Made by a program: the position numbers and the translations under genes. A DNA stretch of 64,000 bases from Terriglobia bacterium. GTDB lineage: Bacteria; Acidobacteriota; Terriglobia; JAJPHL01; JAPKYU01. Shown here one piece after another: positions 1 to 64,000 of this stretch. The stretch lies in contig CBDCVK010000010.1 in NCBI GenBank assembly GCA_965223005.1, positions 224,001 to 288,000 on the forward strand. Direction: 5' to 3'. The notes under the pieces were generated by a model. The model was not told where the DNA came from and did not search any database. It worked only from the letters and a program-made list of their open reading frames with translations. The first letter of the stretch is position 1; every line of letters starts with the position of its first letter.

Positions 1-133
1 CGCAGCAGGTACTGGTTCTTCCGTGCACTGCCGTGATCCGTTGCGTCGAGCTGGGCCGAGGGTGCGGCCTGGTGAGGTTCTTCCTGGCGGCAGTCCACGC
101 CTTCTTTTCCTTGAGCCTTCTCACTCCCGCCTA

Positions 134-601
134 CTATTTCGCCAACTGCTTCCAATACTCGGCAGCCAGGAGACCCTTCTCAATTTGTGGCAGCGTCCTC
201 CAGCGGTCGATGTCACGCGCCTTCAGAATGGGGTATGCAGATGTAGCACCGCCAACACCCGGACTCTCCACCGAGAAAACGACGCGGCTGATCTGAGCCT
301 CACGAATCGCATAAGAGCAGAGGAAGCAAGGTTCGTTGGTTGTGTAAAGTGTCGCCTGTGACAACTTCGTTCGTCCAGCAGCCCGCAGAGCTGCTACGAC
401 CGCAAGAATCTCAGCGTGTGCAAAAGGGTCGCTACCGGCTGGTGAGCGCTCCTCGGCCTCCGCCATGATCTGTCCCTCCAGCGTGATCACACAGCCGACC
501 GGTGTGTTGCCGGCCTTGGTTGCCAGGATGGCCAGATCGATACAGCGCCGCATCATGAGTTGATCGAAGACCCGTTGATCGAAGGCCGGGTCGGCTGGCA
601 T
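134..601 (-). CDS. Nucleoside deaminase (TadA/cytidine deaminase-like family)
   Basis: Zn-binding motifs HAE (FAHAEIL) and PCxxC (TNEPCFLC); N-terminal PVGCVI typical of TadA-like proteins. Confidence 0.85.
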   Translation of the reverse strand: MPADPAFDQRVFDQLMMRRCIDLAILATKAGNTPVGCVITLEGQIMAEAEERSPAGSDPFAHAEILAVVAALRAAGRTKLSQATLYTTNEPCFLCSYAIREAQISRVVFSVESPGVGGATSAYPILKARDIDRWRTLPQIEKGLLAAEYWKQLAK

Positions 602-619
602 CGTTTTAGGCTTCCCTTT

Positions 620-2299
620 TCACCGCATCCCCTTTTGCCCTTCGCGCAAGCCCAGAGACTTGATCTTGGAGGACAGAGTGGTGGGCCTGAGTCCGAGTAG
701 CCTGGCGGCTCCGGTTGGGCCTGAGATTCTCCAATGGGTTGCCTCCAGCGCTGCAAGCAGGTTGTCCCGCTCATCGCGCTTGAGTTGTTTGTAGTTCAGA
801 ACCTCTTTGGGACCTTTCTTCGACTCAATCGCCTCAACAGAGCTGCGGTTCTTGTCGCTCACGGCACCAGATAAATCAAACTCCAGGGGGCCCGATTGCG
901 CCCCAATGACTGCTCTCTCAATGATGTTCTGCAGCTCACGGATATTGCCTGGCCACTCGTGGCGCTGAAGAGTTTCAACGTGCCGGCGCTTGAGCCTCTG
1001 TGTCGGAACGCCTAACCGCTGACTGGCCTGCTCGAGGAAGTGCTCGGCCAGCATCGGCACATCGTCCAGCCGCTCACGGAGCGGAGCGACGTTGACGGGG
1101 AACACGCTGAGCCGGTAGTACAGGTCCTCCCGAAACCGCCCCGCTTCAACCTCGTGTTTCAGATTCCGGTTGGTCGCCGCAATGACTCTCACGTCAACCT
1201 TTTGCGTGCGCTCATCCCCGACCCGATCGAACGTCCCCTCTTGCAACACGCGCAGGAGCTTGCTCTGCAAATCCACCGGAATCTCGCCAACTTCATCGAG
1301 AAAAAGCGTTCCTCCGTCGGCAAGCTGAAAGCGGCCGACACGGTCCCTGATTGCCCCGGTGAACGCGCCCTTGACGTGGCCGAAGAACTCGCTTTCGAAC
1401 AGCTCCCGCGGCACCGAACCGCAGTTCACCTTGACCATCGCACGGTCCCTCCTGCGGCTGCACTCGTGAATTGCGCGCGCGATGAGTTCCTTCCCGGTGC
1501 CCGACTCGCCACAGATCAGCACGGTCGTATCGGCAGGTCCCACAAGGCCAACCTGGGCCAACACATTCCGCAACGCTGAGCTTTGGCCGACCATGTCGCC
1601 AAAGCCTTGTGCGACCTTAAACTCTTCCCGGAGATATTCGTTTTCGGATTCTAGCCGGCGATGGAGCTGCTCGATCTGCTCAAACGCGCGGGCGTTGGCG
1701 ATCGCTACTGCTGCATGATCCGCGAACAGGCGTAGCCATGACACCTTTTCGGGACTCAGCCGCTCCCGTGTGAATACTCCCAATACACCGAGAATCTCCC
1801 CGCGGAATGTGAGTGGGTGGCCGGCGAACGTTCGAATACCCTCTTTATGCAGCCAGTCATCGCGTGCGATCCACTTCTCGTCGTCGGCAGTGTTTAACAG
1901 GTATTCCGATTGTCCGCTCGCACCGACTCGCCCGACGATCCGGACACCCAATGGAAACCGTTGAAAGTCACCATCCATTCGGTACCACCAATGGCCGCTC
2001 AAAGGATTCGTTGGCTTTCCCGTGCTGGCTTTCAGGTGCAGGCAACGCTCTTGATCCGGACACTCAGCCCGCATCGGGCACCGTTCGCAAATGTCACCAG
2101 GCGCGGTCAGCCAGATGCGGGCCAACGTACACGACGCCTCGTCAGTTAATCCCATCACGATCTTCTGCAGGACGGTCTCCACGCCACGAGCCTCTGCGAC
2201 CGCCACAGACACGGACTGAAGCAACTCTAGATTGAGAGACTCAGGTTGGACCTGCGACCCACGGCCCCGGACTATGTCGTTCCCCATGGTGGTTTGCAA
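620..2299 (-). CDS. Sigma54-dependent transcriptional activator, GAF + AAA+ + HTH (FhlA-like)
   Basis: GESGTGKE Walker A, GAFTGA loop, LFLDEVGE Walker [10 protein letters not shown]-terminal HTH ([13 protein letters not shown]); N-terminal GAF domain with Cys-rich insert. Confidence 0.92.
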
Positions 2300-2309
2300 G
2301 TCAATAGAT

Positions 2310-2361
2310 ACGATATTTCGTTATCTGTCAACGATAAATCGTCATTGTAACGACAACTCGT
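2310..2361. promoter_or_regulatory. Three palindromic ACGA-N4-TCGT sites, putative upstream activator sequences
   Basis: ACGATATTTCGT 2310-2321, ACGATAAATCGT 2331-2342, ACGACAACTCGT 2350-2361, lying between the activator gene and a -24/-12 promoter. Confidence 0.65.
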
Positions 2362-2431
2362 TTAACGCCGGTTGCCGAGAGAAATGCACTAACCTATAAT
2401 TATATCAATCACATATAGGAAGTAAGTACCT

Positions 2432-2448
2432 TTGGAACTCTCCGTGCT
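2432..2448 (+). promoter_or_regulatory. Sigma54 (-24/-12) promoter for the hydrolase operon
   Basis: TTGGAACTCTCCGTGCT with GG(2434-35)-N10-GC(2446-47); divergent from a sigma54 activator; AT-rich IHF-like stretch TATCAATCACATA just upstream. Confidence 0.7.
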
Positions 2449-2503
2449 CCTTTGGATGTTGATGAGTCAAATCCCTGCAAAGGGAATCAAAGGAGATAGA
2501 GAA

Positions 2504-3421
2504 ATGGCCCAATCAATGAATCCAACACAACGCCAAACGATGCACCGATCCGTGGAGATCGACGGGTTGGAGATCTTCTTTCGGGAATCCGGTCCATCAG
2601 ATGCTCCAACGATTTTACTACTGCATGGCTTCCCGACCTCCTCGCACATGTTCCGCAACCTGATTCCCAGGTTGTCGGATCGCTTCCACCTCGTTGCTCC
2701 GGACTATCCCGGCTATGGGGCCAGCTCCATGCCCAGTCTCGATTCGTTCGAGTATTCGTTCGACAACCTGGCACGGGTCATCGAGAAGTTCATCGACAAG
2801 CTTAGGCTCACCAGCTACAGCCTCTATCTGATGGACTATGGTGCGCCAGTCGGTTACCGCGTCGCGGCCAGTCGTCCGGAACGCGTGCAATCCCTAATCG
2901 TCCAGAACGGCAACGCTTGCGATGAAGGCCTTCTTGACTTCTGGAACCCGATTAAGGCCTTCTGGAAAGGAAAGACAGCGGAGAACGCCCAGGTACTTCG
3001 GGACACTCTGCTGACGATCGAGGCGACGAAGTGGCAATACACCAACGGCGTTCGCAACGTCGAGACGATCGCACCTGACAATTGGTTCAACGACCAGTTC
3101 TTGCTCGACCGTCCCGGAAACAAAGACATCCAGATCGAGCTCTTCTACAGCTACGGAACGAATCCGCCGCTCTATCCCGAGTGGCAGGCCTACCTCCGTC
3201 AACACCAGCCGCCGACGCTGATCGCCTGGGGCAAGAACGACTACATCTTCCCCGCCGAAGGCGCCGAACCATACAAGCGCGATCTGGACAATGTCGACTT
3301 CCACCTGCTCGACACCGGGCATTTCGCACTGGAGGAAGACGGAGAAGTGATCGCCAACCTGATGCGCAATTTCCTCGAGAGGAATGTTGCGCGTCAAAAC
3401 GAGCGTGCCTCAGCGGCATGA
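2504..3421 (+). CDS. Alpha/beta hydrolase (epoxide hydrolase/haloalkane dehalogenase-like)
   Basis: [13 protein letters not shown] oxyanion motif, DYG nucleophile elbow, TGHFALE catalytic His; RBS AAGGAG upstream of ATG 2504. Confidence 0.9.
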
Positions 3422-3485
3422 AACAACTGCGACTCTTGTGGGCCGCCGGTATCGAAATCGGCGGCCCACCACAGGGAGACGAAAC

Positions 3486-4169
3486 ATGGCCCGGCCAATT
3501 AGCGACATTGCCTTTACCCCAAGCGTGAAGGCCGCCCAAAAGGTACGAGGTTCCCGCGCCGCCTACGCCAAGATGGAGCAACGGGGAGGTTGGAACGATG
3601 TGATCACTCCGGAACTGAGGGAGTTCATCGCGCAGCGCGAATCTTTCTATCTTGGGACTGCCAGCGCCGAAGGCCAGCCCTATGTCCAGCACCGAGGAGG
3701 TCCGAAGGGCTTCCTTAAGGTCCTCGACGAGAAGACCCTGGCGATGGCCGACTACGCAGGCAACTCCCAGTACATCTCACTTGGTAATCTGGCGGATAAC
3801 GACAAGGCATTTATCTTCTTGATGGACTATCCACATCAGAGTCGTATCAAAATCTGGGGTACCGCAGAGTTCGTCGAGAATGACCCCGCGCTCCTTGACC
3901 GGGTCATCGACCGCGACTACCAGGCGCGGCCGCAGAGGGTCCTCGTCTTCCACCTGAAGGCCTGGGATGTCAACTGTACGCAGCACATTCAGCGACGGTT
4001 CACTGTCGAGGAGATGCAGCCGATCATCCAGCGACTTCACGACCGAATCGGCGAACTCGAAGCCCATAACGCGAAGCTTGAGTCAAAACTGGCAGCGGGG
4101 ACCGAGCCCGTGCCCCCTGGATCAACCAGAGTTTCGAAGCCTGCCTCTCCCCAGGCCTTTTCTCAATGA
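3486..4169 (+). CDS. Pyridoxamine 5'-phosphate oxidase family FMN-binding protein
   Basis: GQPYVQHRGGPKGFLKVLD, DYAGNSQYISLGN and WDVNC motifs; RBS GGAG before ATG 3486. Confidence 0.85.
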   Translation: MARPISDIAFTPSVKAAQKVRGSRAAYAKMEQRGGWNDVITPELREFIAQRESFYLGTASAEGQPYVQHRGGPKGFLKVLDEKTLAMADYAGNSQYISLGNLADNDKAFIFLMDYPHQSRIKIWGTAEFVENDPALLDRVIDRDYQARPQRVLVFHLKAWDVNCTQHIQRRFTVEEMQPIIQRLHDRIGELEAHNAKLESKLAAGTEPVPPGSTRVSKPASPQAFSQ

Positions 4170-4377
4170 AACAGCACAAGCAGTATCCGACCAGCCGTCG
4201 TTCCCTTCTTCCTGGGAGCGCAGCCCTAAACCCAAAAGGAGGTATTGGCACTATTAGGCTGCAGCAATTCTCTGAAACGGCAAGAGTTAGACCAGTCTCG
4301 GTAGACAGGTCCCCACTCACCAGAGCGCAGACTTTGTGTTAAGCTACCGCTGAGGCAGAATCCGGGGGCTTTTTCTC

Positions 4378-4836
4378 ATGGGCAGCATCGGGGAATTCCT
4401 CGAGCGCGAACTCTATTTCGTGCGCACCGAGCAGTCGGTTCTGGACGTCGCCCGCTACATGGCGCAGCGCAACGTTGGCGGCGTGGCGGTGCTGGAGGCT
4501 CTGCCCGACGGCAGCGAGCGGCTGGCCGGGGTCTTCACCGAACGGGACCTGATGATGCGAGTGGTGCTCCGCGGGTTGGAACCGGACGCTACCCCGGTCG
4601 CCAAGGTCATGACGCCCAACCCGGTCGTGGTGGACAAAGGCATTTCGGTCGAAACCTGCCTTCGCACCATGAAGGAGGCCAACTGCCGCCACCTGCCGGT
4701 GGTCTCAGCCGGGCGGCTGGTGGGCATGGTCTCACTGCGCGACCTGCTCCAGTTGGAAATCGCCGACCGTTCTGAAGAAGCAGACCTGATGCGCTCCTAC
4801 ATCCACTCGGTACCTCCCGGGACGGAACTCCCGTGA
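4378..4836 (+). CDS. CBS domain-containing protein
   Basis: Tandem CBS motifs GVFTERDL, VMTPNP, RHLPVV, GMVSLRDLL. Confidence 0.9.
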   Translation: MGSIGEFLERELYFVRTEQSVLDVARYMAQRNVGGVAVLEALPDGSERLAGVFTERDLMMRVVLRGLEPDATPVAKVMTPNPVVVDKGISVETCLRTMKEANCRHLPVVSAGRLVGMVSLRDLLQLEIADRSEEADLMRSYIHSVPPGTELP

Positions 4837-5216
4837 CCACGGTGATTCTGTTTGCTCACGGCTCGCCGGTGTCCGAAGCCAATCAGGGAATCGCCGCGCT
4901 GGCGCGTCGGGTGGAGGAAAGCATGCCGGGCGGAGTCGTCTTGCCGGCTTTCCTCGATTCTGCGCAGCCGGACCTGGGCGCGGCCGTGGCGGAGGCTGTC
5001 CGACGCGGTGCTTCGCGCTTGGTGGTGATGCCCTACTTCCTGACCGTGGGGCTGCACCTGCGGCGGGACCTGCCGCGGCTGATCGCTGAACAGCGCGCCC
5101 GCTTCCCGCAGGTGGAAATTCTGGTCAGCGAATCGCTGGAGGGTTACGCAAACATGGCGGAGGCCGTGGTGGGCCGTGTGCGCGAGGCCCTGAACGGGAC
5201 CGAGAGAGTTCCGTGA
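4833..5216 (+). CDS. CbiX/SirB-like sirohydrochlorin chelatase (short form)
   Basis: AHGS motif, AFLD, MPYFLxxGxHxxxDLP; GTGA overlap with the upstream gene. Confidence 0.8.
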   Translation: MTTVILFAHGSPVSEANQGIAALARRVEESMPGGVVLPAFLDSAQPDLGAAVAEAVRRGASRLVVMPYFLTVGLHLRRDLPRLIAEQRARFPQVEILVSESLEGYANMAEAVVGRVREALNGTERVP

Positions 5217-5238
5217 GTTGCCAGTCCGCATCGGTCTC

Positions 5239-5565
5239 ATGCCAAGCGTAGAAGAACTGCTGGAACTGCTCGAGGAGGATCCGAACGACCACATGTTGCG
5301 CTACGGGCTGGGAATGGAGTACCTGCGCGGGGAACAATACGCCGAAGCAATGGCGGCGTTCGAACAGACCATCCAGACGCAGCCCGGCTATTCCGTGGCC
5401 TACCGCGAACTGGCCCGCTGCCTGATGCGCCGTGGCCAGTCGGAGAAAGCCCGTCCGATCTTGATCCAAGGTAAGAAAGTCGCCACCGAAAAGAGCGACC
5501 TGCAGGTCATCAAGGACATCGAACAACTTCTGCGTGAGCTTCCGCCCTCTGCGCCCCAGCAATAA
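5239..5565 (+). CDS. Small tetratricopeptide repeat protein
   Basis: DPNDHMLRYGLGMEY...YSVAYRELARCL TPR pattern. Confidence 0.75.
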   Translation: MPSVEELLELLEEDPNDHMLRYGLGMEYLRGEQYAEAMAAFEQTIQTQPGYSVAYRELARCLMRRGQSEKARPILIQGKKVATEKSDLQVIKDIEQLLRELPPSAPQQ

Positions 5566-5716
5566 CCCCAAGTTATCAGCGCAACAACAACATTAGCTCT
5601 TGCAGAGACTGCTGCCCGCGAGCACTCTGGGACTCATTAGGAAGGATGAAAGAGCGGGTGCCACAGTCGGTTCCGACGGCAGGAGAAGGACCAATGGGCC
5701 TACCCGACGAAGAGCG

Positions 5717-5768
5717 TCCGGCGCAGAGCGAGACGCCTCCGGCGCAGAGCGAGACGCCTCCGGCGCAG
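5717..5768. repeat. 21-bp tandem repeat (about 2.5 copies)
   Basis: TCCGGCGCAGAGCGAGACGCC at 5717 and 5738, partial copy at 5759. Confidence 0.85.
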
Positions 5769-5961
5769 CAGCCGACCTCCACTCGCAAGTATCCCGTCTT
5801 CGGCTACGAATAACCCTGTCTGACCTCCGCTTAGAGGCCGGGGAGCCGGGAGTTTTTGTCCCCGCATGCTCACTGCAAACAGACCCCAGTAATCTTCGGC
5901 TGGCTAGCACTGGCTGGGCATGACACAGAGCAGCGGGTCGGCTATGCTGGTGCCCGGGCCG

Positions 5962-6825
<864 letters not shown>

Positions 6826-6872
6826 AAAAGCAAATAGCTAAGAAAAAGCCGGGCAAAACAGCCGGGCAAGAA

Positions 6873-7994
6873 ATGGACCTGAACATTATCCAAGACCCAC
6901 GCCTTCGGCCGATCGCTGAAAGAGTACTCTCCGGGCAGCGGCTCTCATTCCAGGATGGATTGGCGCTTTTTGGCTCGGCGGACCTACTGGCGCTGGGCTA
7001 CCTGGCCAACCACGTCCGGGAGAAACTGCACGGCAAGGTCACCTACTTCAACGTCAACCGGCATATCAACCCCACCAACGTCTGCGTGGCCAGTTGCAAG
7101 CTGTGTGCCTTTGGGCGGAAGAAGAACGCGCCCGGCGCCTACACCATGTCCCTGGAGGAAGCCTGGCGCATCGCGGCCACCGGCTATACGGAGGCGGTCA
7201 CTGAGTTCCACATCGTGGGAGGGCTGCACCCGGATCTGCCGCTGGAGTGGTTCCTGGACCTGATTCGGGGGCTCCGCGAGCGCTTCCCGAGCGTGCATCT
7301 GAAGGCGTTTACCATGGTGGAGGTGGGGTACCTGGCGCGGCGCGCCCGGCTCTCGACCCGGGAGACACTGGAGCAGTTAAAAGAGGCCGGGGTGGGCTCG
7401 CTGCCCGGCGGCGGCGCGGAAGTCTTCAACGCCCGCATCCGTGAGATCATTGCCGCCCACAAGATCAGCGGCGAAGAGTGGCTGGAGACAGCGCGCACCG
7501 CCCACCAGATCGGGCTGCGCTCCAACGCCACCATGCTCTACGGCCACCTGGAGAATGACGAAGACCGCGTGGATCACCTCGTCCGGCTGCGCGAGTTGCA
7601 GGATGAGACCGGCGGCTTCATGACCTACATCCCTCTGGCTTTCCACCCGGCGCATACGGCGCTGGAGTTTCTGTCCTCGACCACCGGCTTTACCGATCTG
7701 AAGAACATCGCCGTCGGCCGGCTGCTGCTGGACAATTTTCCCCACGTCAAGGCCTACTGGATCATGATGACGCCCCGTGTGGCCCAGGTGGCGCTGCGAT
7801 TCGGCGCCGACGACATTGATGGCACGGTCATTGAAGAGAAGATTTACCACGACGCCGGCGCCACCACCGCGCAGTCACTGACCCGGGCCGAATTGCTGCG
7901 TCTGATCAGTGACGCCGGCCGCGAGCCGGTCGAGCGCGATACGCTCTACCACCCTGTTTCCCGCACCGAAGCCACCCTCACCGTCCAGGTCTGA
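6873..7994 (+). CDS. mqnE: Aminofutalosine synthase (radical SAM)
   Basis: NRHINPTNVCxxxCxxC, HIVGGLHP, PGGGAE, SNATMLYGH, HVKAYW, EEKIYHDAG. Confidence 0.92.
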   Translation: MDLNIIQDPRLRPIAERVLSGQRLSFQDGLALFGSADLLALGYLANHVREKLHGKVTYFNVNRHINPTNVCVASCKLCAFGRKKNAPGAYTMSLEEAWRIAATGYTEAVTEFHIVGGLHPDLPLEWFLDLIRGLRERFPSVHLKAFTMVEVGYLARRARLSTRETLEQLKEAGVGSLPGGGAEVFNARIREIIAAHKISGEEWLETARTAHQIGLRSNATMLYGHLENDEDRVDHLVRLRELQDETGGFMTYIPLAFHPAHTALEFLSSTTGFTDLKNIAVGRLLLDNFPHVKAYWIMMTPRVAQVALRFGADDIDGTVIEEKIYHDAGATTAQSLTRAELLRLISDAGREPVERDTLYHPVSRTEATLTVQV

Positions 7995-9092
7995 GTTCCC
8001 AAGGTCCGAGTTGTCCAGGTCCGAGTTGCAATGACGCTTGTATTGGTCAAAAGACGAACTCCAAACCCGTAACTTTGCCGATTCCTTTGCGATGATAGAA
8101 TGCGCCAGAAAATGAGGTTTCTATCATGCAGCGTCTTCTGATAGCGATGCTTCTGCTGGTCGGCCTTGGGCTGGCCGCGGGTTTCACCCATACTCGGGCC
8201 GGTGGTCCCGCGCGCCCTCAGTCCCAACCTGTCACGCAGAGCGGCCACACAAGCGCAGTCAATGATGTCGCCTTCAGCCCCGACGGGCGCTGGCTGGCTT
8301 CCGGAAGCTCGGACCTGACGGTTAGGCTGTGGGAGGCAGCTACGGGGCGCGAGGTGCGGACGCTGGCCGGCCACAGCAACTCGGTTGAAGCCGTCGCCTT
8401 CAGTCCCGACGGCCGCTGGCTGGCCTCGGGCAGCTGGGACAAGACGATCAAGCTGTGGGAGGTAGCCACGGGGCGTGAGGTGCGCACGCTGGATGGCCAC
8501 AGCAGCTGGATCGGAACCGTCGCCTTCAGTCCCGACGGCCGCTGGCTGGCCTCGGGCAGCTGGGATGGGCCGATCAAGTTGTGGGAGGTCGCCACGGGGC
8601 GCGAGGTGCGCGCTTTGGCCGGCCACACCGGCTCGGTCAATGGTGTCGCCTTTAGCCCCGACGGGCTCCGGCTGGCTTCGGCGAACGACGACGAGACTAT
8701 CAGGCTGTGGGAGGTAGCTACGGGGCGCGAGGTGCGCAAGCAGCCAGGCCGCCGCATGTGCATCACCTTCAGTCCCGACGGGCGCTGGCTGGCCACGGGG
8801 ACCTGGCGCAGGACGGTGCTGTTGGAGGCAGCCACGGGGCACGAGGTGCGCACACTGGCCGGTCACCGCGGCTGGGTTGGAGCCGTCGCCTTCAGTCCCG
8901 ACGGGCGCTGGCTGGCCTCTGCGAACGAGGACGAGACGGTCAAGCTGTGGGAGGTAGCCACGGGGCGCGAGGTGCGCACACTGGCCAGCCACCGCGGCGG
9001 TTTCGGAGCCGTCGTCCTCGTTCGGAGCCGTCGTCCTCGTTCCCGACGGGCGCTGACTGACCTCGGGGAGCAAGTACAGCCTCACAAAGCCC

Positions 9093-11399
<2,307 letters not shown>

Positions 11400-11429
11400 G
11401 CAGGCCTCGGTTCAGGCACTTCGCTCGGG

Positions 11430-14321
11430 CTAAAACGAAAACCTCATAGTGAACCTGAACGTGCGGCCGTCGTTAAGGGTGCGAGTGATCTGGCCAAAAT
11501 GATCAGTCGTGAGTTGGCGGCCCGGTGCGGCGAATTGCGGGTGGTTGAGGAAATTGATGGACTCGGCCCGGAACAGGAGCGATTTGTCCCCGCCCAAGGA
11601 CCATCGCCGCGAGAGTCCAGCGTTGACGTTCCAGATGCCGTCCTTGCGGAAAGTGTTACGGCCCAGATTGCCCCGAAGTTCGGTGGGTTCGATGAATGAG
11701 AAAGCCGACTGCGGCAGCATCTTTTGGGAGGTGTCCGGGTTGTTGATCGTGCGGCCAAGAATTGAGGGATCCAGCAGAATCGGATTGTCGCTGCCGGCAC
11801 CGTCTACATTCCCGAAGCCGGGTGCGTCGGAGCCCGTTCTCACTTGAAACGGAGTGCCAGACTTCAGCAGAATGATGGAACTAATCTGCCACTGGCCCAG
11901 GATTCTACCAATCCAGCCGCTTTGCATCGGGCGAGATGGAGTCTCATAGTTGACGCGCCACAACAACGCGTGGGGCTGATCGAAAGAGCTGAGGCCTTTC
12001 ATCTCCCCCTGGTAGTCAAATCCACTTGGGCTTCGCGATCGGAACGCATTCGAGCCTGTGCTGGTGTAACCAGCCCCCAGGTCGATCGCTTTGCTAAACC
12101 AATAGGAGGCGTCGATCGTCAAACCCCTCCAATGGGGTAAGGTGAACCTGACCTTCCCGGCGTCGAAATACCCACGGGACCCGTTCAGAATACGCCTTAC
12201 CTCGAAGAACCGCTGGTCGGGTCTCCGTTCGTTGATCGTGCTCGTTGTTTGCGGAATGCCATCCACCAGCCGGGCGCGGTTCAAAGACCACGTGGTCAGA
12301 AGCCGGTGGGAGCGGCTGCCCACGTATCCAAGGGACAACTTCCACTCCCTTGCGAAGCGCAACTCCCAACTGAAATTGTATTGGTGGGAATAGGGAGAGA
12401 CCAACTTTGGATCGAGTTGAAAGATCGAACTTCGCGCGGCGGGATCTAGATCGGATGGCTGCGAATCCTTCAAGGGGTTGATCAAGTCGGGAACGTCGAC
12501 TGAGACAAGCAGATTCGTGGGTGGGTTGAATCGCGCTTGCCCGAACGTAACCGGGAAAATCTCGCCGTACTGCACCCCATAGGCGGCCCGCAATACGCCC
12601 CAGCGATCGCTCAAACGGTAGGCAAAGCCGAAACGCGGAGCCCAGTTGTTGCAGTCGCAATCGTAGGGAATGTCACTCAGACCGTTCACCTCCGACGGCT
12701 TCGTCACCGGCTGATACCGCAGACCCAGATTGAGCGTCAGCTTCCTATTGACCCGCCAAGCCTCCCCCACAAAGTACTCCATGTCCCAGTTCCGGAACCC
12801 GCGATGAACGTTGCCCAGCGCGACGGTGTAACTGCTGGGTGTACCCATGCGAAGGTTTTCAATCTGGTCGCGACCAAAATCGTTTCCAAAGCTAAAAAGG
12901 CCGCGGTGTCTCCAGCTTTCTACACCGTTGATCTGCCGTCGTAGTAACTGAAAGCCAGCGTACCAGGTGTGTCGGCCACGATTCTGCTGTACCCGCCCGG
13001 CGTAGCGGAACGCGTTCTGGGCCCGATCGACCGGGACTCTCGACGTGGGCCCAAGGAATTGAAGCGCACCACCTGCCCAGATCGCGGGTCCGATCGAGGT
13101 CTCCTCAGGAACCAACAGCGATCCGATGCGGTCGAAGCCAATCGAGAAATCCGTGGTGGTGCTCGGCGTCCAAGTGCGATTCCAGGTGATGCGCGCCCGG
13201 TGGTTCTTGGTGGTCGTGTCGGGGTTCTGGCCGCCGACAAGCTGGAAGGCTTCTACGTCTTGAAAAATCAAGTTGTAACGCAGGGAGAGACGGTCCTTGT
13301 CGCCCCAGGCCTGGTCGAGTACTCCCCCCACTCGATCGTTGTCGATCGTCTGCGGGGCATTGGTGTTGAGGAGGCGTGGGTTCCTGTCAGTTCGATTGGG
13401 CAGTTCGTCGGGATAGGCTGCCAGGATCCTCTCGACCATGGCGCGGGTGGCGGGGTCATTGGAGAGCGGGGTCCGCTCGTCTGCTTTTGGCACAAGGACA
13501 TTCCCGTTGACCTGGCCGCGTAGCTTTCGCTGGCTGGCGTTGACCGTCAGGCTGGCCCCCTCCCAAAGCGGAATGCCGAGGGAGAATCCGTAATCGTTGC
13601 TGCGAGCCGGTTGCACGTCTCCGACTTGAAAGAACGACCGAGCGCTGAAAATGCTGTTGTTGTGGCCCCAATAAAAGTCACCGTGAACGCGCTGGACCCT
13701 CGAAGGCTGCAGATGCAGCGGCGCCTTCGGAGGCCCTCCGAATTCGCTTCCGAAGTAGTCATGATCGACCCGAAATTCATGGATGATGGTGGCCGTCGTT
13801 CCCATCCGCACATTCAGTTCCCTGAGCACGTTGTTGTCGATGAGAAAGATGGAAACATTTTCGTTTCTGCGGGCCTCGCCCGCCAACGTATCCACCTCCC
13901 CAAGGAGGTTAACGGTCGTTCGCTCGCCCGAGGTCTCGGGGGCACCCTCGTCGAGGTTTTCCGACGAGGGTGCTGGTTCGGGTGGCTGGGCATCGCCCGG
14001 GCTCGAGGCCGAGTTTACCTCCCGGGCTGCCTGCTTCGGGACAGGCGCTTCGGCCTTTCGTGCCTGAGTGGTTTGTGCGGGACAGGGCTGGGCGGCCCGC
14101 CCCAGGGACCAAGGGGAGAGTAGAAGCGCGCAGCACAGCACGACCAGCAAGTCCCGACCCAGCCAAGCGGAATCTCGCACGGCAAGATTCCGCCGGGGAT
14201 AATGGTCCGTAGGACTGGTCCGCCCCAGCTTGGTACTCTTTCCCTGACAGACGATTCCCATCTCGCGGGAGCCAAGCTTCAAGTTTGCAGCAGTGCCGGC
14301 CTTCCCCCGGGGGCAATTCAA
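11430..14321 (-). CDS. TonB-dependent receptor-like outer membrane protein (Oar/Acidobacteria type)
   Basis: LTLNLGLRY, NNWAPRFGFAY, LGYVGS, GNLGRNTF, FRAESINFLNHPQF, C-terminal RFSF; start uncertain. Confidence 0.8.
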   Translation of the reverse strand: MNCPRGKAGTAANLKLGSREMGIVCQGKSTKLGRTSPTDHYPRRNLAVRDSAWLGRDLLVVLCCALLLSPWSLGRAAQPCPAQTTQARKAEAPVPKQAAREVNSASSPGDAQPPEPAPSSENLDEGAPETSGERTTVNLLGEVDTLAGEARRNENVSIFLIDNNVLRELNVRMGTTATIIHEFRVDHDYFGSEFGGPPKAPLHLQPSRVQRVHGDFYWGHNNSIFSARSFFQVGDVQPARSNDYGFSLGIPLWEGASLTVNASQRKLRGQVNGNVLVPKADERTPLSNDPATRAMVERILAAYPDELPNRTDRNPRLLNTNAPQTIDNDRVGGVLDQAWGDKDRLSLRYNLIFQDVEAFQLVGGQNPDTTTKNHRARITWNRTWTPSTTTDFSIGFDRIGSLLVPEETSIGPAIWAGGALQFLGPTSRVPVDRAQNAFRYAGRVQQNRGRHTWYAGFQLLRRQINGVESWRHRGLFSFGNDFGRDQIENLRMGTPSSYTVALGNVHRGFRNWDMEYFVGEAWRVNRKLTLNLGLRYQPVTKPSEVNGLSDIPYDCDCNNWAPRFGFAYRLSDRWGVLRAAYGVQYGEIFPVTFGQARFNPPTNLLVSVDVPDLINPLKDSQPSDLDPAARSSIFQLDPKLVSPYSHQYNFSWELRFAREWKLSLGYVGSRSHRLLTTWSLNRARLVDGIPQTTSTINERRPDQRFFEVRRILNGSRGYFDAGKVRFTLPHWRGLTIDASYWFSKAIDLGAGYTSTGSNAFRSRSPSGFDYQGEMKGLSSFDQPHALLWRVNYETPSRPMQSGWIGRILGQWQISSIILLKSGTPFQVRTGSDAPGFGNVDGAGSDNPILLDPSILGRTINNPDTSQKMLPQSAFSFIEPTELRGNLGRNTFRKDGIWNVNAGLSRRWSLGGDKSLLFRAESINFLNHPQFAAPGRQLTTDHFGQITRTLNDGRTFRFTMRFSF

Positions 14322-14353
14322 CCAACCCTTGCGGGAGACAAGTGATTCTCCGC

Positions 14354-15151
14354 TTATCCAAACAACTCGCGGAAACGGGCCAGAGCCTGTTCATCATCAA
14401 CCAGAGGCATCGCTTCCAGCCCGACTACTCCTCGGTATCCAACCTCACGAAGAGCCTCTGCCACCTTGGGGTAATTAATTTCACCGGTGCCAGGCTCATG
14501 CCGACCCGGCACATCCGCGACATGGACATAACCGATATAAGGATGGTAGTCCCGGATAAGTTGAATCGTGTTCCCCTCCTCTATCTGCTGGTGGTAAATA
14601 TCGAAGAGGATCTTGACGCGGGGACTACCGACCTGTTCAATCAATCGCACTGCATCGCCGATCTTCGAAATCATATAGCCGGGGTGGTCGATTTTCGTGT
14701 TCAACGGCTCGAGGTTGTAAATGACATTGTGCTTTTCCGCCAGTTCGGCGATCCGGCACAGTGTCTTATAGGCGGTGATCCACCTCGTCGCCGGATGGTC
14801 GGCGATCGCATGGATGACTTCTCCGTTTGGGCCGAGTACTCCCAGCGACAGGACAAACTCGTTGCAGCGGAGCTTCTCCGCGGCAAGCAAGTCTTGGCGC
14901 AGGCTCGCGAGCAAAGGTTCCACCCCATCCGGGTGCACCATGCTCCCCTCAGTGGGTACTGCGATCGTGCTAATCTGGGTTTCCGCCTTTGCCAATGCGT
15001 CGATGTCAGGGCGCGCCAGCGTCCAGAACTCGGCTAGAAATCCTGCCTGATTCAATTTTTTCGCGCGCTCGGCGACGGGGAGACTGAGGTAAACCCATTC
15101 CGCACACACCGACAGCCGAAATGCGCCCTTCCGTCCTTCAGGAGTCAGCAT
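14354..15151 (-). CDS. Hydroxypyruvate isomerase-like TIM barrel protein
   Basis: LEPLNTKIDHPGY, LFDIYHQQI, HVADVPGRHEPGTGEINY. Confidence 0.85.
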   Translation of the reverse strand: MLTPEGRKGAFRLSVCAEWVYLSLPVAERAKKLNQAGFLAEFWTLARPDIDALAKAETQISTIAVPTEGSMVHPDGVEPLLASLRQDLLAAEKLRCNEFVLSLGVLGPNGEVIHAIADHPATRWITAYKTLCRIAELAEKHNVIYNLEPLNTKIDHPGYMISKIGDAVRLIEQVGSPRVKILFDIYHQQIEEGNTIQLIRDYHPYIGYVHVADVPGRHEPGTGEINYPKVAEALREVGYRGVVGLEAMPLVDDEQALARFRELFG

Positions 15152-15421
15152 GACGAAATCCTGCGATTACCGATTGCCTTCGCCCCTCCCGTTCTGCAGC
15201 TATCGAGGAGAACCCAACCGGAATTTCCGATTTTCATTTCTCCCTTCGCCGGAAAGCATACGCTAGCAGCACCGGCGTCTCAAGCTCATCTCGCCATGGC
15301 CTCTTCTGAGCGCCATCGGAAAAATCGGCCGTGGAGTCCAGATCCCATTCGCGCCCCCTGCCCATCCCTCGGACAGATGGTTAGCTCTTCGGGGTTCACT
15401 CTGTTATAAGTTTATCCTCCA

Positions 15422-16243
15422 ATGATGGCTATCCGTTGCCCGTCGTCGCAAGCGGTTCTAAGTCAGGGGGGCCCGCTCGCAGGTGTTTTGGTCATATTGT
15501 TCCTCGTTGCCCCTGGTGTATCGGCGGCTACTCTGCAGCGTAAGACCCTGGACAGCTGGCAGAAGTATGTGCGCCTGACGGAGGAGCGCGTCGAGCGGGA
15601 GCTTGCCCAAGAGACGTGGGAGGGCCTAGAGGAGGTGAGCGGCGACGAGATAAAGCTCGTCCGCATGCGCACGGTGGACAAGAAAGGCCGACCGGTCACC
15701 GCCGATGGCGGAATGATCCATCACTGGAGAGGCAGCGTCTTCATCCCCGGAGCTACCCTGGAGGAGGTGCTGAAATTTGTCCAGACGTATGACCAGCACT
15801 ACCGCTTCTTCCGTGAGGTGGAACAATCCCGGCTGATTTCGAGGGAAGGCGACACGTTCCAGATTTTTTACCGCCTCAAGAAAAAGAAGGTGGTCACGGC
15901 CGTGTACAACACCGAGCACACGGTTGTCTACCGGATCCTCGGACCAGGGCGCGCTTGCAGCCGCAGCGTGGCGACTCGTATCGCCGAACTGGAGGCGCCC
16001 GGAACCCCGGCCGAGAAAGAAAAGCCACCGGGAAAGGGCCGCGGCTTTCTCTGGCAGACGAACGGCTACTGGCGCCTCGCCGAACGTCAGGGGAGGGGTG
16101 TGGTGGTTGAGTGGGAGTCAATCAGCCTCAGTCGCAGCATTCCGCTGGGTCTGGGCTGGCTGGTGAAACCTCTTGTGGAATCAGTGCCCCGCCATTCGGC
16201 GGCCGACGTCCTCGGCGCGCTTCGCGACAAGCTCAAGAAATAA
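15422..16243 (+). CDS. Secreted conserved hypothetical protein (possible START/SRPBCC-like fold)
   Basis: Signal peptide, long ORF with IHHWRGSVFIPG and GFLWQTNGYWR motifs; fold is inference only. Confidence 0.6.
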   Translation: MMAIRCPSSQAVLSQGGPLAGVLVILFLVAPGVSAATLQRKTLDSWQKYVRLTEERVERELAQETWEGLEEVSGDEIKLVRMRTVDKKGRPVTADGGMIHHWRGSVFIPGATLEEVLKFVQTYDQHYRFFREVEQSRLISREGDTFQIFYRLKKKKVVTAVYNTEHTVVYRILGPGRACSRSVATRIAELEAPGTPAEKEKPPGKGRGFLWQTNGYWRLAERQGRGVVVEWESISLSRSIPLGLGWLVKPLVESVPRHSAADVLGALRDKLKK

Positions 16244-16323
16244 CGAGCTCTGCTCTCTATCCGCTGCGTGCCTGTGAGGATTCTCAAAAGGACCGGGCGG
16301 AACCCGGGAAGCGCGTGAGGGTC

Positions 16324-16899
16324 CTAGCTATCGGGGGAGATGACGACCAGAGTCTGGTCGTCCGACTGCGGCGCGCCCCCTGTGAATTCCCGAACCCTGG
16401 AAACGATGGAGACAATGGTGGCCTCAGGAGACCCATCGGGCGAGGCCCGGACACTGTCCACCAGGCCCTCGATGCCGAACATTTCGTCAGCGGCATTGGT
16501 CGCTTCCACCAGCCCGTCGGTATAGAGTAGCAGCACGTCGCCAGGCAACAGGTCGGTCTGGGCGCGGGTGTAGCTGACGTTGGGCAGCAGCCCCAGCACC
16601 GTGCCTCCCTCCTCCAGTTGTTCGCAGCTGCCGTCCTTATGGATCAGGACCGGCGGATTGTGCCCGGCGTTGATGAAGTGCAGCTTGCTGCTTTCGCTGT
16701 CCAACAAAGCCAGGAACAGGGTGACGAACATGCGGCCATCCGTGTAGTCGTGAATGACCTCGTTCATCCTGACCAGCAGGCGTTCGAAGGAGTGCACGCC
16801 CACCAGCATGGCTCGGAGCGTGGCCTGCAACGTTAGGTTCGCGGCCACTGAGAAGGCAGTATTGCCGCCCCCCAATATGGTGACAGCTTCATGTGCCAT
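16324..16899 (-). pseudogene. Chimeric ORF: Rossmann N-terminus (opine dehydrogenase-like) fused to an N-truncated PP2C/SpoIIE phosphatase
   Basis: VTILGGGNTAFSVAANLTL followed directly by LQATLRA...FVTLF...NAGH...LYTDGL...DDQT; the first PP2C motif (DVSGKG-like) is absent. Confidence 0.7.
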
Positions 16900-16975
16900 A
16901 GAATCTGCTCCTACCGACAAGTCATTGCGCCCAGTCGCGTGGCCAGGAATCGGACTTCAAGAAGCACGCGCTGGG

Positions 16976-19543
16976 TCAACCGGCCGTCTCCCGTCCTCGC
17001 TCTAGGTAAATCTCTCGGGCCTGCTGAAACTGCTCCAGAACATGCTGCTTTTCTTTTTCGGACCGCCAGCCCGGATGCTCGCTCGCCATCCGAACCAGCC
17101 GATCAATCCAGCGGACGAAGTAGTCGGCCGACTTCTTGCTGCGGATTGGTTGATCCCCGACGTAAACGTAGATCGGGTTGGTGGTAGCCATAGGACGGCT
17201 GTCCTCGACCGGGTGAGTGGGGCCCTGAGCCATGGCTTGCAGCGTGTACCAGCCGCTGCGCTTCACCTGGATCTGCTTCTGGAAGGCGGCGCGGCGGCGG
17301 TCGTCGGCGAGGGGGATTCGTTCGATGACCTTGCCGTTGTGAACCACCTCCAGCCGGTCGAGTGGAACAATGGAGTGCAACACGCCTCGGAGGCGGATGC
17401 TGCCTCCATCGTTCGGCAGGCGGATCTCATCTCCCGGCATCGCCCGGTCAGCCCAAAACTCCAGCAAGGGCCCATTGGTCACAAATCCGCGACCCTTCAA
17501 CAATGCGGCCATGAAGTTTTCCCAGCTTAGTTTTCCCGGTCCCAGGAAGAAATAGCCGCGCACGGCGCCCACCAGGGCGGTGTTGTGCAAGTTCGAGATG
17601 GAGTCTTCGCCGCCAGTGACCGGAACCCGAAACCCGTTGTTCAAGGTGTGATGCCACGGGACCAGCGCAGCTTCGCTGGCTGAAGACCACAGTTCGTGGT
17701 AGCTCACCGTTCCCAGGGCCACGTCCACCGGAAATGCCTTGGCGACGCCCAGGTTCGTCTCCAACGGGCTGCGCTCGCCGCCGAAGGGATGAACATAGGC
17801 GCCGATGACCCCCTGCTGCCGGGCATAGCGGAGGATGTCGGTGTTCGACGGATACAGGCTCTCGATCGCCGTGCCTTCGTAGCCGGTAGTAAAAGGTGAA
17901 ATCAGGTGTTCTTTTAAGTTGAGCAGTGAAATGTGGCCGTAGAACGGAGGGCGGTATTCCTGGCCGGTGTGCATGATCCGATCCTGGGTAGAGAGCGGGT
18001 GCAAAAGGCGCCCGGGAACGAAGTACTGATAATCCGGAATGCGGTTGTCCTTGTTGGCGATCTGGTGAGAGATCACGTCGGCGTCCTCGGCCGCGCTCAT
18101 CAGGAACAGGTTCTGCGGCGTGTTGTGGAAGTTGCCGCCGTAATTCATGTGGACGTGATTGCTGCCCGAGTACCAGCCTTTCGCCTTCAGGTTAGTCATC
18201 CTTCGCAGGGTAAGCCTCACCGATTGCACCTGACCCGCGCGGACCTGAAGCGTCTCCTTCGCCGGCCAATATTCAAAGCCTTTCACCGCCTCGATGGTGA
18301 GTGGCCCCTCGGGGACCTCGGCGCTGTAGCGTCCCGTGCTGTGGAACAGGTGCTGGTTGAGCCGGGAGAGGCGCTCGTAGGCATCACTCGGGGTGTAGGG
18401 CTTGCCGTCGCTGGCTTTCTGGTAGATGCGGGCCGGGGTTTCCTGCCCGGTTTCGGCGTCGATCACCCGCACGGTCACCGTGCCCATCGGCCGGCTCCAG
18501 CGTTTGGACCGGATGCGAACCAGTTGCTGCTGGCCTCCCCAACTCTTCAGAAGCTTCAGATGCGGAAGACCCTCCTCGTTCGAGATGTAGGCGACCCATT
18601 CTCCGTCCGGTGACCAGCGCGGGTGGAAGCTGTCGTATTCGCCGAAGGTCATCTTGTAGGGCTCGCCGCCTCCGACCGGAAGCACGAACAGGTTCGTGTA
18701 CTGGTGGCCGAGGTGCGAGCTGTAGATGATGCGCTTGCCGTCCGGCGACCAGTGGGGGCGCGTTCGATACAGCGTCTCTTCCTTGTGGATTCGTTTGGCC
18801 TTGCCCGAGTTCATCACGTCCGCTTCCACCGGAGCGCGCCACAGCGCGCCCGAGCCAAGAGGAATCTCGCGGTTGGAGACGAAGATCAATTCCTGACCAT
18901 CGGGCGACCAGGTAGGCGAGATGTGCAAGTCGTAGTCGCCGAAATAGAGGCGGTCCCGGCCGAACCGGTGATCCCGGGTAACGGCAACCACATTCCCCTT
19001 TTGCCCGTCGTTGACCTCCATCACGTAGATGTTGAAGTATCCGTTCGGCGCCGTTGAGACGTAGGCCAAGTGCTTGCTGTCCGGCGACCAGGCCGGGTCC
19101 AGGTTCAGGTGGTGGCCGCTGGTAAGCGCCGTTGGTTGGTTGGTTTCCAGATTCAGAAGCATCAGTTGGATGCTTTCCCCGTTGTCGCTGGTGTAGGCCA
19201 GCCACCGGCCGTCGGGGGACCATTCCGGCGACGAAAGGTGTTCGAGGGCGTAGACCCATTCGTAGGCGTCCCATTCGCCGACGCGCATCTTCCAGACCGA
19301 GCCGTGCATAGCAAAGGCCAGCCACTGGCCGTCGGGAGACCAGGAGGGCCACCACGGAGTGCTGCTGCCGGCAGGCGGCGGGTAGTAGTTATGCATGTAA
19401 TTGCCGCCGGTCTTGGCCATGGGATAGACCGGCCGGGGCTGCTGCGACGGTGGGCTCGGGTGAGCCATCCAGAAGGAAAGCAGCAGTGTCACAAACAGCC
19501 AAACTGCCACCAGGCGAATGTGGGAGCTATTTCTAGTTCTCAT
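16976..19543 (-). CDS. Secreted TolB/PD40 beta-propeller + CehA/McbA-like PHP metallohydrolase
   Basis: Signal peptide, multiple PxWSPDG repeats, GWYSGSNHVH, YVHPF, TGGEDS, GFVTNGP, TNPIYV. Confidence 0.8.
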   Translation of the reverse strand: MRTRNSSHIRLVAVWLFVTLLLSFWMAHPSPPSQQPRPVYPMAKTGGNYMHNYYPPPAGSSTPWWPSWSPDGQWLAFAMHGSVWKMRVGEWDAYEWVYALEHLSSPEWSPDGRWLAYTSDNGESIQLMLLNLETNQPTALTSGHHLNLDPAWSPDSKHLAYVSTAPNGYFNIYVMEVNDGQKGNVVAVTRDHRFGRDRLYFGDYDLHISPTWSPDGQELIFVSNREIPLGSGALWRAPVEADVMNSGKAKRIHKEETLYRTRPHWSPDGKRIIYSSHLGHQYTNLFVLPVGGGEPYKMTFGEYDSFHPRWSPDGEWVAYISNEEGLPHLKLLKSWGGQQQLVRIRSKRWSRPMGTVTVRVIDAETGQETPARIYQKASDGKPYTPSDAYERLSRLNQHLFHSTGRYSAEVPEGPLTIEAVKGFEYWPAKETLQVRAGQVQSVRLTLRRMTNLKAKGWYSGSNHVHMNYGGNFHNTPQNLFLMSAAEDADVISHQIANKDNRIPDYQYFVPGRLLHPLSTQDRIMHTGQEYRPPFYGHISLLNLKEHLISPFTTGYEGTAIESLYPSNTDILRYARQQGVIGAYVHPFGGERSPLETNLGVAKAFPVDVALGTVSYHELWSSASEAALVPWHHTLNNGFRVPVTGGEDSISNLHNTALVGAVRGYFFLGPGKLSWENFMAALLKGRGFVTNGPLLEFWADRAMPGDEIRLPNDGGSIRLRGVLHSIVPLDRLEVVHNGKVIERIPLADDRRRAAFQKQIQVKRSGWYTLQAMAQGPTHPVEDSRPMATTNPIYVYVGDQPIRSKKSADYFVRWIDRLVRMASEHPGWRSEKEKQHVLEQFQQAREIYLERGRETAG

Positions 19544-19655
19544 GTGGAGGAACCATACGAACTGGGTGGTAATCCGTCAATAAACTGCGGTTTCCGTTCA
19601 CGCGCGTGCACGACGGTTGCCAACGGAGACCGAAGGCTAAGAGGTCAGCAGACCG

Positions 19656-20354
19656 CTACGGTGCCCGAGATTCTTCGATCAGCTCCACTCCGGGGGGAAG
19701 ACGAAACCGGAACAGGGCGCTATCCAGGGGTGGGTTGGGAATTTCGCCGAAAAGCCGAAACTCGGTGATCGTACCGTCGGTTTCCAGGATCTTGATGCGG
19801 CGAAGGCGCTGGCGGCCGTCTACCTCCAGCAGCAATTCTCGAAAGCGCTCCCTGTTTTTTTTCGGCCGCAGCCGCAGCAGGGAGTTGCCCGGATCCAGTG
19901 GGGCCGTATCGCGCGCCAGCTCTACGCGAAATGTGCGCTTCAGGTTCATGCGCCCCAGCAGAAACCGAAGCGGTGTGCGCAGGTCGGCGCTGCGCTTGAT
20001 CGGGATCCGGATGACCTGGCTGTCCCGCGGGACATAGAAGAAAATCCTCTTTCCATCCGAGAGAAACAGCTTCACCTCCGGGCGCGTATATTCCCAGCGC
20101 ATCTTGCCGGGCTTTTTCAAGTAAAGGATCCCGGCCTCCTCGCGGGAGGGGGCCCGTTCGTCGGTCTTGTAAATCTGGACAAAGTTTGCCTTCAGAGTTC
20201 GCATGCGGTTGTAATGCTTCTCCAGCACGCGAACCAGCGAGTCCACGCTGACTGTGGAAGCGGTGTCCGCTGGTTGGCCGGCCGAGGAAGGGGAGGACAC
20301 GGCCAAGCAAAGCAGGAAACAGAAGGGAAATCGGCAGAGCGTAAAACGCCTCAT
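19656..20354 (-). CDS. lolA: Outer membrane lipoprotein carrier protein LolA
   Basis: TLKANFVQ, KKPGKMRWEY, SDGKRIFFY, FRFRLPPGVELI; signal peptide from ATG 20354. Confidence 0.85.
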   Translation of the reverse strand: MRRFTLCRFPFCFLLCLAVSSPSSAGQPADTASTVSVDSLVRVLEKHYNRMRTLKANFVQIYKTDERAPSREEAGILYLKKPGKMRWEYTRPEVKLFLSDGKRIFFYVPRDSQVIRIPIKRSADLRTPLRFLLGRMNLKRTFRVELARDTAPLDPGNSLLRLRPKKNRERFRELLLEVDGRQRLRRIKILETDGTITEFRLFGEIPNPPLDSALFRFRLPPGVELIEESRAP

Positions 20355-20540
20355 CGCTTCAGGATACCATGGGGACAACCGGCTGCCTTGTGGTCTGGTG
20401 GGAGGGTGTATTTGGATATGCCGCTTGTAGAACCAGAGGTCCCCGGGGACTTTACGACTCCGCAGCGCTACAATGCCAACGAAGAGAGAAACTAGCTCGG
20501 ACGGCGGAGCCTGCGGAACGCATCGCCTGAGGAACACAAC

Positions 20541-21560
20541 ATGATCGGCTTTCGCGCAACGGGACCTGGATTGCTTTTCGCCCTGCTCATGACATCAGTA
20601 CCCCAGGTCGCCAGCCCGACAAAGGGAAGTGGGGAAGAAAAGCTGCTGGGGGCGCCCTGCCGCGGTCGCTACCAGCTCAGTCCCCAGACGCGAACCGCAC
20701 AACGGGCGATCCACCGTAAACACGATGCGGCGATGAAGCAGCGGGACTATGAAACGGCAGTCGCCATGCGCAAGGAGCTCATTCGTTACCAGTGTCACAA
20801 CCACTTCCTGTGGTTCTATCTAGCTGAGCTGTACGTGGAGTTGGGCCAGAACGACGATGCGATCATGGTCCTGGACTACCTTTACGAGAAAAGGGACAAC
20901 GAGGTGGATCGGCGGCTTCGCATCGAAGGCAACGCGCTCCATCCGCTCGCGCAGTCCGAGGAATTTCAGCGCTCCGCGCTGGCCGGGAAACTCTCTCAGG
21001 CGCGGGCGCTGCTGGACGAACGGAAGCAGGAGTACCAAAAGAAACTTGAGATGCTGCCCCAAGAGAAAAAGCCGGCCCGCGACTACGTCGCCAAGGACGC
21101 CTGCCCGTTTGAATGCTGCACGTTTCGGAGCTGGGACGTTTACGCCGACACCATCCTCTATGACAAGCCGAGGGGTGAGAAGGTGGTTGCACATGTCGGG
21201 AAGGGAGAGAAGGTCGAAGGGGTGGCAGGGCAAGTCTATATCCGGCCCATTGCGGTCGCCGTGCGGCATCCGCCTCCCTACTCGAATGTGCCGGCGGGCT
21301 CCATTGTGTTTCTGCTAGACAGTCTGGGCGAGGGGATCAGGCGCGTGTGGTTTAAGGGCAAGGTGCTCGAACTGGACGTCGTTGGCAACATCCATGATCA
21401 CTGTCCGTTTCCGGACAAGCGCTGTTGGGGTGAGCACATCTATCCAATCACGGAGGACGAACGTTGGGGGACTTGGTGGGTGAAAGTGAAGACGCGAGAC
21501 GGAGCGGTGGGCTGGACCAAAGATCATAAGAACTTCGGGAACATGGACGCTTGCGCTTGA
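20541..21560 (+). CDS. Secreted hypothetical protein (TPR-like N-terminus, CPFECC motif, SH3-like C-terminus)
   Basis: Signal peptide, helical repeat segment, ACPFECC, WWVKVKTRDGAVGWT. Confidence 0.6.
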   Translation: MIGFRATGPGLLFALLMTSVPQVASPTKGSGEEKLLGAPCRGRYQLSPQTRTAQRAIHRKHDAAMKQRDYETAVAMRKELIRYQCHNHFLWFYLAELYVELGQNDDAIMVLDYLYEKRDNEVDRRLRIEGNALHPLAQSEEFQRSALAGKLSQARALLDERKQEYQKKLEMLPQEKKPARDYVAKDACPFECCTFRSWDVYADTILYDKPRGEKVVAHVGKGEKVEGVAGQVYIRPIAVAVRHPPPYSNVPAGSIVFLLDSLGEGIRRVWFKGKVLELDVVGNIHDHCPFPDKRCWGEHIYPITEDERWGTWWVKVKTRDGAVGWTKDHKNFGNMDACA

Positions 21561-21653
21561 ATAACCCATTTCCATGGTTCAACTTCTGACAAGCGGTGGC
21601 GCCGGCCAGCCCTAAAGCGGCTCAAGGGCGGACCCGGAGGTCCGCCCTCGCCC

Positions 21654-22103
21654 TCAAAAGTGCCAGCGCCGGCCAGACCGGTGGCCGCGGAATTCACGGA
21701 ACTGCTGGTGCAGCTCTTCCGCTTTGTCTTTTTGTTCCGGGGTCAGCGTGGTATAGAACCTCGCAAACGCCGTCGCGTAGATCTGGCCGACCTTCCCAAC
21801 CACGGCTCCTTGCTGGTCGGTCAGTTGCCCGAGCTCCTGTTCGGACTTTCCGGCCTTGATCGCCTCCACCAGTACTTCGTGCCCCTGTTTTAGCTGAGTC
21901 ACGAAGGGCTCGGCCGACTCGTGAGCGGATTTGAACATCGTCTCCGCCTCGGCCTTTTGCGACTCGGTCAGGTCCAGGTATCCGGCGATGAACGTGTGCA
22001 TCCCTGCCCGGTGGCGGAACCGCGGGCCGCTGGCCAGTAAAGTGGCAGCCACCACTACCAGCGTGGCCACACTGCCGATGAAAAGTTTCTTTCGAGTAGA
22101 CAT
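21654..22103 (-). CDS. Spy/CpxP family periplasmic chaperone
   Basis: Signal peptide, two LTxxQ motifs (LDLTESQK, LTPEQK); RBS AGGAGGT; divergent from a CpxR/CpxA-like pair. Confidence 0.85.
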   Translation of the reverse strand: MSTRKKLFIGSVATLVVVAATLLASGPRFRHRAGMHTFIAGYLDLTESQKAEAETMFKSAHESAEPFVTQLKQGHEVLVEAIKAGKSEQELGQLTDQQGAVVGKVGQIYATAFARFYTTLTPEQKDKAEELHQQFREFRGHRSGRRWHF

Positions 22104-22161
22104 TGGTTTCACCTCCTGACGATAAGCTACGACGGCACCGTAAAGTCCGTTTGTTTGGCGT

Positions 22162-22176
22162 GTAAACATTTGTAAA
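22162..22176. promoter_or_regulatory. CpxR-type box GTAAA-N5-GTAAA
   Basis: Exact GTAAACATTTGTAAA between the cpxP-like and cpxR-like genes. Confidence 0.75.
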
Positions 22177-22216
22177 GATTGCGAGTCCCCGTTCCTGGCC
22201 GTGCTACATTCGCCCC

Positions 22217-22912
22217 GTGCGAATCCTGGTGGTTGATGACGACGTCGAACTCTGCAGCCTGCTCGGGGAATTCTTCCGCAGAGAGGGCTTCGCGGTCGAC
22301 TTCCAACACAACGGTGCAGAAGGTCTTGCGAAGGCGTTCCGCGGCGAGCACAGCCTGGTCGTGCTGGATGTCATGCTGCCGGGACTGGACGGCTTCGAGG
22401 TGCTGCGCCGCCTGCGACAGCGAAGCCAGATGCCCGTGCTGATGCTGACAGCGCGTGACGAGGACGTTGATCGCATCGTCGGGCTCGAACTCGGCGCCGA
22501 CGACTACCTCTCCAAGCCGTTCAATCCTCGGGAACTCTCGGCGAGAATCCGGGCGATCTTGCGCCGGGTCGAGGCCCCGCCCGCCGTGGCCGAGCCCCGC
22601 CTGGAAGTAAACGGCGTGGTGCTTGATCCAGCTACGCGCGAAGTCACCTGCGATGGCCACCCGGTGGAACTTACGACCTTGGAATTCGATCTGCTGCGCT
22701 TGCTGATGCGCGCAGCCGGCCGCGTGCTGTCGCGCGACGCTCTGATGGAGGAAATTTACGACCGCAAGGCCACGCCGTTTGACCGCTCCGTCGACATGCA
22801 CATCAGCCATCTGCGCAAGAAGCTGGAAACTAGCCGGCAGCGGATCAAGACGGTCCGGGGCGTCGGCTATCAGTTCCTGAAGACCTCTCGGGACGACGAG
22901 ACTGCCGAATGA
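22217..22912 (+). CDS. cpxR: OmpR-family response regulator (CpxR-like)
   Basis: ILVVDDD, LDVMLP, GADDYLSKPF, PFDRSVDMHISHLRKKL. Confidence 0.85.
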   Translation: MRILVVDDDVELCSLLGEFFRREGFAVDFQHNGAEGLAKAFRGEHSLVVLDVMLPGLDGFEVLRRLRQRSQMPVLMLTARDEDVDRIVGLELGADDYLSKPFNPRELSARIRAILRRVEAPPAVAEPRLEVNGVVLDPATREVTCDGHPVELTTLEFDLLRLLMRAAGRVLSRDALMEEIYDRKATPFDRSVDMHISHLRKKLETSRQRIKTVRGVGYQFLKTSRDDETAE

Positions 22913-24225
22913 AATCGCTGTTCGCCAGAATTCTGGTCTGGTTCCTCGTTACGAACGCAGTCATCCTGATTGCCTTTGGGGTGGCCGCCGCGCTGACGTT
23001 CTCCCATCCACGCGCCCGGCGGATGCCCTTTGCGATGCTGATCTCTCTCCAGATGCGCGAGGCGCGGCACGCCTACGAGTCGGGTGGCCCGGAAGCTCTG
23101 GCGGAGACGTTGCGGCGTATGCAGGAAGCCACCGGTACGCGTGGTAGCTTCGCTGACCGGAACGGGCGCAACCTGGTGACGGGCGAGGACCAATCCGCTT
23201 TGGTTGCCAGACTTTCCCGGCATTCGTTCTTTCCCATCCTGCGCGGCCGGCACTTCATCCTGGGTCACGAAGATGACCAGGGGCGCTACTGGTACTTTAT
23301 GGAGGTTCCCCGGCGGCGCTGGGCCTTTTGGTTGTTCCAACCGCAGTACCTGGGAGTCCTTGGGCTCGCCGTCCTGCTTTGCTACGGGCTGGCTCGCCAC
23401 GTTACCTCGCCGCTGCGACGCTTGCAGAAAGCAGTCGAGCGGTTTGGCCGCGGCGATCTGGATGCGAGGGTGGAGTCGGACCGCGCCGACGAGCTGGGAG
23501 AGCTGGCGCGCGCCTTCGACCGGATGGCCGAGCGTCTCCAGACGCTGCTGGCCGCCGAGCGGCGTCTCCTGCTTGACATCTCCCACGAGCTGCGCTCGCC
23601 GCTGGCCCGCTTGAGTGTCGCCTCGGAGCTGGCGCGCTCTCAGGAACAACGTGAGGCTGCGTTGAACCAGATCCAGAAGGAGTCGGAGCGCATGAATACG
23701 CTGGTAGGCCAGCTGCTGCAGGTAACACGTGCTGAAGGCGACCCAGCGGCGCTGCGTCTGGAACCTGTCCGGATGGATGAGCTGCTGCGCGAGCTGGTCG
23801 AGGACTGCTCCATCGAAGCCCGGGCACGGCGGTGCTCGCTCGCCTTGGAAACGCCGGCGCCGGTCACCGTGGAGGGCGATCCGGAATTGCTTCGGCGTGC
23901 GGTGGAAAATGTGGTGCGCAACGGAATCCGGTTCGCTCCGGCGGACTCGCAAGTGGAGATCACCAGCGCGATGGCCGGCGACCGGCTCACCATCCGGGTT
24001 CGCGATTATGGGCCGGGGGTCCCGGAAGAGGAGCTTTCCTCCATCTTCGACCCCTTCTACCGCGTGCAGGCCGACCGCAGCCGCGCCAGCGGCGGCGCCG
24101 GCCTGGGCCTCGCCATCGCCCGGCGGGCGGTCGAGCTCCACAAAGGTCGGCTGCAGGCGCGCAATGCCAACCCCGGGCTGGCAGTGGAGGTCGAGCTGCC
24201 CGCTCGAGGTGGCCCCGCCGAATGA
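22909..24225 (+). CDS. cpxA: HAMP sensor histidine kinase (CpxA-like)
   Basis: Two TM segments, HAMP, DISHELRSPLARL H-box, N, G1, F and G2 boxes. Confidence 0.85.
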   Translation: MKSLFARILVWFLVTNAVILIAFGVAAALTFSHPRARRMPFAMLISLQMREARHAYESGGPEALAETLRRMQEATGTRGSFADRNGRNLVTGEDQSALVARLSRHSFFPILRGRHFILGHEDDQGRYWYFMEVPRRRWAFWLFQPQYLGVLGLAVLLCYGLARHVTSPLRRLQKAVERFGRGDLDARVESDRADELGELARAFDRMAERLQTLLAAERRLLLDISHELRSPLARLSVASELARSQEQREAALNQIQKESERMNTLVGQLLQVTRAEGDPAALRLEPVRMDELLRELVEDCSIEARARRCSLALETPAPVTVEGDPELLRRAVENVVRNGIRFAPADSQVEITSAMAGDRLTIRVRDYGPGVPEEELSSIFDPFYRVQADRSRASGGAGLGLAIARRAVELHKGRLQARNANPGLAVEVELPARGGPAE

Positions 24226-24413
24226 CCTGGAAGCGGCAAAGGGATTTATCTTTGTCATGGCCCCGTCATGGCCTGGTCATGGTCTGGATGCTCCAAACAG
24301 GAAGCGCCTTTTTCAGCTTGTGTCCAACGACCCTTCGAACACCGGGGTCGAGTGGGTGGCTTTTGGAACACGCTGCTTTGTAGTAGGGTAGAATGTCCGC
24401 AGAACTAGGTGCA

Positions 24414-24489
24414 GGGGCGGTAGCTCAGTTGGTAGAGCATCGGCCTTTTAAGCCGAGGGTCCTGGGTTCGAGTCCCAGCCGCCTCACCA
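24414..24489 (+). tRNA. tRNA-Lys (anticodon TTT)
   Basis: Cloverleaf: acceptor GGGGCGG/CCGCCTC, D-arm GCTC/GAGC, anticodon stem TCGGC/GCCGA with loop CTTTTAA, T-loop TTCGAGT, encoded CCA. Confidence 0.97.
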
Positions 24490-25007
24490 CAATCCCCTTT
24501 GGGATCAACGTCGGCGCAAACACTCATAGAGTGTCTAGGGTCTGATTCACCCCAAATTCCGGCTGATTTTGCCCAGCAATTGCCCACCACGGGCATTTCC
24601 CGTCGGACAGGACTGGCCTTGGCGGGCGACACCGTGGCCTTACAATCTGCCGGATCCGGGGTAATCTTGGTGAAACATTTTCCTCATAGAATGGTTTGCT
24701 TCCAGGCCGACTCTAGCTATGCTGCTCTCAGGACTGGTTCCCGACTCCAGCGGAAAGGAGAAGGAACTTGCAGATAGACCGGCGGAGAGTTCATCGGAGC
24801 AGCGGCCCAGGCCGGCGCCGGGAACAGCGGCCCGCATCCGCATTGCAATTTCTTGACCGGCGTAGGTTCCTGGACTGGGATCGACGCACCAGGGAGGACC
24901 TTACCCTAAAAGACCAGGCGATCTACTCGCGTGAGTCAAGGTGAACCGGGCTTGGGGTAGCGTCGCTGAGGCCACACCCGACCTTTGCGAGAAGGGGGTC
25001 CAGCAAG

Positions 25008-25967
25008 ATGAGAGCAAGAACTGCTTGGTTGCTGCTGGTGGCAGTATTGTTTGTGGCCTCTTGCAGCGTGTTTCGAGGCATGCGCTGGGATAAGTACGCA
25101 TCCGCCGGATATGAAGCATACCAGGAGGGCAAGTACGCCAAGGCCGAGCCGCTCTTCCGGCAGGCACTGGCCATCGATGAGGAAGCCCTTGGCCCGAACC
25201 ACGCAGAGGTTGCAACGGACCTCAGCAACGTGGCATTGCTCTACGACGACCAGGGCCAGTACGCCGAAGCTGAGCCGCTCTTCCGGCGGGCGCTGGCCAT
25301 TGATGAGAAAACCCTTGGCCCGGATCACGCAGAGGTTGCAACGGACCTTAACAACTTGGCGGCGCTCTACGGCACCCAGGGCAAGTATGCCGAGGCCGAG
25401 CCGCTCCACCAGCGGGCGCTGGCCATCCGGGAGAAGGCCCTGGGACCGCAACATCCCGCCGTTGCCCAAAGCCTCAACAACTTGGCGGGACTCTACCGCA
25501 CCCGGGGCAAGTATGCCGAGGCCGAGCCGCTCTACCGGCGGGCGCTGGCCATCTGGGAGAAGGCCCTGGGACCGCAACATCCCGCCGTCGCCCAAAGCCT
25601 CAACAACTTGGCGGAACTCTAACGCACCCAGGGCAAGTATGCCGAGGCCGAGCCGCTCTACTGGCTGTCGCTGGCCATTTGGGAGAACGCCCTTGAGCCG
25701 GACCACCCGAATGTGGCCGCCAGCCTCAACAACCTGGCATTGCTCTACGGCACCCAGGGCAAGTACGCCGAGGCCGAGCCGCTTTTGCGGCGGGTGCTGG
25801 TGATCGTGGAGAAGGCGCTGGAGCCGGAGCATCCGAACGTGACCACAGTTCTGGAGAACTACGCCGTCCTACTGCGCAAGACGAAGCGGAAGGCCGAGGC
25901 GGCCAAACTGGAGGACCGCGCCCAGGCCATCCGCGCAAAGCACGCCGCGGAGAACGCGCCGAAGTGA
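25008..25967 (+). pseudogene. TPR repeat (lipo)protein with internal nonsense codon
   Basis: 42-aa LNNLAxLYxxQGKYAEAEPL repeats continue in frame past TAA at 25620-25622, which is TAC (Tyr) in sister repeats; lipobox-like VASC. Confidence 0.85.
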
Positions 25968-25969
25968 CC

Positions 25970-26087
25970 TACCGCCTTGTCATCCGCAATGCCGGATAGG
26001 TCCACACTATCGAGCTAGTGTTTACCAATCCCGGTTTCAGTTGGGTGAATAGTCGGCGACTCGGAAAGTACCCCAGCGCCTTGCGGC
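25970..26087. repeat. 118-bp dispersed repeat, copy 1
   Basis: Ungapped match to 31175-31292 with about 16 mismatches by manual alignment. Confidence 0.9.
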
Positions 26088-26166
26088 CGGCAGCCGATCT
26101 TCGGGCCTTCCGACTTCAATGCTGCTTTTCGCTATAAGGCAAGGTCCATGCAAACCAATCTTCACG

Positions 26167-27378
26167 CTACTTGCAGTCCGGCCCGCAGGGTCTGTTGTAA
26201 CCGATCTTGTCGATGATCACCTTCAAGCGAGCTGTTGTTGACTTGCCAGCCAACACGTCAGCCTCCGAAAAGACCGAAAGCAGGATTTCCTTTGCCTCGT
26301 GTCTTTCGCGGTCGTGAACCGCATAGATGGTCCCATCGGGTGCCTGCACCATATCGGGGTACGATACCCACATTCGTTCGTCCAGCATGAAGGGTCTGGA
26401 CCAGGTCAGTCCGTCATCTTCTGATAGGGAGGCCTGAAGAGTAACCCGAGTGTTGGCATGATGCGTGTTGATTAGCAGTAGCCTGCCGGATGCCAGGCGG
26501 CGGAGGTGAAAACGCACTTTGGGGGTGACGATGCTTGTTGCCCGCCCTTCGCTCCAACTCTTCCCGCCATCGGAGGAAGTGCTCTCCCAGATTCTTCCTC
26601 CGGCTGCGCGTATGAGCATCCACAAGCTGCCATCGCGCTTTTCGATAACCATGGGCTCCCCTTGCCAGGGACCGGGTGCCTCTACATCACCGTAGAGTTG
26701 CCAACTCTCTCCCTTATCAGTCGATATAGCAACTGCCATTCTCGGCTTTGGGCGCGTTTTTCTCACCGGCAAAACCCACGCACCTGATTTCAAAACAATC
26801 GGTTTGTTAAGAACAATGTCGCCGTGATCAGGGGGGGAATCCTCGCTTACCTTTGAGGCCTCATTCAGGGGATAAACTCGCCGGACGGGTGACCAGCTTG
26901 GGTTCTCCTTCGTTGAGTCCTCACTGTAGATGGCATAGGGACCCGGGGGTCCCGCATTCTGTGTCCAGAAGAACCAAAGTCGTCCCTCCGGATCGTGCCA
27001 CAGCATGGGGTCGTAAGCTCTCGGCTTGCCCGGCGGATCGACGACGATTTTCGGCTCGCTCCAGGTCTTGCCGTCGTCTCCGCTGGTCACAAGAAGCACA
27101 TAATTGTCCTCATGGGGCTCTTTCAGTCCGCCGCTGAACCATGTTACCCAGAGTCTCCCGTTGGCTGCCCGCTCAATGCCGGGGATACCTTGCCAGCGGC
27201 GGCTTTGCGAAGCGTACTCTGGCCCGGGCGAGGTGTTGACCTGCGGAAACTGCGGCTGAGACTCCATTGGGACAACAAGCACGAGGGTTAGACTCATTGT
27301 GAGCAAGTAGGCAATACGAACAGAGCTTCCCTTCGACTCTTCCATTTTCTCTTTGGCCTCCTCTGGAGAGCTTTCCAA
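26167..27378 (-). CDS. Sialidase-family (BNR/Asp-box) secreted protein
   Basis: Asp-boxes SGDDGKTW, STDKGESW, SSDGGKSW, SEDDGLTW; QGIPGIE, VSYPD; start may be 27345. Confidence 0.85.
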   Translation of the reverse strand: MESSPEEAKEKMEESKGSSVRIAYLLTMSLTLVLVVPMESQPQFPQVNTSPGPEYASQSRRWQGIPGIERAANGRLWVTWFSGGLKEPHEDNYVLLVTSGDDGKTWSEPKIVVDPPGKPRAYDPMLWHDPEGRLWFFWTQNAGPPGPYAIYSEDSTKENPSWSPVRRVYPLNEASKVSEDSPPDHGDIVLNKPIVLKSGAWVLPVRKTRPKPRMAVAISTDKGESWQLYGDVEAPGPWQGEPMVIEKRDGSLWMLIRAAGGRIWESTSSDGGKSWSEGRATSIVTPKVRFHLRRLASGRLLLINTHHANTRVTLQASLSEDDGLTWSRPFMLDERMWVSYPDMVQAPDGTIYAVHDRERHEAKEILLSVFSEADVLAGKSTTARLKVIIDKIGYNRPCGPDCK

Positions 27379-28021
27379 TGCGGTCTCGGCCGTAGCGGGG
27401 GGACTCCACGCTAGTTAACTTTGGCCTTCTGGCGGCTGACAATATACTACAAGATCGGGTAGCCACTCATGCGGCTGGGATAGGCAGGGGGGCAACCTGA
27501 GCTAGCGGAAATCGCAGGCGTCAACAACCGGGTGCGTCCATGATGGACCCGTCGGCACGCTCATGCAAGATCTTCGGTGACACACCGGGGTGGTGGGTAT
27601 AATCGGCGGAGATCACGTCGCCGACGCGGCCGGCGGGCGTCGAGCGCAACCTCGTCATCACCTTGTGGGACTGGGGATCGGAGATCGATGGCCGCACCGA
27701 CATGGCGGCTGCTCCGCCGAACGGTATCTCGGGACCGCGACACCGATTCCCTGTGCGAAGGGGCTGTCTCCGCCAGCTATTAGTAGACACAAGCCGACTC
27801 CTGAGGAACTGACCCCGTTTCTCCGGTCCTGTCTGGCCTCTGTCAGTCGGAAGCTAGGAACCTTCAGCGCACCTTGACCAAATGTCCTGTGGCTCAGATA
27901 GGAAGCCCAACAGCGCGGCTGGCGGCGTTGCCTTGCCTGCGGGTGGTGATATGATGCCCGCAGAAAGGGTATTTTGGAAAATTCGTGAGTAGTATTCATC
28001 TTCCGAGTTCAGACCACTCCT

Positions 28022-29071
28022 GTGTCGTACCGTAGGAGCAACAAGCGTTACCGCCGCAGAGAGCCTCTCTGGGCCCGCCTTTCCGACGAGGAGCTCCTTG
28101 AGCTGCGTTTCTGTGACCTCGACCTGAAGATCGAGGGTACCGAACTAGCGCCGCGGATCCAGCAGCTCTACAAGGAGCTTGAGGAGCGTGGTCTCCGCCT
28201 GTGCCCGCCCTGTTGGCTCTCGAGCGAGTGGTTCTCCCCGCATGACATCCCGGGAATCGCGATTCCCTTCTACCTAGCCCACCCTCGCCTCCGGAAATTG
28301 GAGGAACGCCAGATGAAGGACGTGGAAGGCGGCACGAGGACCTGGTGCATGCAACTCCTCCGCCACGAAGCCGGGCACTCGTACGAGGCGGCCTATCGTC
28401 TGAGCCGGCGGAAGCAATGGCGGAAGGTCTTCGGGCGTGCTTCGAAGTCGTATCCCGACTACTACAGTCCGAAGCCCTTCAGCAGAAAATTCGTCCTGCA
28501 CCTGGAGTGGTGGTACGCGCAGAGTCACCCGGTCGAGGACTTCGCGGAGACGTTCGCGGTCTGGGCGCGTCCCGGTTCCCAGTGGCGCAAGCGATACAAG
28601 GACTGGCCGGCACTGAAGAAGCTCGAGTACGTCGACGAACTCATGTCGGAGATCGCTGGGAGGCCTCCGCCGGTCAGACGGGGGTCTCCGGTGGAACCGC
28701 TCCACCGGTTGCGGCAGAAGCTGCGGGAGTACTATCAGGAGAAGCAGGAGCGCTACGGCTCGGACTATCCCGACTTCTACGACCGCGATCTAAGGTTCCT
28801 GTTCCCATCGACGCCAGATCAGCGCAAGTACCCACCTGCGTCAACCTTTCTACGCCGCATTGGGCCGGAACTTCCCCGGCGTGTCGCGTCGTGGACCGGC
28901 GAGTATGCCTACACGATCAACCTGGTCTTGAAGGACATGATCCAGCGCGCCCGCGAGCTCAACCTACGCATGTCCCGAGCGGAAAGCGAGGTCAAGCTCG
29001 AGGCCGCCATCTTGCTCACCATGCAAACGATGAACTACCTCCACAGCAGGAACCACCGCCTAGCGCTCTGA
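28022..29071 (+). CDS. Putative zinc-binding metallopeptidase (zincin)
   Basis: LLRHEAGH (HExxH) and YAQSHPVEDFAETFAVW motif. Confidence 0.85.
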   Translation: MSYRRSNKRYRRREPLWARLSDEELLELRFCDLDLKIEGTELAPRIQQLYKELEERGLRLCPPCWLSSEWFSPHDIPGIAIPFYLAHPRLRKLEERQMKDVEGGTRTWCMQLLRHEAGHSYEAAYRLSRRKQWRKVFGRASKSYPDYYSPKPFSRKFVLHLEWWYAQSHPVEDFAETFAVWARPGSQWRKRYKDWPALKKLEYVDELMSEIAGRPPPVRRGSPVEPLHRLRQKLREYYQEKQERYGSDYPDFYDRDLRFLFPSTPDQRKYPPASTFLRRIGPELPRRVASWTGEYAYTINLVLKDMIQRARELNLRMSRAESEVKLEAAILLTMQTMNYLHSRNHRLAL

Positions 29072-29129
29072 GCGCTCGGGCCTTTCCAGCCTGGACGGGA
29101 GACGACGAACACTTGGGATTTCGAGGTGA

Positions 29130-30149
29130 ATGTTGAAGCGTCGCGTGCTGGTCCTGACCGATCAGGAATTTCGGATGCCGGAAGACCTCAACAAGGTCGA
29201 CGACAAGTGGATCGTAGACTGGAAGACGGAATACGACGTTGTCACCGTGCTTCACAAGCTCGGACACGAGACCCAGATCCTGGGCGGCGTCACGGAACTG
29301 CGGGTCTTGAGAGAACTTCTGACGAGCTGGAACCCCCACATCATCTTCAACCTGCTGGAAGAGTTCTTTGGCGAGAATCTGTATGTCACCTACCTGCTCG
29401 GCTACTTTGAGCTCATGCGCAAGCCCTTCACGGGGTGTAACGCCTCGAGCCTCCTGCTGGCGGCCAACAAGCCGCTAATGAAGAAGATCCTTGCCTACCA
29501 TCGCATCCCGATTCCCCGTTTCAGGGTCTTTCCCGTTGGAAAAAGCGTTAAGCAGCCCCGGTGGTTGTCGTTCCCGCTCATCGTGAAGTCTGCAACCGCG
29601 CATGGGTCGGAGGGAATCGCTCAGGCGTCCGTGGTCACGAGCGAGGATAAGCTAAAGGAGCGCGTGGAGTTCATTCACGCCAAGCTTCAAACCGACGCCA
29701 TGGTGGAGGAGTACATCGAGGGCCGGGAGTTCTATGTCGGTGTATTGGGCAACCACCGCCTCCGGGCCTTTCCCATCTGGGAAATCCAATTCGGAAATCT
29801 ACCGGAAGGCTCGCCGCGGATCGCAACGTCGAAGGTCAAGTGGGACCGGAAGTACCAGAAGAAACGCGACATCGAGACCGATGCCGCCAAGAATCTCCCG
29901 GCAGGGATCGAAGAGCGCATGCGCAAGCTCTGCAAGCGGGTCTACCGCATCCTCGGCCTCTGCGGTTACGCGCGCATGGACTTTCGCTTAACGGAAGATG
30001 GGAAGATCTACCTTTTAGAGCCAAACCCCAACCCTGACCTGGGCCGCGGCGAAGACTTTGCCAGGTCGGCGCAGGCGGAGGGAGTGGAGTACGAAGAACT
30101 CATCCAGCGGGTACTCAATCTGGGGCTGCGATACCAAGCCCAACGGTAA
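29130..30149 (+). CDS. ATP-grasp ligase (D-Ala-D-Ala ligase-like)
   Basis: FNLLEEF, PFTG, FPLIVK, GSEGI, VEEYIEGRE, YARMDFR, LEPNPNP. Confidence 0.85.
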   Translation: MLKRRVLVLTDQEFRMPEDLNKVDDKWIVDWKTEYDVVTVLHKLGHETQILGGVTELRVLRELLTSWNPHIIFNLLEEFFGENLYVTYLLGYFELMRKPFTGCNASSLLLAANKPLMKKILAYHRIPIPRFRVFPVGKSVKQPRWLSFPLIVKSATAHGSEGIAQASVVTSEDKLKERVEFIHAKLQTDAMVEEYIEGREFYVGVLGNHRLRAFPIWEIQFGNLPEGSPRIATSKVKWDRKYQKKRDIETDAAKNLPAGIEERMRKLCKRVYRILGLCGYARMDFRLTEDGKIYLLEPNPNPDLGRGEDFARSAQAEGVEYEELIQRVLNLGLRYQAQR

Positions 30150-30199
30150 AGAAACTCACCCAATCTTCACCAGGCCACTCTCTCAGCCTCCACGAGTGG

Positions 30200-30319
30200 C
30201 TACTGGTCGAGTAGTCGGCTTACCTGGTAGTTGTTTACTAAGGGAGGGCCAAGCTTGATTCCAAGGTAGACGAGGACCCCAAACAGCGCGACTGCAAGCA
30301 GGGCCTTGAAGCTGATCAT
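30200..30319 (-). pseudogene. Short remnant of a membrane-anchored protein (DUF4845-like N-terminus)
   Basis: MISFKALLAVALFGVLVYLGIKLGPPLVNNYQ then early stop. Confidence 0.35.
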
Positions 30320-30885
30320 TCCAGATTGCCTGATTGACCCCTCGGTCGCGCACTCATGCTCACCGCTGGAGGGATTTTGACATCGGTGCCAACTCGGGTC
30401 GAGTGCGCGCAAGAAAGCGGGAGTCCCAACCTGATCCCCTTAGGATTACCCCTTGATACGGCTGCAAGAAGCTAAGCCGTACTTCTAACGCCAGCCTCCG
30501 CATGTGATTTCCACTAAGTGTGCCGAATTCAGTGAGGTTTGATTCAGGACGGTCTCGAAGCAACAGATTCAGCATTCGCTTGTCTCGAGCACTCAGCTTA
30601 AAGAAGTGACTTGGATGTAACCAAATCCATGGCCCTGCTTGCCTGTTTCGCAGCGTGTAACTATGCTGCCTCAACGACGGGCTCCTGACCCGAGCGGAGA
30701 GGAGAAAGAACTTGGGGTATAACGACGGAAATTTTAGCAACGCAGCGTCGGACATTTTGTCGGGCTCCTGGGCTGTGTCGCTTGATCCCACATGAGGGTA
30801 GAAGCGTGCTGAGTAAGTTGTCCTCCGGCAGAGACGCGAGCTTTTCCGATCCAGGCGTGTCTGAATTCTGAAAGGGGAGAAAAAC

Positions 30886-31059
30886 ATGAGCGAACTTCTA
30901 AGGCGCTTGTGGCATGAGGAGGAAGGTCAGGACCTGGTCGAATACGGCCTGTTGGTAGTCCTGGTCGCCCTTGGGGCCGTTGCTGGGATGAGCTTCCTCG
31001 CCACCGCCATCAACAGTGTGTTCTCCAACGCCGGAAGCACCCTGACCACTCCGACCTAG
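30886..31059 (+). CDS. flp: Flp family type IVb pilin (57 aa, below the ORF-track cutoff)
   Basis: MSELLRRLWHEEEGQDLVEYGLLVVLVALGAVAGM...: G|xxxxEY prepilin motif plus hydrophobic helix; RBS AAAGGGGAG. Confidence 0.9.
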   Translation: MSELLRRLWHEEEGQDLVEYGLLVVLVALGAVAGMSFLATAINSVFSNAGSTLTTPT

Positions 31060-31174
31060 GTTGCCAGAGAAGACCGAGTAAGCTCTATCGCGCTGACTTG
31101 CCGGTCAACCTGCGAGTCAAGGCTACAGCCACTTCCACTTCGCCAAGCTTTTCCCGCCTCGAGTGCTAGCAAGA

Positions 31175-31292
31175 TACCGCCTTGTCACCAGCAATGCCGG
31201 ATAGGTCCCCGCAAACGGGTTAGCGTTTATCAATCCCGGTTTCAGTTGGGCGGATAGTCGGCTTCCCGGAAAGTACTCCAGCGCCTTGCGGC
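31175..31292. repeat. 118-bp dispersed repeat, copy 2
   Basis: Direct-orientation match to 25970-26087. Confidence 0.9.
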
Positions 31293-31512
31293 TCCTCCTC
31301 TGACGTCGGCGCTACCGCGCGAAGAAGCGCGTGAGTTGCTGGTTGCCATCGTCCTAGTCGAGATGGACTCCAGTTCCATCCTTGCCCGCAAGCCATATTC
31401 CGAGAAACGCAAAAGGCAAGGGTCCAACCGTGCGGAAATCCTTGGACTGCTCGTACCTTGCCGTGAGCCTCGGGGTTGCTTTTTATTGGCGCGTGAAGGA
31501 TGATGCGCTCGC

Positions 31513-32304
31513 ATGAAGCTTTCCCTGTCGCTGGAAATGATTTTTGCGGGGGAGCCGTACGTCCAGCGCGTGGCCCGGGCTGCCTTACTGGGCTTCCAGG
31601 GAGTGGAATTCTGGCACACCGAGGACAAGAACCTCGACGAAATAAAGGAAGCCGCCACCGCAGCGGGTTTGGAGATTGCGACTTTCACCGCGAACCACCG
31701 AGCGTCCTTGGTGGACGAACGCGAGAGGGAAGCGTTGTTGACCGAGGTAGGCGATGCGCTGGAGATCGAGAGGCACCTGGAGTGCGGTGGACTGATGTTG
31801 CAGACCGATGTCCTACATCCGGACGGAAGCTCGGCTGCGGATGAGCGAATTCCCCCTGCGGCCCGGAAGGCCAGCACAGTCGCCGGGTTGAGAGCGCTGG
31901 CGCCGCTGGCAGAACGGGCCGGCTGTGCCCTGTGGCTGGAGCCACTCAACACTCGCCGCGATCACCCGCGAAATTCCCTCTCAAGTACCGAGGAGGCCCT
32001 GGAAATCCTGGAGGAAGTGGACCATCCTTCGATCCGCTGGCTGCTTGACTGCTACCACATGGCGCTGATGGGCGAGGATGTATGCGCCATGATACGACGT
32101 GGTTTCCCTTTGCTCGACCATGTCCATGTCGCCGGCACAGCGGAGCGCGGCGAACTGGACCGCAGCGAGCTGGACTACCGCCGCGTGGCCGAGACACTCC
32201 GGTCCCTCGACTACCGTGGCTTTGTGACCCTGGAGTTTGCGCCGCGCGGTCCGGAGGAAGCTGCTGTACGCCGCGGCGTCGAGATCCTTACGGGCGGCGC
32301 CTGA
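31513..32304 (+). CDS. Hydroxypyruvate isomerase-like TIM barrel protein
   Basis: GFQGVEFW, LEPLNTRRDHP, LDCYHM, HVHVA. Confidence 0.8.
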   Translation: MKLSLSLEMIFAGEPYVQRVARAALLGFQGVEFWHTEDKNLDEIKEAATAAGLEIATFTANHRASLVDEREREALLTEVGDALEIERHLECGGLMLQTDVLHPDGSSAADERIPPAARKASTVAGLRALAPLAERAGCALWLEPLNTRRDHPRNSLSSTEEALEILEEVDHPSIRWLLDCYHMALMGEDVCAMIRRGFPLLDHVHVAGTAERGELDRSELDYRRVAETLRSLDYRGFVTLEFAPRGPEEAAVRRGVEILTGGA

Positions 32305-32404
32305 CGCCAAGCCATTGGCCGCGGCGCCTACGAGTTCTCCGATGATAGGGGCACCATCTGAGTGATCAGCATCAACCTCAAAGGGTACAGAAAGGAGGAT
32401 AACC

Positions 32405-33232
32405 TTGCTGCTAAAAGGCAAGTTCGTCTTGGTTACCGGTGCCAGCCAGGGCATTGGGCACGCGCTGGCTGTTGGGATGGCCGCACGCGGGGCCGCCGTG
32501 GGAATCAACTATAAGACGAACCGCCAAGGTGCCGAACGGACGTTGCGTCGTATCGAGCAAACCGGAGGCAGCGCCGCCATCTTTCAGGCGGACGTTGGCG
32601 AAAAGCGCCAGGCCGAGAATATGGTCCACCGGTTCGTGGAACGTTTCGGGCGGATCGACACGCTAGTCAACAACGCCGCCCGAACCCGACTCGGACCTCT
32701 CCTGGGGGTCACCGAAGAAGACTGGCTCGATGTAGTCAACACCAATCTAAAAGGCACGTACTTTGCGAGCGCCGCGGCTGTTGGTCATATGCAGGGCGAT
32801 CAAATGGAGGGTGGCCATAAACAGAATGGCGAGGGCGGGTCGATCGTTAACGTCAGTTCCTGCGCGGCCAGTCTGATGGTGCCGTTTCACTCGGTCTACA
32901 CCATGTCAAAAGGAGGAATCGAAGCCCTCACGCGTGAGTTGGCGGTGGAGCTGGCGCCGCGAGTTCGCGTCAACTGTATTTCGCCGGCGCCCACCAGTAC
33001 AGACCGCAATCGAGGCTATGATCCGCAATACGACGAGCGCTGGGGGGCAGTCATCCCCATGCAACGCGTGGCCCAACCGGAGGACATGGTGGGCGCGGTA
33101 GCATTCCTGGCCTCCGAGCACGCCGCGTTTATCACCGGCCAAATCCTGCAAGTGGACGGCGGCTGGACGCTCAAAGGACACACCCCGGATTTGACTCAGG
33201 AAGACTTCTCAGCGGACCGACTGCGTGGCTAG
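32405..33232 (+). CDS. SDR family oxidoreductase
   Basis: TGASQGIG, NNA, YTMSK, VDGG. Confidence 0.9.
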   Translation: MLLKGKFVLVTGASQGIGHALAVGMAARGAAVGINYKTNRQGAERTLRRIEQTGGSAAIFQADVGEKRQAENMVHRFVERFGRIDTLVNNAARTRLGPLLGVTEEDWLDVVNTNLKGTYFASAAAVGHMQGDQMEGGHKQNGEGGSIVNVSSCAASLMVPFHSVYTMSKGGIEALTRELAVELAPRVRVNCISPAPTSTDRNRGYDPQYDERWGAVIPMQRVAQPEDMVGAVAFLASEHAAFITGQILQVDGGWTLKGHTPDLTQEDFSADRLRG

Positions 33233-33493
33233 ACCCTTGAGGCGCCCGAGCGTGCGACCAGAGAAACCAAAAAACTCGGTAGCTCGCCTTCATGTTTTAA
33301 CGGGAATTTCCGGGCATGCGTAGGACGACTACTTTGCCAAACCTAACTGTCTCCCGGCGCAGACAGGTAGCCGTGGTGCTGGGGGTGCTGATCTTGGGGC
33401 TTCACCGAGTGACTGACTTATATTTTGGCGCTAAGAAGTGGCCCATTCGAAATTCCAGGTGGGGTCGCTCGGGACCTATCATTTAGGCAATCT

Positions 33494-34504
33494 ATGCGAC
33501 GAAAAGTCATACTCAAAGCGCTGCGAGCAGTTCTGCTCGTGGAATTACTGTTCTTGCTGTTCGTTGGTCTGCAGTGGATTTACCCGGGAATGATCTGGTT
33601 CTTCATCGGTGGCGCTGGCCATTTGAGAGACCCGCATTGCTCAACTCTCAAGGCTGTGTGGGCGTCCCGCATCGTGAAAGCGGAGGAGGCTGCGGTAAAG
33701 AAAATCGCAGCCGAAACCCGACGCGTCGCTGTCGATGGAGACCTGGAGTTGCTGCAAACACCGGCAGGTCGCTACCTGGTTCCCGGCAATACGTCGGAAT
33801 CAAAACCAAGCTCGGGCAACCTCCTTGCAATACTTCTGGCTCAACAGCAGCGGGGCATTTACGGAAATTCGGAGTGGGGCGTTCGTTCCGGAGATACCGT
33901 GCTGGACGCCGGTGCACATGTCGGAGTTTTCACCCGGAAGGCGCTCGATTCCGGCGCGGCGTTGGTTGTCGCCATCGAACCTTCCCCGAAGGCAATCCGC
34001 TGCCTCCGACGAAACTTCGCTTCCGAGATTTCGGCCGGGCGGGTCATCGTTTATCCGAAGGGTGTCTGGAACCGGGACGAGATACTCACCTTCTATTTGA
34101 ACACCATCACTGGCGCTGGGGACAGCTTCCTCATTGCTGCTGGACAGCCATCCACACTCCAAGTTCCGGTAGTTACAGTCGATACCCTGGTGCGCGAACT
34201 CCGCCTGCCGCGCGTGGATTTCATCAAGGCCGACATAAAGGGAGCAAGTGCCCGCATGGTTCAAGGCGCCCGCGAAACTCTGACCGCGTACCGACCAAGG
34301 CTTGTTTTTGCAACAGAGGAGGTTGAAGACGAACCCCTCTTGATTGAGGAGGCAGTGCATCAAGCTTGCCCCGGATGCTACGAGATGAAGTGCGGCCCGT
34401 GTCGGGTTGGCGGCTGGCTCTGGGCCATTGGCGGCCACCGCGAAGTCTACATGGAGACGCTTTTCTTCCGGGCTGTGCCGGGCACCTCGCGAGTGGCCCA
34501 ATGA
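33494..34504 (+). CDS. FkbM family methyltransferase with N-terminal membrane anchor
   Basis: VLDAGAHVGVF, IEP, VDFIKADIKG. Confidence 0.8.
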   Translation: MRRKVILKALRAVLLVELLFLLFVGLQWIYPGMIWFFIGGAGHLRDPHCSTLKAVWASRIVKAEEAAVKKIAAETRRVAVDGDLELLQTPAGRYLVPGNTSESKPSSGNLLAILLAQQQRGIYGNSEWGVRSGDTVLDAGAHVGVFTRKALDSGAALVVAIEPSPKAIRCLRRNFASEISAGRVIVYPKGVWNRDEILTFYLNTITGAGDSFLIAAGQPSTLQVPVVTVDTLVRELRLPRVDFIKADIKGASARMVQGARETLTAYRPRLVFATEEVEDEPLLIEEAVHQACPGCYEMKCGPCRVGGWLWAIGGHREVYMETLFFRAVPGTSRVAQ

Positions 34505-34601
34505 ACCGGTAACAGAGGGAGAGGCACCTTGCGCGCTCAAGCAGCACCGCACCGCAGGAATGATTTGCAGGCCTGCGGGCATTTCGATACTTTGTAACGG
34601 C

Positions 34602-36026
34602 ATGGAGCAGCAGGCCGAAGGCGCAGTTCCTATAGACCCCTACAGACTATCGGAAGACGCGGTCCAGGAGCCGCCGACTTCGCTGCTGCAATCGTTGCGA
34701 AGGATCGGCCCCGGGCTGATCCTGGCCGGCTCCATCGTCGGCACCGGAGAGCTGATCGCCACCACACACGTAGGCGCGCAGGCGGGCTTCGCCCTGCTGT
34801 GGCTGGTGATTGTGAGTTGCTTCATCAAGACGTTCGCGCAGATCGAGCTGGCGCGCTACACCATCTCCTCAGGCCTGACCACGTTCGCCGCGTTTCGGCA
34901 ACTGCCCGGGCCGGGCTTCTTGCTGCCCTGGTGGTGGTTGGTGATGGCGGTGACAGCCCAAACGCAGGTGGCGGCCATGGTGGGCGGCATAGGCCAGGCG
35001 GTCCACATGGCCGTGCCAGGCGTTTCCTCTGCAATCGCTGAAGGCGTGGGCTTGGCTGCCCGACCCGAGCTGCCCTGGGCCGTGCTGATCGCGCTGCTGG
35101 TTGCAACGCTGACGGCAGTGGGCAGCTACGGGGTGGTGGAGCGCGGCACCACCTTGCTGGTGGCGGTCTTCACCTTGATGACGGTGGGCTGCGTGCTGCT
35201 GTTGCCCTGGACGGGCCACTCGTTTGGTTGGCGCGAGATCTCCTCCGGCCTTTCCTTTCAGATTCCCGCCCATGCAATCGGGCCGGCCTTCGCCATGTTT
35301 GGCCTCACCGGGGTGGCAGCCTCCGAACTGATCGCCTACCCCTACTTTTGCATCGAGAAAGGCTATGCGCGCCACGTCGGCCCGCGCAGCACGGATGAGG
35401 CCTGGATCCGACGCGCCCGCGGGTGGCTGCGCGTGGTGCACTTGGACGCCTTTCTGAGCATGGTCGTGTTCACGGTGGCCACAGTGGCCTTCTATCTGCT
35501 AGGGGCCTCGGTCTTACACCAATACACCGGGCCGGAAGGGTTGCCGGGTACTGTCAGCGGCATGCTGCAAGTGCTTTCGCAAATGTACGTGCCCGTGCTG
35601 GGCGAGCGCGTGGCGCTCTGGTTCATTGTGATCGGCGCCTTTTCCGTGCTGTTCTCTAGTTTCTTTGTCTCCACGGCCACCATCGGTCGCACCCTGACCG
35701 ATTTTCTGAAGGTCAACGGCTTTATCCAGCTTGCCCACCCGGGCGACCGGTGGTGGTGGATTCGCCGTTTCTGCTTCGTGTTTCCGTTTCTGCATCTCTT
35801 CCTGTTTGTGTGGGTTGCCAACCCAGTGCAGTTGGTCATCATTGGTGGGTTCGGCCAGGCCCTGACGCTGCCCATGATCGCCGCCGCTGCCGTCTACATG
35901 CGCTACCGCAGAAGCGACCGTCGCCTCACCCCAGGCTTGCTGTGGGATGCTTTCCTGTGGCTTTCCCTGCTGTGCTTCTTCGCCACCGCCTTCTACGGCG
36001 TCTGGAACACCTACCAGAAGCTGTAG
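34602..36026 (+). CDS. Nramp-superfamily membrane transporter
   Basis: GPGLILAGSIVGTGELI, multiple TM helices, YPYFCIEKGY. Confidence 0.8.
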   Translation: MEQQAEGAVPIDPYRLSEDAVQEPPTSLLQSLRRIGPGLILAGSIVGTGELIATTHVGAQAGFALLWLVIVSCFIKTFAQIELARYTISSGLTTFAAFRQLPGPGFLLPWWWLVMAVTAQTQVAAMVGGIGQAVHMAVPGVSSAIAEGVGLAARPELPWAVLIALLVATLTAVGSYGVVERGTTLLVAVFTLMTVGCVLLLPWTGHSFGWREISSGLSFQIPAHAIGPAFAMFGLTGVAASELIAYPYFCIEKGYARHVGPRSTDEAWIRRARGWLRVVHLDAFLSMVVFTVATVAFYLLGASVLHQYTGPEGLPGTVSGMLQVLSQMYVPVLGERVALWFIVIGAFSVLFSSFFVSTATIGRTLTDFLKVNGFIQLAHPGDRWWWIRRFCFVFPFLHLFLFVWVANPVQLVIIGGFGQALTLPMIAAAAVYMRYRRSDRRLTPGLLWDAFLWLSLLCFFATAFYGVWNTYQKL

Positions 36027-36253
36027 TGAGCCCAAAGTCCAAAGCCTGGACACTGCGATCTATTGCTCTCAGGGTGGCGGTGCATGACCCGCTTTCCCAA
36101 AGTGGACATGCAAACCCTCAGGGTGTAGTGTTGGGCATTCCCTATGAGATCGTTGGGAAAACCGATGGCTCCTAGGTTAAGGAGCACTCCGGCCGCGAGG
36201 TCCGGGAAAAAAGGCGGGAAAAAAGGCAGGAAAAGAGCCAGGAAAAAAGAACG

Positions 36254-37221
36254 ATGAATGTCGAAAATATCAGAAGGTTAGCTGTTATCGGCGCCGGCCT
36301 AATGGGCCATGGAATTGCCCAGGAATTTGCGGCGGCGGGGTATGAGGTCGCCCTCCACGATCTGACGGAGGAGAAACTACATCAAGCTCGAGTAAACATT
36401 CAGGGCAACCTCGCAATGCTAGCCGATATGGGGCTGGGAGACGCAAAGCAGATTCCGTCGGTAGCGAGGCGAGTTCATTGCTATACGGATCTCAAGGAGG
36501 CGGTCGACAGCGTCCAACTCGTAATTGAATGCGTCTCTGAAGACTTGGCAGTCAAACATCGGGTCTTTCGCGAGTTAGACGAGTTCTGTCCTCCTGCTGC
36601 CATACTGGCAAGTAATACTTCCAGCTTGCTTCCCAGTAGACTGGCATCCGTCACAAAAAGGCCTGACAGGGTTTTGGTGACACATTACTTCAATCCTCCA
36701 TACTTGATCCCGTTCGTGGAGGTGGTTCGAGGTTCTGAAACTGCGGCGGCCGTTGTCACAACCGTCTTTGAGTTACTCAAGAAGGTGGGTAAGAGTCCGG
36801 TTATCATGCAGAAGGAAGCTCCTGGCTTTATAGGGAATCGACTCCAGGCAGCCCTTTTTCGGGAAGCCCTCTCGATGGTGGAACGGGGCATCGCCAGCCC
36901 ACAGGACGTAGACCTAGCTGTCAATGGTCGCCAAACAACGGCTTTGGCCGGAGGCTGGCCGCTGCGGGAGTCTTTCAACTTCTTGATATCGCGGGCTGGG
37001 ACACGGTAGCTGGCAGCGAGCGAAAATATCTTCCCGGATATTGAATCTTCCAGGGGCAAGTATCCGCGGGACTGATGGGACAGATGGTCAAGCGCGGGGA
37101 GCTCGGAGTGAAAACCGGGAAAGGAATTTACTCATGGACTCCTGAATCGGCCACGACTTTGAAGCTCAGAATTGCACAAACTCTCGTCGATGTCGCGAAA
37201 AGAGATTCGGAAAAGCCGTGA
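36254..37221 (+). pseudogene. 3-hydroxyacyl-CoA dehydrogenase, frameshifted
   Basis: GAGLMGHG, ASNTSS, HYFNPP, PGFIGNRL; C-terminal motifs (NGFGRRL, GELGVKTGKGIYSW) continue in other frames after shifts near 36925, 37009 and 37057. Confidence 0.85.
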
Positions 37222-37294
37222 CGCAAACACAATTAGGGCGATCTTCGCGAATAAGAGAGGACTACTGAACGGCAGAAAAGTAATTGGCCGCCCG

Positions 37295-39553
37295 ATGATC
37301 CAATATCTTTCGCCGGCACACTGGCGGCGCCAGAAGTGTCATGGTCGCCGGCTCTGGCTTTTCTTCGCTGTCCTGTTTGCCTACGGAAGCTTTGCACTCG
37401 CCAGTTCAACGGGCTTCACGCCGCTGGCGGGGGATATGACTACCTTCGACCCTGCCCAGCAAGTGTTTCCTACCTCAGGTGATCGGATCAAAGTCGCCGT
37501 CTTCTTTCCATTCAGTGGTGCGGCAGCTATCAACGGGCATATCGCCTGGGCGAATATCGGTTGGGCTGTACACGACGCCAATACACAGGGAGGAATTTGG
37601 GTAGATGGTAAGAAGAAGAAAATCCAGCTGATTCGCGCAGACCATCAAGGCAAACCTTCCACGGCGAAGCGGGTCCTTGAAAGGATGTGTCAAAGCGAAC
37701 AGGTGGACGTGATTATTGGGACTTCCGGTAGTCATCTCAGCCTCATCGCCCAACAAGTGGCTCTAAAATATAAAACCATTTATCTGAATGCTGCCGCTTT
37801 GTCCGATATGCTCATGGATGAGCGGAATTTTAACCGTTATGCGTTCAGGACCTGTCCTACGACAACAATGCTGGCCAGAGGGCTAGCACACTTTTACGCT
37901 CCTCGGCCTGTCCGGAAATTTTATATCCTCTGCCAGGACTACGTGTACGGCCATGCGTTTGGGGAAGCCTTCAGAAAGACGCTGCTAGAGCAGAAGCCGA
38001 ATGCTCAGATCGTGGGGGAAGATTATCATCCTCTTTTTGCTAAGGACTACGCGCCCTACCTCGAGAAGGTACGGGGCTTCGGGGCAGAGGTCATCATTAC
38101 CGGCGACTGGCCGCCCGACATTGACAACCTGGTCAAGCAGTCGCGGCAATTGGGCATGCGGACTCCGATAGCAGGGCCTTTTGCCGATATGCCGACTGCA
38201 CTGGAAGCCGTCGGTGGGCCGGCTGGAGTGGGTCTGGCCGTGGTGAGCGCCTTCAATACAACTCACCCTCTCGCACAAGACTTTATGAAGGCCTGGAACA
38301 ACCAGTGGCGGACGTGGAAAGTGCCTCCTTACACCAGCAGCACGTTCAAGTGGCCAATTGGCATTCCCGCTTTCGAAACCATTTCCACTTACTGGTACCT
38401 CAATCTGCTTGCCGAGTTGGGCAGTACCGATCCGGAGAAAGTGGTGGGCGCATTTGAAAAGAGTGAATACCAGATATTTGGAGTGCAGCTGAAGATGCAG
38501 TCCTCAAATCATCAGACAATTATGGACATGGCTGCATCCGAGCTGGTCTTTCCCAATAAATGGCACGAAAACGCCGCTGGCTGGGGAAAGTTTGTAACCA
38601 TTCCCGCCGACTCAATCTCACGGAGCAGACCCCGGGGCGCCGAAGCTGACATTGCGCCGCGACAAGTGGCAAACCAGAGGTCCAATTGGCCGATGTACCT
38701 TTCCCAGGCCATCCATGGGTTGACCTACGGCATGCTGCTCTTCCTCGTCGCTTCTGGCCTGACTTTGATCTTCGGAATGATGGGGGTTCTGAACATCGCA
38801 CACGCGTCGTTTTTCATGCTGGCCGCCTATCTCTCCTACGAGATGCTCGTTCAGGTCGGCAACTTTTGGTTCGGGCTACTAGTAGCTCCTCTGGCCGTAG
38901 GCATCCTGGGCGTTCTGATGCAGCGATTTCTGTTGGCAAGAGTTCAGGCCCATGGTCTAGGACACATGGGCGAGCTACTCCTTACCTTTGGAATTGCCCT
39001 TCTGATATCTGAAGGCGTCAAGATGCTCTGGGGCACGGACAGTCTAGTGATACCGATTCCGGACTCCCTGAAAGGAGTCGTGACGGTTGGAGGAATTCAA
39101 TATCCAATCTATCGTTTATTCGTTGTTGGGTTGTCCTTTGCCATTCTCGGTTTGCTTGCCTTGCTGGTATTCAAAACGCGGTTGGGTACGACCCTGAGGG
39201 CCGCTGTTTCGGATGCCGAAATGGTCGGCGCCCTTGGCATCAATATGCGCCTCATTTCCTCGTTGGTCTTCGGGATTGGGACTTGGATGGCTGGGGTCGC
39301 CGGCGTGGCTGCGGCGCCGTTGTTAACCGTATATCCGGGCATGGCCGAGCAGATGAGCCTGGATGCCTTTGTCGTCGTGGTGGTTGGAGGGCTGGGAAGC
39401 CTGCCAGGGGCCTTCATCGTTTCCCTTGTCCTGGGTGAATTAAACGCTTACGGAATACAGTTCATTCCTCGTCTGGCGCCGGTGCTCACGTTCGCCCTGA
39501 TGGCAATCGTGCTAGCTGGCAGGCCGACGGGACTGTTCGGAGAAAGAAAGTGA
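37295..39553 (+). CDS. Fused branched-chain amino acid-type ABC substrate-binding protein + LivH-type permease
   Basis: Periplasmic domain (PFSGAAA, DYVYGH, DYAPYL) in frame with ASGLTLIFGMMGVLNIAH and VVVVVGGLGSLPG permease motifs. Confidence 0.85.
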   Translation: MIQYLSPAHWRRQKCHGRRLWLFFAVLFAYGSFALASSTGFTPLAGDMTTFDPAQQVFPTSGDRIKVAVFFPFSGAAAINGHIAWANIGWAVHDANTQGGIWVDGKKKKIQLIRADHQGKPSTAKRVLERMCQSEQVDVIIGTSGSHLSLIAQQVALKYKTIYLNAAALSDMLMDERNFNRYAFRTCPTTTMLARGLAHFYAPRPVRKFYILCQDYVYGHAFGEAFRKTLLEQKPNAQIVGEDYHPLFAKDYAPYLEKVRGFGAEVIITGDWPPDIDNLVKQSRQLGMRTPIAGPFADMPTALEAVGGPAGVGLAVVSAFNTTHPLAQDFMKAWNNQWRTWKVPPYTSSTFKWPIGIPAFETISTYWYLNLLAELGSTDPEKVVGAFEKSEYQIFGVQLKMQSSNHQTIMDMAASELVFPNKWHENAAGWGKFVTIPADSISRSRPRGAEADIAPRQVANQRSNWPMYLSQAIHGLTYGMLLFLVASGLTLIFGMMGVLNIAHASFFMLAAYLSYEMLVQVGNFWFGLLVAPLAVGILGVLMQRFLLARVQAHGLGHMGELLLTFGIALLISEGVKMLWGTDSLVIPIPDSLKGVVTVGGIQYPIYRLFVVGLSFAILGLLALLVFKTRLGTTLRAAVSDAEMVGALGINMRLISSLVFGIGTWMAGVAGVAAAPLLTVYPGMAEQMSLDAFVVVVVGGLGSLPGAFIVSLVLGELNAYGIQFIPRLAPVLTFALMAIVLAGRPTGLFGERK

Positions 39554-40521
39554 AGCGTCACAAACGAATCGCCCTGGGGGTGATTGGCATTCTCTGTCTG
39601 TTGACGACTCCCCAGTTCCTGAGTGCCATTCACACCAACATTCTGGTGGAGCTGGCCATCAGTGCGACGTTCGCCGTAAGTGTGAATCTCCTGTTGAGCT
39701 ATGCTGGGCTGCTCAGTTTTGGGCACGCTCTTTTTTTCGGGAGCGGCGCTTATGCCACAGCGCTCGCACTGACTCACATCGAGGGTTTAGGTCCGATCAC
39801 CGCTCTGTTACTCGGGGGATTGGCCGGGTTTCTGGTCGCTGCACTTTGCAGTCCGTTTCTCGGGCGGATCAGCGGAACGGCTTTTGCCATGCTGAGCCTT
39901 GCGTTAGGTCAGCTGATGTACGTCATGTGCCTGAAATATAGAGAAGTGACAGGAGGTGAAGACGGAATCGCGGGTTTCCCTATCCCTCCCTTAATTATCC
40001 CGGGGATTCTTCGCGTGGAACTGACAGACCCGACCAACTTCTTCTATTTTGCCCTCATCGTTCTTGGCGCTAGCATCGGGCTGATGTGGCACCTGACCAG
40101 GACCCCTTTTGGCAGCCTCGTGATCGGGATCGGAAATAATGCTGAAAGGGTCAGCTACCTGGGGTTTCACGTTTCCTACACGAAAGCCGTTCTCGTCATG
40201 ATTTCTGGAACGTTTGCCGGCGTGGCCGGATCCGTTTTCGCCCTTTTCCACAATGTGGTCTCCACGGATGGAGTTCTTCACCTGATGGTGTCTTTCTTTC
40301 CTCTCATGGCAATCCTCGTGGGTGGCATCGGAACCTTTTCGGGACCAATTCTCGGTTCCGGGATTCTGATTCTGGTCGAGGATTGGAGTAGCCGGTACAC
40401 AGAACACGTGGAGCTTGTGACCGGCTTAACATTCGTCGTGGTTGTGCTTTTCCTGCCTTCGGGACTGGGTGGTTTGGCAAAAATACTCAGGCGAAGATCA
40501 CTCACTGCTTCCCCGGAGTAG
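39550..40521 (+). CDS. livM: ABC transporter permease LivM-like
   Basis: GLLSFGHALFFGSGAY, TGGEDG, GGIGTFSGPILG. Confidence 0.85.
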   Translation: MKRHKRIALGVIGILCLLTTPQFLSAIHTNILVELAISATFAVSVNLLLSYAGLLSFGHALFFGSGAYATALALTHIEGLGPITALLLGGLAGFLVAALCSPFLGRISGTAFAMLSLALGQLMYVMCLKYREVTGGEDGIAGFPIPPLIIPGILRVELTDPTNFFYFALIVLGASIGLMWHLTRTPFGSLVIGIGNNAERVSYLGFHVSYTKAVLVMISGTFAGVAGSVFALFHNVVSTDGVLHLMVSFFPLMAILVGGIGTFSGPILGSGILILVEDWSSRYTEHVELVTGLTFVVVVLFLPSGLGGLAKILRRRSLTASPE

Positions 40522-40541
40522 ATCACGGAGTCAGGTTCTCA

Positions 40542-41288
40542 GTGAACATCCTCGAGACCAAAGATCTACATCACGATTTCGAGGGATTGAAAGTCCTTTC
40601 TGGAGTGAACCTGCAGGTCAAGCAAGGGGAACGTCACGCCATCATCGGACCTAACGGTGCGGGAAAGACGACTCTCTTTAATATTATTGCCGGTGCCTTT
40701 CGACCACGTAGTGGGCGCGTGTTCTACAAGGGTAGCGACATCACGGGCTTCAAACCTCACAGACTTGCACGGCTCGGGATTAGCCGATCGTTCCAGATTA
40801 CGAGTACTTTTCCGCGCCTGACGACCTTTGAGAACATGCGAATGGCGATTCTGTCCAATCACGGGATGCGCTTCAACTTTCACCGAAAGGTGGACAAACT
40901 CACAGCAGTGTCAGGGGCAACCCATGCCGCTCTAAGACGCGTTGACCTCGACGAGGACTCCGACCAACAAGCCGGCATGCTTTCTTATGGGAAGAGCCGC
41001 GCCCTCGAGGTGGGCCTGGCCGTGTTTACCAACACAGAGTTGGCCTTGCTCGACGAACCGACAGCCGGCATGTCAAAAGAAGAAACGGTTCGCAGTATCG
41101 ACCTGATTAGACAGTTGACAGCCGGGAAGACCGTCATCATCGTGGAGCACGACATGGACGTGGTCTTTTCCCTCGCCGATCGGGTCACCGTGCTCCACTA
41201 CGGCTCGATTCTGGCGTCGGGAAGCCCGAAGGAGGTTCGGGAGGACCCACGGGTCAAAGAGGCCTATCTCGGTCACGACCAGGCTTGA
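40542..41288 (+). CDS. livG: ABC ATP-binding protein LivG-like
   Basis: GPNGAGKTT, LSYG, LLDEPTAG, VKEAYLG. Confidence 0.9.
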   Translation: MNILETKDLHHDFEGLKVLSGVNLQVKQGERHAIIGPNGAGKTTLFNIIAGAFRPRSGRVFYKGSDITGFKPHRLARLGISRSFQITSTFPRLTTFENMRMAILSNHGMRFNFHRKVDKLTAVSGATHAALRRVDLDEDSDQQAGMLSYGKSRALEVGLAVFTNTELALLDEPTAGMSKEETVRSIDLIRQLTAGKTVIIVEHDMDVVFSLADRVTVLHYGSILASGSPKEVREDPRVKEAYLGHDQA

Positions 41289-42007
41289 CATTGCTTCTCG
41301 AAGTCAACCAACTCAACGCCTTTTACGGGTCAAGTCACGTCCTCCAAGGGGTGTCCCTCAATGTCAATCGGGCTGAAATTGTCGCCATCCTGGGACGCAA
41401 CGGCGTCGGGAAGAGTACGACGCTCAAAACGATCATGGGCTTGGTCCGGCCGAGGTCCGGTTCGGTCATCTTCGATGGATTGGATATCTCCGTTTTGCCT
41501 CCCTACAAGGTGGCCCGCGCTGGTATTGGTTATGTCCCGGAAGACAAAAGGATATTTCCTAATCTTTCTGTGCGGGAGAACCTTTTGCTGGCAAAGAGGA
41601 GCGTTGCGGCCGGCAACGAAGGCCAGTCGGAACTATGGACCGCGGAGAGAGTTTTCCAACGCTTTCCTATGCTCGAAAGGAGAGCTGACAACAAAGGGGC
41701 GCAGCTGTCTGGCGGCGAACAGCAGATGCTGGCCATTGGTAGAGCGTTGATGGGCAATCCTGTGCTCTTGCTCGTTGATGAACCAACCGAAGGGCTGGCG
41801 CCGCTTCTGGTTGATCAAGTGCGGGATGTCCTTCGTCAGATCAACCAGGCAGGTGTCTCCGTTCTCCTCACCGAACACAACATGCGCGTGGCGCTCTCCC
41901 TGGCACATCGCGTGTACCTGATGGGAAAGGGTCACATCGGATTCTCCGGGACCGTAGACGAGCTGAACTCTGAGCCTGAGATCAAATCGAAGTACCTTGG
42001 GATCTAG
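41285..42007 (+). CDS. livF: ABC ATP-binding protein LivF-like
   Basis: GRNGVGKST, LSGGEQQML, DEPTEGLAP. Confidence 0.9.
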   Translation: MTLLLEVNQLNAFYGSSHVLQGVSLNVNRAEIVAILGRNGVGKSTTLKTIMGLVRPRSGSVIFDGLDISVLPPYKVARAGIGYVPEDKRIFPNLSVRENLLLAKRSVAAGNEGQSELWTAERVFQRFPMLERRADNKGAQLSGGEQQMLAIGRALMGNPVLLLVDEPTEGLAPLLVDQVRDVLRQINQAGVSVLLTEHNMRVALSLAHRVYLMGKGHIGFSGTVDELNSEPEIKSKYLGI

Positions 42008-42221
42008 AATCTCAGGTTGTCTGCGGACTCAAACTATATTCGCCTCAGGAATAAGAGTTCCTTTCGGGCAGCATCAACATTGCCTTCCGAGGGCCATATC
42101 CTAAAGCCTGTAGACGTTGACACCCCCAAAGGAGACCCAGATAATGCCTGGGTCAACCACAGCAAAAAGTCGAAAACCGTTCGGCCTGAAAAGACCATTC
42201 CAGGTGGGAGTTTGAATTCGC

Positions 42222-43010
42222 ATGGCAACAGCCAAATCGCTGCGTGTAGTGGTTACCGCAGGAGCCTCGGGGATTGGAAGAACCATTGCGGAGACCTTTC
42301 TCGCTCAGGGATCTTCTGTTCACGTCTGCGACATTTCCGAGACCTACCTTGAGGAGATCGCCGACACCCTTCCCCGCGTCGGCACGACACGGGCTGACGT
42401 TGCCGATGAACATCAGGTTGACCGGTTGTTTCAGGAAGCTACCAGCCACCTGGGTGGGCTCGATGTCCTGGTCAATAACGCGGGCATCGCTGGGCCGACA
42501 GCGGCGGTCGAGGAAGTCCAGCTGGAAGATTGGGCACGGACTTTGTTCACGCGGTCAACATAACGGGTCAGTTTCTTTGCGCTCGTCGCGTCAATAACGC
42601 GGGTCCCGCTCTTGAAGCGGGCCGGTGGCGGGTCGATCGTAAACATTTCCTCCGTCGCTGGGCGTCTGGGCCTGCCTTTGCGCGCGCCGTACTCAACATC
42701 GAAATGGGCGGTGGTGGGTTTCACCAAGACTCTGGCGGCGGAACTTGGCCCGCATGGAATCCGGGTCAATGCCATCCTGCCGGGGATGATCGACAATGAA
42801 AGAATGAAGGATGTCATCGAGGCTAAGGCGAGAGCGACTGGGATGAGCTATGCAGAATTGGAGGAGGAGTTAGTACGCTCGGTGTCGTTGCGAAAGAAAA
42901 TCAGCCCCCAAGATGTCGCTAACATGATCATTTTCCTTTGCTCCGATGCAGGAAGTAGCATCTCGGGCCAGGCGATCAGCGTCTGTGGGAATACGGAGTA
43001 TGCTCGCTGA
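42222..43010 (+). pseudogene. SDR family oxidoreductase interrupted by two small insertions
   Basis: TAGASGIG, NNAGIAGP, then YSTSK in the same frame after stop 42561-63; insertions near 42546 (5 nt) and 42590 (10 nt). Confidence 0.85.
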
Positions 43011-43145
43011 GAAAGGCCTACAGGCTAACGGGGATTCACACGCAGACCTATTACGGGCATTAAATCCCTTCGTGATCTATAGCAGGATATTTGACAGACC
43101 AATAGTGGAGTACCAGGGGCCAACCTGGTTCGCTCGAAGATGCGG

Positions 43146-43565
43146 CTACACCCACCCAAGCTCCTTCATCGCAAGCCCCGAATTCCAAATCTTTGTCATG
43201 TGACTGAGCTTGTCGCCCTCGAAGAACATCACGTACACGTAGTCAGTCTTGACGCTCTTGCCGGTAGGCGGACACGGTCCGCCCTCGCCCGTATGCGTCG
43301 CCGAGAAAACAGCGTAGGCCGAAACGTTCTTGCGCTCGGCGTCAACGGCCCACGACTTGAGGTCGTAGCGTGCGTCGGGCATAAACCCGACCAGCGCCTT
43401 CATCCAATCGGCGTAGGCGGCAAGAGTCGTGATGCCGGCTAAAGGCTCGGCCTGAGCCGAGAAAGACGCATCCGGCTTGCAGTAGGGCGCGCACGTTTGC
43501 CAACCCTTTCCGGCCTCACAGGCCTCAAAAAAACCTCGCGCAGTTTGTTCCATAGAATGTGACAT
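43146..43565 (-). CDS. SnoaL/NTF2-like protein (ester cyclase family)
   Basis: FFEACE.GKGW, THTGEGGP.PPTGK, MTKIWN; RBS-like GGGGGA. Confidence 0.8.
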   Translation of the reverse strand: MSHSMEQTARGFFEACEAGKGWQTCAPYCKPDASFSAQAEPLAGITTLAAYADWMKALVGFMPDARYDLKSWAVDAERKNVSAYAVFSATHTGEGGPCPPTGKSVKTDYVYVMFFEGDKLSHMTKIWNSGLAMKELGWV

Positions 43566-43860
43566 TGAATCCCCCCGGTGGCTTCAGCCGAGATTTCCTT
43601 TTTGGCCTTCCGGCGAGTGAAAATATACACTCATTTGCGTCCCACCGAGTACGATTGTTTCTCCGAGAGGGCCATCGGCTCAGAACCGCCCTTCCAGTTA
43701 AAGGTGGGAATCACCGGCGCTTCTCGTGGAAGAAGGGATTGACCTGGCGAGATCCAAAACTCTCCGGCATGCCTGACGGCCGGCTCATGATGGTCGCCGG
43801 CGGCGCAGTTTACGACGCAACCCGTCATCACACAGGATTCGTTTTACACGGGCAAGAACT

Positions 43861-44721
43861 CTAGTTTGGTTCATCCCCGGTCGCGACATCATGGTCCTGC
43901 TCCCCGCCGGCAGCCGAAGCAGGGGCCAGCGCAAGCTGCGCTCCCGATTTGATGAGGCCGCCTTCGCCAGGGCCCTGGAAGAAACTGAATCCGTGACGGC
44001 CATTCCAAGCGAACGGACCGCCCAGCTTCTTGCCGGCTGCTAGAGTAGCGTCGTGGATTTTGGTGACTAACGCCTTGTACCTTGGGTCGCTCCGTTCCCA
44101 TCCTGTGAAGCTGCCCAGGTCGCCGCTCGCGGCGAAGATCACGTCGACGCCCGGAACCGCGGCGATCTTATCCACGATCGCAACACCGTCTGGCGATTCA
44201 ATCATGATCACGATCATGATGTTGTCGTTGGCGGTCTCACGGTAGTCCTTTCCCCAGACCGCAGCGTACTGACCACCACCGTGGCTGCGGCGCCCCAGGG
44301 GCGGGTACTTCGCATACTTGACCGCATCCTGAGCCTCTTCGACGGTGTGAACCATGGGAACGACGATCCCCAGAGCGCCGATGTCGGTCGCTTTCTGGAT
44401 GTCGCCTTCGGTGGCGTCCGGCACGCGAATGGAAGGAATGGCCGGAGCGTCCTTACAGGCCCAGATCATCTTGGCCACGTCGTTATACGTCAGCGGGCTG
44501 TGCTGCATCTCGATCCAAAGGAAATCGAAACCGGCGTTGGCCATGGCGCAATAGATGTTCGGGTCTGACGTGGAAACGGTGCCGCCAATAACGGGCTTGC
44601 CTTCCATCAGCTTCTGCTTCGCCGTGTTGTACATTCGCACCTGCGCTCGTACAGCCGATGGAATCACCAAGGACAGCATCATGCAGACCACAGTGGATAA
44701 GAGGACTCGTCTTCTAGTCAT
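43861..44721 (-). CDS. HpcH/HpaI aldolase/citrate lyase family protein with signal peptide
   Basis: DFLWIEMQHSP, IRVP, GIVVPMV, YPPLGRRS, MIES; N-terminal MTRRRVLL...AVRA signal. Confidence 0.85.
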   Translation of the reverse strand: MTRRRVLLSTVVCMMLSLVIPSAVRAQVRMYNTAKQKLMEGKPVIGGTVSTSDPNIYCAMANAGFDFLWIEMQHSPLTYNDVAKMIWACKDAPAIPSIRVPDATEGDIQKATDIGALGIVVPMVHTVEEAQDAVKYAKYPPLGRRSHGGGQYAAVWGKDYRETANDNIMIVIMIESPDGVAIVDKIAAVPGVDVIFAASGDLGSFTGWERSDPRYKALVTKIHDATLAAGKKLGGPFAWNGRHGFSFFQGPGEGGLIKSGAQLALAPASAAGGEQDHDVATGDEPN

Positions 44722-45003
44722 GAACCTCTCCTTTGTTCGTGAGACGATGTTGTCAAACATTAGGCTTGGCTAGAACTTGGACCGTTCCAGGACACTGCGA
44801 TCCCCCCATCCTGGGTGGAGGTCCTCCAGTCGGACGTCGACCCTGCCAATATACATTTGAAACTAGTAGGGCGCTTGAACTATTCCCTGATGTTGTCGAG
44901 ACGCCATCAGGCCGGCAACTGCCTCATCCAAAAGTCGCGGATGTGATACAAGACCCTCGGTGACAGGTAGAGCAATCGACTGAGGAAGAGGAACTGGAGG
45001 CTA

Positions 45004-45967
45004 ATGCAAGAAGCCGGGCAATTCCTTCTTGAGCATGGCTACGCGGTCCTGTTCGCCCTGGTGTTCGCCGAGCAGATCGGCCTCCCCCTGCCTGCTATTC
45101 CCATCCTGCTGGCGACGGGGGCGATGGCCAGCACGGGCCATTTCTCTTTCACCCTGGCGCTGTTGGTGGCTGGTCTGGCTGCAGTGCTGGCCGACTGGAT
45201 CTGGTACCAGCTGGGCCGCCGCCGCGGCCACTCGGTCCTGAACCTGCTTTGCAGGATCTCCCTGGAGCCTGATTCCTGTGTGCGCCGCACGGAAGACGTC
45301 TTTGCCCGGCACGGCGCCCGCGCTCTGCTGTTTGCCAAGTTTGTTCCCGGCCTGAACGTTGTGGCGCCCCCGCTGGCTGGCATGCTGCGCATGCGCTTGG
45401 GGCGCTTTCTGGTATTCGACGGCCTCGGAGCGCTCTTCTGGGCGGGAGCGTTTGCTGGAGCAGGCTTTCTATTCGCCTCGCAGCTCGAGCGAGCGGCAGC
45501 CCAGGCTGCGCGGCTGGGGGCGTGGCTGCTTGTCCTGCTCCTTGCCGCGCTGGCCGGCTTCCTGGGTTGGAAGTACGCGCAGCGCCAGCGTTTTCTCCGC
45601 CAACTCCTCATCGCCCGCATCCACCCAAAAGAACTGATGGAGAAGCTGGAAGCCGGGGGGGGAGATGGTCATCGTGGACCTGCGCCACTTGATCACGTTT
45701 GAGGCGGACGGCGAAAAAGTGCCCGGCGCCCTGCACCTGCCACCCGAGCAACTGGATGCCCGCCACCAGGAGATCCCCCGGGACCGGGACGTGGTTCTCT
45801 ACTGCACGTGACCCAACGAAGCCACCAGCGCCCGGGTGGCGCTGCTGCTTCGTCGCCGGGGCATCTCACGGGTCCGTCCGCTGACCGGGGGCTTCGATGC
45901 CTGGCGCGCCGCAGGCTTTCCTCTGGAATCTGTAGCATCGCCTGGCGTTGCCAGTACAGCGCGATGA
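45004..45967 (+). CDS. DedA/VTT + rhodanese fusion, probable selenoprotein; +1 frameshift in a G8 tract as sequenced
   Basis: DedA motifs (EQIGLPLP, LFAKFVPG); after G8 at 45655-45662 the frame reads VIVDLR...PGA...VVLYCT-TGA-PNEATSARVA...RPLTGGFDAW to stop at 45965-67. Confidence 0.85.
45812..45853 (+). promoter_or_regulatory. Bacterial SECIS-like hairpin
   Basis: ACGAAGC-CAC-CAGCGCC-[CGGGT]-GGCGCTG-CT-GCTTCGT immediately after UGA 45809-11; loop begins 21 nt after the codon. Confidence 0.8.
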
Positions 45968-46033
45968 CTGACCCGGCGGATCGCACCTTGACCCTAAGTG
46001 AAAGTGCAGATAGACTTAGAAGAAGGAGATTGT

Positions 46034-46573
46034 ATGTTGAGGCGCTGCACACTGTTGCTGGTGCTGGGTTTAGTCGTGGCTGTCACGCCGCTGACGGCCC
46101 AACTCCGCATCGGTGCGCGTCACGGCGGGCATCGCTTTCACAGCAGCTTCAGAGGAGGCTTCGGTTTCGCCTCCCACCGCAGCTTTTTTGCGCCTCGCTT
46201 CTTCGGCTCCGGGCTGTACCCGTACCACTTCGGATTCGGAGGCATTTCCCCACGGTTTGCTTATGGGGTGCCGATGGCCCGGCGCCCGCAGTATCGGGTA
46301 TGGGTTTTGGGCGCGACGCACGACTGGCGGTACTGGGACCCCACCTCTGGGATCGTCGAGGGGCCGCTGGTGGACAGCTCCGCGCATCAGGCCACCGGCG
46401 AAAGCGTTCCGCAGCCCTTCCTGGACAGCCGCGTCATCGGCATGGGGATCCCGCAGTGGGCACTCGGGAACCAGGAACCGTTGGGGAATGTGGCGCGGCG
46501 CCACCGGGCGCTGGCCGAGCGGACCCGCTCCGCCAGACCTCTGCTTGCCGCGCATCGCATCGAGCGGCCCTAG
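46034..46573 (+). CDS. Secreted Gly/Phe/His-rich hypothetical protein
   Basis: RBS AAGGAG, signal peptide, low-complexity N-terminal half, C-terminal PLGNVARR. Confidence 0.6.
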   Translation: MLRRCTLLLVLGLVVAVTPLTAQLRIGARHGGHRFHSSFRGGFGFASHRSFFAPRFFGSGLYPYHFGFGGISPRFAYGVPMARRPQYRVWVLGATHDWRYWDPTSGIVEGPLVDSSAHQATGESVPQPFLDSRVIGMGIPQWALGNQEPLGNVARRHRALAERTRSARPLLAAHRIERP

Positions 46574-46749
46574 CCGGCGACAGACCAAGCTTCCTCTAAT
46601 TGCTCAGCTCCGGTGATTGCTCAGTACCTCTGATTTCTCAACTGCGGGCTCCTCTTCATCCCAAGAGCCAACAGAAGCAGCAATGTCAGGAATTGCCTTT
46701 CCGAAGTGAGCACATTTCGCGTACGAGCTTACTGCCGGGCTCAGCTCGT

Positions 46750-47628
46750 TCAGACGTAATCGGAGCAGGACATGTAGTAGCTGCAGCGGGAGCAGACCAG
46801 TTTGCATTTCTGCTCCACGAGGGGCGTACCGCAGTTGGGGCAAAACTTGGAGGGGGAAGCTTCCTCAGAATGCGCTTTCGAGTTCACGTGTTGCAGTGGC
46901 TTGGCGCCGGTGTGGGCGATGAGGCAAGTGGGTTTGCCTTTGGTGTCGCGGGCTTGCGACAGAGCGTCCAATAATTGCCGCATGTCGTGCCCATCCGCTA
47001 TGAGCGTCTGCCAGTTGAGGGACTTCCACTTGGGCTCCATTGGCTCGAGCTCCAGCAGTTTCTTGACCCGTTTGTCGAGCTGCGGGTAGTCGTAATCCAC
47101 AATGACGCACAGATGGTCGGCTTTGTGGAAGCTGCCCCACATGGCGGACTCCCAAAACTGGTCCTCCAGAATGTCCTGGTTGCCAAGCAGGACGTAGACA
47201 CGATAGTCCACCTGCTCGAGCCGCCCGGCTAGCGCCGCACCCAGCCCTAGCGACAGCCCATCGCCCAACGCCGCGCTGGAGGCTTCCAGCACCGGCAGCA
47301 TGTGCTTGTCGAGAGGGTGCGGAAGCCGGCTGCCAGCCTTGCACAAGCTCGGCAGCAAATCGCGAGGCAGGTAGCCAGCTTCGACATAGGCGCAGTAGAA
47401 AAGGGGCGCGCCGTGCCCTTTGCTCAAGAACAGGCGGTCGCGTTTCTCCCAGCCTGGCCGAGCCGGGTCGTGGCGCAGATGGTTGAAGAATAGGGCGGTC
47501 AGGATTTCGGTAGCCGACAGATGGGAGCTCGGCTGGTCGGAACCAGCCTCGGCGATCGTCCCGAGCAAGGCTTGCCGGATTCGGTTGGCGAGCTGCTCCA
47601 GCTCGACAATGTCTTCAATCTTCTTCAC
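46750..47628 (-). CDS. Transketolase N-terminal-like domain (degenerate) fused to a C-terminal Zn-ribbon
   Basis: RDRLFLSKGH, DGHD, GKPTCLIAHT; C-terminus CPNC-x7-C-x3-CSRC-x4-C. Confidence 0.8.
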   Translation of the reverse strand: MKKIEDIVELEQLANRIRQALLGTIAEAGSDQPSSHLSATEILTALFFNHLRHDPARPGWEKRDRLFLSKGHGAPLFYCAYVEAGYLPRDLLPSLCKAGSRLPHPLDKHMLPVLEASSAALGDGLSLGLGAALAGRLEQVDYRVYVLLGNQDILEDQFWESAMWGSFHKADHLCVIVDYDYPQLDKRVKKLLELEPMEPKWKSLNWQTLIADGHDMRQLLDALSQARDTKGKPTCLIAHTGAKPLQHVNSKAHSEEASPSKFCPNCGTPLVEQKCKLVCSRCSYYMSCSDYV

Positions 47629-47761
47629 TGAAACCCAGGTGGGTAATGTAGCACAAGCTTTGCGCGCGAACCGGAGCGGTCGCGCCTGCGTAGGTCAGGC
47701 GCATTGCTGCGACCTCTGAGTGACCACTTGAAGGGGAAAACGGCAAGTCTCGCTGGCAATT

Positions 47762-48085
47762 TCAATAGAAGGTGATTTTTCCGTCGGCGACGTTGGCCAT
47801 GTAGTGGTCCCCCTCCAGGAACTTCATGATGCGGGCGCCGTGGCGGGCCCTCTGGGCCCAGAGCGATGTGGTACGCGGATTTTGCTCCACTCCCACCAGT
47901 TGCCGCCCCGCCACGATGAATTGCACCTGACGCAGGCGCTTGCTGCTTGTCTTGGTCACCGGATAGGCCCCGGCCCCCAGTTCCACCCGGTCCTTGCTGT
48001 CCACCATCACCTGGTGCCAGATGGAAACCAGTGCATCGGTCAGCAAATTACTTCGCGGTTCTGATGGGCCAGCGTCGTTTTCCAT
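47762..48085 (-). CDS. Small conserved hypothetical protein
   Basis: Coherent 107-aa ORF (GVEQNPRTTSLWA); TATAAT upstream on the minus strand. Confidence 0.55.
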   Translation of the reverse strand: MENDAGPSEPRSNLLTDALVSIWHQVMVDSKDRVELGAGAYPVTKTSSKRLRQVQFIVAGRQLVGVEQNPRTTSLWAQRARHGARIMKFLEGDHYMANVADGKITFY

Positions 48086-48352
48086 ACCCAGTCAGTTGTC
48101 CAAGCCGGGTCATTATACCCCCATCATACTCTCATCCGGCGGATCAGGCAGGATCACCAGGCGGCCAGCGGCACCAAAGCCCAAGGCTCCTGGCGGCAAG
48201 GGCGATTGGGAGTATATAGAGGGCGATGCGGACAACCGCCCTGCGAGGAAAGTCCTGCCCCCCGCAGGGGGATCACATGTTTGCGTGCGCGGCTCTGCAA
48301 TTCGGACAGCATGCAGAGCCGCGCGTGTCAGGGAGAGTTCAGTTCAGGCGAC

Positions 48353-48898
48353 TTAGTGCTGCGGGCGATGAGACAGCCGGCGGTTGCGCCTTCGGAAGTC
48401 GTTGTCGCGCCGGTCGTGGCGCCGCTGGTGAACCTCGCGGTGCGCTTTCTGCTGGCGGCCGTGGAATCGGCGGTGCGCCCTAGAGCCGTCCGAGCCATCG
48501 AAGTCCGAGTACCGCTCGTGAAACTCGCCATGCCTCTCACGCAGGCCTCGATGAAACTTGCGGTGGTTTAGGCGGTCCCTCCTACCGCGTTGGTCGCGAT
48601 CCACAAACACACCACGGTCGTTGAAATTGAATATGCCGCCGCCCCTCCGCTGCAGCCCAGGTGGCAACTGGCCGGTACGCTGCACGTGCCGCGCCAGCCC
48701 CGGAGGCAAATTGCCGCCGCGCTTGGCCAACCCGGGCGGCAGGCCAACGCCACGCCCGCGGCCGTTGCGGAAAGCGCCATCTCCAAAACGACCTCTTCGG
48801 CCCCGTCGCTCTCCTTTGTGGTCGGCCATCAGGGAAGTGACCCCGAGGCCCGCCACCAGCATTGCCAACAACCCGGCTAACAACCCGCTTCGTTTCAT
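48353..48898 (-). CDS. Secreted LPPGL-repeat His/Arg-rich protein
   Basis: RBS AAGGAGG, signal peptide, three LPPGL motifs. Confidence 0.65.
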   Translation of the reverse strand: MKRSGLLAGLLAMLVAGLGVTSLMADHKGERRGRRGRFGDGAFRNGRGRGVGLPPGLAKRGGNLPPGLARHVQRTGQLPPGLQRRGGGIFNFNDRGVFVDRDQRGRRDRLNHRKFHRGLRERHGEFHERYSDFDGSDGSRAHRRFHGRQQKAHREVHQRRHDRRDNDFRRRNRRLSHRPQH

Positions 48899-49067
48899 AC
48901 TCCCTCCTTGTCCCCGCACAGCCGCCTATTCAGCGATTTGGACGAATCCGGGCACAAGACCGTTACGGGCAATATGCTCGACCAGGTAAAACAGGGGAGG
49001 TGCCAGGATTCAGAGGCCCCGTATCTCATTAGGTTTCCTGCGCAACTGAGCTTAGAATTAGTGCTAG

Positions 49068-50560
49068 CAGCCCGTGTCTAAAATCGCCAGATGGGGAAGA
49101 AACATGTTACTTCGGAAATGTTCTTACTTACAATCGGGCCATGGCCATGGGAACGCGCAAGCATCGTCAGCGACAAGAGCCGCTGTGGTATCGGGCAGAG
49201 TTGGCCGAGGCGCCCGGACACCCGTTCTACCGGCGGCTGCACCAACTGTTGGAGGAAGCCGATTTTGATCGATTCTGCGAGAGTCGGTGCCGGCAGTTCT
49301 ACCACGAGCGGCTGGGCCGACCGTCGTTGCCGCCGGGGATGTACTTCCGGTTGATGCTGATCGGCTTCTTCGAGGGGATCGACAGCGAGCGAGGCATCGC
49401 CTGGCGGGTGGCCGATTCCTTGAGTTTGCGGCAGTTTTTGCAGATTGGGCTGGATGAACAGACGCCGGATCATGTGACGATCTCGCGCACGCGGCGGCTG
49501 ATGGACGAGCCGACGCACCAGGAAGTGTTTGGATGGGTGCTGCGGCTGGTGGCCGAACGGGGCCTGCTGAAGGGCAAGACGATCGGCATTGACGCCACCA
49601 CGCTGGAAGCCAACGCGGCCATGAGGTCGATCATGCGGCGGGACAGCGGGGAAAGCTATACGGAGTACCTGAAGCGGTTGGCGGAGGCCGAAGGGATCGA
49701 AGCCCAGGATGCAGCGGCGCTGCGGAGGATGGACCGCTGCCGACCGAAGAAGATGTCCAATGCGAAGTGGGTGAACCCACATGATCGGGAAGCGGAGATC
49801 ACCCGGATGAAGGACGGGCGCACGGCACTGGCTTACAAGGCCGAGCATGCGGTGGACATGGAGACTGGGGCGATTGTGGCGCTGACGGCGCACGGGGGAG
49901 CGACCGGCGACACGGAATCGGTTCAGCAGACCCTGCCGGCGGCCGGCGCGGCGGTGGGCGAGCAGATCGCGACACCCACGGCCGAAGGGGAGTTTGTGGT
50001 GAACGCAGACGGGGTGGAAGAGGTGGTGGCCGACAAGGGGTATCACAGTGGGGAAGTGCTGGCAGAGATGCAGGCGATGGAGGTGCGGACCTACATTGCG
50101 GAGCCGGAGCGGGGACGGCGGCAATGGACGGGCAAGGAAGAGCAGAAGGCGGCGGTCTACCGCAATCGGCGGCGGGTGACGGGGCAGCGAGGGAAGGCGC
50201 TGCTGCGGAAACGTGGGGAGATGCTGGAGCGTCCGTTTGCGCACATGTATGAGACGGGCAGGATGAGACGCTTGTATGTCCGTGGGAAGATAAACGTGCA
50301 AAAGAAACTGTTGCTGCAGGCAGCAGCCTGCAACCTGGCGCTAGTTTTGCGCCAGCTGCTGGGGGCGGGAACCCCGCGAGGCCTGCAAGACCGCATCACC
50401 GAGCTGTTTTTGCTCGTTTTCTGGATCACTGCCACAAGAATGGCCCACCCCGAATCCCCCACGCCCCTATCCTGGTGCAACGGTCAAATTCACGGCTTTG
50501 CTCTTCACTTGCCCCGCCTGAAAAAGAGGCCGGCCCAAAGGCCGGTTTAGACACGGGCTG
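49068..50560 (+). mobile_element. IS1182-like insertion sequence, about 1.49 kb
   Basis: Perfect 15-bp terminal inverted repeats CAGCCCGTGTCTAAA/TTTAGACACGGGCTG; CTAG duplication at 49064-67 and 50561-64. Confidence 0.92.
49141..50550 (+). CDS. DDE transposase (IS1182/IS5-like)
   Basis: GRPSLPP, PDHVTISRTR, IDAT, ADKGY, ERPFAH; stop lies within the right inverted repeat. Confidence 0.92.
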   Translation: MAMGTRKHRQRQEPLWYRAELAEAPGHPFYRRLHQLLEEADFDRFCESRCRQFYHERLGRPSLPPGMYFRLMLIGFFEGIDSERGIAWRVADSLSLRQFLQIGLDEQTPDHVTISRTRRLMDEPTHQEVFGWVLRLVAERGLLKGKTIGIDATTLEANAAMRSIMRRDSGESYTEYLKRLAEAEGIEAQDAAALRRMDRCRPKKMSNAKWVNPHDREAEITRMKDGRTALAYKAEHAVDMETGAIVALTAHGGATGDTESVQQTLPAAGAAVGEQIATPTAEGEFVVNADGVEEVVADKGYHSGEVLAEMQAMEVRTYIAEPERGRRQWTGKEEQKAAVYRNRRRVTGQRGKALLRKRGEMLERPFAHMYETGRMRRLYVRGKINVQKKLLLQAAACNLALVLRQLLGAGTPRGLQDRITELFLLVFWITATRMAHPESPTPLSWCNGQIHGFALHLPRLKKRPAQRPV

Positions 50561-50571
50561 CTAGGACCAGG

Positions 50572-51675
50572 ATGCGGCGGAGTCAGACAATTTGGCTGCT
50601 GAAGAGCAGGATGCTCGCGGCAGCTCTGTTCACGCTGCTCCCGCTCTGGAGCGCGGCTCAGGGGCCCAACGCGCCGCCCAGCCCGGTACGCTACACGGAG
50701 GCTCGCGAGCATCCGGTGCGCCGGGCGATCCAGTTACCCGGCACAGTTGAGTCGCCGACCGTCAGCCTGGTGGCTGGCGAAGTTGGCGGGCTGGTGCTGG
50801 AACTGCTGGCGCGCGAGGGTGCCACCGTCAAACAAAACCAGCCACTGGCCCGACTGCGCACCACCAACCTCGAGTTGCAGCGCGACGCTGCTCAGGCGCA
50901 GCTCAAAGAGGCCGAGGCGCGCCTGAAGCTGGCTGAGCGGAACCGGGACCGCGCTCTGGAACTGTTCGAAGCCCAGTTGATCTCGCGCCAGCAGTACGAC
51001 GATTCCTTCTTCGAGTTCAACGCCTGGCAGGGAAGTGTCGAGCGGCTGACTGCTGAAATCGCCCGCATCAACGACGACATCAGCCGCTGCACCATCCGCG
51101 CACCCTTTACCGGCGTGGTGACCGCCGAACAAACCGAGGTTGGCCAATGGCTCGCCGCCGGCGACCCGGTGGTGGAAATTGTCTCGCTGGCCATGCTGGA
51201 AGTGCGCGTTGAGGCTCCGGAGCAATATTTCCCTGACATGAAGCGCGGGACCAGGGCCAGCGTTACCTTTGAGTCTCTGCCCGGTTTGCAGGTTCGTGGC
51301 CGCATCACCGCCATCATTCCTCGCGCCGACCCCCAGGCCCGCACCTTCCCCCTCAAGGTACGCATCCCGAACCGCAGGGGTCGCCTCGGCGTGGGGATGC
51401 TGGCCCAGGTATCGTTCCCGGTCGGGAAGTCCTACCGCGCCACGGTGGTCCCCAAGGACGCTGTTCTAAGGCGCGGCCCTCAGGAGCTCATCGTCCTGAT
51501 GAACGGTGACAGTACCGTCAGCATGGTCCCGGTCGAGACCGGCCAGGGCGTCGGTGACTGGGTAGAGGTCCGGGGCCCGATCGAGGCTGGCACCAAGGTT
51601 GTCACCCGAGGCAACGAGCGCCTCCGTCCGGGCCAGGTGGTACAGGGCGAACCGCTGGAGTACCGGCTACCGTGA
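50572..51675 (+). CDS. RND efflux periplasmic adaptor (MFP)
   Basis: Lipoyl/hairpin motifs, IRAPFTGVV, RTFPLKV, VVPKDAV. Confidence 0.9.
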   Translation: MRRSQTIWLLKSRMLAAALFTLLPLWSAAQGPNAPPSPVRYTEAREHPVRRAIQLPGTVESPTVSLVAGEVGGLVLELLAREGATVKQNQPLARLRTTNLELQRDAAQAQLKEAEARLKLAERNRDRALELFEAQLISRQQYDDSFFEFNAWQGSVERLTAEIARINDDISRCTIRAPFTGVVTAEQTEVGQWLAAGDPVVEIVSLAMLEVRVEAPEQYFPDMKRGTRASVTFESLPGLQVRGRITAIIPRADPQARTFPLKVRIPNRRGRLGVGMLAQVSFPVGKSYRATVVPKDAVLRRGPQELIVLMNGDSTVSMVPVETGQGVGDWVEVRGPIEAGTKVVTRGNERLRPGQVVQGEPLEYRLP

Positions 51676-54600
51676 AGATCATCAACGACGCCATTCGCTT
51701 CCCGGTCACCACTGCAGTCGGTGTGATCCTGTTGGTGTTGTTCGGCGCCATCGGCTTGTCCCGCCTGCCGATCCAGCTCACCCCCAACGTCGAGGAGCCC
51801 GAGATTACTGTGCGCACCCGCTGGCCGGGCGCCAGCCCCCATGAGGTGGAGCGCGAAATTGTCGAAGAGCAGGAGGAGCAGCTCAAGTCCCTGGATGGAC
51901 TCACCAAGATGGAGAGCTCCAGCTCCGACGACCAGGGCACCATCACCCTGACCTTTCAGGTGGGTACCGAGATTGACACCGCCCTGCTGAAAGTCTCGAA
52001 CCACCTGGAGCAGGTCCCCTCCTACCCCGACGACGCCGACAAACCCGTCATCCGCAGCGTGAATACCGAGGCCAACGCCATCGGTTGGTTTGCCTTGGCC
52101 CCTACAGAGGAAAACCCCTTCACCGGCGATATCTCCACGCTGTTTGATTTTGTAGACGACTCTATCAAGCCCGAGTTCGAGCGCGTCCCGGGCATCGCCG
52201 CCTCCAATATCTACGGAGGCCGCGAGCGGGAGATGCACGTCATTGTCGATCCGGCCAAGCTGGCCGCCCGGCGCGTCACCTTGAACGAGCTGGGCGCCGC
52301 CGTAGAGCGGGAAAACCGCAGCTATAGCGGCGGGGACTTCGACGAGGGCAAACGCCGCTACCTGGTCCGCACCGTGGGCGAGTACCGCTCGACCGAGGAC
52401 ATCGAGAATATCGTCATCGCCATCCGCAACGGCGTTCCCATCTACCTGAAGGACGTGGCCCGCGCCGAGCTGGGCTACCGCAAGGCCACCGCCAGAGTCT
52501 TCCAAGAAGGCGGACAGGTGATGGCCATGAACGCCGTCAAAGAACCCGGCTCGAACGTGCTGGAGGTGATGGACACACTGAAGCAGAAGGTGGCGCGCCT
52601 GAACGAGAAAGAACTGCGCGACCGCGGGTTGCAGCTTAGCCAGGTCTACGACGAAACTGACTACGTTCGCGGCGCCATTGACCTGGTGCGCCAGAGCTTG
52701 ATCATCGGCGGCGTGCTGGCCGTCATTGTTCTGCTGCTGTTCCTGCGCAGCGTCACCAGCATGCTGGTGGTCGCTATCGCCATCCCCATCAGCATCATCG
52801 GCACCTTCCTGATGATGTGGCTGTTTGGCCGCACGTTGAACGTCATCAGCCTGGCCGGGCTGGCCTTTGCGGTGGGCATGGTCGTGGACAGCTCGATCGT
52901 GGTTCTGGAGAACATCTACCGCCACCGGCAGATGGGAAAGCCGCGCTTTGCCGCTGCCTTCGACGGCGCGCGCGAGGTGTGGGGCGCGGTGCTGGCCAGC
53001 ACCCTGACCACCGTGGCCGTCTTCGTGCCGGTAGTGTTCATCCAGCAGGAAGTTGGCCAACTGTTCGGCGACATCGCCATCGCCATTAGCTGCGCTGTCG
53101 TCCTGAGCCTCCTGGTTTCGATCACCGTCATTCCCAGCCTCTCGGCCAAGATCCTGCACGCTGCCGAGGCGGACCCGGAGCGGTACAGCTTCCGCAATCT
53201 CTGGGGTGTCTCGTTGCTGGCGCGCCGCTTTACGAGCCTGGTCACTGGCACCGTCCACTGGATCACCGGCTCCACTCTGCGCCGGCTGGCTGTGGTGGCC
53301 GCATTGACCACGGCCTCGTTGGGGCTGAGCTACTGGTTGATGCCCAAGACCGAATACCTGCCGGTGGGCAACAACAACTTCATTTTCGCGTTCATGCTGC
53401 CGCCGCCCGGGTTGAACCTGGACGAGGTGGCGTCGTTGCGCACTGTCATCGACCGGGAAATGGAGCCTTTGTGGGGGGCTGCGACCGACGCGACCGACGC
53501 CCAGGACCTGCCGGGCGGCGGCATTCGGAGTTTCTTCTTTGTCGCCCTGAGGGACCGGGCCTTTATGGGGGCTCGCTCGAACGATCCGCTGCGCGTGGGC
53601 GAGCTAATCCCGGTGTTTCAGCGCACCGGGTCCCAGATTCCCGGTTCCATTCTGGTCGCCAGCCAGGCCAGCATCTTCCAGCGTGGCCTTGGTGAGGGAC
53701 GCAACATTGATATAGAAATTACCGGGCCTGAACTGGAGCGCCTGATGGAGTTGGGCAGCGAAGTGTTCCTCAACGTGATGCAGGTGTTGCCCGGCTCGCA
53801 GGCGCGGCCTATCCCCAGCCTGGACCTGGACAACCCCGAGCTACGGGTGCGGACTCACCGGCGCCGCGCCGCCGATGTGAGCGTCTTCAACCGTGAGCTG
53901 GGGTTTGCAGTCAGCGCGCTGGTGGACGGCGCCAAGGCCAGCGACTACCAACATGAGGGCAAAGAGATTGACCTGAAGGTGATGGGCGAGGAGAGCTTCG
54001 CGCACCGCACCCACCTGCTGGAACAGATGCCCATTGCCACGCCCGACGGCCGCCTGGTCACGCTGGGCTCGGTGGCCCAGATTTCGCTGGTCAACGGCCC
54101 CCAGACGATCAACCACATCAAGCGCGAGCGCGCGGTCACCATTCAGGTGACTCCCAGCGAGCAGGTGTCGCTGGAGGCGGCGATGGACTCGATTGAGTCC
54201 GACATCATTGGGCCCATGCGCCAGCAGGGCAAGCTGGGCAGCCTGTACCAGGCCAGGTTGAGCGGGACGGCCGACAAGCTAGCCGAGACTGGACGCGAGC
54301 TGCGCTGGAATTTCCTGTTGGTGCTGGTGATCACCTACCTGCTGATGGCTGCGCTGTTCGAGAGCTTCCTCTACCCCTTCGTGATCATGTTCAGCGTGCC
54401 CCTGGCGGCCCTGGGCGGCTTCCTGGGACTGGCCACCATGAACGTGTTCAGCTACCAGGCGCTGGACATGCTTACCATGCTGGGCTTCATCATTCTGGTG
54501 GGCACGGTGGTGAACAACGCCATCCTGATTGTCCACCAGTCTCTGAACCACATGCGCGAGGAGGGGCTGGCGCCTCGGGAGGCCATCCGTGAGGCGGTCT

Positions 54601-54860
54601 CCAACCGCATCCGCCCCATCTTTATGAGCGTCAGCACCTCAGTGTGCGCGATGCTGCCGCTGGTGCTGTTCCCGGGCGCCGGCTCGGAACTCTACCGCGG
54701 TCTGGGCAGCGTGGTGGTAGGTGGCCTGATCCTTTCTACGGTTTTTACCCTCTTCCTGGTACCGGCTCTGTTCAGCTTGACGCTGGACATCCGCTCCGCC
54801 CTGACGACCCGGCTGCACGGATGGCTCCACCCCGCCGAGCGCCCGGCCGGCGGCGATTAG
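51672..54860 (+). CDS. RND efflux permease (AcrB/AcrD/AcrF family)
   Basis: 1062 aa, GMVVDSSIVVLENI, GTVVNNAIL, RIRPIFM. Confidence 0.93.
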   Translation: MKIINDAIRFPVTTAVGVILLVLFGAIGLSRLPIQLTPNVEEPEITVRTRWPGASPHEVEREIVEEQEEQLKSLDGLTKMESSSSDDQGTITLTFQVGTEIDTALLKVSNHLEQVPSYPDDADKPVIRSVNTEANAIGWFALAPTEENPFTGDISTLFDFVDDSIKPEFERVPGIAASNIYGGREREMHVIVDPAKLAARRVTLNELGAAVERENRSYSGGDFDEGKRRYLVRTVGEYRSTEDIENIVIAIRNGVPIYLKDVARAELGYRKATARVFQEGGQVMAMNAVKEPGSNVLEVMDTLKQKVARLNEKELRDRGLQLSQVYDETDYVRGAIDLVRQSLIIGGVLAVIVLLLFLRSVTSMLVVAIAIPISIIGTFLMMWLFGRTLNVISLAGLAFAVGMVVDSSIVVLENIYRHRQMGKPRFAAAFDGAREVWGAVLASTLTTVAVFVPVVFIQQEVGQLFGDIAIAISCAVVLSLLVSITVIPSLSAKILHAAEADPERYSFRNLWGVSLLARRFTSLVTGTVHWITGSTLRRLAVVAALTTASLGLSYWLMPKTEYLPVGNNNFIFAFMLPPPGLNLDEVASLRTVIDREMEPLWGAATDATDAQDLPGGGIRSFFFVALRDRAFMGARSNDPLRVGELIPVFQRTGSQIPGSILVASQASIFQRGLGEGRNIDIEITGPELERLMELGSEVFLNVMQVLPGSQARPIPSLDLDNPELRVRTHRRRAADVSVFNRELGFAVSALVDGAKASDYQHEGKEIDLKVMGEESFAHRTHLLEQMPIATPDGRLVTLGSVAQISLVNGPQTINHIKRERAVTIQVTPSEQVSLEAAMDSIESDIIGPMRQQGKLGSLYQARLSGTADKLAETGRELRWNFLLVLVITYLLMAALFESFLYPFVIMFSVPLAALGGFLGLATMNVFSYQALDMLTMLGFIILVGTVVNNAILIVHQSLNHMREEGLAPREAIREAVSNRIRPIFMSVSTSVCAMLPLVLFPGAGSELYRGLGSVVVGGLILSTVFTLFLVPALFSLTLDIRSALTTRLHGWLHPAERPAGGD

Positions 54861-54962
54861 CGACCGCTTGGTGGGACGCAAGCGCTGCCTGCGCACTTCG
54901 TAGTACACTCAACCGAGCCATCTTTAGATTCAGGCTTTGATCCACTCAAGAAGGCTATCTCG

Positions 54963-55370
54963 GTGACGAAAGACGATTGGCCGGTGGGATTTCTGGAAGG
55001 CGTCCGGCTGTTCAACCAGGGCCATTTCTTCGAGACCCACGAGGTGTGGGAGGAAGTTTGGAAGTCGGCGGCAGCCGAGGAGCGGGACTTCTACCAGGGC
55101 ATGGTCCACCTCACCGTGGCGCTCTACCAGGCCCGGCGCGCTAACTGGCGCGCCGCCCACTCCCAGTTGCGCCGAGCGGCCAAACGACTGGCGCGCTTTG
55201 AAGCGCACCGCAACCTGGACGTTCGGGGTCTGCGGATGGCGGTCGCCGAGGCCGTCGAGCAACTCGAAGCCGGTTCCCCAGCCGGTACACCAGCCCGTAC
55301 CGATGAGCCGCACTTTCCCCGAATCAGCCTCACTCCAACAGCTTGCCCCGAGTCTCCTGCAGGCCCGTAG
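54963..55370 (+). CDS. DUF309 family protein
   Basis: LFNQGHFFETHEVWEEVW...YQGMV motif. Confidence 0.85.
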   Translation: MTKDDWPVGFLEGVRLFNQGHFFETHEVWEEVWKSAAAEERDFYQGMVHLTVALYQARRANWRAAHSQLRRAAKRLARFEAHRNLDVRGLRMAVAEAVEQLEAGSPAGTPARTDEPHFPRISLTPTACPESPAGP

Positions 55371-55398
55371 CGATGAGGGCTGATGGGCAGCGAAGACG

Positions 55399-56238
55399 TC
55401 ACTTGATGACAGTGAACTTGGCTTCGTAGCGGATGTTTTGTTCAGCCAGCAGGTCGCGGATCTCCAGTCGAATCGTGTAGTCACCGGGCCGCAAATCCGG
55501 CTGGAGGTCCAGGCTGAAGGTCGCGTGGAGAAAACGGGGCGGGTAGAACATGCGGTGCTTTTCTACCAGCGCCTTGGGCTTGGCATACAGCACCTCGCCC
55601 TCCGCATCGAGCACCGTGAGGTCTTCCTCCACCCAGACCTGCTTCTCAGGGCCGACCCGGAAGCCTACCAGCCAGTAGCGTGCCCACAGCGTGCTGCCCG
55701 CCAGGTAGGTGGTGGAGGGTTTGGGAGTGCCGTACTCGGTGTCAGCAAACTGGAACTTGCGCACCGTCAAGGTGGCGCTGGGCTCGACGGTCTCGCCGCG
55801 CACGCTGAAATTCATCTGGTGGCGCACTTCCTGGCCGGCAACTTCATCGCGCACGAGGATGTTCACCCGATATTCGCCGCTGGGGGCAAAGGCAGGGATC
55901 ACCAGGGACCAGTTGACCTTGGGACGCCAGTCCTGGTCCTGCCGCCGTAGTCTCTCCTCGATCTTCTGGCTGAGGGTTTCCGTCAGCGGGACGTTCTTGG
56001 GGTCCACGCAGTCGATCCAGTAGGCGAGCCGCACTTGATCGTCCCTATCGGCCTGGAAGCCGCCGATACGGAACCTCAAGTACAGTGTGTCGCCGGCAGT
56101 GAGCCATTGCTCCCGCACCAGCACGCGGTCGTAGTCTTCGAAGTAGGCGTCCTGGATAGACAGGTCGGCTGCCGCCACCGGCAGGCGGAAGCCAGAGGCG
56201 AGGCAAATCAAAACGAGCAATAGAATGCGACGCCCCAC
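55399..56238 (-). CDS. Secreted hypothetical protein with two Ig-like repeats
   Basis: Signal peptide; duplicated GF...P(S/P)G(E/D)Y.(V/I)...RD pattern. Confidence 0.65.
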   Translation of the reverse strand: MGRRILLLVLICLASGFRLPVAAADLSIQDAYFEDYDRVLVREQWLTAGDTLYLRFRIGGFQADRDDQVRLAYWIDCVDPKNVPLTETLSQKIEERLRRQDQDWRPKVNWSLVIPAFAPSGEYRVNILVRDEVAGQEVRHQMNFSVRGETVEPSATLTVRKFQFADTEYGTPKPSTTYLAGSTLWARYWLVGFRVGPEKQVWVEEDLTVLDAEGEVLYAKPKALVEKHRMFYPPRFLHATFSLDLQPDLRPGDYTIRLEIRDLLAEQNIRYEAKFTVIK

Positions 56239-56401
56239 TTCTTCATTTTAGCGCAACATGTGCTGGTGCAGCGCACCGACCTACAGGGCGTTCAGGGCAG
56301 AGAAAGGCCCGCAGCAGTGCTCGGTGGCGTTTTTTGCCCCAAGATCCCTGCTGGAGTCGCAATCGTGAGTAAGAGAAAAACTGCTAAGAGATTGGGCGCA
56401 G

Positions 56402-56908
56402 TTAATCCGATTCGATACCGGCGCGACTTAACAGGCGCCGCAGTGCTGATTCACCCGCCGCCCCGCGTTGAGTCCCGGCAATGTACCCCTCGCGGTCGAT
56501 CACCACGTAAAACGGGACGCCCGGGCGGCTGAACCTGGCAGCAAGGTTGGTGTCCTCGTTCAGCACGACCCGGCATGACCGCGGATTCCGCCGAAGATAC
56601 TTGCGGACTGTTTTCTTCGACTCGCCGACGTCCACAGCGAGCACAATCAAACCCTGGTCGGAAAACTCCTTGTCGATTGCATCCACCAAGGACTGTTCCC
56701 TGCGACAGTAGCCGCACCACGTGGTCCAAAACTGGAGCAGGACGACTTTTCCCTTCACCGACTTCTTGGTGAACCTTTCGCCCGCGAGCGTTTTCGCATA
56801 AAACTGAGGAGCTGGTCCCTGCTTGTCCACCCCGCCAAACGCGAAAAGAATCGCGAGGTTCAGGAAGAAGAATAAAACTAGCCGGAACGTTCCGTTTCTC
56901 GCGCGCAT
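56402..56908 (-). CDS. TlpA family thiol-disulfide oxidoreductase
   Basis: KGKVVLLQFWTTWCGYC, GVPFYVVIDREG. Confidence 0.85.
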   Translation of the reverse strand: MRARNGTFRLVLFFFLNLAILFAFGGVDKQGPAPQFYAKTLAGERFTKKSVKGKVVLLQFWTTWCGYCRREQSLVDAIDKEFSDQGLIVLAVDVGESKKTVRKYLRRNPRSCRVVLNEDTNLAARFSRPGVPFYVVIDREGYIAGTQRGAAGESALRRLLSRAGIESD

Positions 56909-56951
56909 GTCATGGACTGTAGCACAGAAACAAATCACGAATTGGTGCCCT

Positions 56952-58163
56952 TTAGCGGACATGGAGGGGTCCATTCGGGTTGGCCTTTGGTCGGCCGGAA
57001 ACTTCGCCACCCGAGCCCGGACGGCTTCCGACGGCGGCAACTGAGCGGGCCTCATTTTCCCGCCCGGGCTCCTCCGTCGCATCGTCAGAAGCGCTGCCGG
57101 CTGAGCGGAGGCGCTCAAGCGCCCAGGCCGCATGCTCGCGGATCAGCTCACTGGGATGAGCTGCCAGCCGCTCCAGTTCCGGAAGCAACTTCGGGTCCCC
57201 GGAATTGCCCATCGCCACGCACACATTCCGCAGAAAGCCACGATAGCGAGCACGCTGGATGGGACTGTTGCGGAACAGACCGCGGAACTGTTCCTCACTG
57301 ATCCGAGCCAGCTCTTCCAGCGGCGGGTTGAACAGACCCGGACGCGGCAGGAATGCTTGCTCCTGAGTCGCCGGAGCCTTTCTATTCCAGGGGCAGACGT
57401 CCTGGCAGATGTCGCAGCCGAACACGTGGCGGCCTAGGCCGGGACGCATCTCGACGGGGATGGAGCCGCGGGCCTCGATGGTCCAATAGGAAATGCAGAG
57501 GCGGGAATCGAGCACCCGGGGCTCCAGCAGAGCGCCCGTGGGGCAGGCATCCAGGCAGCGGGTACAGGTACCGCAGCGGTCCGCGGCCGGCAGGTCCGGC
57601 TCCAGATCCAGGGTGGTCAGCACTTCGCCCAGAAACAGCCACGAGCCCAGTTGCTGATTGATCAGGCAGGTGTTCTTACCCAGCCAGCCGACCCCGGTGT
57701 GCCGCGCCAGTGCCCGCTCCAGCACGGGACTGGTGTCCACGGCGATTCGCGCCTGAAACGAAGACGGCATCCGCTGTTCGAGCAGGGTCACAAACGATTC
57801 GAGCCTCTCCCGGAACACCTTGTGGTAATCCTCGCCCCAGGCGTAGCGCGAAATCCAGGCGCGGGTGGCCTCCGGCAGGCTGGTCGAGTACGGCAGCGGT
57901 GTGTTGTAGTTCAGCGCCAGGCAAATCACCGAGCGAGTGCCGGGCAGCAAGCGCTCCAGGTCAGCGCGAATTTCGGCCCGCGTCCCGGTCATGTAAGACA
58001 GCGCAGCATGGTAGCCGCGCTCGAGCCAGGAAAAGAAAAAGGGCAGGTCCGGGCCGGTGGGTAGATCCGTGGCCCGAACCACTCCCCACAGGTCCAGACC
58101 GAGCTGTCGGGCCGCCGCTTTCAGCAGTTCCCGCTCTGGCAGCAGTTCCCGCTTGGGCATCAC
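56952..58163 (-). CDS. queG: Epoxyqueuosine reductase
   Basis: ISRYAWGEDYH, VDTSPVLER, CGTCTRCLDACPTGA, CISYWTIE, FGCDICQDVCPWN. Confidence 0.93.
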   Translation of the reverse strand: MMPKRELLPERELLKAAARQLGLDLWGVVRATDLPTGPDLPFFFSWLERGYHAALSYMTGTRAEIRADLERLLPGTRSVICLALNYNTPLPYSTSLPEATRAWISRYAWGEDYHKVFRERLESFVTLLEQRMPSSFQARIAVDTSPVLERALARHTGVGWLGKNTCLINQQLGSWLFLGEVLTTLDLEPDLPAADRCGTCTRCLDACPTGALLEPRVLDSRLCISYWTIEARGSIPVEMRPGLGRHVFGCDICQDVCPWNRKAPATQEQAFLPRPGLFNPPLEELARISEEQFRGLFRNSPIQRARYRGFLRNVCVAMGNSGDPKLLPELERLAAHPSELIREHAAWALERLRSAGSASDDATEEPGRENEARSVAAVGSRPGSGGEVSGRPKANPNGPLHVR

Positions 58164-58356
58164 GGGCTACTGTACCACCAAAAAGACCCCCCGCTTCGCC
58201 CCTCCCTAGTCCCCATACGACTATGAAAAGTAGCCCTTTAATAGAAAACAGTTAAGCTATCATGACACCGCCCTTAAGGTTAGGGAGCGGTTCGTGTGCC
58301 CCGCTATGGGAGGGGGTGCCGTATATTCTTAGGAACCCGAGTAAGGAGACGAGTAG

Positions 58357-60420
<2,064 letters not shown>

Positions 60421-60549
60421 TTTCCTGGGTCAGTCCCCCCCAGCGGCCATTGCGAACGGGGTAGCCAACTCGAAGCGGTTGGCTACCCCGTTTGCTTTTG
60501 CCCACCCAGGTCGATTCCCCCAGCGAACGGTAGCCACTTTGCTCCCGCC

Positions 60550-61713
60550 TCACCGGCGGAAGAAGGCGGCAATGGCGGCGACCACGCGCTGTTGCTGCTC
60601 GTCGGTAATTTCCGGGAAGATCGGAAGGGAAAGGACCTCGCGCGCGGCGCGCTCGGCTTCCGGGCAGCCACCCTCCTTACCGCCCAGCGAGGCAAAGCAA
60701 CGTTGCAGGTGCAGCGGGAGTGGGTAGTAGATGGCGGTGCGGACGCCCTCAGCTTCCAGGGCCAGATGGAGCCGGTCGCGGTCGAGCGCGCGAATCGTGT
60801 ACTGGTGGAAGACGTGCCGGCCGGGGCCAGGCTCCACCCCCGGCACCACCACCGGGCGTTCGTCCGAGGGGTAAACAGCTGCGTCCTGCGCCAGGCCGCG
60901 CTCCACGAACAGGCGGGTGTAGCGCTCGGCGGCGTGCTCGCGGGCAGCCGTCCAGGCCTCCAGGTGCCGCAGTTTCACCAGCAGCACCGCTGCCTGCAAC
61001 GTGTCCAGGCGGCTGTTGAGGCCCACCTCCTCGTGGTAGTAGCTGTCGGTTGAGCCGTGCACGCGCAGACGGCGCAGCCGAGCCGCCAGTGCGTCGTCGT
61101 CGGTCACCACCATTCCGCCGTCACCATAGCCCCCGAGATTCTTGGCAGGATAGAAGCTGAAGGTGCCCATGCGCCCGAGGCCGCCGGCGCGGCGGCCATG
61201 GCGCTCGGCCAGAATAGCCTGCGCCGCGTCTTCCACTATGGGTACCCCCTCGGGCAGACGCTCCCGCAGCGCCTCCATGTCAGGAATCTGCCCGAACAGG
61301 TCTACCGGGATGGCGGCCCGCAGTTTCTGATGGCGGGCTACGGCTTGCTCCAGGGCGGCGGGTGACATGTTGAAGGAGCGCGGCTCGATGTCCACGAACA
61401 CCGGGCGTGCTCCCAATCGGGCTACCGCGCCGGCGGTGGCTACAAACGTGAACGATGGGACCGCGACTTCGTCGCCCGCGCGAATATCGAGCGCTAGCAG
61501 CGTCAGCAGCAGCGCGTCGGAGCCGTTGGCGCAGGCTACCGCATGACGGGTCCCGCACAAGCGCGCCATCTCCTCCTCCAGAAGGCGCACCTCGCGGCCC
61601 AGCACGAACTCCTGCCGCTCCAGAACGTCGGCTAGGGCCAGTGCAACTTCGGTGCGGATGGAATCGTACTGCGCGCGCAAATCGTGCAACGGCAGAACCG
61701 GCTTGCGGGACAC
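60550..61713 (-). CDS. DegT/DnrJ/EryC1/StrS aminotransferase
   Basis: ANGSDAL, EDAAQA, SFYPAKNLGGYGDGG, NSRLD, LSLPIFP. Confidence 0.92.
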   Translation of the reverse strand: MSRKPVLPLHDLRAQYDSIRTEVALALADVLERQEFVLGREVRLLEEEMARLCGTRHAVACANGSDALLLTLLALDIRAGDEVAVPSFTFVATAGAVARLGARPVFVDIEPRSFNMSPAALEQAVARHQKLRAAIPVDLFGQIPDMEALRERLPEGVPIVEDAAQAILAERHGRRAGGLGRMGTFSFYPAKNLGGYGDGGMVVTDDDALAARLRRLRVHGSTDSYYHEEVGLNSRLDTLQAAVLLVKLRHLEAWTAAREHAAERYTRLFVERGLAQDAAVYPSDERPVVVPGVEPGPGRHVFHQYTIRALDRDRLHLALEAEGVRTAIYYPLPLHLQRCFASLGGKEGGCPEAERAAREVLSLPIFPEITDEQQQRVVAAIAAFFRR

Positions 61714-61852
61714 GGCTTCGGGACTATATCACAGGACTCTTTGCGGGCCTTTGGAATGGGATTCTGAGCTCAGGAGTGAACAAGGCTTTGGCCTTTAGGC
61801 CTCGTATTTTCGACCATTCAAGCAGTAACCCCGGGCGGCCGGGACCCGTCTT

Positions 61853-62551
61853 ATGGGCATGAATTCCCGATCCTCCTTCCCACTGTTCGCCGTGATCGTG
61901 CTGCTGGCGGTTTTGGCTTCGGGGGCGTTGCCTGCCTGGGCGGTGACCCTGCAGCCGGGCACGGAGATTGTCGTCCGTCTGGAAAACCAGGTGGTTCCGG
62001 GTAGAAAAAGCCTGGAACGCTTCTCGGCCCTGGTGGTCTACCCGGTTTTTGCCGACGGGCAGGAGGTGCTGCCCGCCGGATGCGAGGTAGAAGGCCGGGT
62101 GCGCGGCAGCAAGAAGCGCATCCAGCTCAGCCCGCAGACCCTGATTCTGCCCAACGGCCGGCGCCTGGATTTCAACGCCGCCGTGAAGGCCATTGACCGC
62201 AAGCGCCTGCAAGCCGAAGCGAAGGAGGGAACCATCGGCCGGTCGGGCAGCAATGGGGATGCAATGGGGGAGGCGGTACAGATAGGCATGAGTGGAGCTG
62301 CTATCGGCGCCATGACTACCCGCAGCGCCAAGGGTGCTGGCATTGGGGCTGCGGCCGGTGTGGCAGCCGTGCTGATCGGGCGCAAAATCGCAGGCAGCCG
62401 CGCGCCGACCGTTATTCCTGCTGGAACTCAGTTAACCATGAGTCTGGCCCGCCCGCTGGAGATCCCCGAAGGACTAACCGAAGCACCCGTCTCTGAGCGG
62501 CGGCCCCGCGATCCCGACGATCGCCGGCCCATCCTCCGCCGCTACGATTAA
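61853..62551 (+). CDS. Secreted hypothetical protein with glycine-zipper motif
   Basis: Signal peptide, PGTEIVVRL...IPAGTQL and GAAIGA...GAGIGAAAG. Confidence 0.65.
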   Translation: MGMNSRSSFPLFAVIVLLAVLASGALPAWAVTLQPGTEIVVRLENQVVPGRKSLERFSALVVYPVFADGQEVLPAGCEVEGRVRGSKKRIQLSPQTLILPNGRRLDFNAAVKAIDRKRLQAEAKEGTIGRSGSNGDAMGEAVQIGMSGAAIGAMTTRSAKGAGIGAAAGVAAVLIGRKIAGSRAPTVIPAGTQLTMSLARPLEIPEGLTEAPVSERRPRDPDDRRPILRRYD

Positions 62552-62578
62552 CCCCGCTAATTTCAAAAGACAAATACA

Positions 62579-62633
62579 AAGACACGAAGGACAAAAAGCG
62601 TTCGGCTTTGTGAACTTTGTGCCTTCGTGTCTT
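62579..62633. repeat. REP-like inverted repeat between convergent genes (possible bidirectional terminator)
   Basis: AAGACACGAAGG (62579-90) / CCTTCGTGTCTT (62622-33) with roughly 9-nt periodic subrepeats. Confidence 0.6.
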
Positions 62634-62644
62634 CGTGTTGTCTT

Positions 62645-64000
62645 TTAGATCTTGTGGGAGATGGCTTTGGCCTGGGTGAACAGCAGCAGGTAGTCGCGGC
62701 CGCCCGCCTTGGAATCGGTGCCGGACATGTTGAAGCCGCCGAAAGGGTGCGCCCCCACCATCGCCCCGGTACACTTGCGGTTGAAGTAGAGGTTGCCCAC
62801 GTGGAACAGGTCGCCGGCCTTTTCCAGCTTCTCGGGGTTGTCGGAGAAGACGGCGCCGGTCAGGCCGTATTCGGTGTCGTTGGCGATGCGCAGCGCGTCT
62901 TCGAAGTCACGGGCGCGGATCACCGCCAGCACCGGTCCGAAGATTTCCTCTTGGGCGACGTGCGACTTGGGATCCACGTCGGCGATGACGGTGGGCTGGA
63001 TGAAGTAACCCCCGCCATCGTCGGCGCCGTCGCCGGTCTTAGCGGCGCCTCCGCCGGTGACCAGCCGCCCTTCCTGCTTCCCCGTTTCAATGTAAGCAAG
63101 GATGGACTTCATGGCCGCTGCGTTGATCACTGGGCCCATGAAGCTTCCCGGATCGTCGCTAGCGCCGACGGTGATTTTCTCCACTCGCGTCTTCAGCTTC
63201 TCCAGGAAGCTGTCGTAGAGCGAATCCACCACGATGGCGCGGGAGCAGGCCGAGCACTTCTGCCCCTGGTAGCCGAAGGCGGAGGCCGTGACAGCTGCGG
63301 CGGCCTTCTCCACGTCCGTCTCGCTGTCGACAACGATGGCGTCTTTGCCGCCCATCTCGGCGACGACGCGCTTGATCCAGAACTGGCCGGGTTGATGCCG
63401 GGCTGCCCGCTGATTGATGCGCAAGCCCACCGGCTTGGAGCCGGTGAAGGTCACGAAGCGAGTGCGCGGGTGGTCAACCAGCGTGTCACCAATGAGGCTG
63501 CCGCTGCCCGGCAGGAAGTTCAGCACACCCTCTGGCAAACCGGCTTCGGTGAGGACCTCATAGAGCTTGTAGGCGATGGTCGGCGAATCGCTCGACGGTT
63601 TCAGCACCACCGTGTTGCCGGTGACAATCGCGGCGGTAGTCATGCCGGCGGCGATGGCCAGAGGAAAATTCCAGGGCGGGATGATCACGCCCACCCCCAG
63701 GGGGATGTAACGCAGCTCGTTGCGTTCACCTGGGAGGGGGGTCACCCGGCTGGGGTCGGGCAACAGCAGCCGCAGTGCCTCGCGCGCGTAGAAGTTGCAG
63801 AAGTCAATCGCTTCGGCCGTGTCTGCGTCGGCTTCCGCCCAGCTCTTGCCGACCTCAAACACCATCCAGGCCGACAACTCAAACTTGCGGCGCTGCATGA
63901 TGGCAGCCACGCGGAGCAGCCATTCTGCGCGCTGCTCGCCCGGCACCTGCTTCCAGCTTTCCAAGGCACCCTCGGCAGCCTCGATGGCCTGCCGGGCATG
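62645..64000 (-). CDS. pruA: L-glutamate gamma-semialdehyde (P5C) dehydrogenase, 5' end beyond the window
   Basis: EAIDFC, PPWNFP, FTGS, EMGGK, GQKCSACS, EEIFGP, PFGGFNMSGTDSKAGG; frame open to the window edge. Confidence 0.92.
   Translation of the reverse strand, partial: HARQAIEAAEGALESWKQVPGEQRAEWLLRVAAIMQRRKFELSAWMVFEVGKSWAEADADTAEAIDFCNFYAREALRLLLPDPSRVTPLPGERNELRYIPLGVGVIIPPWNFPLAIAAGMTTAAIVTGNTVVLKPSSDSPTIAYKLYEVLTEAGLPEGVLNFLPGSGSLIGDTLVDHPRTRFVTFTGSKPVGLRINQRAARHQPGQFWIKRVVAEMGGKDAIVVDSETDVEKAAAAVTASAFGYQGQKCSACSRAIVVDSLYDSFLEKLKTRVEKITVGASDDPGSFMGPVINAAAMKSILAYIETGKQEGRLVTGGGAAKTGDGADDGGGYFIQPTVIADVDPKSHVAQEEIFGPVLAVIRARDFEDALRIANDTEYGLTGAVFSDNPEKLEKAGDLFHVGNLYFNRKCTGAMVGAHPFGGFNMSGTDSKAGGRDYLLLFTQAKAISHKI

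Follow-up and report, generated by a model that had tools for sequence, protein, structure and literature searches.

The locus considered here lies within a stretch of 64,000 nucleotides from a Terriglobia bacterium (the window), and it raises the question of whether a DedA-type membrane domain and a rhodanese domain with an in-frame TGA in its active-site loop are made as a single selenoprotein. The original prediction took positions 45004-45967 to be one such gene, hidden from the open reading frame (ORF) listing. Upstream of the TGA, the VTT/DedA family (PF09335) was detected above its Pfam gathering cut-off (2e-13, 51.3 bits vs 33.9). The Rhodanese family (PF00581) also scored above its cut-off (1.4e-10, 41.9 bits vs 22.2), with a match that spans the TGA and covers positions 15-101 of 102. 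The features of the locus are as follows.

45004-45702, + strand: DedA/VTT membrane domain ORF (frame 1, 232 aa, from the ORF listing)
45250-45279, + strand: C-x8-C codons (CRISLEPDSC) in a loop of the DedA domain
45655-45662, + strand: G8 homopolymer, the +1 frameshift site between the DedA and rhodanese frames (from frame comparison, relatives and run contigs)
Ending at TGA 45700-45702, + strand: out-of-frame tail of the DedA ORF, its last ~14 residues, past the G run
45638-45808, + strand: rhodanese domain, part before the Sec codon (frame 2, open across this span)
45665, + strand: internal ATG in the rhodanese part
45803-45805, + strand: conserved Cys codon (TGC) in the rhodanese loop
45809-45811, + strand: in-frame TGA, almost certainly the U of C-T-U-P-N-E (from U/Cys column pairing in homologues)
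45812-45967, + strand: C-terminal remainder of the rhodanese domain, beyond the Sec codon (51 codons and the stop TGA at 45965-45967)

The predicted loop VVLYCT-U-PNEATSARVA is in frame with the TGA at 45809-45811, and the frame then runs for 51 codons to the stop. On the upstream side, a TGA at 45635-45637 closes this frame. A single hidden gene over 45004-45967 was not found, as the DedA domain is in frame 1, the rhodanese domain is in frame 2, and a +1 shift is needed to join them. In the source genome the UGA is therefore not the only interruption of the coding frame; there is also the +1 frameshift at G8. The proposal of a DedA-rhodanese selenoprotein was right about the C-x-U loop and the SECIS-type hairpin, and it overlooked the frameshift that splits the two domains.

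The selenocysteine codon

Comparison with homologues makes it almost certain that TGA 45809-45811 encodes selenocysteine. The pairing of UGA with Cys that was expected at this column was present: among DedA-type relatives the column held TGA in 14 of 18 and Cys in 4 of 18, and among DedA-type loci in contigs of public genomes it held TGA in 33 of 37 and Cys in 4 of 37. The Cys forms of the same family read C-T-C-P-N/S-E. In the databases, 119 of the best 120 full-length matches had Cys at the Sec column, and these full-length Cys forms carry the name 'DedA family protein/thiosulfate sulfurtransferase GlpE'. Database entries for Sec forms ended in ...C[TS] in 118 of the best 120 matches.

The DNA past the UGA appears to be under selection as coding sequence. 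Loss of conservation downstream would have counted against a Sec codon, and the homologues were instead conserved there, with the coding frame kept for 42-62 codons past the TGA in relatives and with P270, E272, A276, A279, G286, P292, L293, G295, G296 and W300 invariant (alignment A2). Of the strain differences listed, 8 of 10 in the rhodanese frame, and 4 of 4 after the UGA, were synonymous. The TGA was retained in contigs of all four runs compared, and TGC or TGT at 45809-45811 was in no run contig.

The machinery for selenocysteine insertion, whose absence would also have spoken against the prediction, is present in the source genome. We found tRNA-Sec (78.5 bits; called SeC(tca) by ARAGORN), selA (551 bits), selB (341 bits) and selD (357 bits), and this selD has a TGA of its own. 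A selA gene above the cut-off was found in 12 of 14 genomes with the Sec form, the exceptions being G010 (fragments only) and G006 (none; 71% complete). There was no selA in any of the four Cys-form genomes (99-100% complete).

The SECIS-type hairpin

The two-stem hairpin that had been predicted directly after the UGA is present, with pairing of ACGAAGC/GCTTCGT and CAGCGCC/GGCGCTG and a loop that starts 21 nt past the UGA. Its two parts have different standing in the family.

45826-45844, + strand: conserved SECIS-type hairpin (7-bp stem 45826-45832/45838-45844; loop CGGGU at 45833-45837)
45816-45853, + strand: outer stem (45816-45822 with 45847-45853), which extends the hairpin in this sequence

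The family hairpin consists of a 7-bp stem and a CGKGY loop at a fixed distance after the UGA. In an alignment of 74 sequences, the inner stem was paired in 86.9% of cells and four of its seven pairs were changed on both sides. Its covariation score was 0.118, compared with 0.084 for shuffles (0 of 500 reached 0.118) and at most 0.083 for slid controls. All five core pairs were present in 66 of 75 Sec forms, compared to 0 of 10 Cys forms. The outer stem was paired in just 45.4% of cells in the same 74 sequences and, on this comparison, is not a conserved family feature. The weight of the hairpin comes from its conservation and not from its folding energy, which was unremarkable on its own (z = -1.10; 24 of 200 shuffles folded equally well). 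A search of Rfam with 45700-45960, at E up to 10, gave two chance-level matches, neither of them on the hairpin.

The geometry of the DedA-rhodanese hairpin, with a stem starting 18 nt in and a CGGGU loop, resembles that of the selD hairpin of the same genome, which has a 7-bp stem from 17 nt in and a GGU loop. The same hairpin was found in three stand-alone C-x-U rhodanese relatives (L043, L081 and L082).

The G run between the two domains

At the site of the G8 run, intact relatives read GGGGAGGAG (...EAGEEMVIV...). The junction is intact, with EAGEEMVIV, in a 98% identical sequence (P0003) and in orthologues. Since the frameshift lies between the domains, no full-length product would be made by ordinary translation in this strain.

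We conclude that the locus is probably an allele, either inactivated recently or in an off phase, of a Sec-containing DedA-rhodanese that is widespread in Acidobacteriota. The family gene would encode an N-terminal DedA/VTT membrane domain and a C-terminal, probably cytoplasmic, rhodanese domain, with SelB and tRNA-Sec inserting Sec at the TGA at 45809-45811 under the direction of the 7-bp hairpin (45826-45844). In the window, expansion of the G run (from GGGGAGGAG in relatives to G8 at 45655-45662) would shift the frame between the domains, so that all that ordinary translation would give is a DedA protein of 232 aa ending in a short stretch of nonsense residues, with the Sec rhodanese left unjoined. 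Downstream of the frameshift, no damage is seen in the rhodanese frame, the TGA or the hairpin. Any decay would be very recent, and a functional bypass may exist.

The G8 run is probably real and not an artefact, because contigs from two studies reproduce it. Contigs of runs X1 (study P1) and X2 (study P2) kept the G8 in a gapless match over 1201 nt, with 0-1 other differences and word depths of 11.4 and 15.7. X1 could come from the very sample that the window was assembled from, which would leave X2 as the single independent confirmation. A third contig, from X9, had the intact form, with one base left out and a G>A change, and in X6 there was a loose end carrying the intact form. Only a small fraction of the sequence words was found in the RNA runs X18 and X19.

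It seems unlikely that the organism carries an intact gene and that sequencing or assembly misread a true G7 homopolymer as G8; a G7 would give EAGGEMVIV and a full-length selenoprotein of ~320 aa. Homopolymer runs are error-prone, close relatives have an intact junction, and the undamaged frame, TGA and hairpin beyond the run would also be expected of a working gene. Against such an error stand the two contigs from separate studies that both show G8, and independent lesions of the same gene in two genomes of the same genus: in G001 the gene is cut by an insertion sequence (HTH_Tnp_1 and rve) and also has an extra G, and in G003 it is deleted down to ~110 nt of its tail. Frame breaks were also no more frequent at homopolymers, with 12 in 277 runs of at least 7 nt vs 51 in 1000 random sites, although this comparison is crude and its 300-nt gain threshold misses G8.

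A second alternative, that G8 acts as a switch, is in our view quite improbable. The selenoprotein would then be made conditionally, either by slipped-strand phase variation between G7 and G8 or by +1 ribosomal or transcriptional slippage. The break falls exactly in G8, a one-base change restores the frame, and there is no further damage downstream, all of which a switch would explain. However, no stimulatory element or slow codon was evident on inspection of the sequence after G8, and G/C runs of at least 8 are common in the source genome (46). The intact relatives do not have a homopolymer at this site, and therefore a switch is not a feature of the family. There was no heterogeneity visible in the run contigs, which cannot display minority G7 reads.

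Whether the frameshift could instead have made two working genes, a stand-alone DedA protein from 45004-45702 and a 100-aa rhodanese selenoprotein from the ATG at 45665, is very doubtful. This ATG follows a G-rich run that might serve as a ribosome-binding site, and stand-alone C-x-U rhodaneses do exist (L043, NF041203). However, there is no spacer between the GGAG and the ATG, and the product would be without the first ~36 positions of the NF041203 stand-alone model, a missing part that corresponds to the N-terminal helix (208-216) in the AF2 model of an orthologue. Finally, the publicly annotated version of the family, in which translation simply ends at the TGA and leaves a DedA protein carrying a rhodanese stub cut short, is extremely unlikely: a length of exactly 268 aa in 92 of the best 120 database matches to the Sec forms would fit a true end, but a rhodanese ending at the active-site loop loses half of the fold, and the frame conserved past the TGA, the Cys codons at the same column, the covarying hairpin, the synonymous strain differences and the co-occurrence of TGA forms with selA all argue against it.

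The preferred reading, a disrupted allele of a selenoprotein family, bears on annotation. The copy in the window is best recorded as a disrupted selenoprotein gene, and neither as a pair of ORFs nor as a hidden selenoprotein that is intact. Gene callers end their models at the Sec codon, which has left very many public entries as 268-aa 'VTT domain-containing protein' stubs; recognizing the read-through restores the whole catalytic domain in these entries.

Redox residues, possible function and known systems

In the DedA domain, both cysteines of the C-x8-C loop (C83 and C92) were invariant in all 43 aligned fused homologues (alignment A2), and the pair was absent from each of the four non-fused DedA paralogues examined. 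The acidic residues of the VTT/DedA core, E (in AEQ) and D (in GAD), are retained. In the rhodanese domain, U and the conserved Gly that follows the helix are 17 residues apart, the same spacing as for the catalytic Cys of 3tp9 and of 6mxv. The HMMER alignments disagree: that to 3tp9 opens a gap of two residues and puts the first Cys of the loop on the catalytic Cys, whereas that to 6mxv has no gap. The AF2 model of an orthologue superimposes on 3tp9 with an rmsd of 1.4 Å over 106 columns, consistent with a rhodanese fold; in this model the strand ends at Y266 and C267 is the first residue of the loop. From the spacing, U would be at, or beside, the catalytic rhodanese position in intact members, an assignment that is ambiguous. 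A fold search of the PDB matched the rhodanese domain only, with no solved structure over the DedA part among the matches listed.

In intact members, U and the invariant Cys two residues upstream could form a selenenylsulfide and act as a redox dyad or as a sulfur/selenium-transfer dyad. A relay may lead from the C-x-U dyad to the DedA domain's invariant C-x8-C loop. The original prediction had suggested selenite or thiosulfate handling, which neither gene context nor any other result of the analysis supported, leaving it as speculation. When flanking ORFs were clustered for 30 DedA-type loci and the window, there was no widely shared neighbor among the 31 loci; the most frequent was an upstream YceI-like ORF, present at 9 of 31 and mostly in Bryobacterales. 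DedA has been linked to selenite uptake (Ledgham 2005, as cited in the available part of a review).

The C-x-U rhodanese also occurs on Na+/H+-exchanger-type proteins in Rubrobacteraceae and other Actinomycetota. One possibility, which we hold only tentatively and think rather unlikely, is that it is a portable cytoplasmic selenol/thiol redox module on unrelated membrane transporters, exchanging a selenenylsulfide with the C-x8-C pair of DedA, so that persulfide, selenium or oxidant status in the cell would gate transport or flipping or be coupled to it. If so, its role on transporters would be Sec-based regulation or relay and not that of a free sulfurtransferase, and the G-tract allele would be a natural off-state of a Sec-rhodanese transporter system. 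The four invariant redox residues (C-x8-C and C-x-U), the Sec/Cys swap that tracks selA, and the module on Na+/H+ exchangers provide a testable handle on the fusion.

The available text of the background literature (PMC13188914, PMC9312934, PMC10127716, PMC12893004, PMC1794560 and PMC11422209) indicates that neither rhodanese C-x-U selenoproteins nor DedA-rhodanese fusions are new to print. Among the papers listed by full-text searches, none links DedA fusions to Sec, and the supplements of selenoproteome surveys may list such members. The Sec-containing fusion appears to be unannotated, with database entries that stop at 268 aa.

The VTT/DedA core is shared with the UptA/DedA undecaprenyl-phosphate flippases (NF052604, NF052605 and NF008102). 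The scores against these NCBIfam models were 45-64 bits vs cut-offs of 236-300, and those for the UptA type (52.2 bits vs 250 and 45.2 vs 300) do not place the family among UptA-type proteins. The fused family has the motif KFVPGL[ANS]..APP, without the second Arg of the canonical paralogue ARFVTGLRVFAGP. The available text of Todor et al. (PMC10127716) places a second Arg at the phosphate-binding tip, in undecaprenyl-phosphate binding. We infer, other than by direct alignment, that the missing residue is the Arg of Todor et al. (YghB R130/R136). Because this second basic residue is lost, the substrate of the DedA part may differ from undecaprenyl-phosphate.

In TsoB (NF045694, rhodanese/DsbD fusion-like), too, a membrane redox domain is attached to a rhodanese selenoprotein. 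TsoB differs in its partner domain and, according to the available text, in its motif, which is UxxxxU and not C-x-U; the match to its model was marginal (17.7 bits vs a cut-off of 805).

The best NCBIfam match of the rhodanese part was NF041203, 'rhodanese_LYCAU' (1.2e-21, 76.7 bits), found in full-text literature in a 2026 review only. The score is below the cut-off of 115 bits, for a query that was an N-terminally cut piece of the window and matched model positions 37-124 of 126. Both have a rhodanese fold whose active-site loop carries C-x-U, as LYCTU in the window and as LYCAU in the name of the NF041203 model. NF041203 proteins stand alone at ~126 aa, whereas the family described here is fused to a ~205-aa DedA domain with its own invariant C-x8-C, giving the rhodanese C-x-U selenoproteins a membrane-anchored member.

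The same architecture, PF09335 with PF00581, is found in the DedA-rhodanese fusions (COG0586 DedA subfamily; P. aeruginosa PA1209), whose role is called unclear in the available text of Todor et al. 2023 (PMC10127716) and PMC12893004. The fusions described in those sources, as far as their available text goes, are Cys proteins, whereas in the family to which the window's allele belongs the second Cys is almost certainly replaced by Sec, accompanied by a SECIS-type element.

Gene layout and conservation of the TGA column

The gene at 45004-45967 had been predicted from sequence to be a DedA-rhodanese fusion in which TGA 45809-45811 is read as selenocysteine (Sec), hidden from annotation. The motif, the rhodanese tail and the coordinates were right: the rhodanese frame reads LYCT, TGA and 51 further codons to 45967. 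The single reading frame that this implied was not found. DedA is in frame 1, the rhodanese is in frame 2, and a run of eight G residues (G8) at 45655-45662, which had been overlooked, is the sole crossing point between them.

Features of the DedA-rhodanese gene and of the selD gene compared with it (window positions unless stated)
45004 (ATG) to TGA 45700-45702, + strand: DedA ORF, 232 codons, frame 1, with GGAGG ahead of the ATG
45250-45279, + strand: C-x8-C pair C83/C92 (CRISLEPDSC), in a DedA-domain loop, invariant in 43/43 fused proteins
45638 through TGA 45809-45811 to TGA 45965-45967, + strand: open rhodanese frame, frame 2, offset by one base
Rhodanese loop: C267 and U/C269, from the 43-member alignment
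45826-32/45838-44, + strand: inner helix of the hairpin, columns 18-24/30-36, covariation in 74 sequences
G000:C10:916629-917552, - strand, outside the window: selD of the window's own genome (G000), itself a selenoprotein gene (SG-U-ASK)

The first ORF contains a VTT/DedA domain (Pfam, 2e-13), and one rhodanese domain bridges TGA 45809-45811 (Pfam, 1.4e-10). The rhodanese frame translates as ...EMVIVDLRH...RDRDVVLYCT, the TGA, and then PNEATSARVALLLRRRGISRVRPLTGGFDAWRAAGFPLE... up to the stop. Two ORFs flank the gene, neither of them a conserved neighbor of the DedA-rhodanese family. No Pfam family matches the downstream one (45998-46573, + strand; 191 aa), which is hydrophobic at its N-terminus and contains Gly/Phe-rich repeats. 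The divergent upstream one (43861-44760, - strand; 299 aa) belongs to the HpcH/HpaI aldolase family (3.1e-23) and has a hydrophobic N-terminal segment.

A search with the rhodanese piece covered the window's own genome and 60 same-class relatives (61 genomes in total). At many places it showed an open frame of 300-375 aa containing a single TGA. Twenty loci were fetched and translated, and 18 were DedA-rhodanese fusions. Fourteen of these have TGA in the window's column, reading ...LYC[TA]UP[NS]E... (the Sec form), and four have TGC or TGT, reading ...C-T-C-P-S-E (the Cys form). Scanning a single genome from each species gave 37 further full-length DedA-type loci in Terriglobia, Bryobacterales, Thermoanaerobaculia, Holophagales and a few others; the column was TGA in 33 (28, plus five with variant loops) and a Cys codon in four. 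Two TGA-bearing rhodaneses were inside longer open frames (G010:C43:6392-6649, 522 aa; G048:C77:36076-36345, 575 aa). The second (locus L032) was a normal 313-aa fusion once translated, and relative G010 has two copies of the TGA-bearing rhodanese.

Among the best 120 full-length matches in a large protein collection, 119 have Cys at the column, with full-length Cys-form entries named, for example, 'DedA family protein/thiosulfate sulfurtransferase GlpE'. The entries closest to the window, named 'VTT domain-containing protein', stop just before the TGA: among the best 120, 118 terminate in ...C[TS] and 92 have a length of exactly 268 aa. The gene is therefore hidden in public annotation in general.

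The SECIS-type hairpin and the Sec machinery

The 60 nt from the TGA could be aligned without gaps across 74 distinct Sec-form sequences. A two-stem hairpin had been proposed here, and its inner helix covaries across the family (86.9% of cells paired). Changes on both sides were found in four of the seven inner-helix pairs (CAGCGCC/GGCGCUG vs GGCGGCC/GGCCGCC; also AGUGCC/GGCACU), and the covariation score was 0.118, a value that none of 500 shuffles (mean 0.084) and no slid control (maximum 0.083) reached. The outer helix is present in the window but is outside the conserved element, with 45.4% of cells paired family-wide. Of 75 sequences, 65 have CGUGY or CGGGY as the loop. All five core pairs persist in 66 of the 75 Sec forms compared to 0 of 10 Cys forms, with similar peptides in both groups. 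The folding energy of the region does not stand out by itself (z = -1.10, with 24 of 200 shuffled sequences folding equally well), and no model matched the hairpin in an Rfam scan. Its geometry is nearly equal to that of selD in the same genome, where the Sec codon precedes a 7-bp stem that begins at nucleotide 17 (13 nt after the UGA) and has a GGU loop; the window's stem begins at nucleotide 18 and its loop is CGGGU.

All four Sec components are present in the window's genome (96% complete): tRNA-Sec (78.5 bits; SeC(tca) according to ARAGORN), selA (551 bits), selB (341 bits) and selD (357 bits, itself with one TGA). Of 14 genomes in which a Sec form was verified, 12 have selA above the cut-off; the other two are G010, where selA matches are two fragments at contig ends, and G006 (71% complete), where there is none. 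selA was found in none of the four Cys-form genomes, which are 99-100% complete. Because these four are kin from one family and hence non-independent, we treat this pattern as support and not as a statistic. In that family, selA and a TGA-bearing match occur together in two other genomes; the match that was checked, in G042, is a DedA-type Sec form.

The frameshift and other lesions in the genus

Across the window's junction, frame 1 translates as ...KLEAGGG|DGHRG... and frame 2 as ...GEMVIVDLRH. The junction is intact, ...KLEAGEEMVIVDLRH, in the database protein P0003 (98% identical, from another assembly) and in orthologs. Alignment with G001, a genome of the same genus, indicates that G8 results from insertion of one G together with an A-to-G change.

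We compared contigs from four public sequencing runs with 44900-46100. Runs X1 (study P1) and X2 (study P2) each contain the whole region in one gap-free contig, with 0 and 1 letters different from the window, respectively, and both have G8 and the TGA; X1 is possibly the window's own source. Given that G8 recurs in the contigs of a second study, the frameshift lesion is very probably real, and the window copy is a disrupted allele. The contigs would also accommodate a G7/G8 switch at the run. The frameshift is recent, because everything past the G run is still intact.

Runs X9 and X6 represent related strains in which one base is absent from the G run and 45660 is changed from G to A, giving GGGGAGGAG, the intact form. 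They keep the TGA, and the sole adjacent change (45808 G>C) is synonymous. Of the strain differences listed for the rhodanese frame, eight of ten are synonymous, including all four after the TGA, which argues for translation past the TGA in those strains. None of three outcomes named as weighing against the original prediction was found: TGA, and not TGC or TGT, is present in the contigs of all four runs, the genome has Sec machinery, and homologs are conserved past the UGA.

The same gene is also damaged in both other good genomes of the genus. The G001 copy (L128, G001:C2:724000-730000) has an extra G near codon 21 and is broken just past ...EEMV by an insertion element, whose ORFs (1087-1365 and 1218-2231) match HTH_Tnp_1 and rve (integrase core); the remaining 3' rhodanese part was not within about 5 kb in the 6-kb stretch examined. 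In G003 (L127, G003:C2:883500-888500), only ~110 nt of the 3' end is left, at about 2051-2160 (84% identity), ~1.5 kb from a homolog of the window's downstream gene. That a single genus contains three different lesions of the gene suggests that selection on it is relaxed there.

The intact protein and its relation to known systems

An alignment of 43 full-length DedA-rhodanese members has four invariant Cys/Sec positions, C83, C92, C267 and U/C269. The C-x8-C pair is absent from all four non-fused DedA paralogs examined (two from G000 and two from relative G005). An AlphaFold2 model of an intact ortholog (pLDDT 89.4, pTM 0.75) shows a membrane domain made up entirely of helices, and a long helix (173-201) leading through a positively charged linker to a rhodanese fold, which matches solved rhodaneses (best, 3tp9; rmsd 1.4 A). 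A spacing of 17 residues separates U from the conserved Gly that follows the active-site helix. Because the catalytic Cys has the same spacing in 3tp9 and 6mxv, we favor a register in which U is the catalytic residue and Cys precedes it by two residues, over the possible opposite register. Two loci, L109 (Dehalococcoidia MAG, near 3267) and L116 (Pirellulales MAG, near 3258), have the loop Y-U-T-U, with TGA at both positions, and are candidate double-Sec rhodaneses. As these two read U-x-U, they would show that both C/U positions of the loop are redox-active.

The DedA motif, KFVPGL[ANS]..APP, is without the second Arg of a canonical paralog, a residue placed at the phosphate-binding tip of UndP flippases by Todor et al. 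(PMC10127716). The fused DedA scores far under the cut-offs of the NCBIfam UptA models, and no conserved neighbors of DedA-rhodanese loci indicated a pathway. Our best mechanistic guess is that C267 and U269 would form a selenenylsulfide dyad, with the membrane-domain C-x8-C pair as the next step of a relay. The proposed selenite or thiosulfate role is possible; the DedA-selenite link in the literature consulted consists of a citation and one review sentence.

The C-T-U-P-[DN]-E module, with TGA and the same hairpin, is also found C-terminal on a Na+/H+-exchanger-family membrane protein.

Loci whose frame is open for more than 400 codons upstream of the module
26 loci from Rubrobacteraceae, other Actinomycetota, and Chloroflexota MAGs: L083, L087-L096, L099-L101, L103, L105-L108, L110, L112, L113

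The exchanger example is L090:1735-3354 (PF00999, 5.2e-34), the sole locus of the 26 run through Pfam. From its sequence, the Na+/H+ exchanger would be a second, unrelated transporter bearing the Sec module.

A literature search found no paper uniting C-x-U rhodanese Sec with a DedA fusion, although supplementary tables may hold such entries. Each half is known from the sources consulted: C-x-U rhodanese selenoproteins are catalogued as 'form 3' (NF041203, 'rhodanese_LYCAU'), and DedA-rhodanese fusions are described with Cys, their role being called unclear (PMC10127716, PMC12893004). The combination has real annotation value and gives a testable mechanistic handle, and is not a first-order surprise. 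NF041203 is the best model for the window's rhodanese piece (76.7 bits, below the cut-off of 115), but it models a stand-alone protein, whereas the window's family is a DedA fusion.
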